Shown here: positions 1-41,875 of the stretch, one piece after another | How the letters are laid out: every line of letters begins with the position of its first letter | How positions within the stretch are numbered: position 1 is the stretch's first letter | Virus record (IMG/VR): IMGVR_UViG_3300026541_000012 | Location: 1-41,875 of that record | DNA length: 41,875 nucleotides | DNA from: a virus | Lineage: Duplodnaviria; Caudoviricetes | Reading direction: 5' to 3' (one strand) | Made by a program: the position numbers and the translations under genes | Notes under the pieces: model-generated | The model's database searches: none | What the model was told of the DNA's origin: nothing | The model's input: the letters and a program-made list of their open reading frames with translations, nothing else

Positions 1-1
1 C

Positions 2-1399
2 GGCTTAGGATTTCGAGACCTTAATCTTGTTGATGTCGGTAACTCTGGTGCGGGAAAGAGCACCGTTGTGCATGATCTTGTTGGCGGTGGCCCGCTGTCA
101 AATTACATTATTGATTTCAGCGCATTTTTCAATTTTTTAGATTTGGGTGTGATCTGGAACATGCCGCTGTTTATTCTTTCCACCATTATATCAGGCACGG
201 AAAGAGGCTTTGTTTTCCATTCATCATCGAACGAAACGATACACAGTGTTGCTGCTACTCAAGCTATCTCTACCGTGGTCATGGAAACGCCAGCGTATAG
301 TTTCAATGGTCCTATTGCTAACTTGTCTTGGGTGGGCGGCAATAGTCGGCTGATTACCGGCGACTCATATATGGGTATTGGTAGTGCAGCCGATGGTATT
401 TATGACATAACCGGCGTTTCTTACGGTGGGGTCGCTGTCAACGGTGATTTTTTCGAGCCGGATGAGAGTAGATCAGTAACATCAATAGCAGATGCCAGCA
501 TAACTATTAACAGTTTTGAAGAATCGGGGACTGATCCAGTCAACGATACTCAAGTCAATATCAGCGCGTATTCCAACGTCAAGCCAGGGCAAACCATCTT
601 TATAGATGGTGCTACGCAGGGCGATCTAAATGGAGTCAGCATAGTAACGCGGGTTGCTGATGATGAACTGAGCTTTGACATAGATGTCGCGTTCAGTGTT
701 AGCAGCACCGCAACGCTGGGGCGTGGAAGATTTACAACCAGTGTGAACCACGGATATGTCGAGGGGCAGACAGTATCAATAGAAATGGTTGATGCTACTT
801 ATGATGGTTTTTTCGAAATACTTCGGATTGAGGCTAATAACACATTTGTAATCAACGCGGATTTTTTAGGAACATCAACTGGCACCGCTGATATCACTAC
901 TAAAAACGAAACGTCTATTGGCGTAAGTTCACAAAATAACGGCGCGCAAAAAGACTCTATGACCATCGGCAGTCTTGTCGTTGGAGGCAATGCCACTGCT
1001 ACTGTCATCGGCACAATAAACGTCTTTGTGGATCTTAATCTCGGTTCTCCAGGTGCGGTAGCGGCGGGAAATATCGAACGCTTCACGGTCACTAACACGA
1101 CAACGGGCGAGATAAGATATGACGGTCTGAGCCCGGCTACATTGAATGTCACGGGCTTGCTGGCCGCATCCTCATCTGGCGGTAGTCAGCGTTTCAATTT
1201 CCAGGCTTTGAAGAACGGCTCGGTATTGCCATCACCCGACGATGTAAATGTGCCCATTGAAGTTGGTTCAAACCTGAGCGCTGCCTCCTTGGCGTGGGCT
1301 ATCGAAATGGTGACTGGTGATCTGTTCCGTATCCAGGTGGCGAATGCCGATGGCACCTCGAACATCACCATAGACACGCTCAAATACACGATTACTTAG
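2..1399 (+). CDS. C-terminal part of a large tail fibre/virion protein (5' truncated)
   Basis: The frame is open from position 2 (GLGFRDLNLVDVGNSG...). G/T/S-rich beta-strand composition with HGYVEGQTVSI-type modules; probably continues the ORF running off the right end. Confidence 0.65.
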   Translation, partial: GLGFRDLNLVDVGNSGAGKSTVVHDLVGGGPLSNYIIDFSAFFNFLDLGVIWNMPLFILSTIISGTERGFVFHSSSNETIHSVAATQAISTVVMETPAYSFNGPIANLSWVGGNSRLITGDSYMGIGSAADGIYDITGVSYGGVAVNGDFFEPDESRSVTSIADASITINSFEESGTDPVNDTQVNISAYSNVKPGQTIFIDGATQGDLNGVSIVTRVADDELSFDIDVAFSVSSTATLGRGRFTTSVNHGYVEGQTVSIEMVDATYDGFFEILRIEANNTFVINADFLGTSTGTADITTKNETSIGVSSQNNGAQKDSMTIGSLVVGGNATATVIGTINVFVDLNLGSPGAVAAGNIERFTVTNTTTGEIRYDGLSPATLNVTGLLAASSSGGSQRFNFQALKNGSVLPSPDDVNVPIEVGSNLSAASLAWAIEMVTGDLFRIQVANADGTSNITIDTLKYTIT

Positions 1400-1407
1400 A
1401 GGCTGAC

Positions 1408-2160
1408 ATGGGCGCACTGAAAGATGCAAACCGCGATGACTTGCTGAATCGATTTGCAAGTCACACATTTACCGAGACGGTTGTCGGTGATCACACATTG
1501 GTCGAGTTCAAAAACGCTAGCAGCGTGGTGATTGCGTCTTCGACAAAAGAAGTGGTTGACGATGCCTATCGCCATATCCGTCAAATGCTGGTGGACGGTG
1601 GCAGTATCTTGATTGGTGACTTCACGTTCCAGGGCAGCACCAAGTTCGGCGGCCTGACCACGATTACACCAGACGGCGCGATTGATGTTGTCGGAACCGA
1701 TGCCCCGACCGGGCGAATTAGAGCAACGCGCTACCAGGCAACGCCAAACGCCGGGGCCGCCCTTCAGCTTGGACATTCAAGGGGCAGCGAGGGATCGCTC
1801 TCGGCACTTTTAGCTCAAGATAGATTGGGACAGCTTTTATTCAATGGGGATGATGCGGTTTCCGCTGACAGCTCCGGCGCGGTCATTCGGGCCATTGCTA
1901 CTGAGAATTGGTCATCAACAACCAAGGGAACGCAGATAAGATTTGAAACGACAGACGATGGAGCTGCGACATTTGTTGTTGCCTTTATCGTAAGTCAGCA
2001 TGGCTATCCAGAAGCACCAGATTATGAAGTTGCCTCTCTCCCTAGTGCTGTACCAGGAGGCGGAATCATCTATGTAAGCGATGAAACTGGCGGTGCTACA
2101 CTGGCGTTTAGCGATGGCACCAACTGGCGAAGAGTTCAGGATCGGGCCATAGTGGCTTGA
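1408..2160 (+). CDS. tail fibre-associated virion protein
   Basis: C-terminal LPSA..GGIIYVSDETGGATLAFSDGTNWRRV motif typical of phage tail fibre modules; GAGG RBS. Confidence 0.6.
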   Translation: MGALKDANRDDLLNRFASHTFTETVVGDHTLVEFKNASSVVIASSTKEVVDDAYRHIRQMLVDGGSILIGDFTFQGSTKFGGLTTITPDGAIDVVGTDAPTGRIRATRYQATPNAGAALQLGHSRGSEGSLSALLAQDRLGQLLFNGDDAVSADSSGAVIRAIATENWSSTTKGTQIRFETTDDGAATFVVAFIVSQHGYPEAPDYEVASLPSAVPGGGIIYVSDETGGATLAFSDGTNWRRVQDRAIVA

Positions 2161-2179
2161 TAAATTAATCGGAAAATCT

Positions 2180-2347
2180 ATGCAACTATCTATCGAAGAA
2201 TTAAATTACATGCTGAATGCTATTGACACCCATGTGCGGGCGAAAGGTATTCAAGGGACAGCAACCGCTGTATCAATAGCCAATAAGTTGCAGATGGCCG
2301 CCAAAGAGTCTGGCGAGAAGTTGCAAGAGACTTCTGGAGACGATTAG
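2180..2347 (+). CDS. small helical protein (55 aa), possible tail-fibre chaperone
   Basis: Read manually: MQLSIEELNYMLNAIDTHVRAKGIQGTATAVSIANKLQMAAKES...; fills the gap and its stop overlaps the next start. Confidence 0.55.
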   Translation: MQLSIEELNYMLNAIDTHVRAKGIQGTATAVSIANKLQMAAKESGEKLQETSGDD

Positions 2348-4146
2348 TGGCCGTTCAGAAAATCACAGAATTTACGGCGATCACTACAGCTGATCCAGTC
2401 GATATTCTGCCAATTGTCAATGATATACCTGGCGTTCCCGTTACTCGTAAGATCACTACGGGTAGTTTGCTTGACTCATATAATGACGCTGCTGCTGAGG
2501 TTTCCGCAGCAGTTACGCCATCAGATTACAGGTTCGACTCTGGCAATTCTAGGCGTGTAGGCGATGTCGGTAATGGCACCACAGATGATCGTGATGCATT
2601 AAATACAGCAGATTCGATTGCCAATGTTCGCATTGCGGTTGGTGCAGATTATGGCACTCACTTGATTTCAAGTGATCTGACATTCAATAACAAGGTAACA
2701 ATTTGGCCCGGTGAGATATTAAAACCCGCCAATAGCGTGACAATTACATTTGATAAGTTTGTTAATGCCAACGATTCAGAGCAGATATTTGATCTGTCTT
2801 TGGCTGGTGTTGGCACTGCAATTGTATGGCCCGCGCATGATCGTTATGATGTTCCTGCCGCGTGGTTTGGTGCTATTCCTACTGGCAATGCGACCAAGAA
2901 CGATCAAGACGTCGAAATAAATTATGCCATTAACAGTCTTGCTGCGAGAGGCGGGGTTATTAAACTTGCGCTGGGTGATTATTTTTGTACGGATCGCATT
3001 CAGGTGCAAGAGAATGTGACCCTAAAAGGAGTTCTGAACAGAGGTACTAATTTACGAGTCAGTACGACAAATTGGTCAGGAGCTTTTGATCACTTGATAT
3101 TATTTCAGGACGGTACTGGAACTACGAGCATGTTCAATGCACGACTGGTCGATATTCTGGTGGATGCTGAAAACAACGCTACTGTAGTTAGGGCTATTTG
3201 GGCAAGAGCGTGGAATGAGAATTGTGGATTGTTCAATGTTGTCGTTAGAAACTTCATGGTAGCGGGACTTGAGCTAACCAATTATTACGGTGGTTCGGCA
3301 ACGTCTGAACTTAATACTGTGGAGTTTTTCGCATCAAACAATGCGGTAGCAGCAACACAATTCGGGATACGCTTGGTTGATCCTGGCTTAACGGTTGGCT
3401 GGCATCAGTTTCTGATGTCGCACATTGTATCAGTGGGAAACCCAACCAACGGTGTCACGAATTTTTTTGGTTTGTTTGCGGATGGTCGAGTTAGAGTTAT
3501 CAATAAAGGCGGCTTTCACTCTGAAAAGGCATTGAGTGTCATCGCACTTAGTGGTGACTCTACTTACGAAGGTATTGGACCACAGGCCAGTGGTAATGCA
3601 GATGTGAATCACATTTTCACTGTTGCCAGCAACTGGAATGCAGGTGCAGGTGACATATCGTGTACACCTCCAAAAAAGGGTGGTTCCACCGGGGATTTAT
3701 TGCAAAACAATAGTGCAATAGCCAATATTGCATCGAGTACGGCGAATCCATTTGTTTATCCATTTGTGGTTGAATTGACAGAAGTTGTTACTACCACCAA
3801 CGTCATTACCAGCGATGAAACTGGAAAAACCTTCTATCTTAATTTGGCCGGTGGTTTTACTTCTACCCTTCCGGCTCCATCTGTTGGATTAAAATTCAAA
3901 TTCATTGTTCAAACCGCCCCAACTACTGCCTACATTATTACTACAAACGCCGGGGCAAATATTCTGTTCGGAACGTTTATTGATATTGTCGGTGAGCTGA
4001 CATACTTTTCAGCTCAAGACACACTGAACTTTGTTGCGTCCACATCTGTGGTTGGAGACAGGTTAGAAGTTGAGTCAGACGGTACAAACTGGTTTTGTAA
4101 AGCAATTTCAGGAGCTGACGGTGGAATTACGGTGAGTGTGACATGA
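2347..4146 (+). CDS. tailspike / pectate-lyase-like beta-helix receptor-binding protein
   Basis: GDVGNGTTDDRDALNTA and WFGAIPTG...INYAI beta-helix N-cap motifs, plus a C-terminal fibre module (SDGTNWF). Confidence 0.7.
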   Translation: MAVQKITEFTAITTADPVDILPIVNDIPGVPVTRKITTGSLLDSYNDAAAEVSAAVTPSDYRFDSGNSRRVGDVGNGTTDDRDALNTADSIANVRIAVGADYGTHLISSDLTFNNKVTIWPGEILKPANSVTITFDKFVNANDSEQIFDLSLAGVGTAIVWPAHDRYDVPAAWFGAIPTGNATKNDQDVEINYAINSLAARGGVIKLALGDYFCTDRIQVQENVTLKGVLNRGTNLRVSTTNWSGAFDHLILFQDGTGTTSMFNARLVDILVDAENNATVVRAIWARAWNENCGLFNVVVRNFMVAGLELTNYYGGSATSELNTVEFFASNNAVAATQFGIRLVDPGLTVGWHQFLMSHIVSVGNPTNGVTNFFGLFADGRVRVINKGGFHSEKALSVIALSGDSTYEGIGPQASGNADVNHIFTVASNWNAGAGDISCTPPKKGGSTGDLLQNNSAIANIASSTANPFVYPFVVELTEVVTTTNVITSDETGKTFYLNLAGGFTSTLPAPSVGLKFKFIVQTAPTTAYIITTNAGANILFGTFIDIVGELTYFSAQDTLNFVASTSVVGDRLEVESDGTNWFCKAISGADGGITVSVT

Positions 4147-4604
4147 GATTATCTAAAAACTTTAGTCTTGATGAGTTCTTGCTTTCTCAAACGGCTGAGC
4201 GACACGGCATTAACATGACGCCAACCGATGAGGTTATCGGTAATCTAAAGGCTCTAGTTGAGGACGTGCTGCAGCCCCTTAGAGATCTTGTAGGCTCTCC
4301 CTTGGTGATCTCGTCTGGATACCGGCCTATCGAGTTAAATACCCGTATCGGCGGCTCCAAGACGTCTGCGCACGTATCCGGTAGAGCGGCTGACTTTCGG
4401 GTGATCGGCATGGAGCCTTATGCGGTTTGTGAGATACTGCGGGATGAAGGTTTGCCCTATGATCAAAACATTCATGAGTTTGGCCGCTGGACGCATATTG
4501 GGATTGCCCAGAATAACCGCGATCAGGATTTAACAGCGTATCGTGGTGCTGATGGTAAAACCAAGTACACGCTCGGCATACACTTGATTGAGGATTTATC
4601 ATGA
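4143..4604 (+). CDS. endolysin, peptidase M15A family
   Basis: LSKNFSLDEF, SSGYR..LN..IGG...SAH..GRAAD and WTHIG Zn-peptidase motifs. Confidence 0.9.
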   Translation: MRLSKNFSLDEFLLSQTAERHGINMTPTDEVIGNLKALVEDVLQPLRDLVGSPLVISSGYRPIELNTRIGGSKTSAHVSGRAADFRVIGMEPYAVCEILRDEGLPYDQNIHEFGRWTHIGIAQNNRDQDLTAYRGADGKTKYTLGIHLIEDLS

Positions 4605-4775
4605 TCTGGTTGAATTTCAAGCAATGGAATGCTTCAAGTCCAGGTTGGAAACGAGTTATGTTGAGCAAGTGGTTCTTACCAAGAATCTATCCAAGAGGAT
4701 ATAGGTGGACACCATTTGTTGTGATTCGACTGTCAAGGTTATTCCAGAAGCCAATAGAAATTACAGGGGACTGAC

Positions 4776-4964
4776 ATGAACAAACCATCAAGCACTATTA
4801 CAGCAGCAACATTGGCAGCAACCGGAGTTACCCTTGGTTGGGGATTAGTAGATAACTTCACGGCTCTGAGTATATCGGCCGTAGTAGTCAGTGGGTCTAC
4901 TGCATTTGTCGCAGCAGCTTTTGGTTACTTCACCAAAGAAACTGTACTGCCACTGAAGAAATGA
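4776..4964 (+). CDS. putative holin
   Basis: 62 aa with two hydrophobic segments and a basic C-terminus, next to the endolysin. Confidence 0.65.
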   Translation: MNKPSSTITAATLAATGVTLGWGLVDNFTALSISAVVVSGSTAFVAAAFGYFTKETVLPLKK

Positions 4965-5087
4965 CGATGGCTTGTCGCTACTCAAGCTACCCCTAATGTA
5001 ACCTCGGGGGATCAAGGGACTTAGCGTTTCGACATGTTACACTGCCTCGCCGCCTGCCGCGTGTCTGCTTTCCACGCCGCATCGTCA
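4962..5087 (-). ncRNA. tRNA-like RNA with expanded anticodon domain and non-canonical T-loop
   Basis: Minus strand: acceptor GACGATG/CATCGTC+A, D-arm GCGTG-GAAAGCAGA-CACGC, T-like arm GCTTG-AGTAGCGA-CAAGC, insert with AGTGTAAC/GTTACATT stem. Its own promoter lies just upstream. Confidence 0.65.
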
Positions 5088-5092
5088 GGAGA

Positions 5093-5101
5093 ATTATAGC
5101 A
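5093..5101 (-). promoter_or_regulatory. extended -10 promoter (TGcTATAAT) for the tRNA-like RNA
   Basis: Perfect TGnTATAAT ending 5-6 nt before the 5' acceptor strand. Confidence 0.65.
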
Positions 5102-5228
5102 TGTCGCAAATGAAGTGGTCATATCGTTACGACTGGTTTCTTAATACATGGGTGCTTGAGAATATGCACGGCGTGAAAGGACCGTTTATATTGCCGCAGA
5201 AGCCGCCTATATTTTGGCCTGTCCCGAA

Positions 5229-5531
5229 ATGAACTGGATTAAAGGTCTGGGCAAGTCTGTATGGATTGCCATAGGCATATTCTTTGCTGCAATGGCGGTT
5301 GCCGCTGCTCAACGCCAGAAAGGTGTTGCTAACAAGTGGAAAGACAAGGCGGTTGATATTGAGACCGGCAATGTCGTTAAGGGTGTAGAAACTGCAAAAG
5401 CCGCTCTGACTGAGGCCAAGAAACACGACGCAAAGGCACGTGATTTACAGAAAAAGGCCAAAGGCATTATGGACAGGACGGGTAAGAAGGACGAGTCCAC
5501 AGCCGAGCTTTTAAGCCGGTGGAAAAAATGA
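5229..5531 (+). CDS. membrane-anchored coiled-coil protein, possible i-spanin (Rz-like)
   Basis: N-terminal TM (SVWIAIGIFFAAMAVAAA) followed by an Ala/Lys-rich helix, in the lysis cassette. ATG 5229 preferred over the TTG at 5214. Confidence 0.5.
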   Translation: MNWIKGLGKSVWIAIGIFFAAMAVAAAQRQKGVANKWKDKAVDIETGNVVKGVETAKAALTEAKKHDAKARDLQKKAKGIMDRTGKKDESTAELLSRWKK

Positions 5532-5695
5532 GCCGGATACAAATTGAATGTGATCGTTGTATGAAGCGCATCGCATTACCTGTTAGGCAAAACCATGAGG
5601 CTCGTAAAATACTTGCATCCCAAGGCTGGGCTCAAAAAGATGTGAGTTCTAGGTATGGTGCAAGGAAAGAGGATTACTGCAGGGCGTGTCAATGA
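5528..5695 (+). CDS. small Zn-finger protein (55 aa)
   Basis: Read manually: CDRC...EARKILASQGW...DYCRAC; ATGA overlap with the upstream gene. Confidence 0.55.
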   Translation: MSRIQIECDRCMKRIALPVRQNHEARKILASQGWAQKDVSSRYGARKEDYCRACQ

Positions 5696-5818
5696 GCTGG
5701 ATTCCAGTATCGTCAAGGGAATTATATCAAGCTCATGGTCAAAGCGGGTCACAAAGGAAGCTCTCACAAAAAGTTAACCTTCGTGACCCGGCCCGGAACA
5801 CAATTTTAATGCTTCGGT

Positions 5819-5875
5819 GCCCCCGTGCCGGAATCGGTAGACGGACCAGCTTTGGAAGTTGGAGGACCTCTAGGT
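5819..5875 (+). pseudogene. truncated tRNA (TGG/Pro anticodon), lacking T-loop and 3' acceptor strand
   Basis: GCCCCCG-TG-CCGGAATCGGTAGACGG-A-CCAGC-TTTGGAA-GTTGG, then AGGACCT-CTAGGT, after which the similarity ends. Confidence 0.6.
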
Positions 5876-5883
5876 AATTATAC

Positions 5884-6294
5884 ATGAAACGCTATTTACT
5901 TTTACTGATTCTTCTTAGCGGCTGCGCTACCACAACTCCTAACCCGTGGACTGACCTAGAAGTCAGCACAAAGGCTGCAACCACTCCGGTAGACTGCGGT
6001 AGGTTCCCGCTGCCGTCCGATGTCATTGGTGAGTCAATAGTCTACGATAATGCGGCTATGAACGACCTAGAGGCGTATAGAGCCTGTAGTGAGGCCAATA
6101 AGGGTATTGCTGCAGAACATGCGCAGCAGATTGATCAATTACGCATTGCGACCCGAGGGCTTGTGGAGGCTGGTAAGGCACAGCGTAATATCGCGGATAT
6201 GCGTCAACAGATGCTGGAGGATGAGCGAAAACGAAACTTCTTTGAAAAGATTGGGTTGTATATTGTGGTCATCGCGCTTGGAGTATTGTTGTGA
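5884..6294 (+). CDS. lipoprotein, putative unimolecular spanin
   Basis: Lipobox LSGC at residue 14 and a C-terminal hydrophobic segment IGLYIVVIALGVLL; lysis region. Confidence 0.6.
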   Translation: MKRYLLLLILLSGCATTTPNPWTDLEVSTKAATTPVDCGRFPLPSDVIGESIVYDNAAMNDLEAYRACSEANKGIAAEHAQQIDQLRIATRGLVEAGKAQRNIADMRQQMLEDERKRNFFEKIGLYIVVIALGVLL

Positions 6295-6977
6295 GATTCA
6301 TACGAAACGTGAACGGCTTTCTGGCGGGCGTATTGCTAGTTTGTTTATTTGCCTATTTCAGCAATGCCGAGGCCAGCGGAACTGATGTTGAAGTTGAAAC
6401 ATTGGTCAATACTGAGACAAACGTCATCAATGAGCTTGGTGGCGACTCCTTAAATATTTCTGGCGACAAAGCCTTTGCTGTCGGCGGAAGCTCTTTCGAT
6501 GTCGATATTAATCAATGCCTAGCGAGTAAGGCGACTAATGTTGTGGTAGTTGGTTGGCAGACATTGGTAGAAAATGCCACCTGTATCGCAGACGGACTGG
6601 ATGCGCGTGGTAATCACGATGCAGCCGCAAGGGTGCGATGTAAACATGTCGAAACGGTCTACAGTAGTTTTGATGGTTTCAAGAAGTGTGTAACAGCGGT
6701 TACGATGGTGCCTGTAAGGTCACTAGAGCCCCCAGAACAGCCGAAAGACATCGTTAAGGACCATGATGAGGATGATCGCTACAGTGACCTTGAGCAGCAA
6801 CTAACAGCCCTGGTTGAGGATAAGGCCAAATCCGACAGGGCCGCTGCCAGATACGTGACGCAACAGCGCAAGATCAAGGCAGAGGATCGCGAGTACGCAC
6901 AGCAACTGATCGAGCAGCTGGAGCAACAACGAATGGAAGTTCCGCAACAGATCGAGGAGCCAGCAAGTGAGCGGTGA
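6291..6977 (+). CDS. secreted/membrane hypothetical protein with Cys-containing domain and C-terminal coiled coil
   Basis: N-terminal signal/TM; overlapping start and stop with neighbours. Confidence 0.6.
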   Translation: MRFIRNVNGFLAGVLLVCLFAYFSNAEASGTDVEVETLVNTETNVINELGGDSLNISGDKAFAVGGSSFDVDINQCLASKATNVVVVGWQTLVENATCIADGLDARGNHDAAARVRCKHVETVYSSFDGFKKCVTAVTMVPVRSLEPPEQPKDIVKDHDEDDRYSDLEQQLTALVEDKAKSDRAAARYVTQQRKIKAEDREYAQQLIEQLEQQRMEVPQQIEEPASER

Positions 6978-7284
6978 AGTAAAGAAGGCACTCGGATGGG
7001 CTGCCGCAGCCGTTGTATTTCTCGGATCACAGTTTTGGGGCGTGCCGTATTATATCCGATATGTGGCGGCGCAAGAAGTCAAAACAATTAACGACAATGC
7101 ATCTGTGCCAAAAGAAGTCACTGATCTGTCCACGAAAGTCGCGGAACTGGAGGGCAGGATTGTGCCAGTTGAGAGTGCTGTTATCCGCATTGATGGCACA
7201 ACAATTCGTGTTGAAGGAAAGGTAGACGAGCTGAATCGAATGTTTACTGACTACTTGCAGCGACAGGCGGAGCGAGACGATTGA
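6967..7284 (+). CDS. membrane-anchored coiled-coil protein
   Basis: N-terminal TM and heptad pattern; GAGGAG RBS. Confidence 0.6.
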   Translation: MSGEVKKALGWAAAAVVFLGSQFWGVPYYIRYVAAQEVKTINDNASVPKEVTDLSTKVAELEGRIVPVESAVIRIDGTTIRVEGKVDELNRMFTDYLQRQAERDD

Positions 7285-7351
7285 TTCAATCATTGGGATA
7301 TTATTCCCGAATGCGTATAATGAGTTAAACTCAAACAATAGATAAATTACA

Positions 7352-7633
7352 ATGCCAGATATAGCAGCATGGTTCGTATGGATTGGCCTTATTCTGATGG
7401 TCGGTGTGTTAGCTTGGGAATGGGGCGCAGATTGGTATGATGAATTTCGCAACGATGATAAAAAGTGGTGGGATTCATTAACCGATGAGGACAAACAGGC
7501 ATTGCAGCAAGAAGTGGACTCACAGGGCAAGCGTCTTGACGAACACGAGAGAAGAATTGATGCACTTGACGACACAGCAATCACGGTAAGTCCTAAAAAT
7601 GACAGCAAGCGAAATCAATCCGCGAGTAAATGA
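7352..7633 (+). CDS. membrane-anchored coiled-coil protein
   Basis: N-terminal TM and RLDEHERRIDAL coiled coil. Confidence 0.55.
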   Translation: MPDIAAWFVWIGLILMVGVLAWEWGADWYDEFRNDDKKWWDSLTDEDKQALQQEVDSQGKRLDEHERRIDALDDTAITVSPKNDSKRNQSASK

Positions 7634-7892
7634 AAGCGTGCGCCGTTTCTTCAACTTCAATCGCGAATACATACTCATCCTGCTAGCTGCTATTTGTGTC
7701 ATTATCACTATCGGTACACACATCCGAATGAATGCTGTGGTTGATTCAATGGCCGACATCAAGGCTGGTTACGAAGTCAATATTCGTGAGATGGTTAAAT
7801 CAAATACTGACGTGCAAAAACAAGTGGACTATTTAAAATCAAAGTCAGATAGGCTAGAAGCCAAATTGTCTGTAGTAACAGGAGAACACTAA
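7599..7892 (+). CDS. membrane-anchored coiled-coil protein
   Basis: TM (YILILLAAICVIITIG) followed by a coiled coil. Confidence 0.55.
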   Translation: MTASEINPRVNESVRRFFNFNREYILILLAAICVIITIGTHIRMNAVVDSMADIKAGYEVNIREMVKSNTDVQKQVDYLKSKSDRLEAKLSVVTGEH

Positions 7893-8065
7893 TGTCACAT
7901 GAAGATGATGACAGTGCAGCAATCATTCTTTCAATAGCAGTCCCACCGGATGTTGCAGACTATCTTAACTGCCTTGTCGGTTTGGATGGAGCGACACGGG
8001 AAGAGGTTGCAAGCCTTCACCTTTGCAGAGCGTTTGGTAAAAAGCCACCGCACAAACACAAATAG
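7892..8065 (+). CDS. hypothetical protein (57 aa)
   Basis: AGGAG RBS and TAATG coupling; MSHEDDDSAAIILSIAVPP... Confidence 0.45.
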   Translation: MSHEDDDSAAIILSIAVPPDVADYLNCLVGLDGATREEVASLHLCRAFGKKPPHKHK

Positions 8066-8103
8066 ACTTCTGTCGCGACCCACAATGAGAGCAGGGACCC
8101 TCT

Positions 8104-8574
8104 CTACTTGTGTTCGTCGTGGTCTTCAGACTGCCTTGTATGGACAGTTGATAGCTGTTGCGCTAAACCCTCACAATGATCTCTTACATAGTCAAGAGTG
8201 CAAGTTGCAAGGCTATCGTCACAGTGACCACAGTCGAATCCAAACCACCAAAGATCAGATTCAACAGGATAGTTCTCGCCTCCGGCATAAGTCAGGCTTC
8301 CATGAACGTCAAATATGTCTGCAGGACTAGGCTCAACGCCTCTGCCAGCCATGAGGAATATCGACATGACACCACGATCACCTACCGGCCCATTCTCGAC
8401 AGATTCAACACAGCTCTCTAGGGCAGGACTTTTGTCGCTATATCCAACACCATACAATGGGTGATCTTTTGGAATGCCCACATAACCACACCGATGATGG
8501 GGACTATCTAACATGATCGCCACAGCACGCAGGCCGCTTTCTGTTGTCCAATCTACTTCGGTTTCGTAACTCAT
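8104..8574 (-). CDS. conserved phage hypothetical protein
   Basis: HRCGYVGIPKDHPLY...VHGSLTY...WWFGFDCGH, a recurrent phage family motif. Confidence 0.75.
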   Translation of the reverse strand: MSYETEVDWTTESGLRAVAIMLDSPHHRCGYVGIPKDHPLYGVGYSDKSPALESCVESVENGPVGDRGVMSIFLMAGRGVEPSPADIFDVHGSLTYAGGENYPVESDLWWFGFDCGHCDDSLATCTLDYVRDHCEGLAQQLSTVHTRQSEDHDEHK

Positions 8575-8771
8575 TTACTTTCCTTCTGCCTATCGAGGTT
8601 AGTGGCGCAATGCAACACTGCCTTATGCGATATCTGAAATCGGTCATGACATACGGGCTCAACAGGTGTGAAGTCTGCACTCTTGGCACCATCGAATATC
8701 CCCAATGAACCAATAAACAGGGCGATTGTTATAATCAGTGCCAGTAGAAGTTCTGCACGTAATGGCTTCAT
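8571..8771 (-). CDS. small membrane protein
   Basis: N-terminal TM; ATGA coupling. Confidence 0.5.
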   Translation of the reverse strand: MKPLRAELLLALIITIALFIGSLGIFDGAKSADFTPVEPVCHDRFQISHKAVLHCATNLDRQKESK

Positions 8772-9130
8772 GACAATACTTCGCTATCGATAATAGCCTT
8801 AAGTGTATTCATGGTTCTGTTTTTGTCATTTGCTTTTGCTATTCGTTCTTTGCGGTCGTATAGAAAACCACGCCAAATCTTAGCTACACCGTGCATATCT
8901 GAGTCAATCCAAAATTCATTCAGCGCATCCACTTGGCGAGTAAGCTGGCAGGCGAGGGCATCTAATGTTGTCTGTGCTGCGTCTTGCAATAAACACCTTA
9001 TATGCGGCTCGCTTAACGACCATTTGTAATCCAAGGAATCAATCCAGTCTTCACCATCCCAAACACGTATAAGTGCCCAGTGATCAGCTAGTTCGACCGC
9101 CTTGCGAATATAGTCTTGGTCAGACTTCAT
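8768..9130 (-). CDS. hypothetical protein
   Basis: ATGA-coupled within the leftward operon. Confidence 0.6.
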   Translation of the reverse strand: MKSDQDYIRKAVELADHWALIRVWDGEDWIDSLDYKWSLSEPHIRCLLQDAAQTTLDALACQLTRQVDALNEFWIDSDMHGVAKIWRGFLYDRKERIAKANDKNRTMNTLKAIIDSEVLS

Positions 9131-9294
9131 GATTCCTCTGATATCTCTATATCAAAGTAACCTGTGTCAGTCAGTGAATATGCGAAGTCCTCTGCGTAGT
9201 CGTATGCACTAATGCATCCAGCATCACTAAAGCTTTTCTCGATGGTTTGTTGTACTCCATCGGCGTCTTCATAGGTTATTTTGAAGTTAGGCAT
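9127..9294 (-). CDS. small acidic hypothetical protein
   Basis: Likely true start at MPNFKITYED..., overlapping the stop of the upstream Zn-finger gene. Confidence 0.5.
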   Translation of the reverse strand: MPNFKITYEDADGVQQTIEKSFSDAGCISAYDYAEDFAYSLTDTGYFDIEISEES

Positions 9295-9472
9295 AACCGG
9301 CCTTTTGGCATTCGGGACAAATGTCGATCTTGCCTCGATGAATCCAGCCAAAGTCTGCAAGCCACTTTCTAGCTTCTCGCGCTGTCTCCATATCCAATTC
9401 CGTAGCGTGTTGTCCATAACAGCAATCAGGATCACCGTCACAATAAATAAAGGTTTGTTTAATGGCACTCAT
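9287..9472 (-). CDS. small Zn-finger protein
   Basis: CDGDPDC...EARKWLADFGW...DICPEC; AGGAG RBS. Confidence 0.6.
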   Translation of the reverse strand: MSAIKQTFIYCDGDPDCCYGQHATELDMETAREARKWLADFGWIHRGKIDICPECQKAGYA

Positions 9473-9636
9473 ATCTACTCCTGCTGTACTAGAACTTAAT
9501 AATCTGGATCGCAGCGGAGAGTGAGAGTTGGAGTATCAACTCTCCGCCACTTGTTCGTTTTCGTCAGACGGGTGAACCAAACCCGTGTGAATAGCCCGGA
9601 GCGAGTTGGGCTACCTGACTTCTCCTTGCACGGGGT

Positions 9637-9852
9637 TTATTTTAGCGGTCGAAAACATTGGTTTATAAGACCTTGAGATTCCCTAACGCTTAATTTTTCA
9701 CTATAGTTTTTGTAAGTGCCGGATATTATGTTCCTTACTGTGCTTGAGTTTATTCCGGTGAGGTGACCAATTTGTTTGCGGCCCAGACCATCAAAAGATA
9801 ACTCTCGGATCTCGGCAGCAACATCTAATGGAACAGACTGATGAGCACTCAT
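9637..9852 (-). CDS. small HTH DNA-binding protein
   Basis: GLGRKQIGHLTGINSSTVRNII helix-turn-helix pattern. Confidence 0.55.
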   Translation of the reverse strand: MSAHQSVPLDVAAEIRELSFDGLGRKQIGHLTGINSSTVRNIISGTYKNYSEKLSVRESQGLINQCFRPLK

Positions 9853-10409
9853 GAAGTACCCCATGTTTTCATTTGATTACACTCGGTTGCTGTAAACCAG
9901 CCGCCCTTCGTATCAGCCACCCATATTGATCGTTGATCCTCATGGCTGACCTCTGCCCATGCCTCTTTCGCAGCAGACCACATCTCCTCTGCCAGAAAGC
10001 CACGAATAGCTAACAAAGAATCATGATTATTCTCGTTAGCCTCGGTGGTAGCCTGAAACGACGTATAAAGCTCTTTCTCGCGCTGCTGGGTGATGGCTGC
10101 GGCCACTTCGTCGGCAGATGCTATCTCGGTGCCCGCCAGCCCAAAAAAGGCCAGAGCACGCCCTACGGCGCTTGTCTCAGCATTCTCAAGGGCAGATGTC
10201 TCGTTAATTTTGGATGAGCCGCGAAACTCCTCAGCATAACCCGTGGCAATCACGGCTTCCCCATTCATGATAAGGGCTTTCATGATGATCTTTTCGCTAT
10301 CATGAGAGATAAGCTGAGTTTCAATGCCGAGGTTGGGCTCGTCCTCTTTGAACTTGGCAATGCGCTCCGCCACTGTCCAATAATCTTTATTGTGAATTTT
10401 AACCGGCAT
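9849..10409 (-). CDS. putative ssDNA-annealing recombinase (ERF-like)
   Basis: GYAEEFRGSSKINETSALENAETSAVGRALAFFGL motif; typical early-operon position. Confidence 0.6.
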   Translation of the reverse strand: MPVKIHNKDYWTVAERIAKFKEDEPNLGIETQLISHDSEKIIMKALIMNGEAVIATGYAEEFRGSSKINETSALENAETSAVGRALAFFGLAGTEIASADEVAAAITQQREKELYTSFQATTEANENNHDSLLAIRGFLAEEMWSAAKEAWAEVSHEDQRSIWVADTKGGWFTATECNQMKTWGTS

Positions 10410-10802
10410 CTAATTTTCTCCCTGCAGCATGAGTGCATGATTTTCTTCCATCGCCTCCTCCCACTCTTCCGGCGACATCAATGAATCTCTTGTCATGTGC
10501 CTGACTATTTGATTGATGTACATGGCCTCGACAATAAAACCTCTTGCGCCGTAGCGCGGAGTATGTTCTGGCAAAAAACAATATAACCATTGCAGTGCGG
10601 CCTCTGATACCGGCGTGATAATCCACTTTGTTATATGGTTCTCAAGTTCGTAATCCCAGGTAGGTCCGAAATCGGAAGGTTGAACATCGCTCCAAAGGTT
10701 CGGACCCTGTATGGCTTTGCTTTGAGTAAATATGCCAGCATATGGAACAGACTCGTCATGTATGCTGACAGCGCTTAAGGGAATAGAGGTGTCGTCGTTC
10801 AT
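10410..10802 (-). CDS. hypothetical protein
   Basis: Start at MNDDTS with GAGG RBS, coupled to neighbours. Confidence 0.55.
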   Translation of the reverse strand: MNDDTSIPLSAVSIHDESVPYAGIFTQSKAIQGPNLWSDVQPSDFGPTWDYELENHITKWIITPVSEAALQWLYCFLPEHTPRYGARGFIVEAMYINQIVRHMTRDSLMSPEEWEEAMEENHALMLQGEN

Positions 10803-11182
10803 TGTTTGTCCTCGACTGGATACGCTTCTGGGTGTCGGTTCATGCACTCAATGACTGATTGGGCGAAGTCGCCAAGTTTGTAGCTGAATATTCCAGATCC
10901 TTCGTCGCAATCTTGCTTGGCATATTCAAGCACTTCGGCACGAAACCAGGTTGGCGCTCCGTGATACACCCACTGCAATACAGCATAGTCGTGGCTTGCG
11001 TTTTGTGAGGGGTCTGGAAGACCGTCAGTAGTCCAGATTCCGTTCGGGTTCAGCCAAGCAACATAGCCCTGTTGATGGGCAAAAGTACCCGGCTCTGACT
11101 GGCGCTTAGACCAACCCATCAAGATTGCCAAGCGCTCTCTGTCCGATTGCTGATTCACCGCGTTATCTCCGTCAGTGTTCAT
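10799..11182 (-). CDS. hypothetical protein
   Basis: ERLAILMGW...LPD motif common in small phage early proteins. Confidence 0.6.
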   Translation of the reverse strand: MNTDGDNAVNQQSDRERLAILMGWSKRQSEPGTFAHQQGYVAWLNPNGIWTTDGLPDPSQNASHDYAVLQWVYHGAPTWFRAEVLEYAKQDCDEGSGIFSYKLGDFAQSVIECMNRHPEAYPVEDKQ

Positions 11183-11352
11183 GAGGGTTCCTTGTGTTCG
11201 TCAGTCGTGTAATGCTCAACCAATGAGTGCAATATTCGCAAGTGATGCTGCAGATATGCTTCTGGAGCGGTCTCAGCCTCGAACCACAGTCCTTCATCCT
11301 CGGCCTGAGTGTTCACAAGCTTTCTAATTTCTTCCAAATCTGTCACTACCAT
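11179..11352 (-). CDS. hypothetical protein (57 aa)
   Basis: Read manually: ...QAEDEGLWFEAETAPEAYLQHHLRILH...; ATGA coupling. Confidence 0.55.
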   Translation of the reverse strand: MVVTDLEEIRKLVNTQAEDEGLWFEAETAPEAYLQHHLRILHSLVEHYTTDEHKEPS

Positions 11353-11389
11353 TTCTCGTCAGTGTTGCTTTGTTGATAATCCTGCGTAT

Positions 11390-11656
11390 TTATGCGTACA
11401 ACGCCTGATATTTTTTGACAGTAATCCACCCAGACCACTTATTGCCAAAGTCATGATGATTGACAAGTTCTTGGATTGTCTCAAAACCGTACTTGCCCAG
11501 TTCTTGAATTTCTACATAACAAATTGCATGGGTAAAATTACGCATAGCTTTTCTGAAAGCACATTGTTTGGCAGTGTCAAGATCGTCAAACGTCTCTTCT
11601 TGAAGCCATTGGTCGTATTCGTCGCTTTCGTACCATTGGGCTATATACTGTTTCAT
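11390..11656 (-). CDS. hypothetical protein, first gene of the leftward operon
   Basis: GAGGAG RBS upstream. Confidence 0.6.
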   Translation of the reverse strand: MKQYIAQWYESDEYDQWLQEETFDDLDTAKQCAFRKAMRNFTHAICYVEIQELGKYGFETIQELVNHHDFGNKWSGWITVKKYQALYA

Positions 11657-11679
11657 GTCCCGCTCCTCGCTACGTTGAG

Positions 11680-11735
11680 ATACACGATAGCACCCTGCTA
11701 TTGCTATGTCCAGATTAATTTGTTACATTAACGGC
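11680..11735. promoter_or_regulatory. overlapping divergent sigma70-type promoters with operator-like repeats
   Basis: Rightward TTGCTA-17-TACATT (TGn extended); leftward TGGACA-17-TATCGT; inverted repeat ATAGCA-CCC-TGCTAT. Confidence 0.6.
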
Positions 11736-11921
11736 ATGAAAACATTTAAAAGCATATGGATTAGTCTAGAATCAGACGAAAAACAAGAACTTGCAGATGA
11801 TTTGGATACTAGTAAACAGTACTTATCGCAGATAGCATACCGCCATCGTCAACCAAGTGCGGATATGATTCGTCGGCTCGTTGCTAGCGATCCACGATTA
11901 CATGCGGAGATGTTTTTGTAA
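11736..11921 (+). CDS. Cro/YdaS-like HTH regulator
   Basis: ELADDLDTSKQYLSQIAYRHRQPS HTH; first gene after the divergent promoter. Confidence 0.75.
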   Translation: MKTFKSIWISLESDEKQELADDLDTSKQYLSQIAYRHRQPSADMIRRLVASDPRLHAEMFL

Positions 11922-12466
11922 TGTATGGAGTTAGCCACGATGATTGGCAAGAATTGCATTGGACCCGGAAAATGCGGTTCAAGGCTTATGCTGATGTTCA
12001 TGCAGCTATTCGTCGTGGCGACATTCCAAAACTAACCAAAGATTCTGTATGTGCTGACTGCGATCAACAAGCTATCGCGTATGAACACAGAAACTATTTT
12101 TATCCGCTAACCGTTGAAGCAGTCTGTACCAAGTGCAATATTTTGCGTGGTGAGGGTTTTCCGCCAGTTGAAGGAAAGTCAGTTAATAGCAATGGTTTAC
12201 CTTATCGGTTTGGTGGTAACAACTCTTGGAATGGCCTGGGTGGTGGCGTAGAAAAGTATACAAAACAGCCCATTGCGGTTAACGCATCAACTAGATTGTC
12301 AGAGCGGGACGAAGTAGATCGACGGTTCGACGGTGGGATGCCCCAGTATCGAATAACTCAATTAAGTGAAATGAATGGCTCAATAAAAGCCATTACACGC
12401 GGTGATCTACGTTACGAGTTTTTCAAAAAGCATGACCCCTATTACATCTGCGAGGACGTTGTATGA
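11921..12466 (+). CDS. HNH-like Zn-binding protein
   Basis: AIRRG..CADC...EHRNY..PL.V..VCTKCN pattern of phage HNH-like domains. Confidence 0.55.
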   Translation: MYGVSHDDWQELHWTRKMRFKAYADVHAAIRRGDIPKLTKDSVCADCDQQAIAYEHRNYFYPLTVEAVCTKCNILRGEGFPPVEGKSVNSNGLPYRFGGNNSWNGLGGGVEKYTKQPIAVNASTRLSERDEVDRRFDGGMPQYRITQLSEMNGSIKAITRGDLRYEFFKKHDPYYICEDVV

Positions 12467-12645
12467 GTCTCAAAGAAAAGTCCTGCCTTACCTGCAAGCT
12501 ACCTTTGCCTTTAAGCATGTACTACCGCGATGGCAACAAGACAGATGGCCGCCGAGCTACCTGTAAGGAATGTGAGAAGGCTCGCAGTCGCATCAGAAGA
12601 CAAGCCAAGATATCGACTATATTAAATAACTGGGGAAGGGCGTGA
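12463..12645 (+). CDS. stand-alone CxxC-CxxC zinc finger
   Basis: KSCLTCK...YYRDGNKTDGRRATCKEC. Confidence 0.6.
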   Translation: MSLKEKSCLTCKLPLPLSMYYRDGNKTDGRRATCKECEKARSRIRRQAKISTILNNWGRA

Positions 12646-12947
12646 ACCGTGAAAGAGCGAAAGAACTATTACCTGTTCTGCAGGCTTATGCCGAAGGTAA
12701 AGATATTGAGTTTCGAGGCAACTATTCTCTTGATCCAATGGGTGAATGGAGGGACATGCCAAAAGATGATTCCTTAACTCTTACCTTCCCAGCAGACGAC
12801 TATGAATATCGTATCAAGATTAAACCGCTTGAGGTGTTCATGGAAATAACAGAGAAAAATGGCAAAGTCGTTGGGTTTCATCACACAATGGATGTAATGC
12901 ATCAAAAGCCCGGTATTACTTACAAGCTGTTTCGAGAGGTTTTATGA
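12642..12947 (+). CDS. conserved phage hypothetical protein
   Basis: MNRERAKELLPVLQAYAEGKDIEFR...EYRIK family motif. Confidence 0.7.
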   Translation: MNRERAKELLPVLQAYAEGKDIEFRGNYSLDPMGEWRDMPKDDSLTLTFPADDYEYRIKIKPLEVFMEITEKNGKVVGFHHTMDVMHQKPGITYKLFREVL

Positions 12948-13144
12948 ATCCCATCGGCCACCAAGACGAGGTTATGGTTGTGCTGCCAATAGGCACGGAT
13001 TGTCGCGAGCTTAAATTTAGAGCAGATGGTCTACCACAAAGATTAGTTGCTATGTTTCATAATGCAGTGCAGGACTATGCAACGAGAAGAACTGGCCGGC
13101 TGCGTGCGGAGATAAATGAACTGCTCGGACGGGCGAAGCGGTGA
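12944..13144 (+). CDS. hypothetical protein
   Basis: ATGA coupling and GAGG RBS. Confidence 0.5.
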   Translation: MNPIGHQDEVMVVLPIGTDCRELKFRADGLPQRLVAMFHNAVQDYATRRTGRLRAEINELLGRAKR

Positions 13145-13284
13145 CTGATCATGTGGCGTGAGTTAAACGAGAGCGAAAGACAATCTGTGATTACTGATAT
13201 GTGGGTAGTGTTTGTGGTCGCAGTAATCGTTGGCGGACTGATGGCCTTGGCTGTGATATTGGACCTAATTTAAGGAGCAAAAAC

Positions 13285-13677
13285 ATGAATATCAGACAAG
13301 CAATACTAATGGCAGCAGATTCTATTGAGCAGAATCCGAAGCTGTTTGATTTTAACACTGCTGAAATTCCTGACTGTAATACACCGGGTTGCGCATTGGG
13401 TTGGATTGCCGCTCATTTAGGCGAGAGCATTCACTTATATGGTGGATGGAACTACAAGAAATTAGCCCGCGTAATGGGAACCCGTGGTGATATTGAGTTC
13501 TATGAACGAATGAATGCGCTGAATGGACACAAGTGGAAACACAATGCAGACAAGTGCGCCAAAACTCTCCGCCTATACGCAGACAAGTACCACTCCGCGC
13601 CTATCGAAAGCCATGCTGGCATTCCCGCTGTTGTACTTGAGATATTCGACCTGACACGAGTAACTTCTAGTGAGTGA
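13285..13677 (+). CDS. hypothetical protein (CxTxxCxxGW family)
   Basis: AAGGAG RBS before ATG 13285; CNTPGCALGW motif. Confidence 0.65.
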   Translation: MNIRQAILMAADSIEQNPKLFDFNTAEIPDCNTPGCALGWIAAHLGESIHLYGGWNYKKLARVMGTRGDIEFYERMNALNGHKWKHNADKCAKTLRLYADKYHSAPIESHAGIPAVVLEIFDLTRVTSSE

Positions 13678-13945
13678 CTTGATTGAACGGCTTGAAGGCC
13701 ACATCGAGACGCTGCGTGGCGTTGCGTCTAGCGTTTACTCCGATGATATCCGGGAGGCCGTAGACGCATTGGAACAGGCACAGACACGAATCAAAGAAAT
13801 TGAAGAGATTCTGAAAGTCGAACGAAACCTACTTGATCGTGTTGAGGAGCTTGAGACGGCGCTACACAAAATAAAACTCCTCGGTGGTTCTCCACAAATT
13901 ACTTTATTGGCGATCAAGGCACTTGAACAGTTGAGTGGAGAATAG
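13670..13945 (+). CDS. coiled-coil hypothetical protein
   Basis: MSDLIERL...EAVDALEQ motif common in phages. Confidence 0.6.
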   Translation: MSDLIERLEGHIETLRGVASSVYSDDIREAVDALEQAQTRIKEIEEILKVERNLLDRVEELETALHKIKLLGGSPQITLLAIKALEQLSGE

Positions 13946-13947
13946 CG

Positions 13948-14205
13948 ATGAAAACTAACACTATATTTATGTTGATGTTATTGGTTGGATGCACGATCGA
14001 AAGTGGGGATGTAACGGCCTCATACGAGTTTAACAAATGTATTGATACCAGAGATGGCGAAGAATTTACGCTTGTCGGTAACACAGCAAGAAATGCTCGT
14101 GTTGGTATTGGGGCTCCAAGCTGTGTTGATATTGATGACACTACCGGCCGAACAAGAACCTTATGCAGTTACCATACAGCATGGATTAAGTGTGAGGTTG
14201 AATGA
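13948..14205 (+). CDS. small lipoprotein
   Basis: Lipobox LVGC; GGAG RBS. Confidence 0.6.
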   Translation: MKTNTIFMLMLLVGCTIESGDVTASYEFNKCIDTRDGEEFTLVGNTARNARVGIGAPSCVDIDDTTGRTRTLCSYHTAWIKCEVE

Positions 14206-14251
14206 TCGTGTTAAATAATCCATTACCAGCACCACCAGAGGGAGAGTCAGA

Positions 14252-14599
14252 GTGAATGATAACGAACAATACTGCTTGCATAGACATACATGTAGCTACA
14301 CAAGCGGATTTTACTGTGAAGACTGCGGTAACTTCTTTGACAAAGCTTCGCCTACGTACCGGAGCACTGCATTACTAACTAGTCTCGCTATGGTTATGAA
14401 TAATATCAACGCTGACAGATGCCGAAGTGGAAGGCACGGTGATGAAGATGTGGATGCAATGGTAGACAAACTTATAGCCACCAAACCTGATGATGACTAT
14501 GAGGGCGTTATTGCTGAAGCTGAAATAATTATGTTGAAGTATAACGTTAATTCGGAATCAGCCAGTGTAACGATAGGTGAGATTGGGCAACAATTGTAA
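14252..14599 (+). CDS. hypothetical Cys/His protein
   Basis: GGGAG RBS; C.H...CEDC motif. Confidence 0.5.
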   Translation: MNDNEQYCLHRHTCSYTSGFYCEDCGNFFDKASPTYRSTALLTSLAMVMNNINADRCRSGRHGDEDVDAMVDKLIATKPDDDYEGVIAEAEIIMLKYNVNSESASVTIGEIGQQL

Positions 14600-14622
14600 G
14601 TGTCCGATAACAAACAAGGGGA

Positions 14623-14888
14623 TGATGGTGAGTGAGACACTTGCAAAAATCGGTGATAAATGCTGGGCGTGTCGATATCGATTTAGATCAGGAGATACGG
14701 TCAGGCACGTTCCTATTTATCATGGTTTTGCACCGGCTCATAAGCTTGAACCAAATTGGACTATGTGGTGTTTACGTTGTGCTGATTCTCAAGATTTAAT
14801 ACCAACTGAAAAAGAAAGTTATACATGGGGTAATTGGCCGGAAGGATTTAGAACCATGAGCAAACGTTGGTTTGATTTATGGATATGA
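14623..14888 (+). CDS. hypothetical CxxC-CxxC protein
   Basis: AAGGGG RBS near the ATGs; CWAC...CLRC. Confidence 0.45.
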
Positions 14889-14899
14889 AAAGCACATAC

Positions 14900-15019
14900 T
14901 CAATGAACGAAGCCCCGACCCGTATTGCACGGACCAGGGCTTCAAATCTGGTTGATAGAAAGGTTTGCCGCCTAAACCAGACACACGCATCATATCACAA
15001 GATGTTGTGTCAATGTCAA
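14900..15019 (-). ncRNA. putative short antisense (oop-like) transcription unit
   Basis: Minus strand TTGACA...TGaTATGAT promoter (15019-14989), then hairpins 14947-14981 and 14909-14943, the latter terminator-like. Confidence 0.45.
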
Positions 15020-15039
15020 AGCGTCAACCCAAAATGCTG

Positions 15040-15545
15040 CAACCAGCGGACTCCAGTCTCCGATAGTGACTGTTTTGATGGTGGTCAAGGTCGGCAGCTG
15101 CAGACAATACCGATCAACCTGAGATACCGAGATCGTAAACTCGGCTCTGGTGCCACCTTCAAAGCAGTTACACACTGGCGGCGAATTAACGTCGATAGAG
15201 TCAGTATTAGGAAGGGTGCTGTCCTTGAGGTGGTAATAGACCAAAGAGGCGGTGAGGACCACGGCGGCCTTGAATCGAATAGGGGTGCAGTCGAGTCGGT
15301 AGGCGTAGGGTTGATTTCGATAGAGACCCTTGGAGTCCGGCCACCCTTCACTAATGCTGATTCATATAGTCGGCTGAATCCCGATAGATATGCCTTGTCC
15401 GTGGCAGATATTCAAGAAAGCGTGACACTGTTGAATCAAACCCAGGCACTGTCCACCCCTGACAACCTGGTGGGAGGCGCAGCAATGCGAACCATACCTA
15501 CCGCTAGTAGTGGCCTAAACCTCCCTACAAAGGGGGAAGCTATGC
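15040..15545 (+). ncRNA. large structured, pseudoknotted non-coding RNA candidate
   Basis: 20-bp and 21-bp stems containing G-U pairs, several 7-9-bp long-range pairings and a GNRA hairpin; the overlapping ORF is not protein-like. Confidence 0.7.
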
Positions 15546-15558
15546 TCAGGAGAAAGTC

Positions 15559-15783
15559 ATGACAGCAGAAATACATAAATTACGACCGAAGGAAGAATGC
15601 CAGATAGAGTCATTTTTCCATTGCAGTGAATGTATGAAAGAGATTCCAGATGATGAATCTCCAATGACTTATCAGCATATTCAAGCAGGTTGGACGATTG
15701 AGGGTTTTCAGGTCTGGTGTGTACGTCACGATCTAAACATTATCCACTTGGACTTTGAAGGACAGAAGCACCGATGTATCTAG
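15559..15783 (+). CDS. conserved phage hypothetical protein
   Basis: AGGAG RBS; FFHCSEC...GWT..GFQVWCVRHDLNIIHLDFEG motif. Confidence 0.7.
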   Translation: MTAEIHKLRPKEECQIESFFHCSECMKEIPDDESPMTYQHIQAGWTIEGFQVWCVRHDLNIIHLDFEGQKHRCI

Positions 15784-15836
15784 CTATACCCAATAACGGG
15801 CCAAGTGATAGGTATGGAGAAGTACAGGGGAACAGA

Positions 15837-16028
15837 ATGAAAGTTTGGGAATGCAAATTAGTTCTATCCGATGAGGCTGAATTGCCTGATGGTGCTGATT
15901 TTCCAATGAGGCAAGCCCTGCGGATTGCTTGCGAAGAAATGACCGGACAACTGCCAATTGATATTTTCTCTGGGTGGGCCGGAAGTCTTACAGAAATAGA
16001 GAAAAAGGTGATGAGGACTAGGGCATGA
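15837..16028 (+). CDS. hypothetical protein
   Basis: MKVWECK...LPDGADFPMRQA; AGGGG RBS. Confidence 0.55.
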   Translation: MKVWECKLVLSDEAELPDGADFPMRQALRIACEEMTGQLPIDIFSGWAGSLTEIEKKVMRTRA

Positions 16029-16270
16029 AAGGAAAACGGCCAGAAATAAAGGACTCCATTGAGGCGATACAGTACGCCCTAATTCACGATGAGGAATATC
16101 GTCACGTGTGGGTGTGCAATGTTGCTATGGGTATCTATGACACCAAGAAAAAGAAGGGTGAAACCGCTCACGAGTGGCGGCAGAGGTGTGCTGAACAATT
16201 CATCAAGTACCTATGTGCTGGACATCCTGATGATCCAACCTCGCAGTTCATGGAAGCTATTGGGCACTGA
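16025..16270 (+). CDS. hypothetical protein
   Basis: GAGG RBS and ATGA coupling. Confidence 0.6.
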   Translation: MKGKRPEIKDSIEAIQYALIHDEEYRHVWVCNVAMGIYDTKKKKGETAHEWRQRCAEQFIKYLCAGHPDDPTSQFMEAIGH

Positions 16271-16386
16271 CTTAGGAGAACCTCAATGAAAGCACTTAAA
16301 TACATCGGACTGTGCATTCTCGTAATAATAGCGGTCGTTGTAATGTTGGCATTCACAGCCTTTTTGCTGGTGCCTGGAGTCATGAT

Positions 16387-16605
16387 GTGACCGAAGATGA
16401 CTCTAAGCGTTGTATTGAGTGCTTCGTACTGAAATATCTGGATCAGTATTATCGCAATAAAAAGTCTGCAGACGGCCGTGTAGGAACGTGCATCAAATGT
16501 AAGTGTGCAACCGCTGAGGCACGCAAGCGCCAGCCTTCGCAAAACTCATTGCTGCTATACCGATGGGCTACTCGCACCAACGAGCAGAATACTGATTACA
16601 ACTGA
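16387..16605 (+). CDS. stand-alone CxxC-CxxC zinc finger (paralog of 12463-12645)
   Basis: KRCIEC...YYRNKKSADGRVGTCIKC; GTG start after GGAG, exact start uncertain. Confidence 0.55.
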   Translation: MTEDDSKRCIECFVLKYLDQYYRNKKSADGRVGTCIKCKCATAEARKRQPSQNSLLLYRWATRTNEQNTDYN

Positions 16606-16616
16606 CAGGAACCGAA

Positions 16617-16775
16617 ATGAGTAAATATAAGATAAAAGATATTCAGGAATTACTGATATCTGCCACTGCCGTTTGCGACAACGCGACTTACGATGAAGCT
16701 GAGAAGCACTATATTGTGAGCACAGACGTGATAGATAGACTAACCGATATTGAGGTTAAGTTGCAGGGCCTGTAG
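16617..16775 (+). CDS. hypothetical protein (52 aa)
   Basis: AGGA RBS; fills the gap. Confidence 0.45.
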   Translation: MSKYKIKDIQELLISATAVCDNATYDEAEKHYIVSTDVIDRLTDIEVKLQGL

Positions 16776-16797
16776 TCCTACAACACCAAGAACATAA

Positions 16798-17127
16798 ATG
16801 AAAACAGATTCGTATTTCAACACCACGAACGTCACTGGCGCACAGCTACTGAGATACCATAACACTGCATTGTCACAAGAGGAGCGGTTATTGGCCTATT
16901 TCCACGCCGCATACAATGCAGATGGTGAATACGTGCTGTTGACACCAACTCTTGCACTAATGTTGGTGTTCTCAAAGAGGGTGCCGATAACGTCTGTGAG
17001 GCGCGCTCTATCCAATCTCACCAGTGACGGTAAGTTGATGAAGGATGGTAAGGCTAGAGGGATATACGGGCGTCCTGAGCATTACTGGCGGTTGGTTGAG
17101 CAAGAGCCACAGAGGAGACTGTTATGA
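16798..17127 (+). CDS. winged-helix DNA-binding protein
   Basis: PITSVRRALSNLTSDGKL...GIYGRPEHYW. Confidence 0.6.
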   Translation: MKTDSYFNTTNVTGAQLLRYHNTALSQEERLLAYFHAAYNADGEYVLLTPTLALMLVFSKRVPITSVRRALSNLTSDGKLMKDGKARGIYGRPEHYWRLVEQEPQRRLL

Positions 17128-17342
17128 TGAGTAGATGGACGAAAGATGACCCGACTGAACCTGGATATTATTGATGGAGATATGGTCCAGAGGACGATCT
17201 TCCAGATCTTTTGCGTTTATATTTATCGCCAGTTGGAATGATGGCTCCGAATGACGAGAATGCTTTGCATGTATCACCACCTTCTGAGTTAGGGGGCGAA
17301 TGGTGGATCGAGCGTGTTCAGGAACCGCCTTCAGATGACTGA
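17124..17342 (+). pseudogene. small phage ORF interrupted by an in-frame TGA at 17172-17174
   Basis: MMSRWTKDDPTEPGYY*WRYGP...GGEWWIERVQEPP; strong GAGGAG RBS and ATGA coupling. Confidence 0.6.
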
Positions 17343-17395
17343 GGCTTTCTTCATAAAAACAACAGCACGCACGCTCATGCCAGCGAGTGATCTCA

Positions 17396-17722
17396 ATGGA
17401 CATTGATAAACAGCTTGAAGATGCCCTGAATCGAAGGGCCGACTATGGAAGCCTCAGAGGCAAGCAGGCGACCGCAGACGACTATCTCAAGGGTGTATAT
17501 GCATTGCTTTATCCTGATGCTCCAGAGAATATTAAGACTGTTCCAGAGCGTGATGCATGGGTTAAGCGTCAAACTCGGTACACAGACGCTGTGCTTGAAA
17601 AGGAAAACCGTTACGGAGACTGGGAAGCTGCGCGTTTAAAGATGCAGATACTGTTTGCTGCTGTGGAGAAATATAGAACCGACGCTGCTACCGAGCGAAA
17701 TATGATGCGAGCAAGCCAATGA
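17396..17722 (+). CDS. conserved helical phage protein
   Basis: Recurrent family found near phage recombination and nuclease genes (ERDAWV...YRT..ATER). Confidence 0.6.
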   Translation: MDIDKQLEDALNRRADYGSLRGKQATADDYLKGVYALLYPDAPENIKTVPERDAWVKRQTRYTDAVLEKENRYGDWEAARLKMQILFAAVEKYRTDAATERNMMRASQ

Positions 17723-18009
17723 AAAAGCGTTATGGCAGAAAGACTGACGCCAACCAACCAGATATTGTGCGAGCGCTTAGAAAGTCGGGTCGTATTGTTT
17801 TCGAGATTGAAGAGCCCTTCGATTTACTGATAGATAACATCGGCGAATGGTTGGTTATGGAAATCAAGAACCCAGATACCCACGCCAGACAGAAAGGCGG
17901 CAGCAAAATGACCAAGAAACAGGATGAAATACTAGCGACTCTATCGGCTAAAGTTTTGGTGGCAGAAACGGTAGAGCAAGCGCTTAATCTGGTACTGAAG
18001 AGATATTAA
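17719..18009 (+). CDS. VRR-NUC / PD-(D/E)xK nuclease (resolvase-like)
   Basis: RKTDANQPDIVRALRKSG...PFDLL...MEIKNP. Confidence 0.8.
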   Translation: MKKRYGRKTDANQPDIVRALRKSGRIVFEIEEPFDLLIDNIGEWLVMEIKNPDTHARQKGGSKMTKKQDEILATLSAKVLVAETVEQALNLVLKRY

Positions 18010-18064
18010 TGAGAATACGCAAATTCAATCCGATTAAGGGTGGCAGTGTGGAGGTTTTGATATC

Positions 18065-18301
18065 GTGAGTGACTTATTTGAGCAACTAGCCGCTATTGAA
18101 CATGAGCGGTGGGCAAGCTGGCAAAAATACCTCCACAGTCTTTGCATAAAAGATAGCTTGGGAAATCTAACAATGTCAGCTAATCGAGTTCAGCATTGGG
18201 AGCGCCAAATAGAAACGTCTTACACCGATCTTTCGGAGCGAGAAAAGGAAATGGACAGGGATCAGGTACGAAAATACTGGCATTTAATCAATGAGTCTTA
18301 A
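18065..18301 (+). CDS. hypothetical protein
   Basis: EQLAAIEHERWASW...YTDLSEREKEMDR motif. Confidence 0.65.
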   Translation: MSDLFEQLAAIEHERWASWQKYLHSLCIKDSLGNLTMSANRVQHWERQIETSYTDLSEREKEMDRDQVRKYWHLINES

Positions 18302-18599
18302 ATCAAAAATCATGGTCGATGCCCGCTCAGGTCATGCCTGTATACGCTGTAAAATCCAAGATGGAACTGTTTGTGGCAGACACTACAATGGAATAAGACA
18401 GCATCTCTACGGGAAGGGGCGCGGTATCAAGGGGCATCCATTTATGGTTGCTGATCTTTGTAATTTGTGTGATGCATATTTTCAAGAGGGCTCTGTACCT
18501 AAAATGAACGTCGAAGCTGTAACTGATTATTCAGAGGAATTTCAACACTACTGCATATTGTCTTTGATAAGGCGTGAACAGAATGGAGTTTTAGGATGA
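18291..18599 (+). CDS. YbcO/DUF1364-like putative nuclease
   Basis: AR...CIRC...H...GKGRGIK...LCNLCD pattern. Confidence 0.65.
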   Translation: MSLKSKIMVDARSGHACIRCKIQDGTVCGRHYNGIRQHLYGKGRGIKGHPFMVADLCNLCDAYFQEGSVPKMNVEAVTDYSEEFQHYCILSLIRREQNGVLG

Positions 18600-18760
18600 G
18601 CGATCTACCACAAGTTAACGAGTCCGTGAGAGTTTGGTATGGATCTGGATTTATTCGCAGCGGCCACGTTGTAAGCGTTGATGCACAAGACAGAGAAGTG
18701 CTTGTTGAGTTCAACTATGAAATTCCTGATGCTTGGGTAAGAGAAGATCAGTTGTGCTAA
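18596..18760 (+). CDS. small beta-barrel-like hypothetical protein (54 aa)
   Basis: Read manually: MSDLPQVNESVRVWYGSGFIRSGHVVSVD...; ATGA coupling. Confidence 0.5.
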   Translation: MSDLPQVNESVRVWYGSGFIRSGHVVSVDAQDREVLVEFNYEIPDAWVREDQLC

Positions 18761-19139
18761 GCTAAAAATGCCCCTCCTGTTGGTGATTCCAAACAACCCA
18801 AAGAGAAGGGTCCAGTAACACAAGGAAGACTAAGCGCTTAGTTGGTGAAGCTGGACCCGCTTTCCTGAAAACCCTGTATACTGTGCCCATGCCCACTATC
18901 CAAGTACAGTATGGACAACATAGAACATCCGCAGCTAGTTTGTGGCGAGGCTTTTGCCATCGTCAATGGTTTTCTGTTGGAACTGGAGCGGGTTTGTGAA
19001 AAGAGTCTTTCAGATAGCTATAGCGACAGTATTGCTTGGGAGCCTGACGATTGAGGCAGACCCGTTCAAAACGTGGAACTGGACGACGAACCTGACCCTC
19101 CAGTAAAGGGTTCAGGATGCTCAATCTAAAGGAAACCTA

Positions 19140-19616
19140 ATGGCACTACCAACCACTGTTAATCAGGCACTCAATGACGCGTTGCGGGCAACGTCTGAAG
19201 ACAAGGCGGTGACGCTAACAAGCGTTCTGCTGCTCATCAAGCAGCGGTGCAACAATATTGTTGGTGAGGTGCCGATGAAAGGACGCCGACTTTCTCAAAT
19301 TCATAACTCCCTGTTTGAGCATAAGGCATTTATCCAATCACATAATCTGGTGACGTTAGGCTCAAGGACCGTTCTTGCCAATACTGATCCACAGTATGCA
19401 GATGCTGCGGCGGTAGCGGTTGATATTCAAGCGGCTAATAGTGCCTTTATTCAGCTGACTGTAGAAATTGAAACAGTGCTTGCCATTTTTCGTGCTGCTA
19501 ACACTATTGTTGACAATGACCCCACAACGGGACAGGTGATTGAGCCTGATATTCCAGAGGCTGATATGACCGCGCTACGTGCGTTCGCGGCATCGGTGGA
19601 AGCCACGCTAGGCTAA
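19140..19616 (+). CDS. hypothetical protein (likely virion)
   Basis: AAGGA RBS; first gene of a late-like block. Confidence 0.6.
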   Translation: MALPTTVNQALNDALRATSEDKAVTLTSVLLLIKQRCNNIVGEVPMKGRRLSQIHNSLFEHKAFIQSHNLVTLGSRTVLANTDPQYADAAAVAVDIQAANSAFIQLTVEIETVLAIFRAANTIVDNDPTTGQVIEPDIPEADMTALRAFAASVEATLG

Positions 19617-20179
19617 TGGCCTTTGTCTACAACTACAACGGCGAAACCGAATATAACGACGGTTTTACCACTAATGGTTTCCAACCGCAAAACTTTGCTT
19701 ACGGTGGCCGGATAACCTTCACTGCCGGTGGCACTATAAACCAACTCGGCCTGTGGGGCAGAACGAGTTCTGGCACACCGACAATGAAGATTGCCATTTA
19801 CGACACCAGTGGAAATCTGGTTGCGGATGGTGGCAGCACTACGATAAGCGGAGGAACAGCACAATGGTATGAGCCCTCCACATTTACCGCCACTAGTGTG
19901 TCTGCAACTGATTACTTTATTCTATATTCGTCTTCGGGAGAGTTTGCGGAGTGGGGTTGGGATGACGCTAACGACGGATCTTTCGCCACTGAAGGCCATG
20001 CGACCTTTCCAGCCGCCACGGAAACGATTACGGCAGAAGGCGACTCTGGGAAGGGTTACGGTGGCCGGGCGAACTTTACGGCAAGTGCTGGTGGTCGAAT
20101 CATGGCCAGCTTAGTTTATACTGGTGGCTTGGCAGGCGCTGGCGGTCTTGCTGGCAGAGGTGGCGGCCTCGCGGCTTGA
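19616..20179 (+). CDS. beta-sandwich virion-like protein with Gly-rich C-terminus
   Basis: KIAIYDTSGNLVA-type beta strands; C-terminal GGLAGAGGLAGRGGGLAA. Confidence 0.55.
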   Translation: MAFVYNYNGETEYNDGFTTNGFQPQNFAYGGRITFTAGGTINQLGLWGRTSSGTPTMKIAIYDTSGNLVADGGSTTISGGTAQWYEPSTFTATSVSATDYFILYSSSGEFAEWGWDDANDGSFATEGHATFPAATETITAEGDSGKGYGGRANFTASAGGRIMASLVYTGGLAGAGGLAGRGGGLAA

Positions 20180-20213
20180 ATATGGACGCATTAATGAATA
20201 GGCGACTAAGGGC

Positions 20214-21806
20214 ATGATGGATTATACGGTCGGTGACACGATCAGGAAGTGTTTCACGACACGAGCATTTGCTACTGGTGTTCCGACAGTTTTGGCCGGT
20301 ACTCCGGTTTTGTCCGTTTATGAGGACGGTAGTACTACACAAATCACCGCTGGTGTATCGGTCACGGTAGACCTGGACAGCGTTGTTGGTCTAAATCAAC
20401 TGGTTATTGTAGCGACGGGTGGCAATGGATTTGATTCCGGTAGCGACTATAGCGTGGTCATTACTACTGGAACTGTAGGTGGTGTGTCAGTGGTCGGCGA
20501 GACGGTGTACACGTTTTCGCTTGGCCGATCTGCAGCGTTTACGCGCCTTGGAGCGCCAGCAGGTGCCAGTGTTTCTGTTGATATTGCTGATCTGCCTACG
20601 GTTTCAGAGTTCAATGCACGCACATTAGTTGCTGCGAGTTATTTTGATCCAGCCGCTGATGCTGTTGCCAATGTCACGCTGGTTGCGACCACTACCACGA
20701 ACACTGATATGCGTGGCACCGATTCTGCAGCTCTTGCCTCTGTTGTTGGCACACCGTCTGACTTTGGCTCAGGCACGTCAACGATAGCTGCGAATCTTGA
20801 GGATTTGGCAGATGATGGCACGGCTAGTTATGATCGTTCTACGGACTCACAGCAAGCTATCAGAGACAGGGGTGATGCTGCATGGACTACAGGTTCGGGA
20901 ACAGGACTGACAGCGCTTGCAAGCGGCACCGCACAAGGTGGTTCGTCATCAACGATTCAGCTGGCATCGGGTGAGACCTTTGCCAATAGTGAGCCCAATG
21001 GCAATGTCATCAAAATTACAGCCGGAACCGGAGCCGGACAATCACGTGTGATTCTGAGCTATGTCGGATCGACAGACACTGCAACGGTCTCGCCGAATTG
21101 GACCACTGCACCTGATGCGACCAGCGTTTATGAAATGGTTGATGGCTCAGCGAATATCACCGCTGTTAGCAATGTAGCCGAGGATATAGCAACAGCTACG
21201 TCAATTGCTGCGCTCAATGATGTTGCTGCAACAGACATTGTTTCGGCTGGTGCCATTACGACGCTTTCAGGCGCTATTGTGAATGTGGATCTAGTGGATA
21301 CAACGACCACGAATACGGACATGCGGGGTACGGATTCAGCACTTTTGGCAGCATCAATAAATCTTACAGCTGGTGCTGTGGACAATGTGACACTGGTCGC
21401 TACAACGACTACAAACACGGACATGAGAGGCACTGATGGCGTAGATACAGCCACCATGCGCGGTACAGACAGTGCAGCACTGGCCTCAGTAGCGACCGAA
21501 GCAAGACTTGCTGAGCTGGATGCAGGTAATTTACCGGCAACGACGGACAATATTCTGACAGACACTGGCACGACCTTGCCTGCCCAGATCACGGCAATAT
21601 TTACAACTCAAATGACCGAGGCATATGCCGCTGATGGTGTAGCGCCTACACCCGCACAAGCGTTGTTTATGATTCAGCAGATATTAGGCGATTTTTCAAT
21701 TGCTGGCACTGTGCTCACGGTCAGACAGCTTGATGGATCAACGACCGCGGCTACCTATACGCTGAACGACGCAACGACACCGACAGCACTTACCCGAGCA
21801 ACTTAA
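20214..21806 (+). CDS. Thr/Ala-rich repeat protein, probable fibre/decoration protein
   Basis: Repeats of NV.LV.TTTTNTDMRGTD; ITAGTGAGQSRVI module. Confidence 0.65.
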   Translation: MMDYTVGDTIRKCFTTRAFATGVPTVLAGTPVLSVYEDGSTTQITAGVSVTVDLDSVVGLNQLVIVATGGNGFDSGSDYSVVITTGTVGGVSVVGETVYTFSLGRSAAFTRLGAPAGASVSVDIADLPTVSEFNARTLVAASYFDPAADAVANVTLVATTTTNTDMRGTDSAALASVVGTPSDFGSGTSTIAANLEDLADDGTASYDRSTDSQQAIRDRGDAAWTTGSGTGLTALASGTAQGGSSSTIQLASGETFANSEPNGNVIKITAGTGAGQSRVILSYVGSTDTATVSPNWTTAPDATSVYEMVDGSANITAVSNVAEDIATATSIAALNDVAATDIVSAGAITTLSGAIVNVDLVDTTTTNTDMRGTDSALLAASINLTAGAVDNVTLVATTTTNTDMRGTDGVDTATMRGTDSAALASVATEARLAELDAGNLPATTDNILTDTGTTLPAQITAIFTTQMTEAYAADGVAPTPAQALFMIQQILGDFSIAGTVLTVRQLDGSTTAATYTLNDATTPTALTRAT

Positions 21807-22487
21807 ATGGCCATTCGTAACGTCGTCCAACGTGGCTACGGTGCTGGGGCAAGCATTGCCTTTGTTGTTACGCGTGGCTATTCCATTGGAGCGGGTGTTG
21901 CGAGCGCCACAGTGGGTGGAGCCACAGCACTGACTGAGCCATTGTTGGTTGCCGGTGGTCAGGTCAATACGATCACGCTGACAAATGATACCTGGCAAGT
22001 CTCCGGGACGGCGTTTAACCAGGTTCGTCAGATTATCCTCAACGGCATGACCTCGGCCCAGTCTGAGATCACGGGTTGGAACAAGGAGGTTAGAGACAAA
22101 GAATCTATCGTCTCTGTGGTGAGAACGTCCAATACGGTGGTTACGATCACCTGGACAGCGGCACCAAATTACGATATTACGGTTGATGAGACGATCACCG
22201 TCACAGTGCCGAAAGAGGCGCTAGTTACTAGTATCACGGATCTTGTCGCTACGCCGACAATTGGCGTGACCGCAACAGCGCCTGTATTATCGACTCATAC
22301 CATCCAGTTTCGCTCGGTTTCCAACACGGCACTGTTTGACTCAGTGTCTTTTGGTGCGAGGTTCGAGTCGGCGAGCAATGCCACGTCCATTATCAAGAAC
22401 ACGCCAGATCCGCTTGGATTTATTCTTACCGAGGATGGTGATAATATCGTGCAAGAGAATGGTACTCTGAATATAGCTGCGGAGTAA
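21807..22487 (+). CDS. virion-like beta protein
   Basis: Thr/Val-rich; C-terminal FILTEDGDNIVQENG motif typical of virion proteins. Confidence 0.6.
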   Translation: MAIRNVVQRGYGAGASIAFVVTRGYSIGAGVASATVGGATALTEPLLVAGGQVNTITLTNDTWQVSGTAFNQVRQIILNGMTSAQSEITGWNKEVRDKESIVSVVRTSNTVVTITWTAAPNYDITVDETITVTVPKEALVTSITDLVATPTIGVTATAPVLSTHTIQFRSVSNTALFDSVSFGARFESASNATSIIKNTPDPLGFILTEDGDNIVQENGTLNIAAE

Positions 22488-22489
22488 TT

Positions 22490-22819
22490 ATGAGTGCAAC
22501 ACATGACGAATTGGCCGCTATTACCGTTACGGTGACGCCGCTCGATATCGATAAAAATGCCTATACGCCAACAACAGCACGTTATCGGCTGGACGACTGT
22601 CTGTCCGGTAATGAGTTGATCGACTGGACAACTATTGCCGTGCCCTCAACTTCGATACAGATTGATATCGCCGGTAGTTTGAATGCAATTGTGGACAATA
22701 CCTTGAACGCACCGGAGAAAAAGGTGTTGACCTTCAATGCAGACGATGGGCTGTCTACACAGAGTTACACGCAGTATTTCTACAAGATCAAGAACTTAGG
22801 TTTCGCGCAGGTCGCATAG
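22490..22819 (+). CDS. virion-like Ig-fold hypothetical protein
   Basis: GGAG RBS; operon continuity. Confidence 0.55.
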   Translation: MSATHDELAAITVTVTPLDIDKNAYTPTTARYRLDDCLSGNELIDWTTIAVPSTSIQIDIAGSLNAIVDNTLNAPEKKVLTFNADDGLSTQSYTQYFYKIKNLGFAQVA

Positions 22820-22828
22820 GAGTAGATC

Positions 22829-22900
22829 ATGCCAGGACATACACCACCAGAACGAGCCAAGCGCCGGAAACAAAAGAAGAAAACCAAGCGGAAGAAATAG
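22829..22900 (+). CDS. very small basic peptide (23 aa)
   Basis: AGGAG RBS; MPGHTPPERAKRRKQKKKTKRKK. Confidence 0.5.
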   Translation: MPGHTPPERAKRRKQKKKTKRKK

Positions 22901-23047
22901 ATGCCACTGAAGAAAGGTAGCAGCAAGAAGACAGTTTCCAGTAATATCAGGGAGCTGAAGCGTGCTGGTAAGCCGCAGAAACAGGCTGTTGCGATTGCAT
23001 TGAGTGAAGCCAGAGGTGGCAAGAAGCGACGTAAACGCAAGAAATGA
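22901..23047 (+). CDS. small basic phage protein (MPLKKG...QAVAIALS family)
   Basis: MPLKKGSSKKTVSSNIRELKRAGKPQKQAVAIALSEARGGKKRRKRKK, read manually. Confidence 0.75.
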   Translation: MPLKKGSSKKTVSSNIRELKRAGKPQKQAVAIALSEARGGKKRRKRKK

Positions 23048-23051
23048 TTAT

Positions 23052-23198
23052 CGCGGGATGGCGGAATTGGTAGACGCGCCTTCCTAGTAGCAATAGCTCA
23101 ACGCGAGGGTATTGTGGCTAACGCATTGGAATGAGGATTAGAGTGCGGTATGCCAGAGGGTCCTTGAAATGTAGGTTCGAGTCCTGCTCCCGCGACCA
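23052..23198 (+). ncRNA. 147-nt tRNA-like RNA (Leu-type D/T arms, CCA end) with a structured insert in place of the anticodon loop
   Basis: CGCGGGA/TCCCGCG-A-CCA acceptor; TGGCGGAATTGGTAGACGC D-arm; GTAGG-TTCGAGT-CCTGC T-arm. Confidence 0.8.
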
Positions 23199-23212
23199 TT
23201 TTAGGCATGATG

Positions 23213-23241
23213 TTCCACGATTATATATACTGACTAAGTGG
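23213..23241 (+). repeat. direct repeat copy 1 (promoter-like)
   Basis: TTCCACGATTATATATACTGACTAAGTGG; 23/29 identical to copy 2. Confidence 0.65.
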
Positions 23242-23264
23242 AATAACAATGGAGTAAATATAAA

Positions 23265-23795
23265 ATGAAAAGGATTATATGGCTGGTACTCCTACTGCCG
23301 ATATTTGCATGGGCCGCAGAAACCCCACAAACAATTCAAAATGCTGCTGATATTCAGACACTTGAGAATACAGTAGGCAATATAGAGGTTGAACAGGCTA
23401 TTCAAGATACAAGGTTAGATTCCTTGGACGTGGAACAGCTTGTTCAGAACACAAGGTTGGATACGCTTGAGGCCGTTAACGGTGGTGGATCTGGGCCGAG
23501 CGAATTACCTGTGTCTTGTGTCACTGGAAGTTCACAGGGCGAAATACATATTGTTGGTGGCTGGCTTAGTCAGGTTCATGTGATTAATTCAGCAACTAAC
23601 AACAACCATGTGCATATCAGAGATATCGAGATATTCAAAATTGCCAGTTTTGCAGCAATTCAAGCGAAACCCAATAACAGCACCGTTTTCATACAAATTT
23701 CTGCAGCTTTTGCAAGTATTCAAGATGCAAGTGTTTGTATGCACGATCTTTTGCCATTATTGACCGAGAACGCGACAGTTATTAACACGCTATAG
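23265..23795 (+). CDS. secreted hypothetical protein (moron-like) with coiled coil
   Basis: Signal peptide ending AWA; tandem EQxxQxTRLDxL repeats. Confidence 0.65.
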   Translation: MKRIIWLVLLLPIFAWAAETPQTIQNAADIQTLENTVGNIEVEQAIQDTRLDSLDVEQLVQNTRLDTLEAVNGGGSGPSELPVSCVTGSSQGEIHIVGGWLSQVHVINSATNNNHVHIRDIEIFKIASFAAIQAKPNNSTVFIQISAAFASIQDASVCMHDLLPLLTENATVINTL

Positions 23796-23812
23796 TAATC
23801 AGGATAAACAGA

Positions 23813-23841
23813 TTCCACGAGTATCTAAACTGAGCAAGCGG
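23813..23841 (+). repeat. direct repeat copy 2 (promoter-like)
   Basis: TTCCACGAGTATCTAAACTGAGCAAGCGG, exactly 600 bp after copy 1. Confidence 0.65.
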
Positions 23842-23865
23842 TAAACAACAGAAGGACAGCGGACT

Positions 23866-24636
23866 ATGAGCATTGTTTGGTCTTGTGGTGGTGGTACACA
23901 GTCAGCTGCAATAGCGGCATTGATTATCCAGGGCAAATTGCCAAGACCTGATTTATCTGTGATTTCTGATACTGGTCGTGAAGCGTCAGAAACTTGGTCT
24001 TTCTTTCATAAATTTATGTATCCGCAGCTAAAAGATGCTGGTGTGATATTGCATCGCATTCCGCATAGTTTTAATGGTAACGGTTTGAATACGGTTGATC
24101 TGTTTTCAGGTAAGAAGAAGAAAACGATTGTTGTGCCAATGTATACGACCGAAGCGCAAGGCCAACATGAAGGGATGTTGCCGAAATACTGTTCAAATGA
24201 ATGGAAGTCTCGGCCAGTGCAGCGGTTCATTAGAAATCAAGGACTGACTTCCGGAGAGATTTGGATCGGGTTTTCTATTGATGAAATGGACCGGATGAGA
24301 GGCAGGGATCTTCGGCAAAAATGGAATCATACTTATCCGCTCGTTGATCTTAGATTAACTCGTGGCGATTGCATGTTGTTGGTTGAGGAAATGGGATGGG
24401 GGATACCACCACGATCAGCTTGCTGGATGTGTCCCTATAGGAACGATCAGGAATGGCTGATGATAAAGGGAACCGAAGATTTCGACAAAGCGGTGGCGCT
24501 AGAAAAGGAGCTGCAAGAATCTGACCCGGATGTCTATTTCCATAGTTCTTGTAAGCCTTTGGAGCAAGTTGATTTTAATGAAAATCAGGGCGATCTATTT
24601 TCCAAGCCATGTGCCAGCGGGATGTGTTTTACATGA
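23866..24636 (+). CDS. PAPS-reductase-family / PP-loop adenine nucleotide alpha-hydrolase
   Basis: SCGGGTQS PP-loop, SDTGRE, C.NEWK..P, WIGFSIDE, RSACWMCP and terminal CASGMC. Confidence 0.8.
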   Translation: MSIVWSCGGGTQSAAIAALIIQGKLPRPDLSVISDTGREASETWSFFHKFMYPQLKDAGVILHRIPHSFNGNGLNTVDLFSGKKKKTIVVPMYTTEAQGQHEGMLPKYCSNEWKSRPVQRFIRNQGLTSGEIWIGFSIDEMDRMRGRDLRQKWNHTYPLVDLRLTRGDCMLLVEEMGWGIPPRSACWMCPYRNDQEWLMIKGTEDFDKAVALEKELQESDPDVYFHSSCKPLEQVDFNENQGDLFSKPCASGMCFT

Positions 24637-24663
24637 TAGAATCTCATTCAGGAGGGACGAAAA

Positions 24664-24930
24664 ATGGCCAAGAAAACAGGCGGTAAAGCAAAAACTGAGA
24701 GCGGAAAGCTACGCAAAACTGGCGCAACGTTTACGAAGACAATAGAGCAGGGTCCAAATAAAGGTGACAGAGTTCGTTTTAAGGTGTCGCCTTCTGGTAA
24801 GCCATTTCCAATACGGGTGCTACGCGACAAAGGAAAAGATTCTACATTGCGCGGCGAAAAGCCTGGACTGTTTAAGAAGAAAAGCAAAAATAAAACAACC
24901 AAGAGAACGAGAGGCCCGGTTTTTGAGTAG
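24664..24930 (+). CDS. Lys-rich basic protein
   Basis: AGGAGG RBS; very basic. Confidence 0.6.
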   Translation: MAKKTGGKAKTESGKLRKTGATFTKTIEQGPNKGDRVRFKVSPSGKPFPIRVLRDKGKDSTLRGEKPGLFKKKSKNKTTKRTRGPVFE

Positions 24931-25008
24931 GTATTTGTAAATGTTCGGCAAGACCATAACGTCGTGTGGTACGGTGGAAATAGTACAACCGGAACAAATA
25001 CTTAGGCC

Positions 25009-25326
25009 TTGAATCAAGTGGAAAGTGGAGCACAACCCGGCAATGACAATGCGGCTAGAGGCCGTGAGTGGCGTGATGCCATACGCCGTGCAGTGGCAAG
25101 GAAAGGGCATGACGAACCGGGCGATGATGGTGCTTACCGTAGAGGGCTTGATGCAGTGGCCGACCGCTTTGTGGAAGCAGCAGCCAATGGTGATGCGTGG
25201 GCCATGAAAGAGCTTGGGGATCGTACTGACGGGAAGTCAGTGCAAGCTGTTGAGATTACTGGCAAGGATGGCGAATCACTAAAGGCTCAGCTGAATTATT
25301 TACCAATATGTCCGCCCGACAAATAG
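25009..25326 (+). CDS. terS: terminase small subunit
   Basis: GAQPGNDNA...A.NGDAWAMKELGDRTDGK...EITGKDG; immediately upstream of TerL. Start uncertain. Confidence 0.75.
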   Translation: MNQVESGAQPGNDNAARGREWRDAIRRAVARKGHDEPGDDGAYRRGLDAVADRFVEAAANGDAWAMKELGDRTDGKSVQAVEITGKDGESLKAQLNYLPICPPDK

Positions 25327-26801
25327 ACATAGAGTACGTTTCCAAGCTGCACCCGGTATACACCAAGCCGAAGCGCATCAAGATTGTTGTTGGTGGCCGA
25401 GGTTCAACCAAGTCCACCGGTGTGGCCGATTACGTGGCAGGACAGATAGCTTGTGGTGCATTGTGGTGTTGCGCTCGTGAACACATGAACTCTATTGAGG
25501 AGTCTGTTCACAGAACCATGCTGGATGAGATAGCGAGACTGGAGATTCCAGGCTTTGAGGACACCAAGACCAGCATCAAACATGCATCAGGTGGACGGGC
25601 ATTCTACAAGGGGCTAGCAAGGAACATAACGTCTCTAAAGTCCACGCTGACCGGCGTTGACGGACTATGGATTGAAGAGGGCGAAGATCTCTCAGACAAT
25701 ACATTACGGGTGCTCACTGCTTGTGTGCGCCTTAATGCCACTGATACTCAGAGAGCTATAGCGGGCGAAGACATCAAGCTTCCCGAGATCATTATCACGA
25801 TGAATCGAGGTGCAAGCTCTGGTGCGGTGGCTAAGAAGTGGTTGGCTCGGGCCGAACCTACCCTCCAGAAGTGTGGTTATTATGAGGACGACCTGCTGAT
25901 GGTTGTCGAGATGAATTACACTGACATGCCCACTGAATGGTTCTTGCAGTCAGGTCTTGAGATTGAGCGCCTGGATGATTACGAGGCACTAACGAGGCCA
26001 CAATATGATCATAAGTGGCTAGGGCATTACCTAGACACGGTAGACAATGCGATCATTCCGACGGAGTGGTTCGATGCGGCTATCGATGCACACGTGAAGC
26101 TTGGCTTTAGTCCGAAGGGTGTGAAGGTTGTATCACACGATCCATCCGACAAAGGACCGGACGCTAAAGGGCTGTGCTATCGGCATGGTTCAGTCATTCT
26201 TGATGTACAGGAAAAGATGGGGCTGGATGTGAATGAGGGATGTGACTGGGCCTTGGACTATGCCATTGATGTGCAGACTGATGTGTATATTTGGGACTGT
26301 GACGGGCTTGGTGCTGGCCTGAGAAAACAGACGCTGGACGCTATTGCGGGTAAGAAGATAGAGCACGTTGAGTTTCGTGGTGGCAAGGGAGTGGACAATC
26401 CAAAGCAGACTTATCAAGCGGTCGATAGCCATTCCAATAAGAAGGCCAAGAGCAACGAGGAGACGTTCAAGAACAGACGTGCTCAGTATTACTGGATGTT
26501 ACGTGACAGGTTTTACAACACCTACCTAGCAGTGGTTAAGGGGCAATACATTGATCCAGACGATATGATCAGTCTATCCTCTGATATCAGCAACATGAGT
26601 GCATTGCGGGCCGAGGTGTGTAGAATACCGAGAAGGCCAAACGGCATGGGACTGATTCAAATCATGAGCAAGGAAGAGATGGCACGCCAAAAGCCACCTA
26701 TTGCTAGTCCGAACCAAGCTGATGCACTCATGATGAGTCTTGCTACGCCAGCGCTGAAGAAAGCCGATATGACACTCAGGTTTGCATCCGTTTATGGCTG
26801 A
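25308..26801 (+). CDS. terL: terminase large subunit
   Basis: Walker A GGRGSTKS, Walker B WIEE, nuclease HDPSD and SPNQADAL. Confidence 0.95.
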   Translation: MSARQIDIEYVSKLHPVYTKPKRIKIVVGGRGSTKSTGVADYVAGQIACGALWCCAREHMNSIEESVHRTMLDEIARLEIPGFEDTKTSIKHASGGRAFYKGLARNITSLKSTLTGVDGLWIEEGEDLSDNTLRVLTACVRLNATDTQRAIAGEDIKLPEIIITMNRGASSGAVAKKWLARAEPTLQKCGYYEDDLLMVVEMNYTDMPTEWFLQSGLEIERLDDYEALTRPQYDHKWLGHYLDTVDNAIIPTEWFDAAIDAHVKLGFSPKGVKVVSHDPSDKGPDAKGLCYRHGSVILDVQEKMGLDVNEGCDWALDYAIDVQTDVYIWDCDGLGAGLRKQTLDAIAGKKIEHVEFRGGKGVDNPKQTYQAVDSHSNKKAKSNEETFKNRRAQYYWMLRDRFYNTYLAVVKGQYIDPDDMISLSSDISNMSALRAEVCRIPRRPNGMGLIQIMSKEEMARQKPPIASPNQADALMMSLATPALKKADMTLRFASVYG

Positions 26802-28899
26802 CGAGGACGATATCACTGAGAAGGGCTTTGGTGATCATCGGGCCATACTGCAGCTATTGCGCAAGGCTCAGTCTGTTGAGACAGATGTACGTGAAATCGT
26901 ACGAGAAGTGCATTCCTTCCTCGATGATAAGGACGGTCAGTGGGATTCTCATGCGTCCAAAGCATTTGAAGGTCGACCGCGCTATACGCTGGACAAGTGC
27001 AATGATCTGGTGGATGACATCGCCGGGGCGATGGAGCAGTCAGACTTTGATATCCAGATATTGCCTGCCGGTGGAGATGCGACCAAAGGCTTGGCCAAGA
27101 CCTATGACGGTCTGATTCGCAATATTCAGAACCTATCGAACGCCACCGATATATACGATGCCAGTACCCGCTTTATGGTGCGTGCTGGCATGGATGGCTG
27201 GCGCATTAACCAGCGTTGGGGTGATAACAATACCTTCGACCAGGATTTGTACATCGATACGGTATCTGATTGGGTGGATCGTGTGTGGTTTGATCCTGGT
27301 TCGGTATTGCAGACACGTGAGGACGCAGGTTATGCCTTTGTCTTAACGACGATGATCAAGGCTGATTACGACAGGGACTTTCCTGAAGGTAAGGGCGTGT
27401 CTGTGAGTATTGGCGATCATATCCTGCAAACGGACAGGCAGCCCGAGACGGTAGTGGTGGGTGAGATTCTGTACAAAGTACAGGTCGAGCGACGCATCGT
27501 TGAGCTGACGAATGGCGCTGTGTACGTGGACGATGACAAGTTCCAGACAATCAAGGACGAGCTGGCCAAACAAGGTGCCGAGGTGAAGCGTGAACGACTG
27601 CGCATGATGACCGAGGTGAAGACTCGCATCTTCGATGGCTCAGACTGGCTAACGGATGTGCAGGACACTGTATTCGACCTAATCCCTCTGGTGCCGGAGT
27701 ATGCCAACTGGGGTGTACGTCGGAAAGTCCCGAACTATTGGGGCATTGTCACCAAGAAAATGGATGCACAGCGCATCTACAATTACACCGAATCACGCAA
27801 GGTTGAGGACGGTGCTTTTTCACCCTTGGCCAAGATTCTGGTCACCAAAGAACAGATTGGTGGCAACAAGATAGGCTGGGAACGTCTGAATGTAAGCTCT
27901 GATCCAGCATTGACCTATGAATACGACCCTGAGAATCCCAATGTACCGTTTAAGATCGGTGGTGCTGAGATTAACCCAGGCCTTGAATCGACCAGTCAAT
28001 CAATGCTGCAGAACCTGCAGTCCACGGCCGGTATTGATCAACTACCAGGTCAGACACTTGGATTACAGTCCGGGCTTGCCGTAGAGCTGAAGCAGGACCG
28101 AGGCGATACACGCAATCACAAGTATGTGAAGTCCAAGCAGATCGCTATCTGTCACACCGGCAAGATCCTGATGCGCGCTATTCCAAAGGTCTACGACACT
28201 GAGCGCCAGGTGAGGATTATCAATGAGGACCGCTCGTTTGAGATGGTGCTGCTGAACAAGCGCATTATCGATGAGCAGTCGGGCGAGCCAGTGGAGATAA
28301 TTGACTTGTCCAAAGGCGTATACGATGTCACTTGCGATGTCTCCAAAGCCTTTAAGAATCGTCAGGGTGAGACGGTTAACTCGATGGTGGAGGTGGCAGC
28401 GATTGACCCGACTATTATTGAAGAGGGCCGTGATGTTCTGTACAAAAACATGAATGCACCAGGCTTTGACATCCTGGCAGCACGTGTGCGACAGAAAATG
28501 TTACTATCCGGTCAAATACCTAAAGAGGAAATGACCGACGACGAGAAAGAGTTCCTGAAGGCACAACCAGAGCCTGAACCAGATCCAGTAGCAGTAGCGC
28601 TTGAGCGTGAAGCGGACAATGCGGACGATGAAATACAGATTAAAGCCATCGATGCGGCCCGAAAGGACCGTGAACTGGATGCGAAGATAGAGAACGAGCG
28701 GCGTGATGATGACCGCGCATCAATGCAAGAGGCATTTGATAATATCAAGGTAATGGCGCAGGCATTAAAGGACCAAGCCTTAGCTTACAAGGCATTAGCG
28801 GATGCTAAGGGTATTGAAGGTGTTGATTTACCCGGTGTAGACGATATCATTGCCGGACAGGCGGCTACAGTTAGAGAGTCGCAAGCGGAACAGCCATAG
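26794..28899 (+). CDS. portal protein (P22-like)
   Basis: ~700 aa after TerL; DGQW...GRPRYT and DAQRIYNY motifs; helical C-terminus. Confidence 0.9.
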   Translation: MADEDDITEKGFGDHRAILQLLRKAQSVETDVREIVREVHSFLDDKDGQWDSHASKAFEGRPRYTLDKCNDLVDDIAGAMEQSDFDIQILPAGGDATKGLAKTYDGLIRNIQNLSNATDIYDASTRFMVRAGMDGWRINQRWGDNNTFDQDLYIDTVSDWVDRVWFDPGSVLQTREDAGYAFVLTTMIKADYDRDFPEGKGVSVSIGDHILQTDRQPETVVVGEILYKVQVERRIVELTNGAVYVDDDKFQTIKDELAKQGAEVKRERLRMMTEVKTRIFDGSDWLTDVQDTVFDLIPLVPEYANWGVRRKVPNYWGIVTKKMDAQRIYNYTESRKVEDGAFSPLAKILVTKEQIGGNKIGWERLNVSSDPALTYEYDPENPNVPFKIGGAEINPGLESTSQSMLQNLQSTAGIDQLPGQTLGLQSGLAVELKQDRGDTRNHKYVKSKQIAICHTGKILMRAIPKVYDTERQVRIINEDRSFEMVLLNKRIIDEQSGEPVEIIDLSKGVYDVTCDVSKAFKNRQGETVNSMVEVAAIDPTIIEEGRDVLYKNMNAPGFDILAARVRQKMLLSGQIPKEEMTDDEKEFLKAQPEPEPDPVAVALEREADNADDEIQIKAIDAARKDRELDAKIENERRDDDRASMQEAFDNIKVMAQALKDQALAYKALADAKGIEGVDLPGVDDIIAGQAATVRESQAEQP

Positions 28900-28910
28900 A
28901 CTATTTTTAT

Positions 28911-28977
28911 GGTGATGAGGCGAAAGCCTTTCCTTTACTAAGTTGTGCGGTTGCGAAAGCGGGGGACAGCCATCACT
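28911..28977 (+). promoter_or_regulatory. structured leader upstream of the scaffold gene
   Basis: GGTGATG/CATCACT closing stem with two GAAA-tetraloop hairpins. Confidence 0.5.
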
Positions 28978-29017
28978 TTTAAAGCAGTTTAACAGCGGAA
29001 TAGCGGAGTAAATTGTA

Positions 29018-29761
29018 ATGCCAGACCTTGTGGAAGGTGAAGAGGTACAAGAAGAAACTCCAGCGGAAGAGACGCACGACGGTTTTGTCAGCGACAAGCA
29101 ACATGCTGAAAGAATTGGAGTGCAGCACAAGAAGTTTCGCGATGAGGAACGTGGACGAGTAGCAGCTGAAGGTCGCTTAAGTAACGTTGAAACGGAGCTT
29201 GAGGCGTTAAAGACCAAGCAGGCGGAGGTTATTGTTCCGCCAGTGCCGGACCCGCTCTCAGAGACCTACGCGACTGATGTGCAAACTCGTGATGACGCGA
29301 TCAAAGCGCAAGTTGGAAACGAAGCGGAAGCGCAACGCAAAGCGGACGAACTTAAGGAAAAGGATGAGGCGCGTTTAGTCAGCGAAAAAACTGCGGAAGA
29401 TAAAATGATCGCAGGCTTTGACGCTAATATGATTAAACATGGTCTTGATCCAGCTGCAGCAATAAAGGCAGGTAATACAGTAGCGGACTACGGCATATCT
29501 AAAAACTTTGAGGATGTTCTTCTTGAAGATCCAGATGGACCGTTGTTTGTGATGTATCTTGCTAATAATCCTATTGAATTAGAGAACATGAATGGGATGT
29601 CAATGCTGCAGCTGGTAAATCACCTTAATGGTGATATCAGGGCAAAAGCCTCTTTACTTAAACCACAAACGAGTACCGCACCCGATCCACCTACCACACC
29701 TAGTGGTGGTGGCGCTCCCGAATTACAAGAGAACTGGGAGAGGGGGGCCAAGTACGAATAG
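29018..29761 (+). CDS. scaffolding protein
   Basis: Acidic coiled coil, GP..V.YLA.NP motif, Pro-rich C-terminus; between portal and coat. Confidence 0.8.
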   Translation: MPDLVEGEEVQEETPAEETHDGFVSDKQHAERIGVQHKKFRDEERGRVAAEGRLSNVETELEALKTKQAEVIVPPVPDPLSETYATDVQTRDDAIKAQVGNEAEAQRKADELKEKDEARLVSEKTAEDKMIAGFDANMIKHGLDPAAAIKAGNTVADYGISKNFEDVLLEDPDGPLFVMYLANNPIELENMNGMSMLQLVNHLNGDIRAKASLLKPQTSTAPDPPTTPSGGGAPELQENWERGAKYE

Positions 29762-29803
29762 GAAGCAGGTTAAACCATAGCCTGCTTCTAACAGGAGCTA
29801 GGC

Positions 29804-31108
29804 ATGGCTAACAATTTAACAAGTAACGTCACCCGACAGTTGATGCGGGTCTTCTTGAAGCATTTCGAGTCAAATCGAGTTGTGACAAAGACCATCAACA
29901 CGCAGCTTTTTGAGGGTAAATTCACACCGGCATCGGGAACGACTGTGGACATCAAGCGTCCGCACGACTACACCACGATTCGGACCGCAGGCGGTGATAT
30001 CTCATCGTCTCAGAAAGACGACATCATTTCCGGTAAGGCAACGGCTACGGTTCAGCCATATTTCACCGCTGCAACAGAGTGGGGAAATGTCGAGGAAGCT
30101 TTAGAACTGGATCAGCTAGATCAGATCCTCGCGCCGATGGCTAGACGCATGGTTACCGACCTTGAGACAGATCTAACTGACTTCATGATGAAAAACTCTG
30201 GGCTTGTCCAGGGTGCGCCGGGCACTGCAGTCACGGCGTGGTCGGATGTTGCGAAGGCTAGCGCACTTTTAAGCACGATCGGAGTTCCGGGTGACATGCC
30301 GTGGTATTACCTGATAAACCCGTTTACTCAGGTAACTCTTGCAGACCTGCAGGGCGGCGGAACAAACGCGACGACCAGAGGTGCTGGTAATATGACCGAG
30401 GGCATGGTTGCCTCGGCATGGCAAAAGGCGCAAATCAGTCGTGACTTCGGCGGCATGGCAGCGCTAACATCTCAGGCGCTGGCGTCATACACCACAGCTG
30501 TTACAACCGATCAGGCTGGCGCAGTTAATGGTGCTCCAACACCGACGTATATCTCATCTAAAGACACGCATCAGATGAGTATTATAGTTGACGCCTTCAC
30601 GGATAGCGTCACTGTTCCTGCGGGAACCACTGTCGAGATTCCAACACGGTTCTTGCTGAATCAGTCGACCAGGGAGCCAGCACTGGATGCTGCGGGTGCG
30701 AATATTCCGTGGCGTGGTGTTTTGGTAGCCGATGCGGTTCTCACGGCAGGTGCGGGTACGTTCATTGTGTCAAGTCCGGCGACGTTCGATTCAGGAACGG
30801 AAAACCCGCAGTACAACACTGTTGTAGCGGCTATCGCTGATAATGATGTGATCAATATCATTCCAGATACCGATGCGGCGACTACGTTCCAGCCGAACCT
30901 GTTCTATCACCCGCAAGCCTTTAGTTTGGCAAGTGTCAGGTTGCCGAAGCTCTTCTCAACGGATACTACGGTAATCACCGAGGATGGTTTCAGCTTACGA
31001 GTCAGTAAGTACGCAGACGGTGATGCCAACCAGCAGAAAGTCAGGTTCGATCTTTTGCCTGCTTATGCCGCGCTTAACCCGTGGTTTGCGGGACACGGTT
31101 GGAAGTAA
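29804..31108 (+). CDS. major capsid protein (P22 coat-like)
   Basis: MANNLTSN..., GTTVDIKRP and VRFDLLPAYAALNP. Confidence 0.9.
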   Translation: MANNLTSNVTRQLMRVFLKHFESNRVVTKTINTQLFEGKFTPASGTTVDIKRPHDYTTIRTAGGDISSSQKDDIISGKATATVQPYFTAATEWGNVEEALELDQLDQILAPMARRMVTDLETDLTDFMMKNSGLVQGAPGTAVTAWSDVAKASALLSTIGVPGDMPWYYLINPFTQVTLADLQGGGTNATTRGAGNMTEGMVASAWQKAQISRDFGGMAALTSQALASYTTAVTTDQAGAVNGAPTPTYISSKDTHQMSIIVDAFTDSVTVPAGTTVEIPTRFLLNQSTREPALDAAGANIPWRGVLVADAVLTAGAGTFIVSSPATFDSGTENPQYNTVVAAIADNDVINIIPDTDAATTFQPNLFYHPQAFSLASVRLPKLFSTDTTVITEDGFSLRVSKYADGDANQQKVRFDLLPAYAALNPWFAGHGWK

Positions 31109-31110
31109 AA

Positions 31111-31173
31111 GCATTTGTCGCTGACGGGGATCTCGGCTCTGGTGAGCCGGGATCTCTGCGGTGGCATAAGTGC
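31111..31173 (+). terminator. long hairpin after the capsid gene (terminator or processing site)
   Basis: 14-bp core GGGGATCTCGGCTC/GAGCCGGGATCTCT with extended outer stem; no U-tract. Confidence 0.45.
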
Positions 31174-31291
31174 AATGTGCTTCAACTGAGCGACGAGGAG
31201 AAGATCGCGTACGTACGCGAAGCCTTTCCGAATATGTCGAACGAGGATAAACTGGACCTGACGGTTTTCCTGATCGTGGAGAAATTGAACA

Positions 31292-31756
31292 ATGGCGACA
31301 GTCACTGAGATTGTAACGGGTGCACTGCAACTCCTGGAAGTAAACACAGCGGAGACCGCTATCACGGCACCCGAGGCCGAGGACGGTCTGGTTTCACTCA
31401 ACGACATGATGAATGAGTGGAATGTCGACGGCATTGATGTCGGCTACGAAACACTGGATGACGTTGACGATCCACTGTCCGTTAATCTGGGCTCGATTGG
31501 TGCGATTAAGGCTAATCTTGCAATCTATATTGCACCGGAATACGGCCGCACACCCAATCAGACATTGATGGAACGTGCCCGGCGCAGTAAGAAGTCTCTG
31601 CGTGCCTCTATCCCACTGAACAGCTCAGAATTTCCCGATACCTTGCCGATAGGCAGCGGTAATGAGGACAATCACTTTGTGGCCGATGGAGATTCACCGG
31701 GAAACCTGCGTGATTCTCGCTTTTACCCGTCGAATGTTCGCCGCAGATGCAACTAG
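31292..31756 (+). CDS. head-tail adaptor (P22 gp4-like)
   Basis: AEDGLVSLNDMMNEW...NLAIYIAPEYG...LPIGSGN. Confidence 0.8.
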   Translation: MATVTEIVTGALQLLEVNTAETAITAPEAEDGLVSLNDMMNEWNVDGIDVGYETLDDVDDPLSVNLGSIGAIKANLAIYIAPEYGRTPNQTLMERARRSKKSLRASIPLNSSEFPDTLPIGSGNEDNHFVADGDSPGNLRDSRFYPSNVRRRCN

Positions 31757-33204
31757 AAATTGCCACAGGCTTTTATCAGTCCGACTCATTGCCGCTGGTC
31801 GCTCAGCGCTGCGTTAACTGGATACCGATTGTTCCACAAGCCAGTGCATTGAATCAGCGAGCGCTGTTCGATGTTCAGGGCATTGTTACCCGAACGCTTA
31901 CAGGTTCTACCATTACCGGCATTAATCGTGGTGCAGCCGTTGTGGATAGCGTGCCGTATTTCATCAACGAAAACGCGCTGTACTCGTTTGATTCATCCAA
32001 TGTAGTGACGAATCACGGCACCATTGATGGTTCTGGTCGCGTTAGCTTGGCGAACAATGGTCGCTTTTTAGTCATCGTTGTGCCGGGTGTGAAGGCGTAC
32101 ACCTTCGATAACACCACCAATACGCTGGCGCAAATCACCGATATTGACTTTCGGGTCTCCGACACGGTGTCGTTTAAGGACGGCTTTTTCATATTTACCT
32201 CCAGCGATGGTGAAGTATTTTTTACCTCAGAGCTGAATAATCCAACGTCCTACAATGCGCTGGACTTTGGCTCTGCAGAGGTAAGGCCGGATAAGATCGT
32301 TGCCACGCATGTAAACCGTAATCAATTGTTCGTGCCGGGCGAAGAGACATTCGAGTTATTTCAGACTGTCGAAGGTACAGGCTTTCCATTCCAACGTATA
32401 CCAGGCGGGGACATACAAAAGGGGCTGCACGCGAAGCTTGCTATTGTCGACTTTGACAATTCTTTTGCATGGCTCGGTGGTGCTGTCAATGAACTTACTG
32501 CGGTATGGCGCATGGAAGGTGCGCCTCGAAAGATATCAACCTCGGCGATTGATAATGCGATTCAGGAATATACTAAAGATGAGATCGCGGACGCCTTTGC
32601 TTTTACCTATGCTTATGGTGGCAACTTCTTTGTCGCCTTCACCTTTACCTCAACCAATATCCCATCACGCACGCTGGTCTATGATGCGACCACCAGTGCC
32701 CTGACGGGTGAGGACGTATGGCACGAACGTCAGTCCGGCATTGATGATAATAAGTGGCGCGTGACCGCTATTGTCAGTGCTTACGGCGACTTAATCGTGG
32801 CGGATTCAGTGGACGGTCGTATTGGCACCTTCGATAAGGGTACGCACACTGAGTACGGCAATGCCATCAAACGACAGAAAACCTCGATGCCCTACGATAA
32901 TGATCGATTTCCAATCACTGTGAGTAAGTTAATGGCGACGATGGAGGCCGGTGTGGGAACGATTGCTGGCCTTGATCCGAAGCTTAAGATGGAGTTTTCA
33001 GACGATCAGGGCGGTATTTTCATTATTGCCGGAGTACGCTCTTACGGTGAGATCGGTAATCGTCGACGTATACCGTCATGGCGACGGCAGGGACAAATTC
33101 CCCGCGACCGAGTGTTGAGATTCACTACTACAGAGCCGGTCAAAAGTACTTTGCTCAGACTGGATGCTGAGTTCTCAACCTCTTCAACGACACCGCAGAT
33201 ATGA
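31747..33204 (+). CDS. tail hub / DNA stabilisation protein (P22 gp10-like)
   Basis: 485-aa beta-rich protein; ALDFGSAEVRPD, FPFQRIPG and WHER motifs. Confidence 0.85.
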   Translation: MQLEIATGFYQSDSLPLVAQRCVNWIPIVPQASALNQRALFDVQGIVTRTLTGSTITGINRGAAVVDSVPYFINENALYSFDSSNVVTNHGTIDGSGRVSLANNGRFLVIVVPGVKAYTFDNTTNTLAQITDIDFRVSDTVSFKDGFFIFTSSDGEVFFTSELNNPTSYNALDFGSAEVRPDKIVATHVNRNQLFVPGEETFELFQTVEGTGFPFQRIPGGDIQKGLHAKLAIVDFDNSFAWLGGAVNELTAVWRMEGAPRKISTSAIDNAIQEYTKDEIADAFAFTYAYGGNFFVAFTFTSTNIPSRTLVYDATTSALTGEDVWHERQSGIDDNKWRVTAIVSAYGDLIVADSVDGRIGTFDKGTHTEYGNAIKRQKTSMPYDNDRFPITVSKLMATMEAGVGTIAGLDPKLKMEFSDDQGGIFIIAGVRSYGEIGNRRRIPSWRRQGQIPRDRVLRFTTTEPVKSTLLRLDAEFSTSSTTPQI

Positions 33205-33506
33205 CCGTTATCGTCACAAATCGTAGTGAGCCATTGGTGGATGAGAATGGCTTGCCGAGCCTGCGCTTTGCCGAATTGCTTGAGCAGTTAACCGATACGC
33301 TCAATACGTTGACCTCTAATACCAACGCATACACGGTGACGAATGCCACCATTGATCGGGCATACGATGCAAACCAGGCTGCTGGTACAATTTCTGCGAC
33401 ACCAACACAAGCAGAGGTTGAGAATTTGCGTGATGCAATCCTCGAACTTGCTGACGTACAAGCAACCGTTATTGTAGACCTTCAAAATGTAGGAATTGTG
33501 CCGTGA
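33201..33506 (+). CDS. small tail protein (position of tail needle)
   Basis: Synteny; ISATPTQAEVENL coiled coil. Confidence 0.55.
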   Translation: MTVIVTNRSEPLVDENGLPSLRFAELLEQLTDTLNTLTSNTNAYTVTNATIDRAYDANQAAGTISATPTQAEVENLRDAILELADVQATVIVDLQNVGIVP

Positions 33507-33904
33507 TCCGACAAGTTTTTGACATGGACGCGGTGAATCTTGTGCTTACGCATCCAGACATCTGGAAAGATATTGCACCGCAGTTTGCGCAGCCGTTTGA
33601 TGCACCTTATCTGCCGTGTGTGCTGTATTTTTTAGTCAACGATGGCGACGGTGTAATCATGTTTCATCCATTCAGAGAGGGCTTGAAAATACACCCGAAC
33701 ATATTGCCCTCAAAACGCGGTCGAGTAGCGTATATTGCTGTGGAGGAGTCGATTCAAGCCATGTTTGAGGACGGTTGCCCGTGTATTTACGCTGAAATCG
33801 ATCGCAAGCTGCGTCATGTGGCGTTATTTGCACGCCAGTTGGGCTTTCGACTGCTGGAATCGGCTGGTCGTGACCTGTTTATACGAAGGAATTTAGACTC
33901 ATGA
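33503..33904 (+). CDS. GNAT-like virion assembly protein (P22 gp14-like position)
   Basis: IHPNILPSKRGR...FARQLGF acetyltransferase-like fold. Confidence 0.6.
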   Translation: MIRQVFDMDAVNLVLTHPDIWKDIAPQFAQPFDAPYLPCVLYFLVNDGDGVIMFHPFREGLKIHPNILPSKRGRVAYIAVEESIQAMFEDGCPCIYAEIDRKLRHVALFARQLGFRLLESAGRDLFIRRNLDS

Positions 33905-34470
33905 GTTTTATCGGGGATTTGTTCGGAGGTGGTGCCGAAAGAGATGCCGCACAGGCCCGTGAACGTGGCATTACCGAAGGTATTGGCGAGCAACGGCGTC
34001 AATTTGACCTGACACGTGGCGATTTTGCCGGATTTCGCGAACGTGGTGGTCTTGCTGGCGAAGAAGAGGCAGCGCTGTTAGGTTTACGCGGCTCAGAGGA
34101 AGAATCGGCTGCGTTAGGACGATTTAACGAGTCACCCGGACAAGCCTTTTTACGTGAACGCGGTTTGAGAGCGGCTAATAGGGCCGCATCGGTGTCCGGT
34201 GGACTTGGTGGTGGCAATATCCTCGAAGAATTGCAGCGTCGTGGCACGGGTTTTGCTGCCCAGTTTCTTGGCGAACGTAAAGACAGACTTGCAGGCGTAG
34301 CCAGAGGCGGTTTACAGGCCACAACGGCAGGAGCCACTATCGGTGGCGACATATCGGGCAATATAGCTCGCTTATTGGGCGCACGCGGTGAGGCTGAGGG
34401 CGCTGGTATTGAAAACGTCGCTTCTGCACGACGCTCAGGACTGGCTAGAATTGCAGGAGCCTTTATCTAA
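33901..34470 (+). CDS. DNA ejection protein (P22 gp7-like)
   Basis: SPGQAFLRERG...ASVSGGLGGGN motif; Gly/Ala-rich. Confidence 0.75.
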   Translation: MSFIGDLFGGGAERDAAQARERGITEGIGEQRRQFDLTRGDFAGFRERGGLAGEEEAALLGLRGSEEESAALGRFNESPGQAFLRERGLRAANRAASVSGGLGGGNILEELQRRGTGFAAQFLGERKDRLAGVARGGLQATTAGATIGGDISGNIARLLGARGEAEGAGIENVASARRSGLARIAGAFI

Positions 34471-35732
34471 TGCCACACACAGAAGGTCGCAGTGTCTTGT
34501 CGAGAGTTGGTCAGGGGCTGATCTCTTTTGGTTCCGGCGTGCCATCGGCGCAGATTGATACCATTCGATCCAATCGCGACATTGCTGCGAATGAGGTGGA
34601 TATCAGCGCCAACCGAGCGGAACTTGGCAGGCAGGAAATCGAGGCGAATCAGGCGCAAACTGAAAAAGATCAGGAAACACAGCGGCTGGTTGGCATGGTG
34701 CAAAGTGGCAATTCTGAACAATCAAGACAAGCTGCGGATCGGCTGTTTCAGTTGAATCCGGAACTTGCCGATACGCTATTTGAGAACATGGGCGCGACAT
34801 CTGCGGCACAACGTGAGGATGCAAGTCGTCGGGCTAGTGAAATACTGCAAACAGCACCGGATCAGAGAGAGGCGGTGATATTACGACAGGCCGCAGAGCT
34901 TGAGGCCGAGGGTCGTGTTCCACGTGAAACATTGAGTCTCATTGGCCAATCACCAGAGGATCAGGACCGGGCCTTAAATATTGTGCAATCAGCTGCCTTA
35001 AGTACGCAACAGCGTTTGGGATTACAGAGAGGTACCGAGGAGCCGTTTGCACTGCGCACGTTCCGTGGTTTGGCTGAAAGTGCCGGGCTTGACGAGGAAG
35101 AGCTTGCCAGTGCAGCGCGTATACAGCTTGGCATAGATCCGCGTGCGGTCGGCTCAGGCGAGCAGACGGTGGCACAAAATGCAGAGCTGAAAGAATTGGT
35201 CGCCCAAATGCGCGAGACATTGGCCGAACGCTCTAAATTTGCTGAGCGCACGGGTGCATCTCGGGCCACCGCCATTGATAAGGGTTTTGCCAGTATTGGC
35301 AACATCAACAAGAACATCCGCAATATTGATCGTGCCATTACCGCTTTGGAGGGCGGGGCGTCAACTGGTGCGATTGAAAGCCGGTTTTTCCCATCAATCC
35401 GAGAATCATCGGTCATTCTCGATCAGATCCAGGGTGAACTTGCCCTTGATGTTGTTGGCTCCGTTACCTTCGGCGCATTGTCGAAAGGTGAGCTGGATCT
35501 GGCGCGATCAACGGCATTGCCAACAAGTCTGCAACCGCCTGAACTGATGCAGTTTTTGCGTGAGAAAAAGGCTGCACAAGAAAAGCTACGCGGTTATTAC
35601 GACTCTCAGATTCAGCATCTTGACCAAGGCGGAAGTATTGCCAGTTTCTTGCAGCAACAGCGTGAAGTCCCTGAGCCCTCGGCTGGAGGTGATGTGTTGC
35701 GCTTTGACGCGCAAGGAAATTCGGTTCAATGA
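34470..35732 (+). CDS. DNA ejection protein (gp20-like)
   Basis: Helical; TFGALSKGEL motif; synteny. Confidence 0.65.
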   Translation: MPHTEGRSVLSRVGQGLISFGSGVPSAQIDTIRSNRDIAANEVDISANRAELGRQEIEANQAQTEKDQETQRLVGMVQSGNSEQSRQAADRLFQLNPELADTLFENMGATSAAQREDASRRASEILQTAPDQREAVILRQAAELEAEGRVPRETLSLIGQSPEDQDRALNIVQSAALSTQQRLGLQRGTEEPFALRTFRGLAESAGLDEEELASAARIQLGIDPRAVGSGEQTVAQNAELKELVAQMRETLAERSKFAERTGASRATAIDKGFASIGNINKNIRNIDRAITALEGGASTGAIESRFFPSIRESSVILDQIQGELALDVVGSVTFGALSKGELDLARSTALPTSLQPPELMQFLREKKAAQEKLRGYYDSQIQHLDQGGSIASFLQQQREVPEPSAGGDVLRFDAQGNSVQ

Positions 35733-37360
35733 GCCGATTTGCTGAATTGGCGGACGGACGTCGCCTGGAATTTCCAGATGACACCCCAGATGCGGTGATA
35801 CAGGCCACTGTGAAGCGTCTACTGAGCGAAACCACCCAGCCTAGCCGTGAGGAGCGTGAGGCACGTATATCTTCACTGGAGGCCGAACAGGCTGCCTTGG
35901 AGCCACCTAGTGCTCTAAGTGGTGCTGCCGAGGTCGTAGGTGGAACCTTAAGTGATCTTCGTGGTGTTCCAGAGGCTGCCTTGCAGCTTGCCACAGGCGC
36001 TGCGTCTACAATTGCTGGTGGCCTTGCTGCAATTCCCGTAACAGCCGTAGAAGCGCTTAGAGGTGGTGAAGATCCGGCAGGAGCCGGCAGGGCTGTTATT
36101 GAGCAATTTCAGGAAAGCACGTTTGAGCCACGTACAGAAGCAGGCCAGCGTGCATCTGCGGCTATTGCCGCGCCACTAGAGTCTTTTGAGCAATTTGCCG
36201 ATGTAGCTGGTGAGGTCACGGGCGAGCCCAGCGATGTACTTGGGGCGACGCTGGTAAAGACAGCTATTCTCGGTGCGCCTGCATTATTTGGGTTGCGTCG
36301 TGGTGCGGTAACGACACGGCCTGCTGCTAGACCTACTCCACGTCAACAAGTCGCTGCACAAGCAGCCGAAGAGGGTTATGTGACGCCGCCATCAGTACGG
36401 GGAGAAACGGGCGTTGCGGGTACTGCAGAAGGGCTTGGTGGCAAGATCAAGACTGGTCAGCAAGCAATCGAGACAAATCAGGCGGTGACAAACAGGCTTG
36501 CGAGTCGCGCTGTCGGTCTACCTGAAGAGGTACCGGTAACAATCGATGTGTTGCAGGGTATACGGCAACAAGCCGGTCAGGCATATGAAGCCGTGCGTGG
36601 CACGGGTCAGATATTTACAGATACCGCATTTCGCAGAGATTTATCGGCAGCCACTTCTCGTTTCAGGAGCGCCGCAAAGGACTTTCCCGAGCTGGCAAAA
36701 TCAGAGATTATTGATGTTGTTGAAGGTCTTCGCGTGGCTGAGTTCGATGCTGGTGCCGGAATTGATGCCATTAGCTTGCTGCGTAATCGGGGTGACGTGG
36801 CTTTTCGTGGCGGCGATAAGACGCTTGGTAATGCCTACCGGGCTGCGGCAGAGTCGATTGAGAGCGTTATGGAACGCCATTTGTCCAGGGGTGGTGAACC
36901 AGCACTGCTGGATGGATTTAGACAAGCACGTCAACAAATTGCTGAAACCTATTCTGTTCAAGAGGCGTTACAAGGTCGCATCACGGGTGAGGTGTCAGCA
37001 ACGCAGCTTGCGGCACAGCTGAAAAAAGGTAAACCCTTATCTGGGGATTTGTTGGCGATTGCCGAGTTTGCTAATACATTTCCGTCAGTGTCTAGACTGT
37101 TTACGGGTGCTGCACAAGCATTTTCGCCACTGGACTTGGCCGTTGGTGGCGGCTCTCTTGGCGCTGCTGGTATTGGCATCGGACTCGGTGCTGGCCCTGC
37201 TGGACTGATACCGCTTCTCGGAACAGTAGCACGACCATTACTGAGAAGGGCTGCATTAAGCGAGGTTGCAAGACGTTCAGGGCTTGCGGGTGAATCGGTT
37301 AGACCATCTGCGGCAGTTACTACGGGTGGCGTATTAAGTGCTGTGGCTGCTGAGCAATAG
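35729..37360 (+). CDS. DNA ejection protein (gp16-like)
   Basis: N-terminal LADGRRLEFPDDTP; Ala/Gly-rich helical; synteny. Confidence 0.65.
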   Translation: MSRFAELADGRRLEFPDDTPDAVIQATVKRLLSETTQPSREEREARISSLEAEQAALEPPSALSGAAEVVGGTLSDLRGVPEAALQLATGAASTIAGGLAAIPVTAVEALRGGEDPAGAGRAVIEQFQESTFEPRTEAGQRASAAIAAPLESFEQFADVAGEVTGEPSDVLGATLVKTAILGAPALFGLRRGAVTTRPAARPTPRQQVAAQAAEEGYVTPPSVRGETGVAGTAEGLGGKIKTGQQAIETNQAVTNRLASRAVGLPEEVPVTIDVLQGIRQQAGQAYEAVRGTGQIFTDTAFRRDLSAATSRFRSAAKDFPELAKSEIIDVVEGLRVAEFDAGAGIDAISLLRNRGDVAFRGGDKTLGNAYRAAAESIESVMERHLSRGGEPALLDGFRQARQQIAETYSVQEALQGRITGEVSATQLAAQLKKGKPLSGDLLAIAEFANTFPSVSRLFTGAAQAFSPLDLAVGGGSLGAAGIGIGLGAGPAGLIPLLGTVARPLLRRAALSEVARRSGLAGESVRPSAAVTTGGVLSAVAAEQ

Positions 37361-37579
37361 TTATTGGCCGTGTTTATACGTTGCCCAAATACAGGTTGAT
37401 GCCACATACGTCCAAATTACCCACACTGGAACACTAAAAATAAACATTGCAAGGGCAACGTATAAAACAGGAATGAAATAGTCAATTGTTTGAGACCAGT
37501 TCCACACAGGATTTTCCGGTGGCAATACAATACCCCAGCTTTCGACTTCTTCTCGTGTGAATTTTCTCATATGAACCAT
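37361..37579 (-). CDS. small membrane protein, antisense moron
   Basis: Hydrophobic C-terminal half; lone minus-strand gene in the late region; AT-rich. Confidence 0.55.
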   Translation of the reverse strand: MVHMRKFTREEVESWGIVLPPENPVWNWSQTIDYFIPVLYVALAMFIFSVPVWVIWTYVASTCIWATYKHGQ

Positions 37580-37668
37580 GATATACCACGTTTTTGCGAG
37601 ATGTCGTGACCGATTTCACAATAGTCTGAAAATGCTAGACTATGTCAAATAATTAAGGAGGATTTATC

Positions 37669-38481
37669 GTGGCGTTCAGGTTTGTCAGCCCAAGATTCGA
37701 TGTTGGGGATGGAATTGTCGACTTTGCCGGCGCAAAGCTCTCATTTTTCGATTTTGGCACTAGTAACGCTAAAACAACGTTCAGTGACTTTGCCCTGACA
37801 TCAGCCAACACCGACCCCGTTGTTGCAGATGCTAACGGGCTGTTTGGCGACATATTCCTTGACATCAAAGCCACTGTTACGCTCAAGTCCTCGACCGATT
37901 TGGTGATCTATGGGCCGATAGATATTTTTGCTCCTGAAGATACCGTTACCGCATTGGCAGCCTCAAGTGTTGCGGTTCTTGATACGGCCGGTAACTTTAC
38001 TGCCACCAATGTTGAAACGGTGCTCACAGAGATTTCCGATGATTGGGCGAAACTAGCGCGCACCAATACGTTTTCTGCAATCCAAACCTTTACCGCTGCA
38101 TTGCAGATATCTGATCAGGAACTCAGGCGTGCGCTACTGCTGGACTACGCCATTGTTAACCAGTCTATTTCCTCATCTTCTGGCACGCTTACGATTGATC
38201 TCACTACGGGCAACTCGTTTGTTACGACATTGACCGAGAATATCACCACGGTGACTATCAGTAATCCGCCAGCAACGGGTAATTACGGTCAGTTTGTGAT
38301 CAAGATCATTCAGGATGGTGCTGGCGGTGCGTTTACAGTGACATGGCCTGCCTCTGTTATCTGGCCTAGTGCAACTGCGCCGGTTATCACGACATCCAAT
38401 GATGCGATTGATGAGATTACATTACGCACAATTGACGCCGGTACAGAATGGCGAGGTAGTTTCTCTCAGGCGTTTGCTTAA
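37669..38481 (+). CDS. tail protein with virion-attachment N-terminal domain
   Basis: AAGGAGG RBS; GAKLSFF..GT..KTTF.D...NTDPVVADANG head-binding-like motif; C-terminal IDLTTGN...QDG..TWP module. Confidence 0.75.
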   Translation: MAFRFVSPRFDVGDGIVDFAGAKLSFFDFGTSNAKTTFSDFALTSANTDPVVADANGLFGDIFLDIKATVTLKSSTDLVIYGPIDIFAPEDTVTALAASSVAVLDTAGNFTATNVETVLTEISDDWAKLARTNTFSAIQTFTAALQISDQELRRALLLDYAIVNQSISSSSGTLTIDLTTGNSFVTTLTENITTVTISNPPATGNYGQFVIKIIQDGAGGAFTVTWPASVIWPSATAPVITTSNDAIDEITLRTIDAGTEWRGSFSQAFA

Positions 38482-38906
38482 TGCTTACCCATATGATTCA
38501 AGCTTCGGAAGGCATTGGTAATGATGCGGTCAAACTCAATGACCGCACCGTTAATAGATTTAGACTTGTTGACACTTGTCATTCCGGTATAAGGACAAAC
38601 GGCAGTGGTGTATTGCAGCTTATTCAGGCTAATGGTGGATTTAGCAGTGTCAGTGGTGAATGGCTTATTTTTGGCAGCTCTGCAACATTTTATATCCAGA
38701 GAACGATTATTTCAGGGACACTTGAAGTCGATCCCGGCGCAGGCTTTTTGCAAATGAATACAAACCGCACCTATGACAATCAGAAAGCTTCTGTCGGTGT
38801 TAAAACAACGGTGGTATTTTTTGAGATAGCCAGTGATGCATCCGGCACCCCGATTGTGGATACTGCGACTATGACGTTTATCTCTGAGCGGGAGTCTAGT
38901 CAGTAA
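38481..38906 (+). CDS. tail-associated protein
   Basis: TAATG coupling; beta-rich. Confidence 0.55.
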   Translation: MLTHMIQASEGIGNDAVKLNDRTVNRFRLVDTCHSGIRTNGSGVLQLIQANGGFSSVSGEWLIFGSSATFYIQRTIISGTLEVDPGAGFLQMNTNRTYDNQKASVGVKTTVVFFEIASDASGTPIVDTATMTFISERESSQ

Positions 38907-38907
38907 T

Positions 38908-39234
38908 ATGGCAATCTTATCCAGTGGACAGCTAGCAATAACTCAATCAACCCTATTCGTCGCTGACGGCGGGGAGATATTTGACAGTGCCAGCTTCACC
39001 ATTGAAAAGATCACTTTTTTCAATACGAATGCCGTGGCACAAACGGCAATCCTATTTCTACAGAAACGATTCGACTCGGCGATGGAGACGCGCCAGTTCG
39101 TACTGCAGCAAAATGAGGGTGGCGAGTATCTTGAACCGGGTGAGACACTTTCTCTGGAGAATGGTGACGAGCTGTTAGCTCAAACCACTACCGCAAGTGC
39201 AGTCAATTTTGCCATTACCGGAAAGCGCACATGA
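38908..39234 (+). CDS. small virion beta-sandwich protein
   Basis: LSLENGDELLAQ...VNFAITG motif. Confidence 0.6.
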   Translation: MAILSSGQLAITQSTLFVADGGEIFDSASFTIEKITFFNTNAVAQTAILFLQKRFDSAMETRQFVLQQNEGGEYLEPGETLSLENGDELLAQTTTASAVNFAITGKRT

Positions 39235-40100
39235 GTGTTCATGCCGCCAATGAAACCACATACGACTCCTTTGGCCGATGGCGCACGCAGACCTATGCCG
39301 ATCCAGGCGACGTCTCAGCTGTCGATCAAACGCTGTATATCAAAGGCAGCGAGCTGATCGATGGCAGTATCCGGCTGAGATTCGAGACAGGAGAAGAAAA
39401 CGCCAACATGGAAAGCCGAGCCAGTGGTGTATGGAATGATACCGGACTGAGACTATCGTCATCCACATTGCAACTTGGCCGTGACATGAATTTATCGGCT
39501 CTCGCAGGCTTTTTAGAAACCATTAATCCGTCTGCCGTTGTTGGGCATCAGAGATCCTTAATACCGCATATCCAATTCGATGACGCGACTGGCACGACGA
39601 AAAATCAACTGCACATACCGATTGCGAATATCGAAGAGACATTTGTGCTGTTTTCTAATGCTACAAGTGAAATTACAGATACCACCATTGGGCAGATAAT
39701 ATCGGATTCGCCGGGGCGGATTCTTAGTACAAGTATTCACGAGGTAGGTACAACCGCAGCATCTGCCGAGGTCACAGTAAGTTGGTTTGTCGGCACTGAC
39801 AACACAGGAATATTGGTGAATAAGAGAATTTTGCCAGCCAGTGACTTAATAGCAAACACGACCTTAACGATTGATTATGACGAGGATTTCGGAATTGATG
39901 ATGGTGTTAGCTATTTTATGGAGTTCACAAGCACTGCTAATTTCTCTTTAAAAACAGACTCTGGAGGAAATATACTTATCACGCATACTGGTCATGCTTT
40001 GGAAGAGTTGATTGGTGTAACCGAAAATCTTATCTACAACAATGTGTTGGGCCATGTACTGAACAACTCTCTTGATCCTGTCTACGTGAATCAATTCTGA
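39231..40100 (+). CDS. tail-associated protein
   Basis: ATGA coupling; Thr/Ser-rich. Confidence 0.55.
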   Translation: MSVHAANETTYDSFGRWRTQTYADPGDVSAVDQTLYIKGSELIDGSIRLRFETGEENANMESRASGVWNDTGLRLSSSTLQLGRDMNLSALAGFLETINPSAVVGHQRSLIPHIQFDDATGTTKNQLHIPIANIEETFVLFSNATSEITDTTIGQIISDSPGRILSTSIHEVGTTAASAEVTVSWFVGTDNTGILVNKRILPASDLIANTTLTIDYDEDFGIDDGVSYFMEFTSTANFSLKTDSGGNILITHTGHALEELIGVTENLIYNNVLGHVLNNSLDPVYVNQF

Positions 40101-41875
40101 TGGGCGATCTTCACAAAGATTTAATTGGTTCTAACCTACACATTGCCAGAACTCAGGTGGGTACAGGTGATCCCAATGGAGTGGTAACAGCTGGAATCAT
40201 TGGTGAGTTTTTCTGGGACAATGTAGCTAACAAGCTATATGTGGCAGAAGCACTTACTGATAGCGATTGGGTGAATGAGGGCGGTATATTTGCAGGTGAT
40301 GTCACAGGTCCCGCCGCTGCAACCGATAACGCACTGACGCGTTTTGATACGACCACTGGCAAGCTAATTCAGAACTCACTAGGTTTGCTCACTGATACGG
40401 GCGAGCTTACCGGACTGACATCAATTACTGCGTCGACTGACTTATTGGTCGGTGGTTCTCGGCCCATCACGACCGATGCTGGTATTGAACTGGCAGGAAC
40501 TATAAGTGCAGTTCTCTTATCCCGGATGGACACAACGCAGCGAGACGCCCTGACGCCCACGGGCGGAATGTTTGTCTTCAATACTGATCTTAGCGCGCCC
40601 GACTTCTACAGTGGCACGAGTTGGGTATCGATGGCGCTCGGCGGCGGTGATGTCGTTGGACCTGCATCTGCGACCGACAATGCTCTGGCTCGTTTCGATC
40701 TGACTACCGGCAAGATCGTTCAGAACTCGCTGGCAATACTAACTGATGCCGGTGCCTTGTCTGGCTTGACTGAGTTGGATGTCGATAACTTCAATTTCGA
40801 TGGCAGAATCATCACGGTCACTGGTGGTGATGTAATCTTCAACCTCGATGTAGCCCAATCCGTAGATTTTGGTGGATCGGCTGGTATCGGGGCCGCAAGC
40901 CTACAGGCTGGTAATCTGCGTTTCGGTATAGTCACGGCCAACACCATATCAGTAGCTAATATTAATACAGACTTGTTTCTTGAGGCCAACGGAACTGGCG
41001 ATATCAAGCTTCACAGTGTATCGACTGGCAACGTAATGATCGGGCCGGGAACGCCAGTACAAAAACTCGATGTTAATGGCGCTTTACGAGTACGAAATGG
41101 GTTGATCTATGGTAGCGCTAGTAGTGAGGCTGGTTTAGAAGTCACCACATTTGCCTCGGCTGTCAATCATCTTACAATTTCTAATTCCGGAACCGGAGAT
41201 CCGGTACAGCTAGGCACTACCGGCACTGATACCGATGTAACGCTGGAGTTCGTTCAAAGAGGTGTTGGTGGTTTTTCCTTTATAGGAAATATGGGAATCA
41301 GTGGCGCACCTATCGTTGCAACACAAAGACTTGATGTTGATGGCAATCTACGAATAAGAAACGATGAACTATTCTCTTCAGATAATACTTTAGCAGCGTG
41401 GGAATTTTCGTCGATTGCTTCCGCCGTGAGTCACCTTGTAAGTACTAACGCCATAACCGGGAACTCAGTCAGCATAGGGATTACCAGTTCAGATACCGAC
41501 GTATCGATAGCGTTCAATGCTAAAGGTGCGGGTGAGCATCTCTTCAATTCTCATGTAACTCTAGCGGCAGACAAGGCGCTCTACCAGGAGGTATATCCGA
41601 GCGATGAAGGCTCGGTGCTGAATGCCTCATTGAGGGATCTTGTCGGGTTTACCAGTCTTGATCGATCACCGTTTGGCAATGACGTGTTTCTAGAGGGCGA
41701 GGCAGCAATCGTCAGTGACGCGGGTAAGATAGGTTCTGGTTTGCGTTTGAATGGCTCAGGTTTCAACACAGTCACGATATCAAGCGTGACTGATAATGCA
41801 GGGGTTGCGAGGTTCAATTTCACGCCTGGTCCTACGCTGGTGGGCGAACAGATAGTTGTCATTTCAGGGTTTACA
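40100..41875 (+). CDS. N-terminal part of a large modular tail fibre (3' truncated, absent from the ORF track)
   Basis: ATG at 40100, read in frame at the start, middle and end (592 codons to the window edge). Contains 2x GDVxGPxxATDNALxRFDxTTGKxxQNS and 2x QxLDVxGxLR...ASAVxHL modules. Confidence 0.8.
   Translation, partial: MGDLHKDLIGSNLHIARTQVGTGDPNGVVTAGIIGEFFWDNVANKLYVAEALTDSDWVNEGGIFAGDVTGPAAATDNALTRFDTTTGKLIQNSLGLLTDTGELTGLTSITASTDLLVGGSRPITTDAGIELAGTISAVLLSRMDTTQRDALTPTGGMFVFNTDLSAPDFYSGTSWVSMALGGGDVVGPASATDNALARFDLTTGKIVQNSLAILTDAGALSGLTELDVDNFNFDGRIITVTGGDVIFNLDVAQSVDFGGSAGIGAASLQAGNLRFGIVTANTISVANINTDLFLEANGTGDIKLHSVSTGNVMIGPGTPVQKLDVNGALRVRNGLIYGSASSEAGLEVTTFASAVNHLTISNSGTGDPVQLGTTGTDTDVTLEFVQRGVGGFSFIGNMGISGAPIVATQRLDVDGNLRIRNDELFSSDNTLAAWEFSSIASAVSHLVSTNAITGNSVSIGITSSDTDVSIAFNAKGAGEHLFNSHVTLAADKALYQEVYPSDEGSVLNASLRDLVGFTSLDRSPFGNDVFLEGEAAIVSDAGKIGSGLRLNGSGFNTVTISSVTDNAGVARFNFTPGPTLVGEQIVVISGFT

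Follow-up and report, generated by a model that had tools for sequence, protein, structure and literature searches.

A predicted structured element as a candidate RNA-primed origin in a P22-like phage family without a recognisable initiator gene

A candidate origin in the early region

The rightward early region of the tailed phage analysed here (the window, i.e. the whole 41,875-nucleotide stretch of IMG/VR record IMGVR_UViG_3300026541_000012) contains a long structured element that may well be, with a probability that we set at about 0.55 on the sequence evidence, an RNA-primed replication origin of the type found in ColE1 and in marine RNA-based (MRB) plasmids, controlled by an antisense RNA and having replaced the DNA-binding half of the O initiator. 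The features of this element are as follows.

14885..15545, + strand: long structured element, predicted RNA II-like, whole unit (fold at z -4.55; homologs)
14900..14983, - strand: predicted antisense RNA, RNA I/oop-like, about 85 nt, two stem-loops
14989..15019, - strand: predicted antisense promoter, read from the sequence (extended -10 at 14997-14989, TTGACA 19 nt upstream)
14995..15010, no strand assigned: palindrome in the promoter spacer, single copy, similar to an NrdR box
15066..15171, + strand: cassette 1, a variable branched insert closed by a constant stem (about 19 bp)
15198..15363, + strand: cassette 2, a variable insert closed by a constant stem (about 21 bp)
15371..15422, + strand: small hairpin module, common to the window and G005
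15434..15539, + strand: 3' block type I, candidate hybrid/priming site, four DNA copies
14879..15562, + strand: 227-codon frame, whose ends overlap the preceding ORF's stop and the next ORF's start

The element is thus predicted to consist of three layers, namely the antisense RNA, the long-stem cassettes and an exchangeable 3' block.

Replication genes of the window and its relatives

The first-pass annotation had seen no initiator, helicase, primase, polymerase or SSB in an apparently almost complete genome. In agreement with this, the PHROGs scan of 110 window ORFs gave no match to these classes, to integrase or to ParA, the same held in Pfam (27 window ORFs) and NCBIfam (48 window ORFs), and six-frame searches of the window with phrog_270 and DnaB_C yielded no match. 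Initiator, helicase and primase were likewise not found in two terminally repeated relatives, G001 (102 ORF entries scanned) and G006 (76 ORFs scanned), and scans of all three genomes gave no match to ParA or ParB. Neither iterons nor a DnaA box were found in the window. This absence holds at the level of profiles, and two relatives, G002 and L042, retain the C-terminal half of an initiator. Recognisable replication genes are missing from many small phages, which weakens the argument from absence. As judged from these scans, this P22-like phage family has no recognisable replication-starter gene.

The genome seems nearly complete: its two contig ends (592 and 465 aa) can be placed on a single tail protein, about 1,100 codons long in the complete relative G001, where the alignment covers the 592-aa end only, although the CheckV estimate for the window is 63%. 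The assembly gap, which had been considered as a place where an initiator could hide, lies inside this single tail gene and can be dismissed as such. GC skew, a check proposed at the outset, tracks transcription with no switch at the element; this is a point against an RNA-primed origin, although the skew was judged uninformative. It should also be noted that, with no integrase or ParA, nothing shows that the phage would need negative copy control as a plasmid does, again a point against an RNA-primed origin.

Folding and distribution of the element

The structure first proposed at 14880-15560 was borne out by predicted folding, with z -4.55 on the + strand and -1.97 on the - strand (20 shuffles each). 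The stems span long distances, and folding in 200-nt sliding windows accordingly showed no clear peak. Folding of the whole element is stronger on the - strand in G001, G005 and G002, which counts against an RNA-primed origin, and covariation over the four to five DNA copies was not significant (132/500 shuffles).

Homologs of the element were found in G001, G005, G006, G002 and L042, with DNA copies of about 320-720 nt. The element is present in 5/5 records that span the region, and at least 76 protein clusters match its translation profile. Only one of the 33 other early genes is common to the window and both complete relatives, and it belongs to a small multi-copy family (E about 1e-5), while the gene downstream of the element is different in every copy. 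The element is the only early-region component strongly common to the relatives, which argues for the RNA-primed origin. Furthermore, homologs of the RNA were not accompanied by full replication modules: none of the five element-bearing records with long flanks, two of which are fragments, carries a full initiator or a DnaB helicase (six-frame DnaB_C search, 0/5). The relatives without element match (G003, G004, G007, G008 and G009, five of eight) are fragments that have none of the window's early genes in common. G009 is a distant integrase-bearing phage, the scanned part of which has no replication arm.

No Rfam 15 family matched the element at gathering score, matches at E<=10 being chance-level only, and no true match was obtained in GenBank phages (blastn/tblastn). 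PLSDB plasmids (72,556 records, blastn E<=1) gave no match, hence no homology to ColE1 or MRB origins, and neither did GTDB genome contigs searched by peptide or 22-base pattern. In exact-motif scans of viral contigs, 7/8 and 26/28 matches were judged to be chance and removed. Neither the window nor the element loci gave a tRNA in ARAGORN. Two other identities were considered and rejected: a self-targeting guide copied downstream of the element, for want of a consistent repeat, and a ribozyme of the HDV/theta type, whose required nested pairing was not seen by eye.

A conserved predicted antisense unit at the 5' end

The predicted antisense RNA overlaps the 5' end of the element with its two stem-loops in 5/5 copies, in favour of an RNA-primed origin. 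The unit folds at z -3.6 in the window and at z -2.8 to -4.7 across the five copies, and its second stem-loop resembles a terminator, with a 16-bp stem and a weak U tail. A -10-like hexamer is present at the predicted promoter in 5/5 aligned copies; the promoter was not listed by the consensus scan, whose spacers are limited to 16-18 nt. The spacer palindrome is the sole match of a stricter NrdR-like pattern in the window and in G001, with none in G005, G006 and G002.

On the + strand, no sigma-70 consensus promoter was found near 14880, unlike the situation in ColE1 RNA II, and this counts against an RNA-primed origin. The long transcript is likely to come from the rightward operon, opened by the following gene, whose assignment as Cro was borne out.

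11706..11921, + strand: Cro-like HTH protein (phrog_35, E 4e-6 in PHROGs; HTH_3, E 3e-4 in Pfam)

Long-stem cassettes with interchangeable inserts

Long-stem cassettes number zero to two per copy in this set and up to four across the family. The arms of cassette 2 are identical to those of G006 (33/33 and 23/23), with a different insert. Comparison of 101 inserts revealed 22 alike pairs, half of which (11/22) occupy different slots, and T-loop-like translations were found in 16/101 inserts for 2.8 expected. On this comparison the inserts move between slots, and some are tRNA-like. G005 has no long cassette and retains both ends of the element, so the cassettes are dispensable for the core. In G007 this cassette stem is found in a late region as well, beside a tRNA-Gly gene, and cassettes alone are therefore no sign of replication.

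RNase III stems release stable RNAs in rRNA operons and in T7 early RNA. The cassettes resemble such processing stems (PMC6212723) in that predicted stems of about 20 bp close structured RNA on one strand, and differ from them in their several distinct slots, fixed order and inserts swapped between slots. The predicted stem lengths fit an RNase III substrate of about two dsRNA turns, and the cassettes are probably cut out by this enzyme as passenger small RNAs. Rfam gave no counterpart of the shuffled cassette array, and no relevant literature on the element or the array was found in a search whose coverage left subscription papers and bioRxiv supplements outside.

Alternatively, the element could be an RNA regulatory hub and small-RNA precursor, in which the antisense RNA would tune the early operon and RNase III would free cargo RNAs that serve as tRNA-like decoys or supplements. 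Replication of the DNA would then begin by recombination or host restart with no fixed origin. Lambda oop and the P4/P1 immunity regions, where the P4/P1 ORFs run through structured RNA, provide a model for it. The swapping of inserts, their T-loop-like excess and the late-region stem of G007 favour such a hub, as do the annealing, SSB, NinB and RusA-type genes that occur in relatives. By contrast, G005, with both ends and no long cassette, argues against it, and it leaves unexplained why the element alone is universal while the downstream gene varies in every copy. We consider it a possible but doubtful account.

Among 86 positions of the cassette stems, 15 G-U and no A-C were counted, which suggests that the + strand acts single-stranded, in favour of the RNA-primed origin. 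G-T pairs are tolerated in single-stranded DNA hairpins, and the counts fit RNA and a displaced + strand equally. The element could then be an origin that acts in the form of folded single-stranded DNA, where transcription would expose an assembly site for a primosome or primase and no primer RNA would be used, for which the same positional and conservation evidence would hold. We find this unlikely, as the conserved predicted antisense promoter and terminator-like stem argue for RNA, and so do the tRNA-like inserts and the predicted knot at the 3' end.

The exchangeable 3' block

In 3' block type I, a hairpin with a C-rich loop is combined with a 6-bp stem closing two hairpins and with a G-run that could base-pair with that C-rich loop, so that the block is probably knotted (a predicted pseudoknot). 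Among the four DNA copies, the 6-bp stem shows one compensatory change and the hairpins at P3 differ. Plain folding of this block is unexceptional (z -0.1). At least three non-homologous types of 3' block exist, in 28, 11 and 3 of 82 proteins, which counts against an RNA-primed origin. Judging from the sequence, the G-run also provides the next gene with its ribosome-binding site, a second role that favours the regulatory hub.

The open frame through the element

Openness of the 227-codon frame exceeds what chance gives (0/1000 shuffles reached it) and extends to 5/6 DNA copies, hence the candidate pre-primer region is not non-coding, which counts against an RNA-primed origin. Its product matched no family in PHROGs, Pfam or NCBIfam, and homologs use one or the other of two reading frames in the 3' block (12 versus 10 of 28). 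The constant arms are 56/56 identical compared to 45% identity at capsid third positions. The frame is, from these comparisons, constrained as nucleotides and not a conserved protein, and likely serves as an anti-polarity or coupling frame. The earlier statement that no convincing ORF in this operon exceeds about 180 aa is corrected by this open frame, although it is not a conserved protein. A coupled open frame also favours the regulatory hub. R-loop proneness belongs to untranslated transcripts, according to PMC3977913; a frame open through the element is awkward for a plain ColE1 R-loop.

The initiator could instead be an unrecognised small protein, i.e. this 227-aa frame, another ORF or the following winged-helix protein.

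16798..17127, + strand: small winged-helix (wHTH) protein, generic wHTH fold matches, none at E<=0.001

Most early ORFs have no family, the wHTH fold is common to initiators, a DnaD N-domain is among the weak matches (E 0.02-0.03), and the 227-codon frame is open beyond chance. However, no early protein is convincingly common to the three complete or near-complete genomes. The wHTH gene is whole in G005, reduced to a 20-aa remnant in G001 and absent in G006, so that this generic winged helix, named earlier as a possible overlooked initiator, is dispensable and was ruled out as an essential one. The 227-aa frame was ruled out by its nucleotide-level conservation, its frame shift at the end, its early stop in G002 and its break in L042. 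A small-protein initiator is accordingly very improbable.

Headless O-like genes beside the element

In G002 and L042 an O-like initiator is present as its C-terminal half only. The proteins stand alone, are 117-118 aa long and align to replication-initiator profiles at C-terminal positions only (for example 177-272 of 383), with E 8e-17 for phrog_26426 and E 2e-14 for phrog_270, and a six-frame phrog_270 search over five records gave the C-terminal half in G002 as sole match. Matches were found in 87 phage records, with replication or primosome labels on 18/25 among the matches listed. One headless gene starts about 25 nt past the 3' block, directly behind the element. In the fold comparison, DnaD domains scored Z 4.1 (rmsd 3.3, 67 aligned) and Z 3.9, level with unrelated helical entries, and DnaT was absent among the fold matches.

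The location of these genes lends support to the element standing in for the initiator, and the regulatory hub leaves the adjoining remnants unexplained. The original proposal of a structured RNA in the initiator slot is partly supported by this neighbourhood and by the element being the sole strongly common early component, and the refuting conditions set for it did not overturn it; its plain ColE1 R-loop version fits awkwardly. That proposal had not recognised the modular cassette array, the unrelated types of 3' end or the open frame.

A working model

In the RNA-primed origin that we favour, early transcription from the cro promoter would run through 14885-15545, the open frame shielding the transcript from Rho termination and coupling the downstream genes. 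The 3' block would fold into a knot, and its G-rich end would remain paired with the template as an R-loop. Host RNase H and Pol I could convert this R-loop into a primer, after which the helicase would be loaded by host restart proteins. Where it survives (G002, L042), the headless O-like protein may help with loading. The predicted antisense RNA would pair with the 5' part and alter its folding or translation, thereby setting the timing or excluding kin. Between the two ends lie the optional long stems with interchangeable inserts, which may act as RNase III-cut small RNAs. Taken as a whole, we propose tentatively, at less than even odds, that an antisense-gated primer RNA replaced the initiator protein for lytic replication through a "headless O" stage, its body being a cassette array of shuffled, processing-released tRNA-like and other small RNAs, so that one transcript would both start replication and deliver effector RNAs.

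Comparison with known systems

In the lambda/P22 cII-oop-O/P module, an antisense unit lies just ahead of O, and a full-length O with internal iterons is accompanied by a loader or helicase. Similarly, the element follows cro and precedes the nin-type genes, its predicted antisense unit lies ahead of O's place, and an O-like C-terminal half persists in two relatives; the O N-terminal domain, the iterons and a P/helicase gene are by contrast missing.

ColE1/pMB1, as described in PMC5043065 and PMC12966454, uses an RNA II pre-primer and an RNA I antisense to its 5' part, with no encoded initiator. The element resembles this system in having no encoded initiator, a predicted long folded RNA of similar size and a short predicted antisense to its 5' part, and differs from it by its tailed-phage context, the lack of a dedicated promoter in our searches, the open frame, the optional cassettes and the exchangeable 3' ends.

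The MRB origins of the pB1067 family (PMC3035462) have a two-stem-loop RNA I of 68 nt overlapping an RNA II of at least 465 nt, no consensus RNA II promoter, no iterons and no ORFs, and form one homologous 488-bp block that is the only conserved region of the plasmid family. The predicted two-stem-loop antisense, the lack of consensus promoter and iterons, and an element that is the only strongly conserved early part are in line with these origins, whereas the modular phage element has an open frame and no sequence match to this single block.

In prophages of non-RepA cluster A mycobacteriophages, a non-coding RNA region serves as origin with no initiator gene; according to PMC7157519, it lies beside parABS, acts in the prophage only and is dispensable in lytic growth. 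Here also a phage genome has no initiator gene and an RNA region as candidate origin, but the window has no parA, integrase or other replication gene, and the candidate origin would thus have to serve lytic replication. If true, this would be an RNA origin for lytic growth, compared to published phage RNA origins that are for prophage maintenance only. In many small uncultured phages no replication gene can be recognised, and for one such family the element is a concrete, clonable candidate of 320-700 bases for a replication element, with headless-O evolutionary intermediates. Whatever its part in replication, the array of structured-RNA cassettes, in frame and swappable, represents an uncatalogued carriage of variable small RNAs, seen through at least 76 protein clusters annotated as hypothetical by gene callers. 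New plasmid origins and RNA scaffolds could possibly be drawn from it.

Other early genes

The VRR-NUC and YbcO-like labels given earlier have no direct database match behind them: ORF 17719 is tied to the endonuclease phrog_93 through homologs only, and ORF 18291 had no relevant match in any scan. One further protein is the following.

9849..10409, - strand: phrog_11717 protein (PHROGs match), with a G006 homolog directly ahead of an SSB gene

Given this adjacency to SSB in G006, the protein is possibly a single-strand annealing protein.

Absence of recognisable replication genes

Scanning of 110 ORFs identified the window, which covers the entire IMG/VR record, as a P22-like podovirus, with PHROGs matches for terminase, portal, scaffold, coat, head-closure and ejection proteins. 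No profile-level match to an initiator, helicase, primase, polymerase, SSB, integrase or ParA was obtained in the window, and neither iterons nor DnaA boxes were found there. Relatives were located via neighbouring proteins and the coat protein, and two of them, G001 (42,852 bp) and G006 (39,233 bp), carry direct terminal repeats despite CheckV completeness of only 60 and 70%. Profile scans of both revealed no initiator, helicase or primase; G001 carries a proofreading-type exonuclease, NinB, RusA and a possible SSB, and G006 an SSB. In a six-frame search of five records, DnaB_C matched none (0/5) and phrog_270 matched relative G002 alone, at C-terminal positions 183-290 of 383. The absence of initiator genes is real at the profile level and bears out the first-pass annotation, which had recognised no replication protein.

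Two places where an initiator might hide had been named. The small winged-helix ORF at 16798-17127 (+), predicted to adopt a generic winged-helix fold, is whole in relative G005, reduced to a 20-residue remnant in G001 and missing from G006, and thus does not refute RNA-dependent initiation. The assembly gap most likely is a short stretch within a single tail gene, since the two ends of the window encode tail-type sequence (592 and 465 residues) where G001 has one frame of ~1,100 codons, to which the 592-aa end aligns.

A conserved element in the early region

14885..15545 (+): element, a long structured RNA-like unit (predicted 5' antisense unit, cassettes, 3' block)
14879-15562: long frame through the element
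15066-15171: long stem, cassette 1
15198-15363: long stem, cassette 2

The element is the conserved component of the early region, found in the window, G001, G005, G006 and G002, and as its 3' part alone in L042, a 1.2-kb contig. Five other coat-protein relatives, whose records are fragments without early genes, gave no match. Besides the element, 1 of 33 early genes, a small multi-copy family, is weakly common to both complete relatives. Small related proteins of 100-130 aa without a family match were also observed family-wide, several per genome, in both early arms (window 8771-9130 and 10802-11182; contigs L002, L012, L057 and L058).

The element is real and uncatalogued, having no match in Rfam, GenBank phages, plasmids or GTDB. 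A profile of its translation, run against 1.84 billion representatives, matched 76 clusters. Because the clusters were retrieved as ORFs and are known as translations alone, their open frames reflect ascertainment. No PHROG match was obtained for the 18 long members tested.

The frame is open over 228/233, 160/176, 108/115, 196/213 and 190/240 codons in five DNA copies (equally open in 0, 1, 13, 0 and 0 of 1000 shuffles, respectively) and is broken in L042. The constant arms are identical between the window and G006 (33/33 and 23/23), against 45% identity at capsid third positions, and translations of the type I tail use two different frames (12 vs 10). A conserved protein was rejected, the arms being kept as nucleotides and the tail read in two frames.

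Architecture of the element

At the 5' end, a minus-strand -10-like hexamer is kept in 5/5 aligned copies, followed by ~85-110 nt with two stem-loops (three in G002), the last a long terminator-like stem (folding z -2.8 to -4.7). The stems vary in sequence and preserve pairing. An antisense RNA is predicted here, in line with the oop-like unit of the first-pass annotation. Only in the window and G001 does the putative promoter contain a palindrome similar to the NrdR box. NrdR sites are described as tandem palindromes (PMC2892513).

In each window cassette, a variable insert is enclosed by a short inner stem, which a bulge or mismatch separates from a constant pair of outer arms. The same pattern test gave two long stems in the window and G002, one in G001 and G006 and none in G005. 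These seven stems, chosen by our patterns and not independent, pool to 71 Watson-Crick positions, 15 G-U and 0 A-C; because G-U is present and A-C absent, the bias points to a + strand acting as a single strand. Among 82 translations, six slot types occur in fixed order and combine in many ways, with at most four in one element. The 101 inserts include 22 alike pairs, half of them (11/22) across different slots, and 16 have a tRNA T-loop-like translation, compared to 2.8 in shuffles (0/2000).

Further structures lie elsewhere. In the late region of relative G007, a small RNA near tRNA-Gly is closed by an element-type cassette stem; this portal-scaffold gap (L059:13790-14140) holds the stem, followed by a tRNA-like structure that carries a long insertion and by tRNA-Gly(TCC). 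A second hairpin cluster in G005 (L012:6660-6800, - strand), ~170 nt 5' of the element, ends in a lone right arm identical at 20/21 positions to that of G001, and is possibly a displaced or decayed unit. Relative G009, which has an integrase as well as two tRNA-Trp(CCA) genes, contains a long gene-free stretch (L061:3180-3930) with tRNA-Trp and several further hairpins, one of which bears a T-loop-like motif.

The 3' block is of type I in the window, G001, G005 and L042. It has a hairpin whose loop is C-rich, a 6-bp stem that shows one compensatory change (L042), an inner hairpin differing in sequence in 4/4 copies and, at its end, a G-run that could base-pair with the loop. A knot is predicted. 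Covariation is not significant with four sequences, and plain folding is unremarkable. Types I, II and III account for 28, 11 and 3 of the 82 translations; types II and III show no sequence relationship, and inspection by eye finds a terminal G-run in them too, with a complementary C-run further upstream.

Directly 3' of the G006 element lies a GIY-YIG/T5orf172-like endonuclease gene (L057:7628-8056; weak homing-endonuclease PHROG matches), which could serve element mobilisation.

A candidate RNA-primed origin

In L042, the gene directly 3' of the 3' block encodes a headless O, the stand-alone C-terminal half of an O-like initiator; G002 has such a gene ~2 kb upstream. In their matches to phage initiators, both proteins (117-118 aa) cover the C-terminal half alone, and 8/9 further homologs measure 115-123 aa. 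None was found in the window, G001, G005 or G006. In L042-type loci the antisense unit is followed by the array and then by the O C-terminus, an order suggesting that the element RNA replaced the DNA-binding half of O and the iterons.

We favour, at a probability of about 0.55, an RNA-primed origin working like those of ColE1 (PMC5043065, PMC12966454) and MRB (PMC3035462). Initiators are absent, the element is universally conserved in the architecture described, and headless O genes neighbour it. With the predicted antisense RNA at its 5' end and the 3' block folded into the predicted knot, the element would form an R-loop, RNase H and Pol I would prime, and the host helicase would then be loaded; RNase III may free cargo RNAs from the cassettes, judging from stem length. 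The main points against such an origin are that the frame can be translated, that a dedicated promoter is lacking, that the 3' end is replaceable and that strand bias over the whole element is inconsistent. The chief rival, a regulatory and small-RNA-delivery hub with origin-independent replication, appears less likely. For the RNA-primed origin, antisense pairing just 3' of the start codon might, speculatively, leave the transcript untranslated and favour the hybrid, reconciling the open frame.

The element has no homology to ColE1 or MRB origins and, given its open frame, is not non-coding, and on these two counts it falls outside both classes. RNA-based phage origins, dispensable for lytic growth, are described in mycobacteriophage prophages (PMC7157519). 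Literature searches found neither the element nor a comparable cassette array, and no prior description of the cassette layer; the element adds a variant to RNA-based replicons, with this extra layer.

Other observations

The gene-poor stretch 18762-19140 between early operon and late genes, with several short inverted repeats and no recognised Q-like antiterminator, is probably a late promoter/terminator region. A PAPS-reductase-family gene (phrog_424; 23866-24636) lies just 5' of the terminase region. In contig L002, overlapping long same-strand frames (8194-9201 and 8504-9166) both match DNA-methyltransferase PHROGs (phrog_363, phrog_1008), resembling two-subunit overlapping cytosine methyltransferase genes.

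What the first reader, a model, noticed from the sequence alone, without database searches (positions are those of the whole stretch)
15040..15545. ~500-nt multiply pseudoknotted RNA candidate hidden under a spurious ORF
Seen in the sequence: stem 15066-15085/15152-15171 (20 positions, 3 G-U, 1 mismatch) and stem 15198-15218/15342-15363 (13+8 bp, 2 G-U). Crossing long-range pairings: CGGACTCCA 15047-55/TGGAGTCCG 15331-39; CCACGG 15259-64/CCGTGG 15399-404; CTTGAAT 15269-75/ATTCAAG 15410-16; CGGTAGG 15297-303/CCTACCG 15497-503. AGGGGTG 15281-87 is exactly complementary to the 7-nt loop CACCCCT (15454-60) of the hairpin CCAGG..TGTC/GACA..CCTGG, a kissing-type contact. There is also a GNRA hairpin CGCA-GCAA-TGCG (15478-89) and GGGAGG/CCTCCC. 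Deviations from perfect pairing are mostly G-U on the + strand, which argues for RNA structure rather than a DNA palindrome. Inference: a large ncRNA or ribozyme-scale fold, similar in complexity to GOLLD/ROOL-type phage RNAs, though I do not recognise it as a named family. Not all helices need to coexist.
Basis: partly seen in the sequence, partly recalled or inferred. Interest (0 to 1): 0.92.

Follow-up and report, generated by a model that had tools for sequence, protein, structure and literature searches.

The report
Phage RNA-primed replication origin candidate
This folded stretch belongs to a conserved, modular, roughly 640-base non-coding element of uncultured tailed phages, predicted to make a long RNA and a short antisense RNA against its start, and it likely starts phage DNA replication with an RNA primer (as ColE1 plasmids do) in phages where no replication-initiator gene was found.

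Summary
The helices are in the sequence, the 227-aa ORF is not conserved, and no Rfam family matches. The element is longer than reported (promoter about 14872, RNA about 14907-15545) and belongs to a family: 28 other distinct loci, 10 of them checked across the whole 5' block. Predicted anatomy: a sigma70 promoter, two hairpins overlapped by a 70-78-nt two-stem-loop antisense RNA with its own promoter (top antisense site in 11 of 11), exchangeable long-hairpin modules with variable cargo, and a covarying 3' domain whose C-rich loop can pair with a terminal G-tract. The element sits where lambdoid phages carry initiator genes. Four complete or near-complete carriers show no initiator, replicative helicase, primase or integrase, and four others keep only an initiator's C-terminal domain. 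Best reading (0.5): an RNA-primed, antisense-controlled origin that works like ColE1/MRB but shows no sequence homology to them. Main rival (0.25): an antisense-controlled leader for downstream genes. Transcription and priming are untested.

The parts
14872..14900 (+). predicted sigma70 promoter of the long RNA (-35 at 14872-77, 17-nt spacer, -10 at 14895-900)
   Evidence: Top sense site. A top-two sense site lies 120-154 nt upstream of the anchor in 10 of 11 members. The strict scanner did not list it.
14907..15545 (+). predicted long RNA (RNA II-like pre-primer); ends inferred, 3' end not defined
   Evidence: z -3.11 on +; homolog blocks
14909..14943 (-). hairpin 1: terminator-like hairpin with U-rich tail on the - strand
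   Evidence: 12 of 16 pairs with double changes across 10 members, G-U on the - strand
14905..14982 (-). predicted antisense RNA (RNA I-like), about 75 nt, two stem-loops
   Evidence: Two-stem-loop fold in 8 of 8 members, z -3.6 to -5.6, boundaries assumed from the promoter positions
14989..15019 (-). predicted antisense promoter (extended -10 at 14989-94, -35 at 15014-19)
   Evidence: Score 14.2 against 9.1 for the ColE1 RNA I promoter. Top antisense site at -40 to -54 from the anchor in 8 of 8 members and 3 of 3 later members.
15037..15049 (+). anchor hairpin; modules insert after its terminal CGG
15050..15181 (+). module A: small hairpin, long conserved stem 15066-85/15152-71, 65-nt variable cargo
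   Evidence: 8 of 18 pairs with double changes and an invariant U-G in 10 copies. Absent in L157 and in one Logan contig; also free-standing elsewhere in G001 and G013.
15182..15373 (+). module B: small hairpin, long stem 15198-218/15342-63, about 120-nt variable cargo
   Evidence: Arms conserved with other cargo in L010, L011 and Logan contigs
15374..15425 (+). module C: short hairpin unit shared with L157
15434..15545 (+). conserved 3' domain: core hairpin 15442-70 with C-rich loop 15454-60, three-way junction closed by 15472-77/15520-25, terminal G-tract 15531-36 (candidate hybrid-forming/origin end)
   Evidence: 5 of 22 pairs with double changes; loop/G-tract pairing with 5 invariant pairs plus one covarying pair
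14879..15562 (+). 227-aa ORF, judged spurious
   Evidence: No family; other proteins cover only 10-35% of it; frame broken in homologs

Best explanation
The element is likely an RNA-primed, antisense-controlled replication origin of tailed phages that would work like the ColE1 and Vibrio MRB plasmid origins. Shown in the sequence: two facing promoter-like sites about 90 nt apart, a two-hairpin block that folds better on the minus strand, a body that folds better on the plus strand, covarying stems, a 3' domain ending in a G-tract, a position in the early rightward operon, and no recognisable initiator in complete carriers. Inferred steps: (1) host RNA polymerase makes the long RNA; (2) its folded 3' domain and G-tract let it stay hybridised to the template near 15530-15550; (3) RNase H and DNA polymerase I turn the hybrid into a primer and D-loop, and the host helicase is loaded, helped in some phages by a stand-alone initiator C-terminal (DnaT-like) domain; (4) the 75-nt antisense RNA kisses the nascent 5' loops, misfolds the long RNA and limits copy number, and its variable loops set incompatibility between phages; (5) modules A and B are dispensable cargo hairpins exchanged by recombination at the CGG joints.
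For: Facing promoters at fixed spacing: top antisense site in 8 of 8 members and 3 of 3 later ones; chance of such a site in a 15-nt window is about 2-7%. Two-stem-loop antisense RNA of 70-78 nt with heavy covariation. MRB RNA I is 68 nt with two stem-loops over the 5' end of a >=465-nt RNA II (PMC3035462). The strand switch in folding (5' block better on - in 8 of 9, body better on + in 8 of 9) is the same as in ColE1. No initiator, replicative helicase, primase or integrase among scanned ORFs of the window, G001, G003, G005 and G013. Six-frame searches: 0 of 13 records for DnaB_C, HTH_36 and integrase. Stand-alone C-terminal halves of O-like initiators directly after the element (L043, L064) or upstream of it (G004, G019). 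Downstream genes differ between members and several carry their own ribosome-binding sites. No intrinsic terminator at the 3' end in the window.
Against: No transcript, R-loop or replication data. No sequence or structure-model homology to ColE1, pES213, pAsal3, pB1006, a PAGEV-bearing Vibrio plasmid or the Alma origin. The strict promoter scan lists no promoter in the window, and the scoring matrix was recalled. L010, L011 and L055 share one antisense promoter by descent, and L157 and L158 were found with a profile that includes the promoter columns. Many ORFs have no family, only part of each genome's ORFs were scanned, and no matched set of element-free phages was obtained, so an unrecognised initiator is possible. 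Distant carriers of the core hairpin do not fit simply: G007 has its own primase-helicase genes, L066 lies after a nicking-type initiator gene, and L027 follows tRNA genes. No partition gene was recognised. The 3' domain is replaced by unrelated ones in L010, L011, L101 and L158. Long ORFs span the element in several members, which an origin does not need.
Confidence: 0.5

Rival explanations
1. Antisense-controlled leader: the long RNA is the 5' leader of the downstream early genes, and the antisense RNA switches its fold to control their transcription or translation (like P22 sar, lambda oop, pT181 attenuation or IncB pseudoknot activation; these mechanisms are recalled, not from a call).
For: The same facing-promoter anatomy fits. 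The 3' domain has two exclusive folds: the C-rich loop plus a tail can displace the core hairpin (predicted hairpin probability <=0.03 in 8 of 11 members). In the window, L002, L055 and L010 the G-tract is followed by an ATG. The only sub-threshold Rfam hit is sar (E 4.5). In L043 and L064 the next gene is replication-related.
Against: The downstream gene is not conserved, and the ATGs after the G-tract open only tiny ORFs in the window, L002 and L010. No terminator follows. The antisense target holds no ribosome-binding site. This reading leaves the missing and truncated initiators unexplained.
Confidence: 0.25
2. Carrier transcript for small RNAs: the element mainly expresses hairpin modules whose conserved stems are cut (for example by RNase III) to release variable cargo RNAs acting on the host or on rival phages, with the antisense RNA setting the level.
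For: Module A has a sequence-conserved, covarying stem with unrelated cargo. It occurs in 1-2 copies inside the element and also free-standing, in tandem in G013 and twice in G001. One cargo is shared between G001 and L101.
Against: Minimal members (L047, L157) have neither module A nor B yet keep both promoters and the 3' domain. No cargo showed long complementarity to any fetched sequence. This reading can hold together with the origin reading.
Confidence: 0.11
3. The hairpins act as single-stranded DNA (a lagging-strand origin or primosome assembly signal), not as RNA.
For: G-T wobble bias does not separate RNA from ssDNA, as PMC5737381 notes for plasmid motifs. L066 lies after a nicking-type initiator gene.
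Against: Conserved facing promoters and a terminator-like hairpin on the opposite strand. The favoured strand switches within the element.
Confidence: 0.06
4. A free-standing ornate RNA or ribozyme of the GOLLD/ROOL kind.
For: Long, structured and phage-borne; one distant carrier follows tRNA genes, a context reported for GOLLD and ROOL.
Against: No Rfam hit in the window or 17 homolog loci. Crossing pairings are at chance level. The core is only about 110 nt, and the length varies from about 300 to more than 800 nt.
Confidence: 0.05
5. The 227-aa ORF is a real gene and the structure is incidental.
For: The same frame stays open for 147-189 codons upstream of the core in 3 of 24 loci, and long ORFs span several homologs.
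Against: A stop lies within 2 codons upstream of the core in L049, L050 and L025 and inside the core in L030. Anchor-to-core distances fall in two frames (2,2,0,0,2,2 mod 3). Frameshifting indels occur in the closest homolog, and compensatory changes are present.
Confidence: 0.03

Closest known systems
ColE1/pMB1 origin (RNA II pre-primer, RNA I antisense; Rfam RF00106)
   Same: Facing promoters; antisense RNA over the 5' end of a 550-640-nt structured RNA; the same strand switch in folding; no Rep protein. Three short motif likenesses in the same order were seen by eye against the fetched record (5' hairpin, a hairpin about 90 nt before the end, terminal G-tract).
   Different: No profile or covariance-model homology. 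Two rather than three antisense stem-loops. Carried by tailed phages. Exchangeable cargo modules. The motif likenesses are post hoc and were not scored.
MRB (marine RNA-based) Vibrionaceae replicons, with the PAGEV motif RF03037
   Same: About 70-nt two-stem-loop RNA I with its own promoter and terminator over the 5' end of RNA II; members can share only the RNA I block (PMC3035462).
   Different: No PAGEV hit in any member scanned; no homology to pES213 or pTHAF100_c; phage-borne.
Non-RepA RNA-based origins of cluster A mycobacteriophage prophages (Alma, LadyBird)
   Same: A tailed phage with a non-coding transcribed region in place of a Rep gene (PMC7157519).
   Different: Those lie beside parABS, and no antisense pair is described in the sections read. 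No homology to Alma 25500-28000. The element here lies in the early rightward operon of P22-like phages.
P22 sar / lambda oop antisense RNAs
   Same: About 70-77-nt two-hairpin antisense RNA from a facing promoter in a phage early region (recalled); weak sar hit.
   Different: Those target coding or ribosome-binding regions (recalled). Here the target is the non-coding start of a dedicated long RNA, and the hit is far below the gathering score.
GOLLD / ROOL
   Same: Large, structured, phage-associated.
   Different: No Rfam hit; modular and variable; antisense partner present.

Membership tests
ColE1-type replicon | Sequence homology to RNA I / ori profiles | tested here: not met
   RF00106 hits ColE1 but not the window or 17 homolog loci; phage profiles do not hit the ColE1 origin
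ColE1-type replicon | Facing promoters giving a short antisense RNA over the 5' end of a long RNA | tested here: met
   Predicted sites only; ColE1's own two promoters were recovered as a control
ColE1-type replicon | RNA I with three stem-loops, about 108 nt | tested here: not met
   Two stem-loops, 70-78 nt. Vibrionales and Pasteurellales forms also have two (PMC8683028).
ColE1-type replicon | No self-encoded Rep protein | tested here: inconclusive
   None recognised in 4 complete or near-complete carriers and the window, but many ORFs are unassigned and G007 has primase-helicase genes
ColE1-type replicon | Persistent RNA-DNA hybrid, RNase H cut, Pol I priming | not testable with these tools
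   Needs in vitro transcription and priming, or mutant hosts
MRB replicon | About 68-nt two-stem-loop RNA I with terminator | tested here: met
   (predicted)
MRB replicon | Homology to the 110-bp RNA I core or PAGEV | tested here: not met
   only pES213 and pTHAF100_c were compared, because pB1067 and pAK1 were not held
GOLLD / ROOL | Match to the Rfam covariance models | tested here: not met
GOLLD / ROOL | Many conserved, covarying long-range pseudoknots | tested here: not met
   One conserved loop/G-tract pairing (46 of 500 shuffles as high); the others are at chance level
sar / oop antisense RNA | Antisense target overlaps a coding region or ribosome-binding site | tested here: not met
   The target is the first 75 nt after the sense promoter; only the non-conserved ORF overlaps it
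Protein-coding gene | Reading frame conserved in homologs | tested here: not met

The most novel reading that the evidence does not exclude
A clade of P22-like phages has replaced its origin-binding initiator with an RNA-only, antisense-controlled replicon that arose independently of ColE1 and MRB. The primer RNA doubles as a plug-in array: hairpin cassettes with conserved stems and variable cargo are swapped at a fixed joint and released as small RNAs, and leftover initiator C-terminal domains load the host helicase onto the RNA-opened origin.
Probability: 0.2. Interest if true: 0.88.

Novelty: new variant of a known kind. Interest (0 to 1): 0.72.

Why it matters
If right, it explains how phages of about 40 kb with no recognisable replication genes start DNA synthesis. 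It would add a further lineage of RNA-primed replicons beside ColE1, MRB and the mycobacteriophage origins, and give an evolutionary intermediate (initiators reduced to their helicase-recruiting half). Naturally minimal (about 300 nt) and expanded (more than 800 nt) versions with different antisense loops make the primer-folding mechanism directly testable and could supply mutually compatible origins for marine bacteria. Even under the rival readings, it is a structured RNA family with exchangeable cargo cassettes that the searches here did not find described.

Tried and rejected
No Rfam match at gathering score in the window or 17 homolog loci; no tRNA or tmRNA. blastn against cultured phages and plasmids gave no credible hit. 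Pattern scans with only chance hits besides G001: 4 of 5 chance; G001 only; none; 19 of 19 chance; 20 of 21 chance; 2 of 4 chance. Of the 52 loci, one was G001 again, 21 were dropped as coding-sequence chance matches and 30 were kept. Because those patterns fixed the core hairpin's pairs, that hairpin's invariance is no evidence of structure. The first pseudoknot count had the register off by one and was redone. Sequencing runs: no RNA holder listed; the Logan contigs cover only blocks of the element and say nothing on expression. Considered from recall and dropped for lack of a model match or of the defining topology: group I and II introns, HDV-like and pistol ribozymes, integron attC sites, c4/CI-type immunity RNAs, T-box, SRP Alu domain. 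The idea that cargos are antisense to the element's own 3' domain failed. A matched control of element-free relatives failed: of 13 further coat-protein relatives, 7 were fetched and only 2 reached this operon, both with the element. A pairwise score test of members against ColE1 RNA II was not run, so the three motif likenesses remain unscored. In earlier scan notes, place and sequence look-ups were blank.

Full report
CONTEXT. The window is a P22-like podophage contig (G000, 63% complete by CheckV) with terminase, portal, coat and head-closure genes. The finding lies in the early rightward operon, between a cro-like regulator (11706) and the nin-like region. This is where lambdoid and P22-like phages normally carry their initiator and helicase genes (established knowledge, recalled). 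None of 52 window ORFs scanned with PHROGs or 38 with Pfam is a replication initiator, helicase or primase.

OBSERVATION. The named helices exist. The plus strand folds better than shuffles (z -2.49) and the minus strand does not. The count of short helices is ordinary, though (26 against 22.4+-5.2), so the list of pseudoknots needed homologs. Rfam has no family for the window or for 17 homolog loci.

HOMOLOGS. A translated search found one relative, L002. It shares the 3' 120 nt at 89% with frameshifting indels, and a 5' block starting near 14900. Pattern scans and coat-protein relatives gave more. Of 52 loci from the core-hairpin patterns, 1 was G001 again, 21 were dropped as coding-sequence chance matches and 30 were kept (22 distinct, model scores). 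With L002, L010, L011, L101, L157 and L158 this makes 28 distinct loci besides the window. About a dozen of them share only the core hairpin and are weaker members. Contigs of eight marine runs cover the same blocks with other sequence between them.

THE ORF. The frame is open for 147-189 codons upstream of the core in 3 of 24 loci. It stops within 2 codons upstream in 3 and inside the core in 1, and anchor-to-core distances fall in two frames. Other proteins match 10-35% of it. I judge it spurious. That long ORFs span the element in several members is not explained.

ANATOMY. (a) 5' block. With a simple sigma70 matrix (frequencies recalled), which recovers both ColE1 promoters as top sites, the best antisense site in a 390-nt region lies 40-54 nt before the anchor hairpin in 8 of 8 members. 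A top-two sense site lies 120-145 nt before it in 7 of 8. Three later members repeat both. L101 was found by the anchor alone; L157 and L158 were found with a profile that includes these columns. Three members share one antisense promoter by descent. The strict scanner found no promoter in the window. The predicted antisense RNA is 70-78 nt with two stem-loops and a U-rich tail in 8 of 8 (z -3.6 to -5.6). Its terminator-like hairpin has double changes at 12 of 16 pairs, with wobble pairs on the minus strand. The 5' block folds better on the minus strand in 8 of 9 members and the body on the plus strand in 8 of 9, as in ColE1.
(b) Modules. L157 runs from the anchor straight into module C, so the window equals that backbone plus modules A (15050-15181) and B (15182-15373), each ending in the same CGG. 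A Logan contig skips module A. Module A's stem covaries (8 of 18 pairs, 10 copies) around unrelated cargo of about 58-125 nt. It moves between three positions in the element and also stands alone in G001 and G013. In L055 the same slot holds an HNH-like coding stretch (read by eye).
(c) 3' domain. Across 10 members, 5 of 22 pairs change on both sides, including three pair types at one position of the 15472-77/15520-25 helix. The C-rich loop pairs with the terminal G-tract: 5 invariant pairs and a sixth kept in 6 of 10 with four pair types, which is weak on its own (46 of 500 shuffles). A tail after the G-tract can displace the core hairpin, fully complementary in 4 of 11 members, which suggests a co-transcriptional switch. 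L010, L011, L101 and L158 carry other 3' ends.

GENE CONTENT. G001 and G003 (direct terminal repeats), G005 (99%, core hairpin only) and G013 (100%) show no initiator, replicative helicase, primase or integrase among the ORFs scanned: 45 of 70, 43 of 71, 42 of 64 and 39 of 68, with mostly virion genes left out. Six-frame searches of 13 records found 0 DnaB_C, 0 HTH_36 and 0 integrase, and one phrog_270 match, C-terminal only. Four carriers encode a stand-alone C-terminal part of an O-like initiator. It lies directly downstream in L043 and L064, and upstream in G004 (weak DnaT-domain match, below cut-off) and G019. The G019 protein matches replication protein O-like genes of enterobacterial phages. 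Against this: G007, a weak member, has its own primase-helicase genes; many ORFs are unassigned; and no element-free control set was obtained.

MECHANISM. ColE1 has no initiator. Its RNA II forms a persistent hybrid, RNase H and Pol I make primer and D-loop, and RNA I pairing with the 5' end prevents this (PMC5043065, passages; PMC12966454, passages). MRB replicons do the same with a 68-nt two-stem-loop RNA I and show no sequence similarity to ColE1 RNA I (PMC3035462, results and discussion parts 2-4). The element matches this layout point by point and sits where the missing initiator should be, so I commit to an RNA-primed origin at 0.5. All biochemical steps are inferred. With no integrase, copy control would make most sense for a plasmid-like prophage state; no partition gene was recognised. 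The leader/attenuator rival (0.25) fits the same promoters but lacks a conserved target gene or terminator.

MEMBERSHIP AND NOVELTY. Profiles and a covariance model from the phage elements do not hit five RNA-primed plasmid origins or the Alma origin region, so it is not filed as a ColE1 or MRB member; it is predicted to work like them. Three short likenesses to ColE1 RNA II in the right order are post hoc and unscored. RNA-based phage origins are known from parABS mycobacteriophages (PMC7157519: abstract and sections 7, 10, 15). Six literature searches listed no paper on this family. PMC8683028 (passages and supplement rows) covers plasmids; PMC5737381 (passages) describes ARRPOF, GEBRO and PAGEV; of bioRxiv 10.64898/2026.09.22.753630 I saw only the abstract and outline. 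The PMC10690425 supplement gave no hit in 6 files, but files 1, 2 and 4 were not searched and may hold parts of the motif. Earlier scan notes report ColE1-like layouts in other phages; these are unchecked leads.

VERDICT. A real, conserved, modular sense/antisense RNA element; a new variant of a known kind; interest 0.72.

Noticed in passing
L040:6821-6963 and 7302-7444 (G001, - strand); L132:13970-14270 (G013): Free-standing copies of module A between genes, away from the element: two near-identical copies in G001 whose cargo resembles a cargo inside the L101 element, and two tandem copies with different cargo in G013. Possibly an independent small-RNA cassette.
   Followed up: partly
L055:450-900; genes right after the element in L010 and L011: HNH-like coding sequence inside the module slot of L055, and GIY-YIG/homing-endonuclease-like genes directly downstream in L010 and L011; homing nucleases may help move modules.
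   Followed up: partly
L043:511-861 (-), L064:935-1489, L073:2729-3184, L158:19205-19600 (-), L159:107-526: Stand-alone C-terminal halves of O-like initiators from at least three different PHROG families.
   Followed up: partly
L027:2300-2600: The core hairpin lies about 40 nt after a pair of tRNA genes in another phage, followed by an unrelated structured stretch.
   Followed up: no
L066:3850-4500 (-), Tsukamurella contig: Core hairpin and G-tract in an element with a nicking-type initiator (phrog_9381) and an Erf-like gene; the only cellular-genome context with replication genes.
   Followed up: partly
window 9849-10409 (-): Gene shared with G003 (phrog_11717); a relative is annotated Mgm101-like, so likely a single-strand annealing recombinase.
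   Followed up: partly
L010, L011, L055, L060, L029, L031 (across the element): Long open frames of 155-290 codons span the element in several members although their sequences are not conserved; unexplained.
   Followed up: partly
window 20214-21806: 530-aa protein with internal repeats placed before the terminase genes; no Pfam or PHROG family.
   Followed up: no

Follow-up and report, generated by a model that had tools for sequence, protein, structure and literature searches.

What does a phage gain from a gene that has the body of a tRNA but a large insert, predicted to fold, where the anticodon loop belongs? The window analysed here is an entire linear virus record of 41,875 bases, estimated to be 63% complete, and is a podophage contig in which the terminase, P22-type portal, scaffold, capsid and ejection genes lie downstream of a 147-nt tRNA-framed RNA gene. 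Our preferred reading, to which we assign a probability of about one half, is that this optional phage RNA is a natural tRNA-Leu-type scaffold framing a 72-nt working insert. Below we describe the RNA, its presence and absence in relatives, the wider class to which it belongs, and the explanations that compete with this reading.

Anatomy of the RNA gene and its insert

A preliminary description had proposed an intact tRNA body (acceptor stem, A73-CCA, Leu-type D arm and T arm) in which an insert replaces the 7-nt anticodon loop, and all of these elements could be read directly from the sequence (Table 1). The acceptor stem forms seven of seven Watson-Crick pairs (pair probabilities 0.81-1.0), not one pair is broken in the acceptor, D and T stems, and a 72-nt insert (23084-23155) lies within the closing stem at the anticodon position. 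As encoded, the gene thus appears to specify a non-decoding RNA, without a loop to read codons, as had been suggested. Our frame finder made a single match in the window and none in 100 of 100 base-shuffled windows. ARAGORN called no tRNA gene anywhere in the window; with introns allowed and a lowered threshold it made 29 calls across it, which we took as noise. Rfam gave no match for the RNA at the gathering score and, below it, a partial tRNA match to its 3' part (15.5 bits, E 2.9). A promoter and terminator scan was at chance level (4 versus 2.6 and 1 versus 1.1, respectively). tmRNAs combine a G3-U70 acceptor with a tag reading frame; the acceptor here has C3-G70 and hence no G3-U70, in line with the preliminary description, and neither ARAGORN nor Rfam found a tmRNA, so this candidate was rejected.

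Table 1. Coordinates of the RNA gene, its parts and its immediate neighbours in the window.
Feature	Positions	Strand	Details
Upstream basic ORF	22901..23047	+	48 aa, phrog_2423; stop codon 4 nt upstream of the RNA; bounds the empty site on the left
tRNA-framed RNA gene	23052..23198	+	147 nt, C1 through encoded CCA
Acceptor stem, 5' strand	23052..23058	+	C1-G72, G4-C69, G5-C68; partner strand 23188-23194
U8 and Leu-type D arm	23059..23078	+	A14, A15, G18G19, A20a; D arm itself 23061-23077
Closing (anticodon-position) stem, 5' strand CCTTC	23079..23083	+	Pairs with GAGGG 23156-23160, one U-G pair
Insert hairpin A (predicted, weak)	23090..23115	+	Pair probability ~0.05; shorter hairpin at the same junction position in L213
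Insert hairpin B	23116..23154	+	GGC/GCC base, CGCATT/AGTGCG helix, apical GAGGAT; pair probability ~0.76
Variable region	23161..23170	+	10 nt, stemless, U48 at end
T arm	23171..23187	+	G49-C65, U50-G64, A51-U63
Discriminator A73 and encoded CCA	23195..23198	+	A73 at 23195, CCA 23196-23198; from sequence
AT-rich trailer	23199..23264	+	29% GC; gained or lost jointly with the RNA
Downstream ORF	23265..23795	+	176 aa, without a known family; bounds the empty site of L114 on the right

The two hairpins originally drawn within the insert fared differently. Hairpin B is well predicted and extends beyond that drawing through its basal GGC/GCC, giving a predicted three-way junction, whereas hairpin A is poorly predicted, and the two-hairpin model lies 3.3 kcal/mol above the minimum energy. 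When the window copy is folded alone, the closing stem has a pair probability of ~0; the D stem fares little better in the same fold (0.04), as is known to happen with such models. Compared with shuffled sequences, the whole RNA (z -0.96) and the insert (z -0.3) show no added stability. Within the insert, folding energy alone would thus back hairpin B only, hairpin A and the closing stem being supported via a single, distant homologue, L213, and not by folding energy. Six pairs are possible between 23161-23166 and 23132-23137, with four at the matching place in L213; the variable region and the apical GAGGAT could therefore form a candidate pseudoknot, drawn from these two sequences only. A Shine-Dalgarno-like motif and a GUG inside the insert were considered as a coding signal and dropped, there being no conserved reading frame.

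An optional gene with one homologous insert

The RNA gene sits within a long run of + strand genes preceding the terminase and is the sole tRNA-like gene of the contig, in which ARAGORN found no ordinary tRNA. The window phage is uncultured, and the nearest cultured terminases are 39-44% identical to its own. In one close relative (L114; terminase 90% identical) the same flanking ORFs lie 5 nt apart, as against 217 nt in the window; in two others (L115 and L131) the upstream ORF is present and different DNA follows it; and in a contig of run X2 position 23024 is joined directly to 23245. These empty sites identify the RNA gene as an accessory, optional cassette. A contig of run X1 is identical to the window over 23040-23139 (100 nt at the gene), while 7 of 70 upstream bases differ (Fisher p 0.002; a single contig at depth 2.6), a pattern that counts towards a working payload but could also reflect recent transfer. 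The preliminary description had raised the prospect of relatives carrying an ordinary tRNA here; this was looked for and none was found. A tRNA-type frame occurred in none of 80 terminase-related loci, many of which do not span the site, ARAGORN called no gene in 57 terminase-related loci, and five related records read whole gave no more than two calls, an ordinary tRNA-Pro and an implausible intron-bearing one. A packaging-RNA role was dropped, given the gene's absence from close relatives.

Several features of the surroundings deserve mention in their own right. A PAPS-reductase-family gene (phrog_424; 23866-24636), located between the RNA and the terminase, is not there in L114, L115 or L131, and the region between RNA and terminase looks like an accessory-gene hot spot. 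Two tiny Lys/Arg-rich ORFs (22829-22900 and 22901-23047) are conserved among related phages, and L114 has, at its positions 4430-4830, a ~430-base insertion between the two small basic ORFs that is not in the window. Elsewhere in the window (11921-12645 and 16312-16605) three ORFs have a small Zn-finger-like endonuclease/Lar-type match.

A single homologue of the insert was identified, on a metagenome contig of 91.5 kb (L213), in an RNA that is likewise 147 nt long and likewise has C1-G72. Among 126 other inserts, that of L213 was the top match to the window insert (z 7.1; 0 of 5000 shuffles), its frame-constrained minimum-energy fold contains the closing stem, a short hairpin A and hairpin B, and the apical GAGGAT of hairpin B is common to both. 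In an alignment made by hand with the structure in mind, in which the 5' third of the insert (the hairpin A region) can be placed in two ways, we count four two-sided changes between the two RNAs, of which two fall in the acceptor, one in hairpin A and one in hairpin B, plus three one-sided changes; the shared helices have no broken pair, and the closing stem is kept, with U-G becoming C-G. Conservation of the insert between the two RNAs suggests that it is probably more than filler. No third member of this insert family was found: scans of viral contigs with five subfamily patterns returned 0, 1 (a non-member), 0, 0, 32 and 0 matches, none of the 32, which came from one subfamily pattern, having both a D and a T arm; the subfamily pattern scan of GTDB genomes returned 0; and nhmmer with the insert across the collected loci gave nothing significant, L213 included.

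These comparisons bear on three explanations in which the insert would not act as a folded payload. One is that the gene is a neutral or decaying passenger of recent acquisition, as the lack of the gene in the closest relatives and the lack of a fold signal beyond shuffles might suggest; the unbroken acceptor, D and T stems, the conserved homologue in an unrelated context and the identical gene stretch in the divergent X1 strain leave this a slim likelihood. A second, even fainter, is an antisense regulator matured from a tRNA-like precursor in the style of C4 of phage P1, an antisense RNA from such a precursor that is complementary to an mRNA of its own genome. A purine-rich apical motif is indeed exposed in both the window and L213 copies, but the longest word that the insert shares with the rest of the contig on either strand has 11 nt, the length most often seen among 200 shuffles.

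The third is that the RNA is an intron-bearing tRNA. Group I introns have a catalytic core of ~200 nt or more, with a U before the 5' splice site and a terminal G; the insert, at 72 nt, is too short for one, as had been recognised, and with no Rfam intron match and no U-then-terminal-G junction giving a sound loop in an excision scan, this type was rejected. So was an archaeal-type tRNA intron, defined by a bulge-helix-bulge at 37/38, where only two of four central pairs are found when the junctions are read by hand against the usual geometry. An intron of unknown type remains very improbable. Removal of 65 nt at 37/38 would give the loop CU-AGU-AA (Thr), with U33 and a purine at 37; in L213 no excision yields U33, which argues against the splicing to a normal tRNA that the preliminary description had considered. 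The window product would, moreover, put a Thr anticodon on a Leu body whose 10-nt variable region has no arm, Y32-U33-R37 is obtained in only 9 of the 105 insert clusters of the wider class, and relatives are without the entire gene, not merely the insert. In favour of such an intron, phage tRNA genes with unexplained inserts or "introns" are reported for Lak megaphages (PMC6784885); insert-less copies exist in relatives there, and none was found for the window RNA.

A wider class of tRNA-framed RNAs and its known relatives

To place the RNA in a broader context, we used as a class pattern one exact D-arm / 80-110 nt / T-arm pattern. In viral contigs this gave at least 113 matches from 23 of 64 parts (~340 estimated overall), 84 with a fully paired acceptor, and in metagenome contigs at least 120 from 12 of 64 parts, 85 with a fully paired acceptor. 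Removal of duplicates and two tandem-tRNA artefacts left 141 sequences in 105 insert clusters. GTDB genomes yielded 78 matches, of which 25 passed the filter, five of these being assembly duplicates of ordinary tRNAs; the existence of GTDB members makes the class phage-enriched, not phage-only. No ordinary tRNA lay within the examined flanks of 31 of 39 viral member loci.

U8 and U48, which the search pattern leaves unfixed, are kept in 104 of the 105 clusters, and the T stem is completely paired in every one, indicating, across these 141 sequences, a folded elbow under selection and inserts that are free to vary. A73 is present in 82 of 105 clusters, as compared with 50 of 51 ordinary tRNAs sharing that D arm (p 7e-4). 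The class also has a T-stem signature relative to the 51 ordinary tRNAs (C50-G64, 93 versus 5; A51-U63, 92 versus 29), while C1-G72 is found in four of its clusters and in none of the controls. Only six clusters, the window RNA among them, combine an encoded CCA with every E. coli leucylation determinant. Eight other insert clusters have at least three members, and half of these show 4-5 two-sided pair changes and half none, as counted on structures derived from the same alignments. The acceptor strand AGTCAGG with A1-U72, common to 39 of 105 clusters, suggests one prolific founder frame. A closing stem directly after the D arm was rejected as a class rule, since it occurs in only 42 of 105 clusters, against a mean of 26 and a maximum of 40 in shuffles.

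The set is mixed. In L045 and L112, around 1501-1617, the D arm is followed by the insert and then by a UAA anticodon arm that looks intact; these represent another subtype, with the anticodon arm retained behind the insert. A further member, L323, has two additional T-arm-like hairpins inside its insert.

The architecture is already on record as an annotation, albeit one that is barely described. T5 RNA1 (GenBank AY543070.1, misc_RNA 30501-30644) is labelled "tRNA-like stable RNA with unknown functions". Like the window RNA, this 144-nt RNA has the same Leu-type D loop, U8, U48 and a T arm in the normal arm order, and neither has a 7-nt anticodon loop, the distance from D to T arm being 93 nt in the window RNA and ~80 nt in T5 RNA1. 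They differ at the acceptor end: in T5 RNA1 positions 1 and 72 are mismatched and A73-CCA is missing from its canonical position, whereas the window RNA has both the pair and A73-CCA. They also differ in setting, T5 RNA1 belonging to the tRNA array of a large siphophage and the window RNA being a lone, optional gene of a small podophage. T5 RNA1 recurs in 487 of 50,697 phage records; in a blastn search of the same records with the window RNA, matches covered the D or T arm only and never the insert. Judged by sequence, T5 RNA1 would be the prototype of the class. The T5 locus (L327) contains seven annotated small RNAs without known function (285-645, 1809-1980, 2839-3084 and 3878-3950), of which RNA1 and RNA2 have T arms. 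The small stable RNAs rnaC and rnaD of phage T4 (species 1 and 2 RNA, AF158101.6) also come from a tRNA cluster, and rnaC has a T arm; unlike the window RNA they have no Leu-type D loop, and no sequence likeness was seen. Rfam 15 has no family for the class, and a literature search whose reach excluded most subscription journals and the old T4/T5 work turned up no paper describing it. What is new here is the insert family shared by the window and L213, together with the gene's behaviour as a lone optional cassette.

A second point of comparison is the bacterial Y RNA YrlA (Rfam RF02553). Like the window RNA, YrlA has the D and T arms of a tRNA, a further module at the anticodon position and an A15-U48 type Levitt pair; unlike it, YrlA is circularly permuted, with the T arm before the D arm, and has both the motif GNCGAAN0-1G and an rsr gene within 4 kb (PMC4201824). 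The window RNA resembles YrlA with a reversed topology. An rsr (Ro60) gene adjoins five of 20 cellular class members, and no such neighbour was seen within the short flanks of the 138 viral or metagenome member loci. Among 50 Rsr loci examined, 15 contain a total of 28 tRNA-framed RNAs with one conserved module in the anticodon slot, which shows that a conserved module can occupy this slot. Beside rsr, mostly in cyanobacteria, tRNA-framed RNAs form arrays of as many as five members (L362, L369, L388, L412, L427 and L448-L468); with their normal strand order and common module these are likely unpermuted Y RNAs. Weak Rsr-like genes also lie by pattern matches that fail the acceptor filter (L383 and L387), the L387 genome having three TROVE-type genes.

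Might the window RNA itself be a diverged, unpermuted Y-like RNA that binds host Ro60/Rsr? The shared frame beside rsr genes speaks for this, as does a 12-nt stretch common to the window insert and the rsr module, the insert ranking second of 120 targets. That overlap is the whole of the match (-3.1 bits, E 24), L213 has no score, the YrlA motif is absent, and no TROVE/Rsr gene was matched in the 63% complete contig. By sequence the insert does not appear to be the Rsr-adjacent module, and a Y-like identity is accordingly only a slender prospect.

Scaffold, decoy or aminoacyl carrier

The remaining explanations place the working part in the tRNA half of the molecule. The window RNA has A73, A15-U48, G18G19, A20a, G18-U55, G19-C56 and U54-A58, and so all of the E. 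coli leucylation determinants given in PMC9976931. The 7-nt anticodon loop and long variable arm of ordinary tRNA-Leu are both absent. According to PMC2377443, the anticodon arm is dispensable for leucine charging, and loss of the variable arm lowers Aquifex charging ~13-fold (activity 0.08). With every determinant present and these arms partly dispensable, leucine charging is plausible, and the earlier argument that LeuRS might accept the RNA holds on paper; but the relaxation of A73 across the class implies that the class as a whole is maintained for something other than leucine charging. Predicted EF-Tu binding, from the additive T-stem values in Table 2 of PMC3239215, is +1.1 kcal/mol for the window RNA, weaker than in 51 of 51 controls, with means of +0.44 for the class and +0.13 kcal/mol for controls.

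A leucine-charged aminoacyl carrier, used off the ribosome or draining LeuRS, would fit the determinants, the dispensable anticodon arm and the weak predicted EF-Tu binding. Counting against it are the absence of any aminoacyl-tRNA-using enzyme among the scanned ORFs of the 63% complete contig, a C1-G72 pair that no ordinary control shares, the missing variable arm and the 23 of 105 class members without A73. We regard it as a poor bet.

The main rival to a scaffold is a nuclease-proof decoy for host proteins that read the elbow or acceptor end, such as body-cutting tRNases, acceptor-end toxins and uncharged-tRNA sensors, the insert then serving only to keep the RNA from the ribosome and from anticodon nucleases. 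Anticodon nucleases read the anticodon loop. A decoy would be useless against such enzymes because this loop is missing, which makes the anticodon-nuclease decoy of the preliminary description unlikely; a decoy role of the body is more credible against body-reading enzymes, such as PtuAB, which cuts tRNA at 47/48 according to PMC12673091. For this alone a simple hairpin would suffice, yet the insert is a large one, and L213 conserves it. We therefore hold the decoy to be unlikely, though well short of negligible.

Returning to the scaffold, the observations behind it are the anatomy of the RNA, its presence and absence in relatives, one conserved homologue and the class-wide core positions. 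It is the simplest account of an elbow that is kept, a charging identity that is relaxed and large inserts that are swapped, some with compensatory changes; the splicing, antisense, Y RNA and decay readings are unlikely. The module found in the anticodon slot at Rsr loci is a natural precedent for one frame with a working module. There is also a designed precedent, artificial where the window RNA is natural: in engineered tRNA scaffolds (PMC3753655), the acceptor, D and T arms protect RNA inserted in the same anticodon-stem slot. We envisage that the RNA is transcribed together with the flanking + strand genes and that its body would be excised from the late transcript by host tRNA-processing enzymes (RNase P and 3' processing), the tRNA body acting as a handle for processing and stability that may protect the RNA. 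It would be poorly delivered to ribosomes, with leucylation possible. The work itself would be done by the insert with its predicted three-way junction, whose partner is most likely a host protein, either RNA-binding or anti-phage, a target that is our guess. Counting against the scaffold, the window RNA's full leucylation set and encoded CCA suit an acceptor-end role, and the insert family has one homologue, with hairpin A and the closing stem not favoured by energy in the window copy.

A broader version, which we offer tentatively and think doubtful, is that the tRNA-Leu-like frame is a phage plug-in chassis for at least 100 unrelated payloads, a mobile aptamer library directed against host proteins, with the window gene as a pseudoknotted three-way-junction cassette that moves in and out of a podophage lineage and the Ro60-binding Y-like RNAs as the sole payload with a named partner. 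If true, the proposed aptamer targets would be host defence or RNA-metabolism proteins. The window copy offers a clean test case, being single and optional, with natural empty-site relatives and full leucylation determinants, and L213 defines which features of the insert matter. Stable phage RNAs like T5 RNA1 are missed by standard annotation, and whether such RNAs are scaffolds or decoys bears on a possible, unrecognised layer of phage counter-defence.
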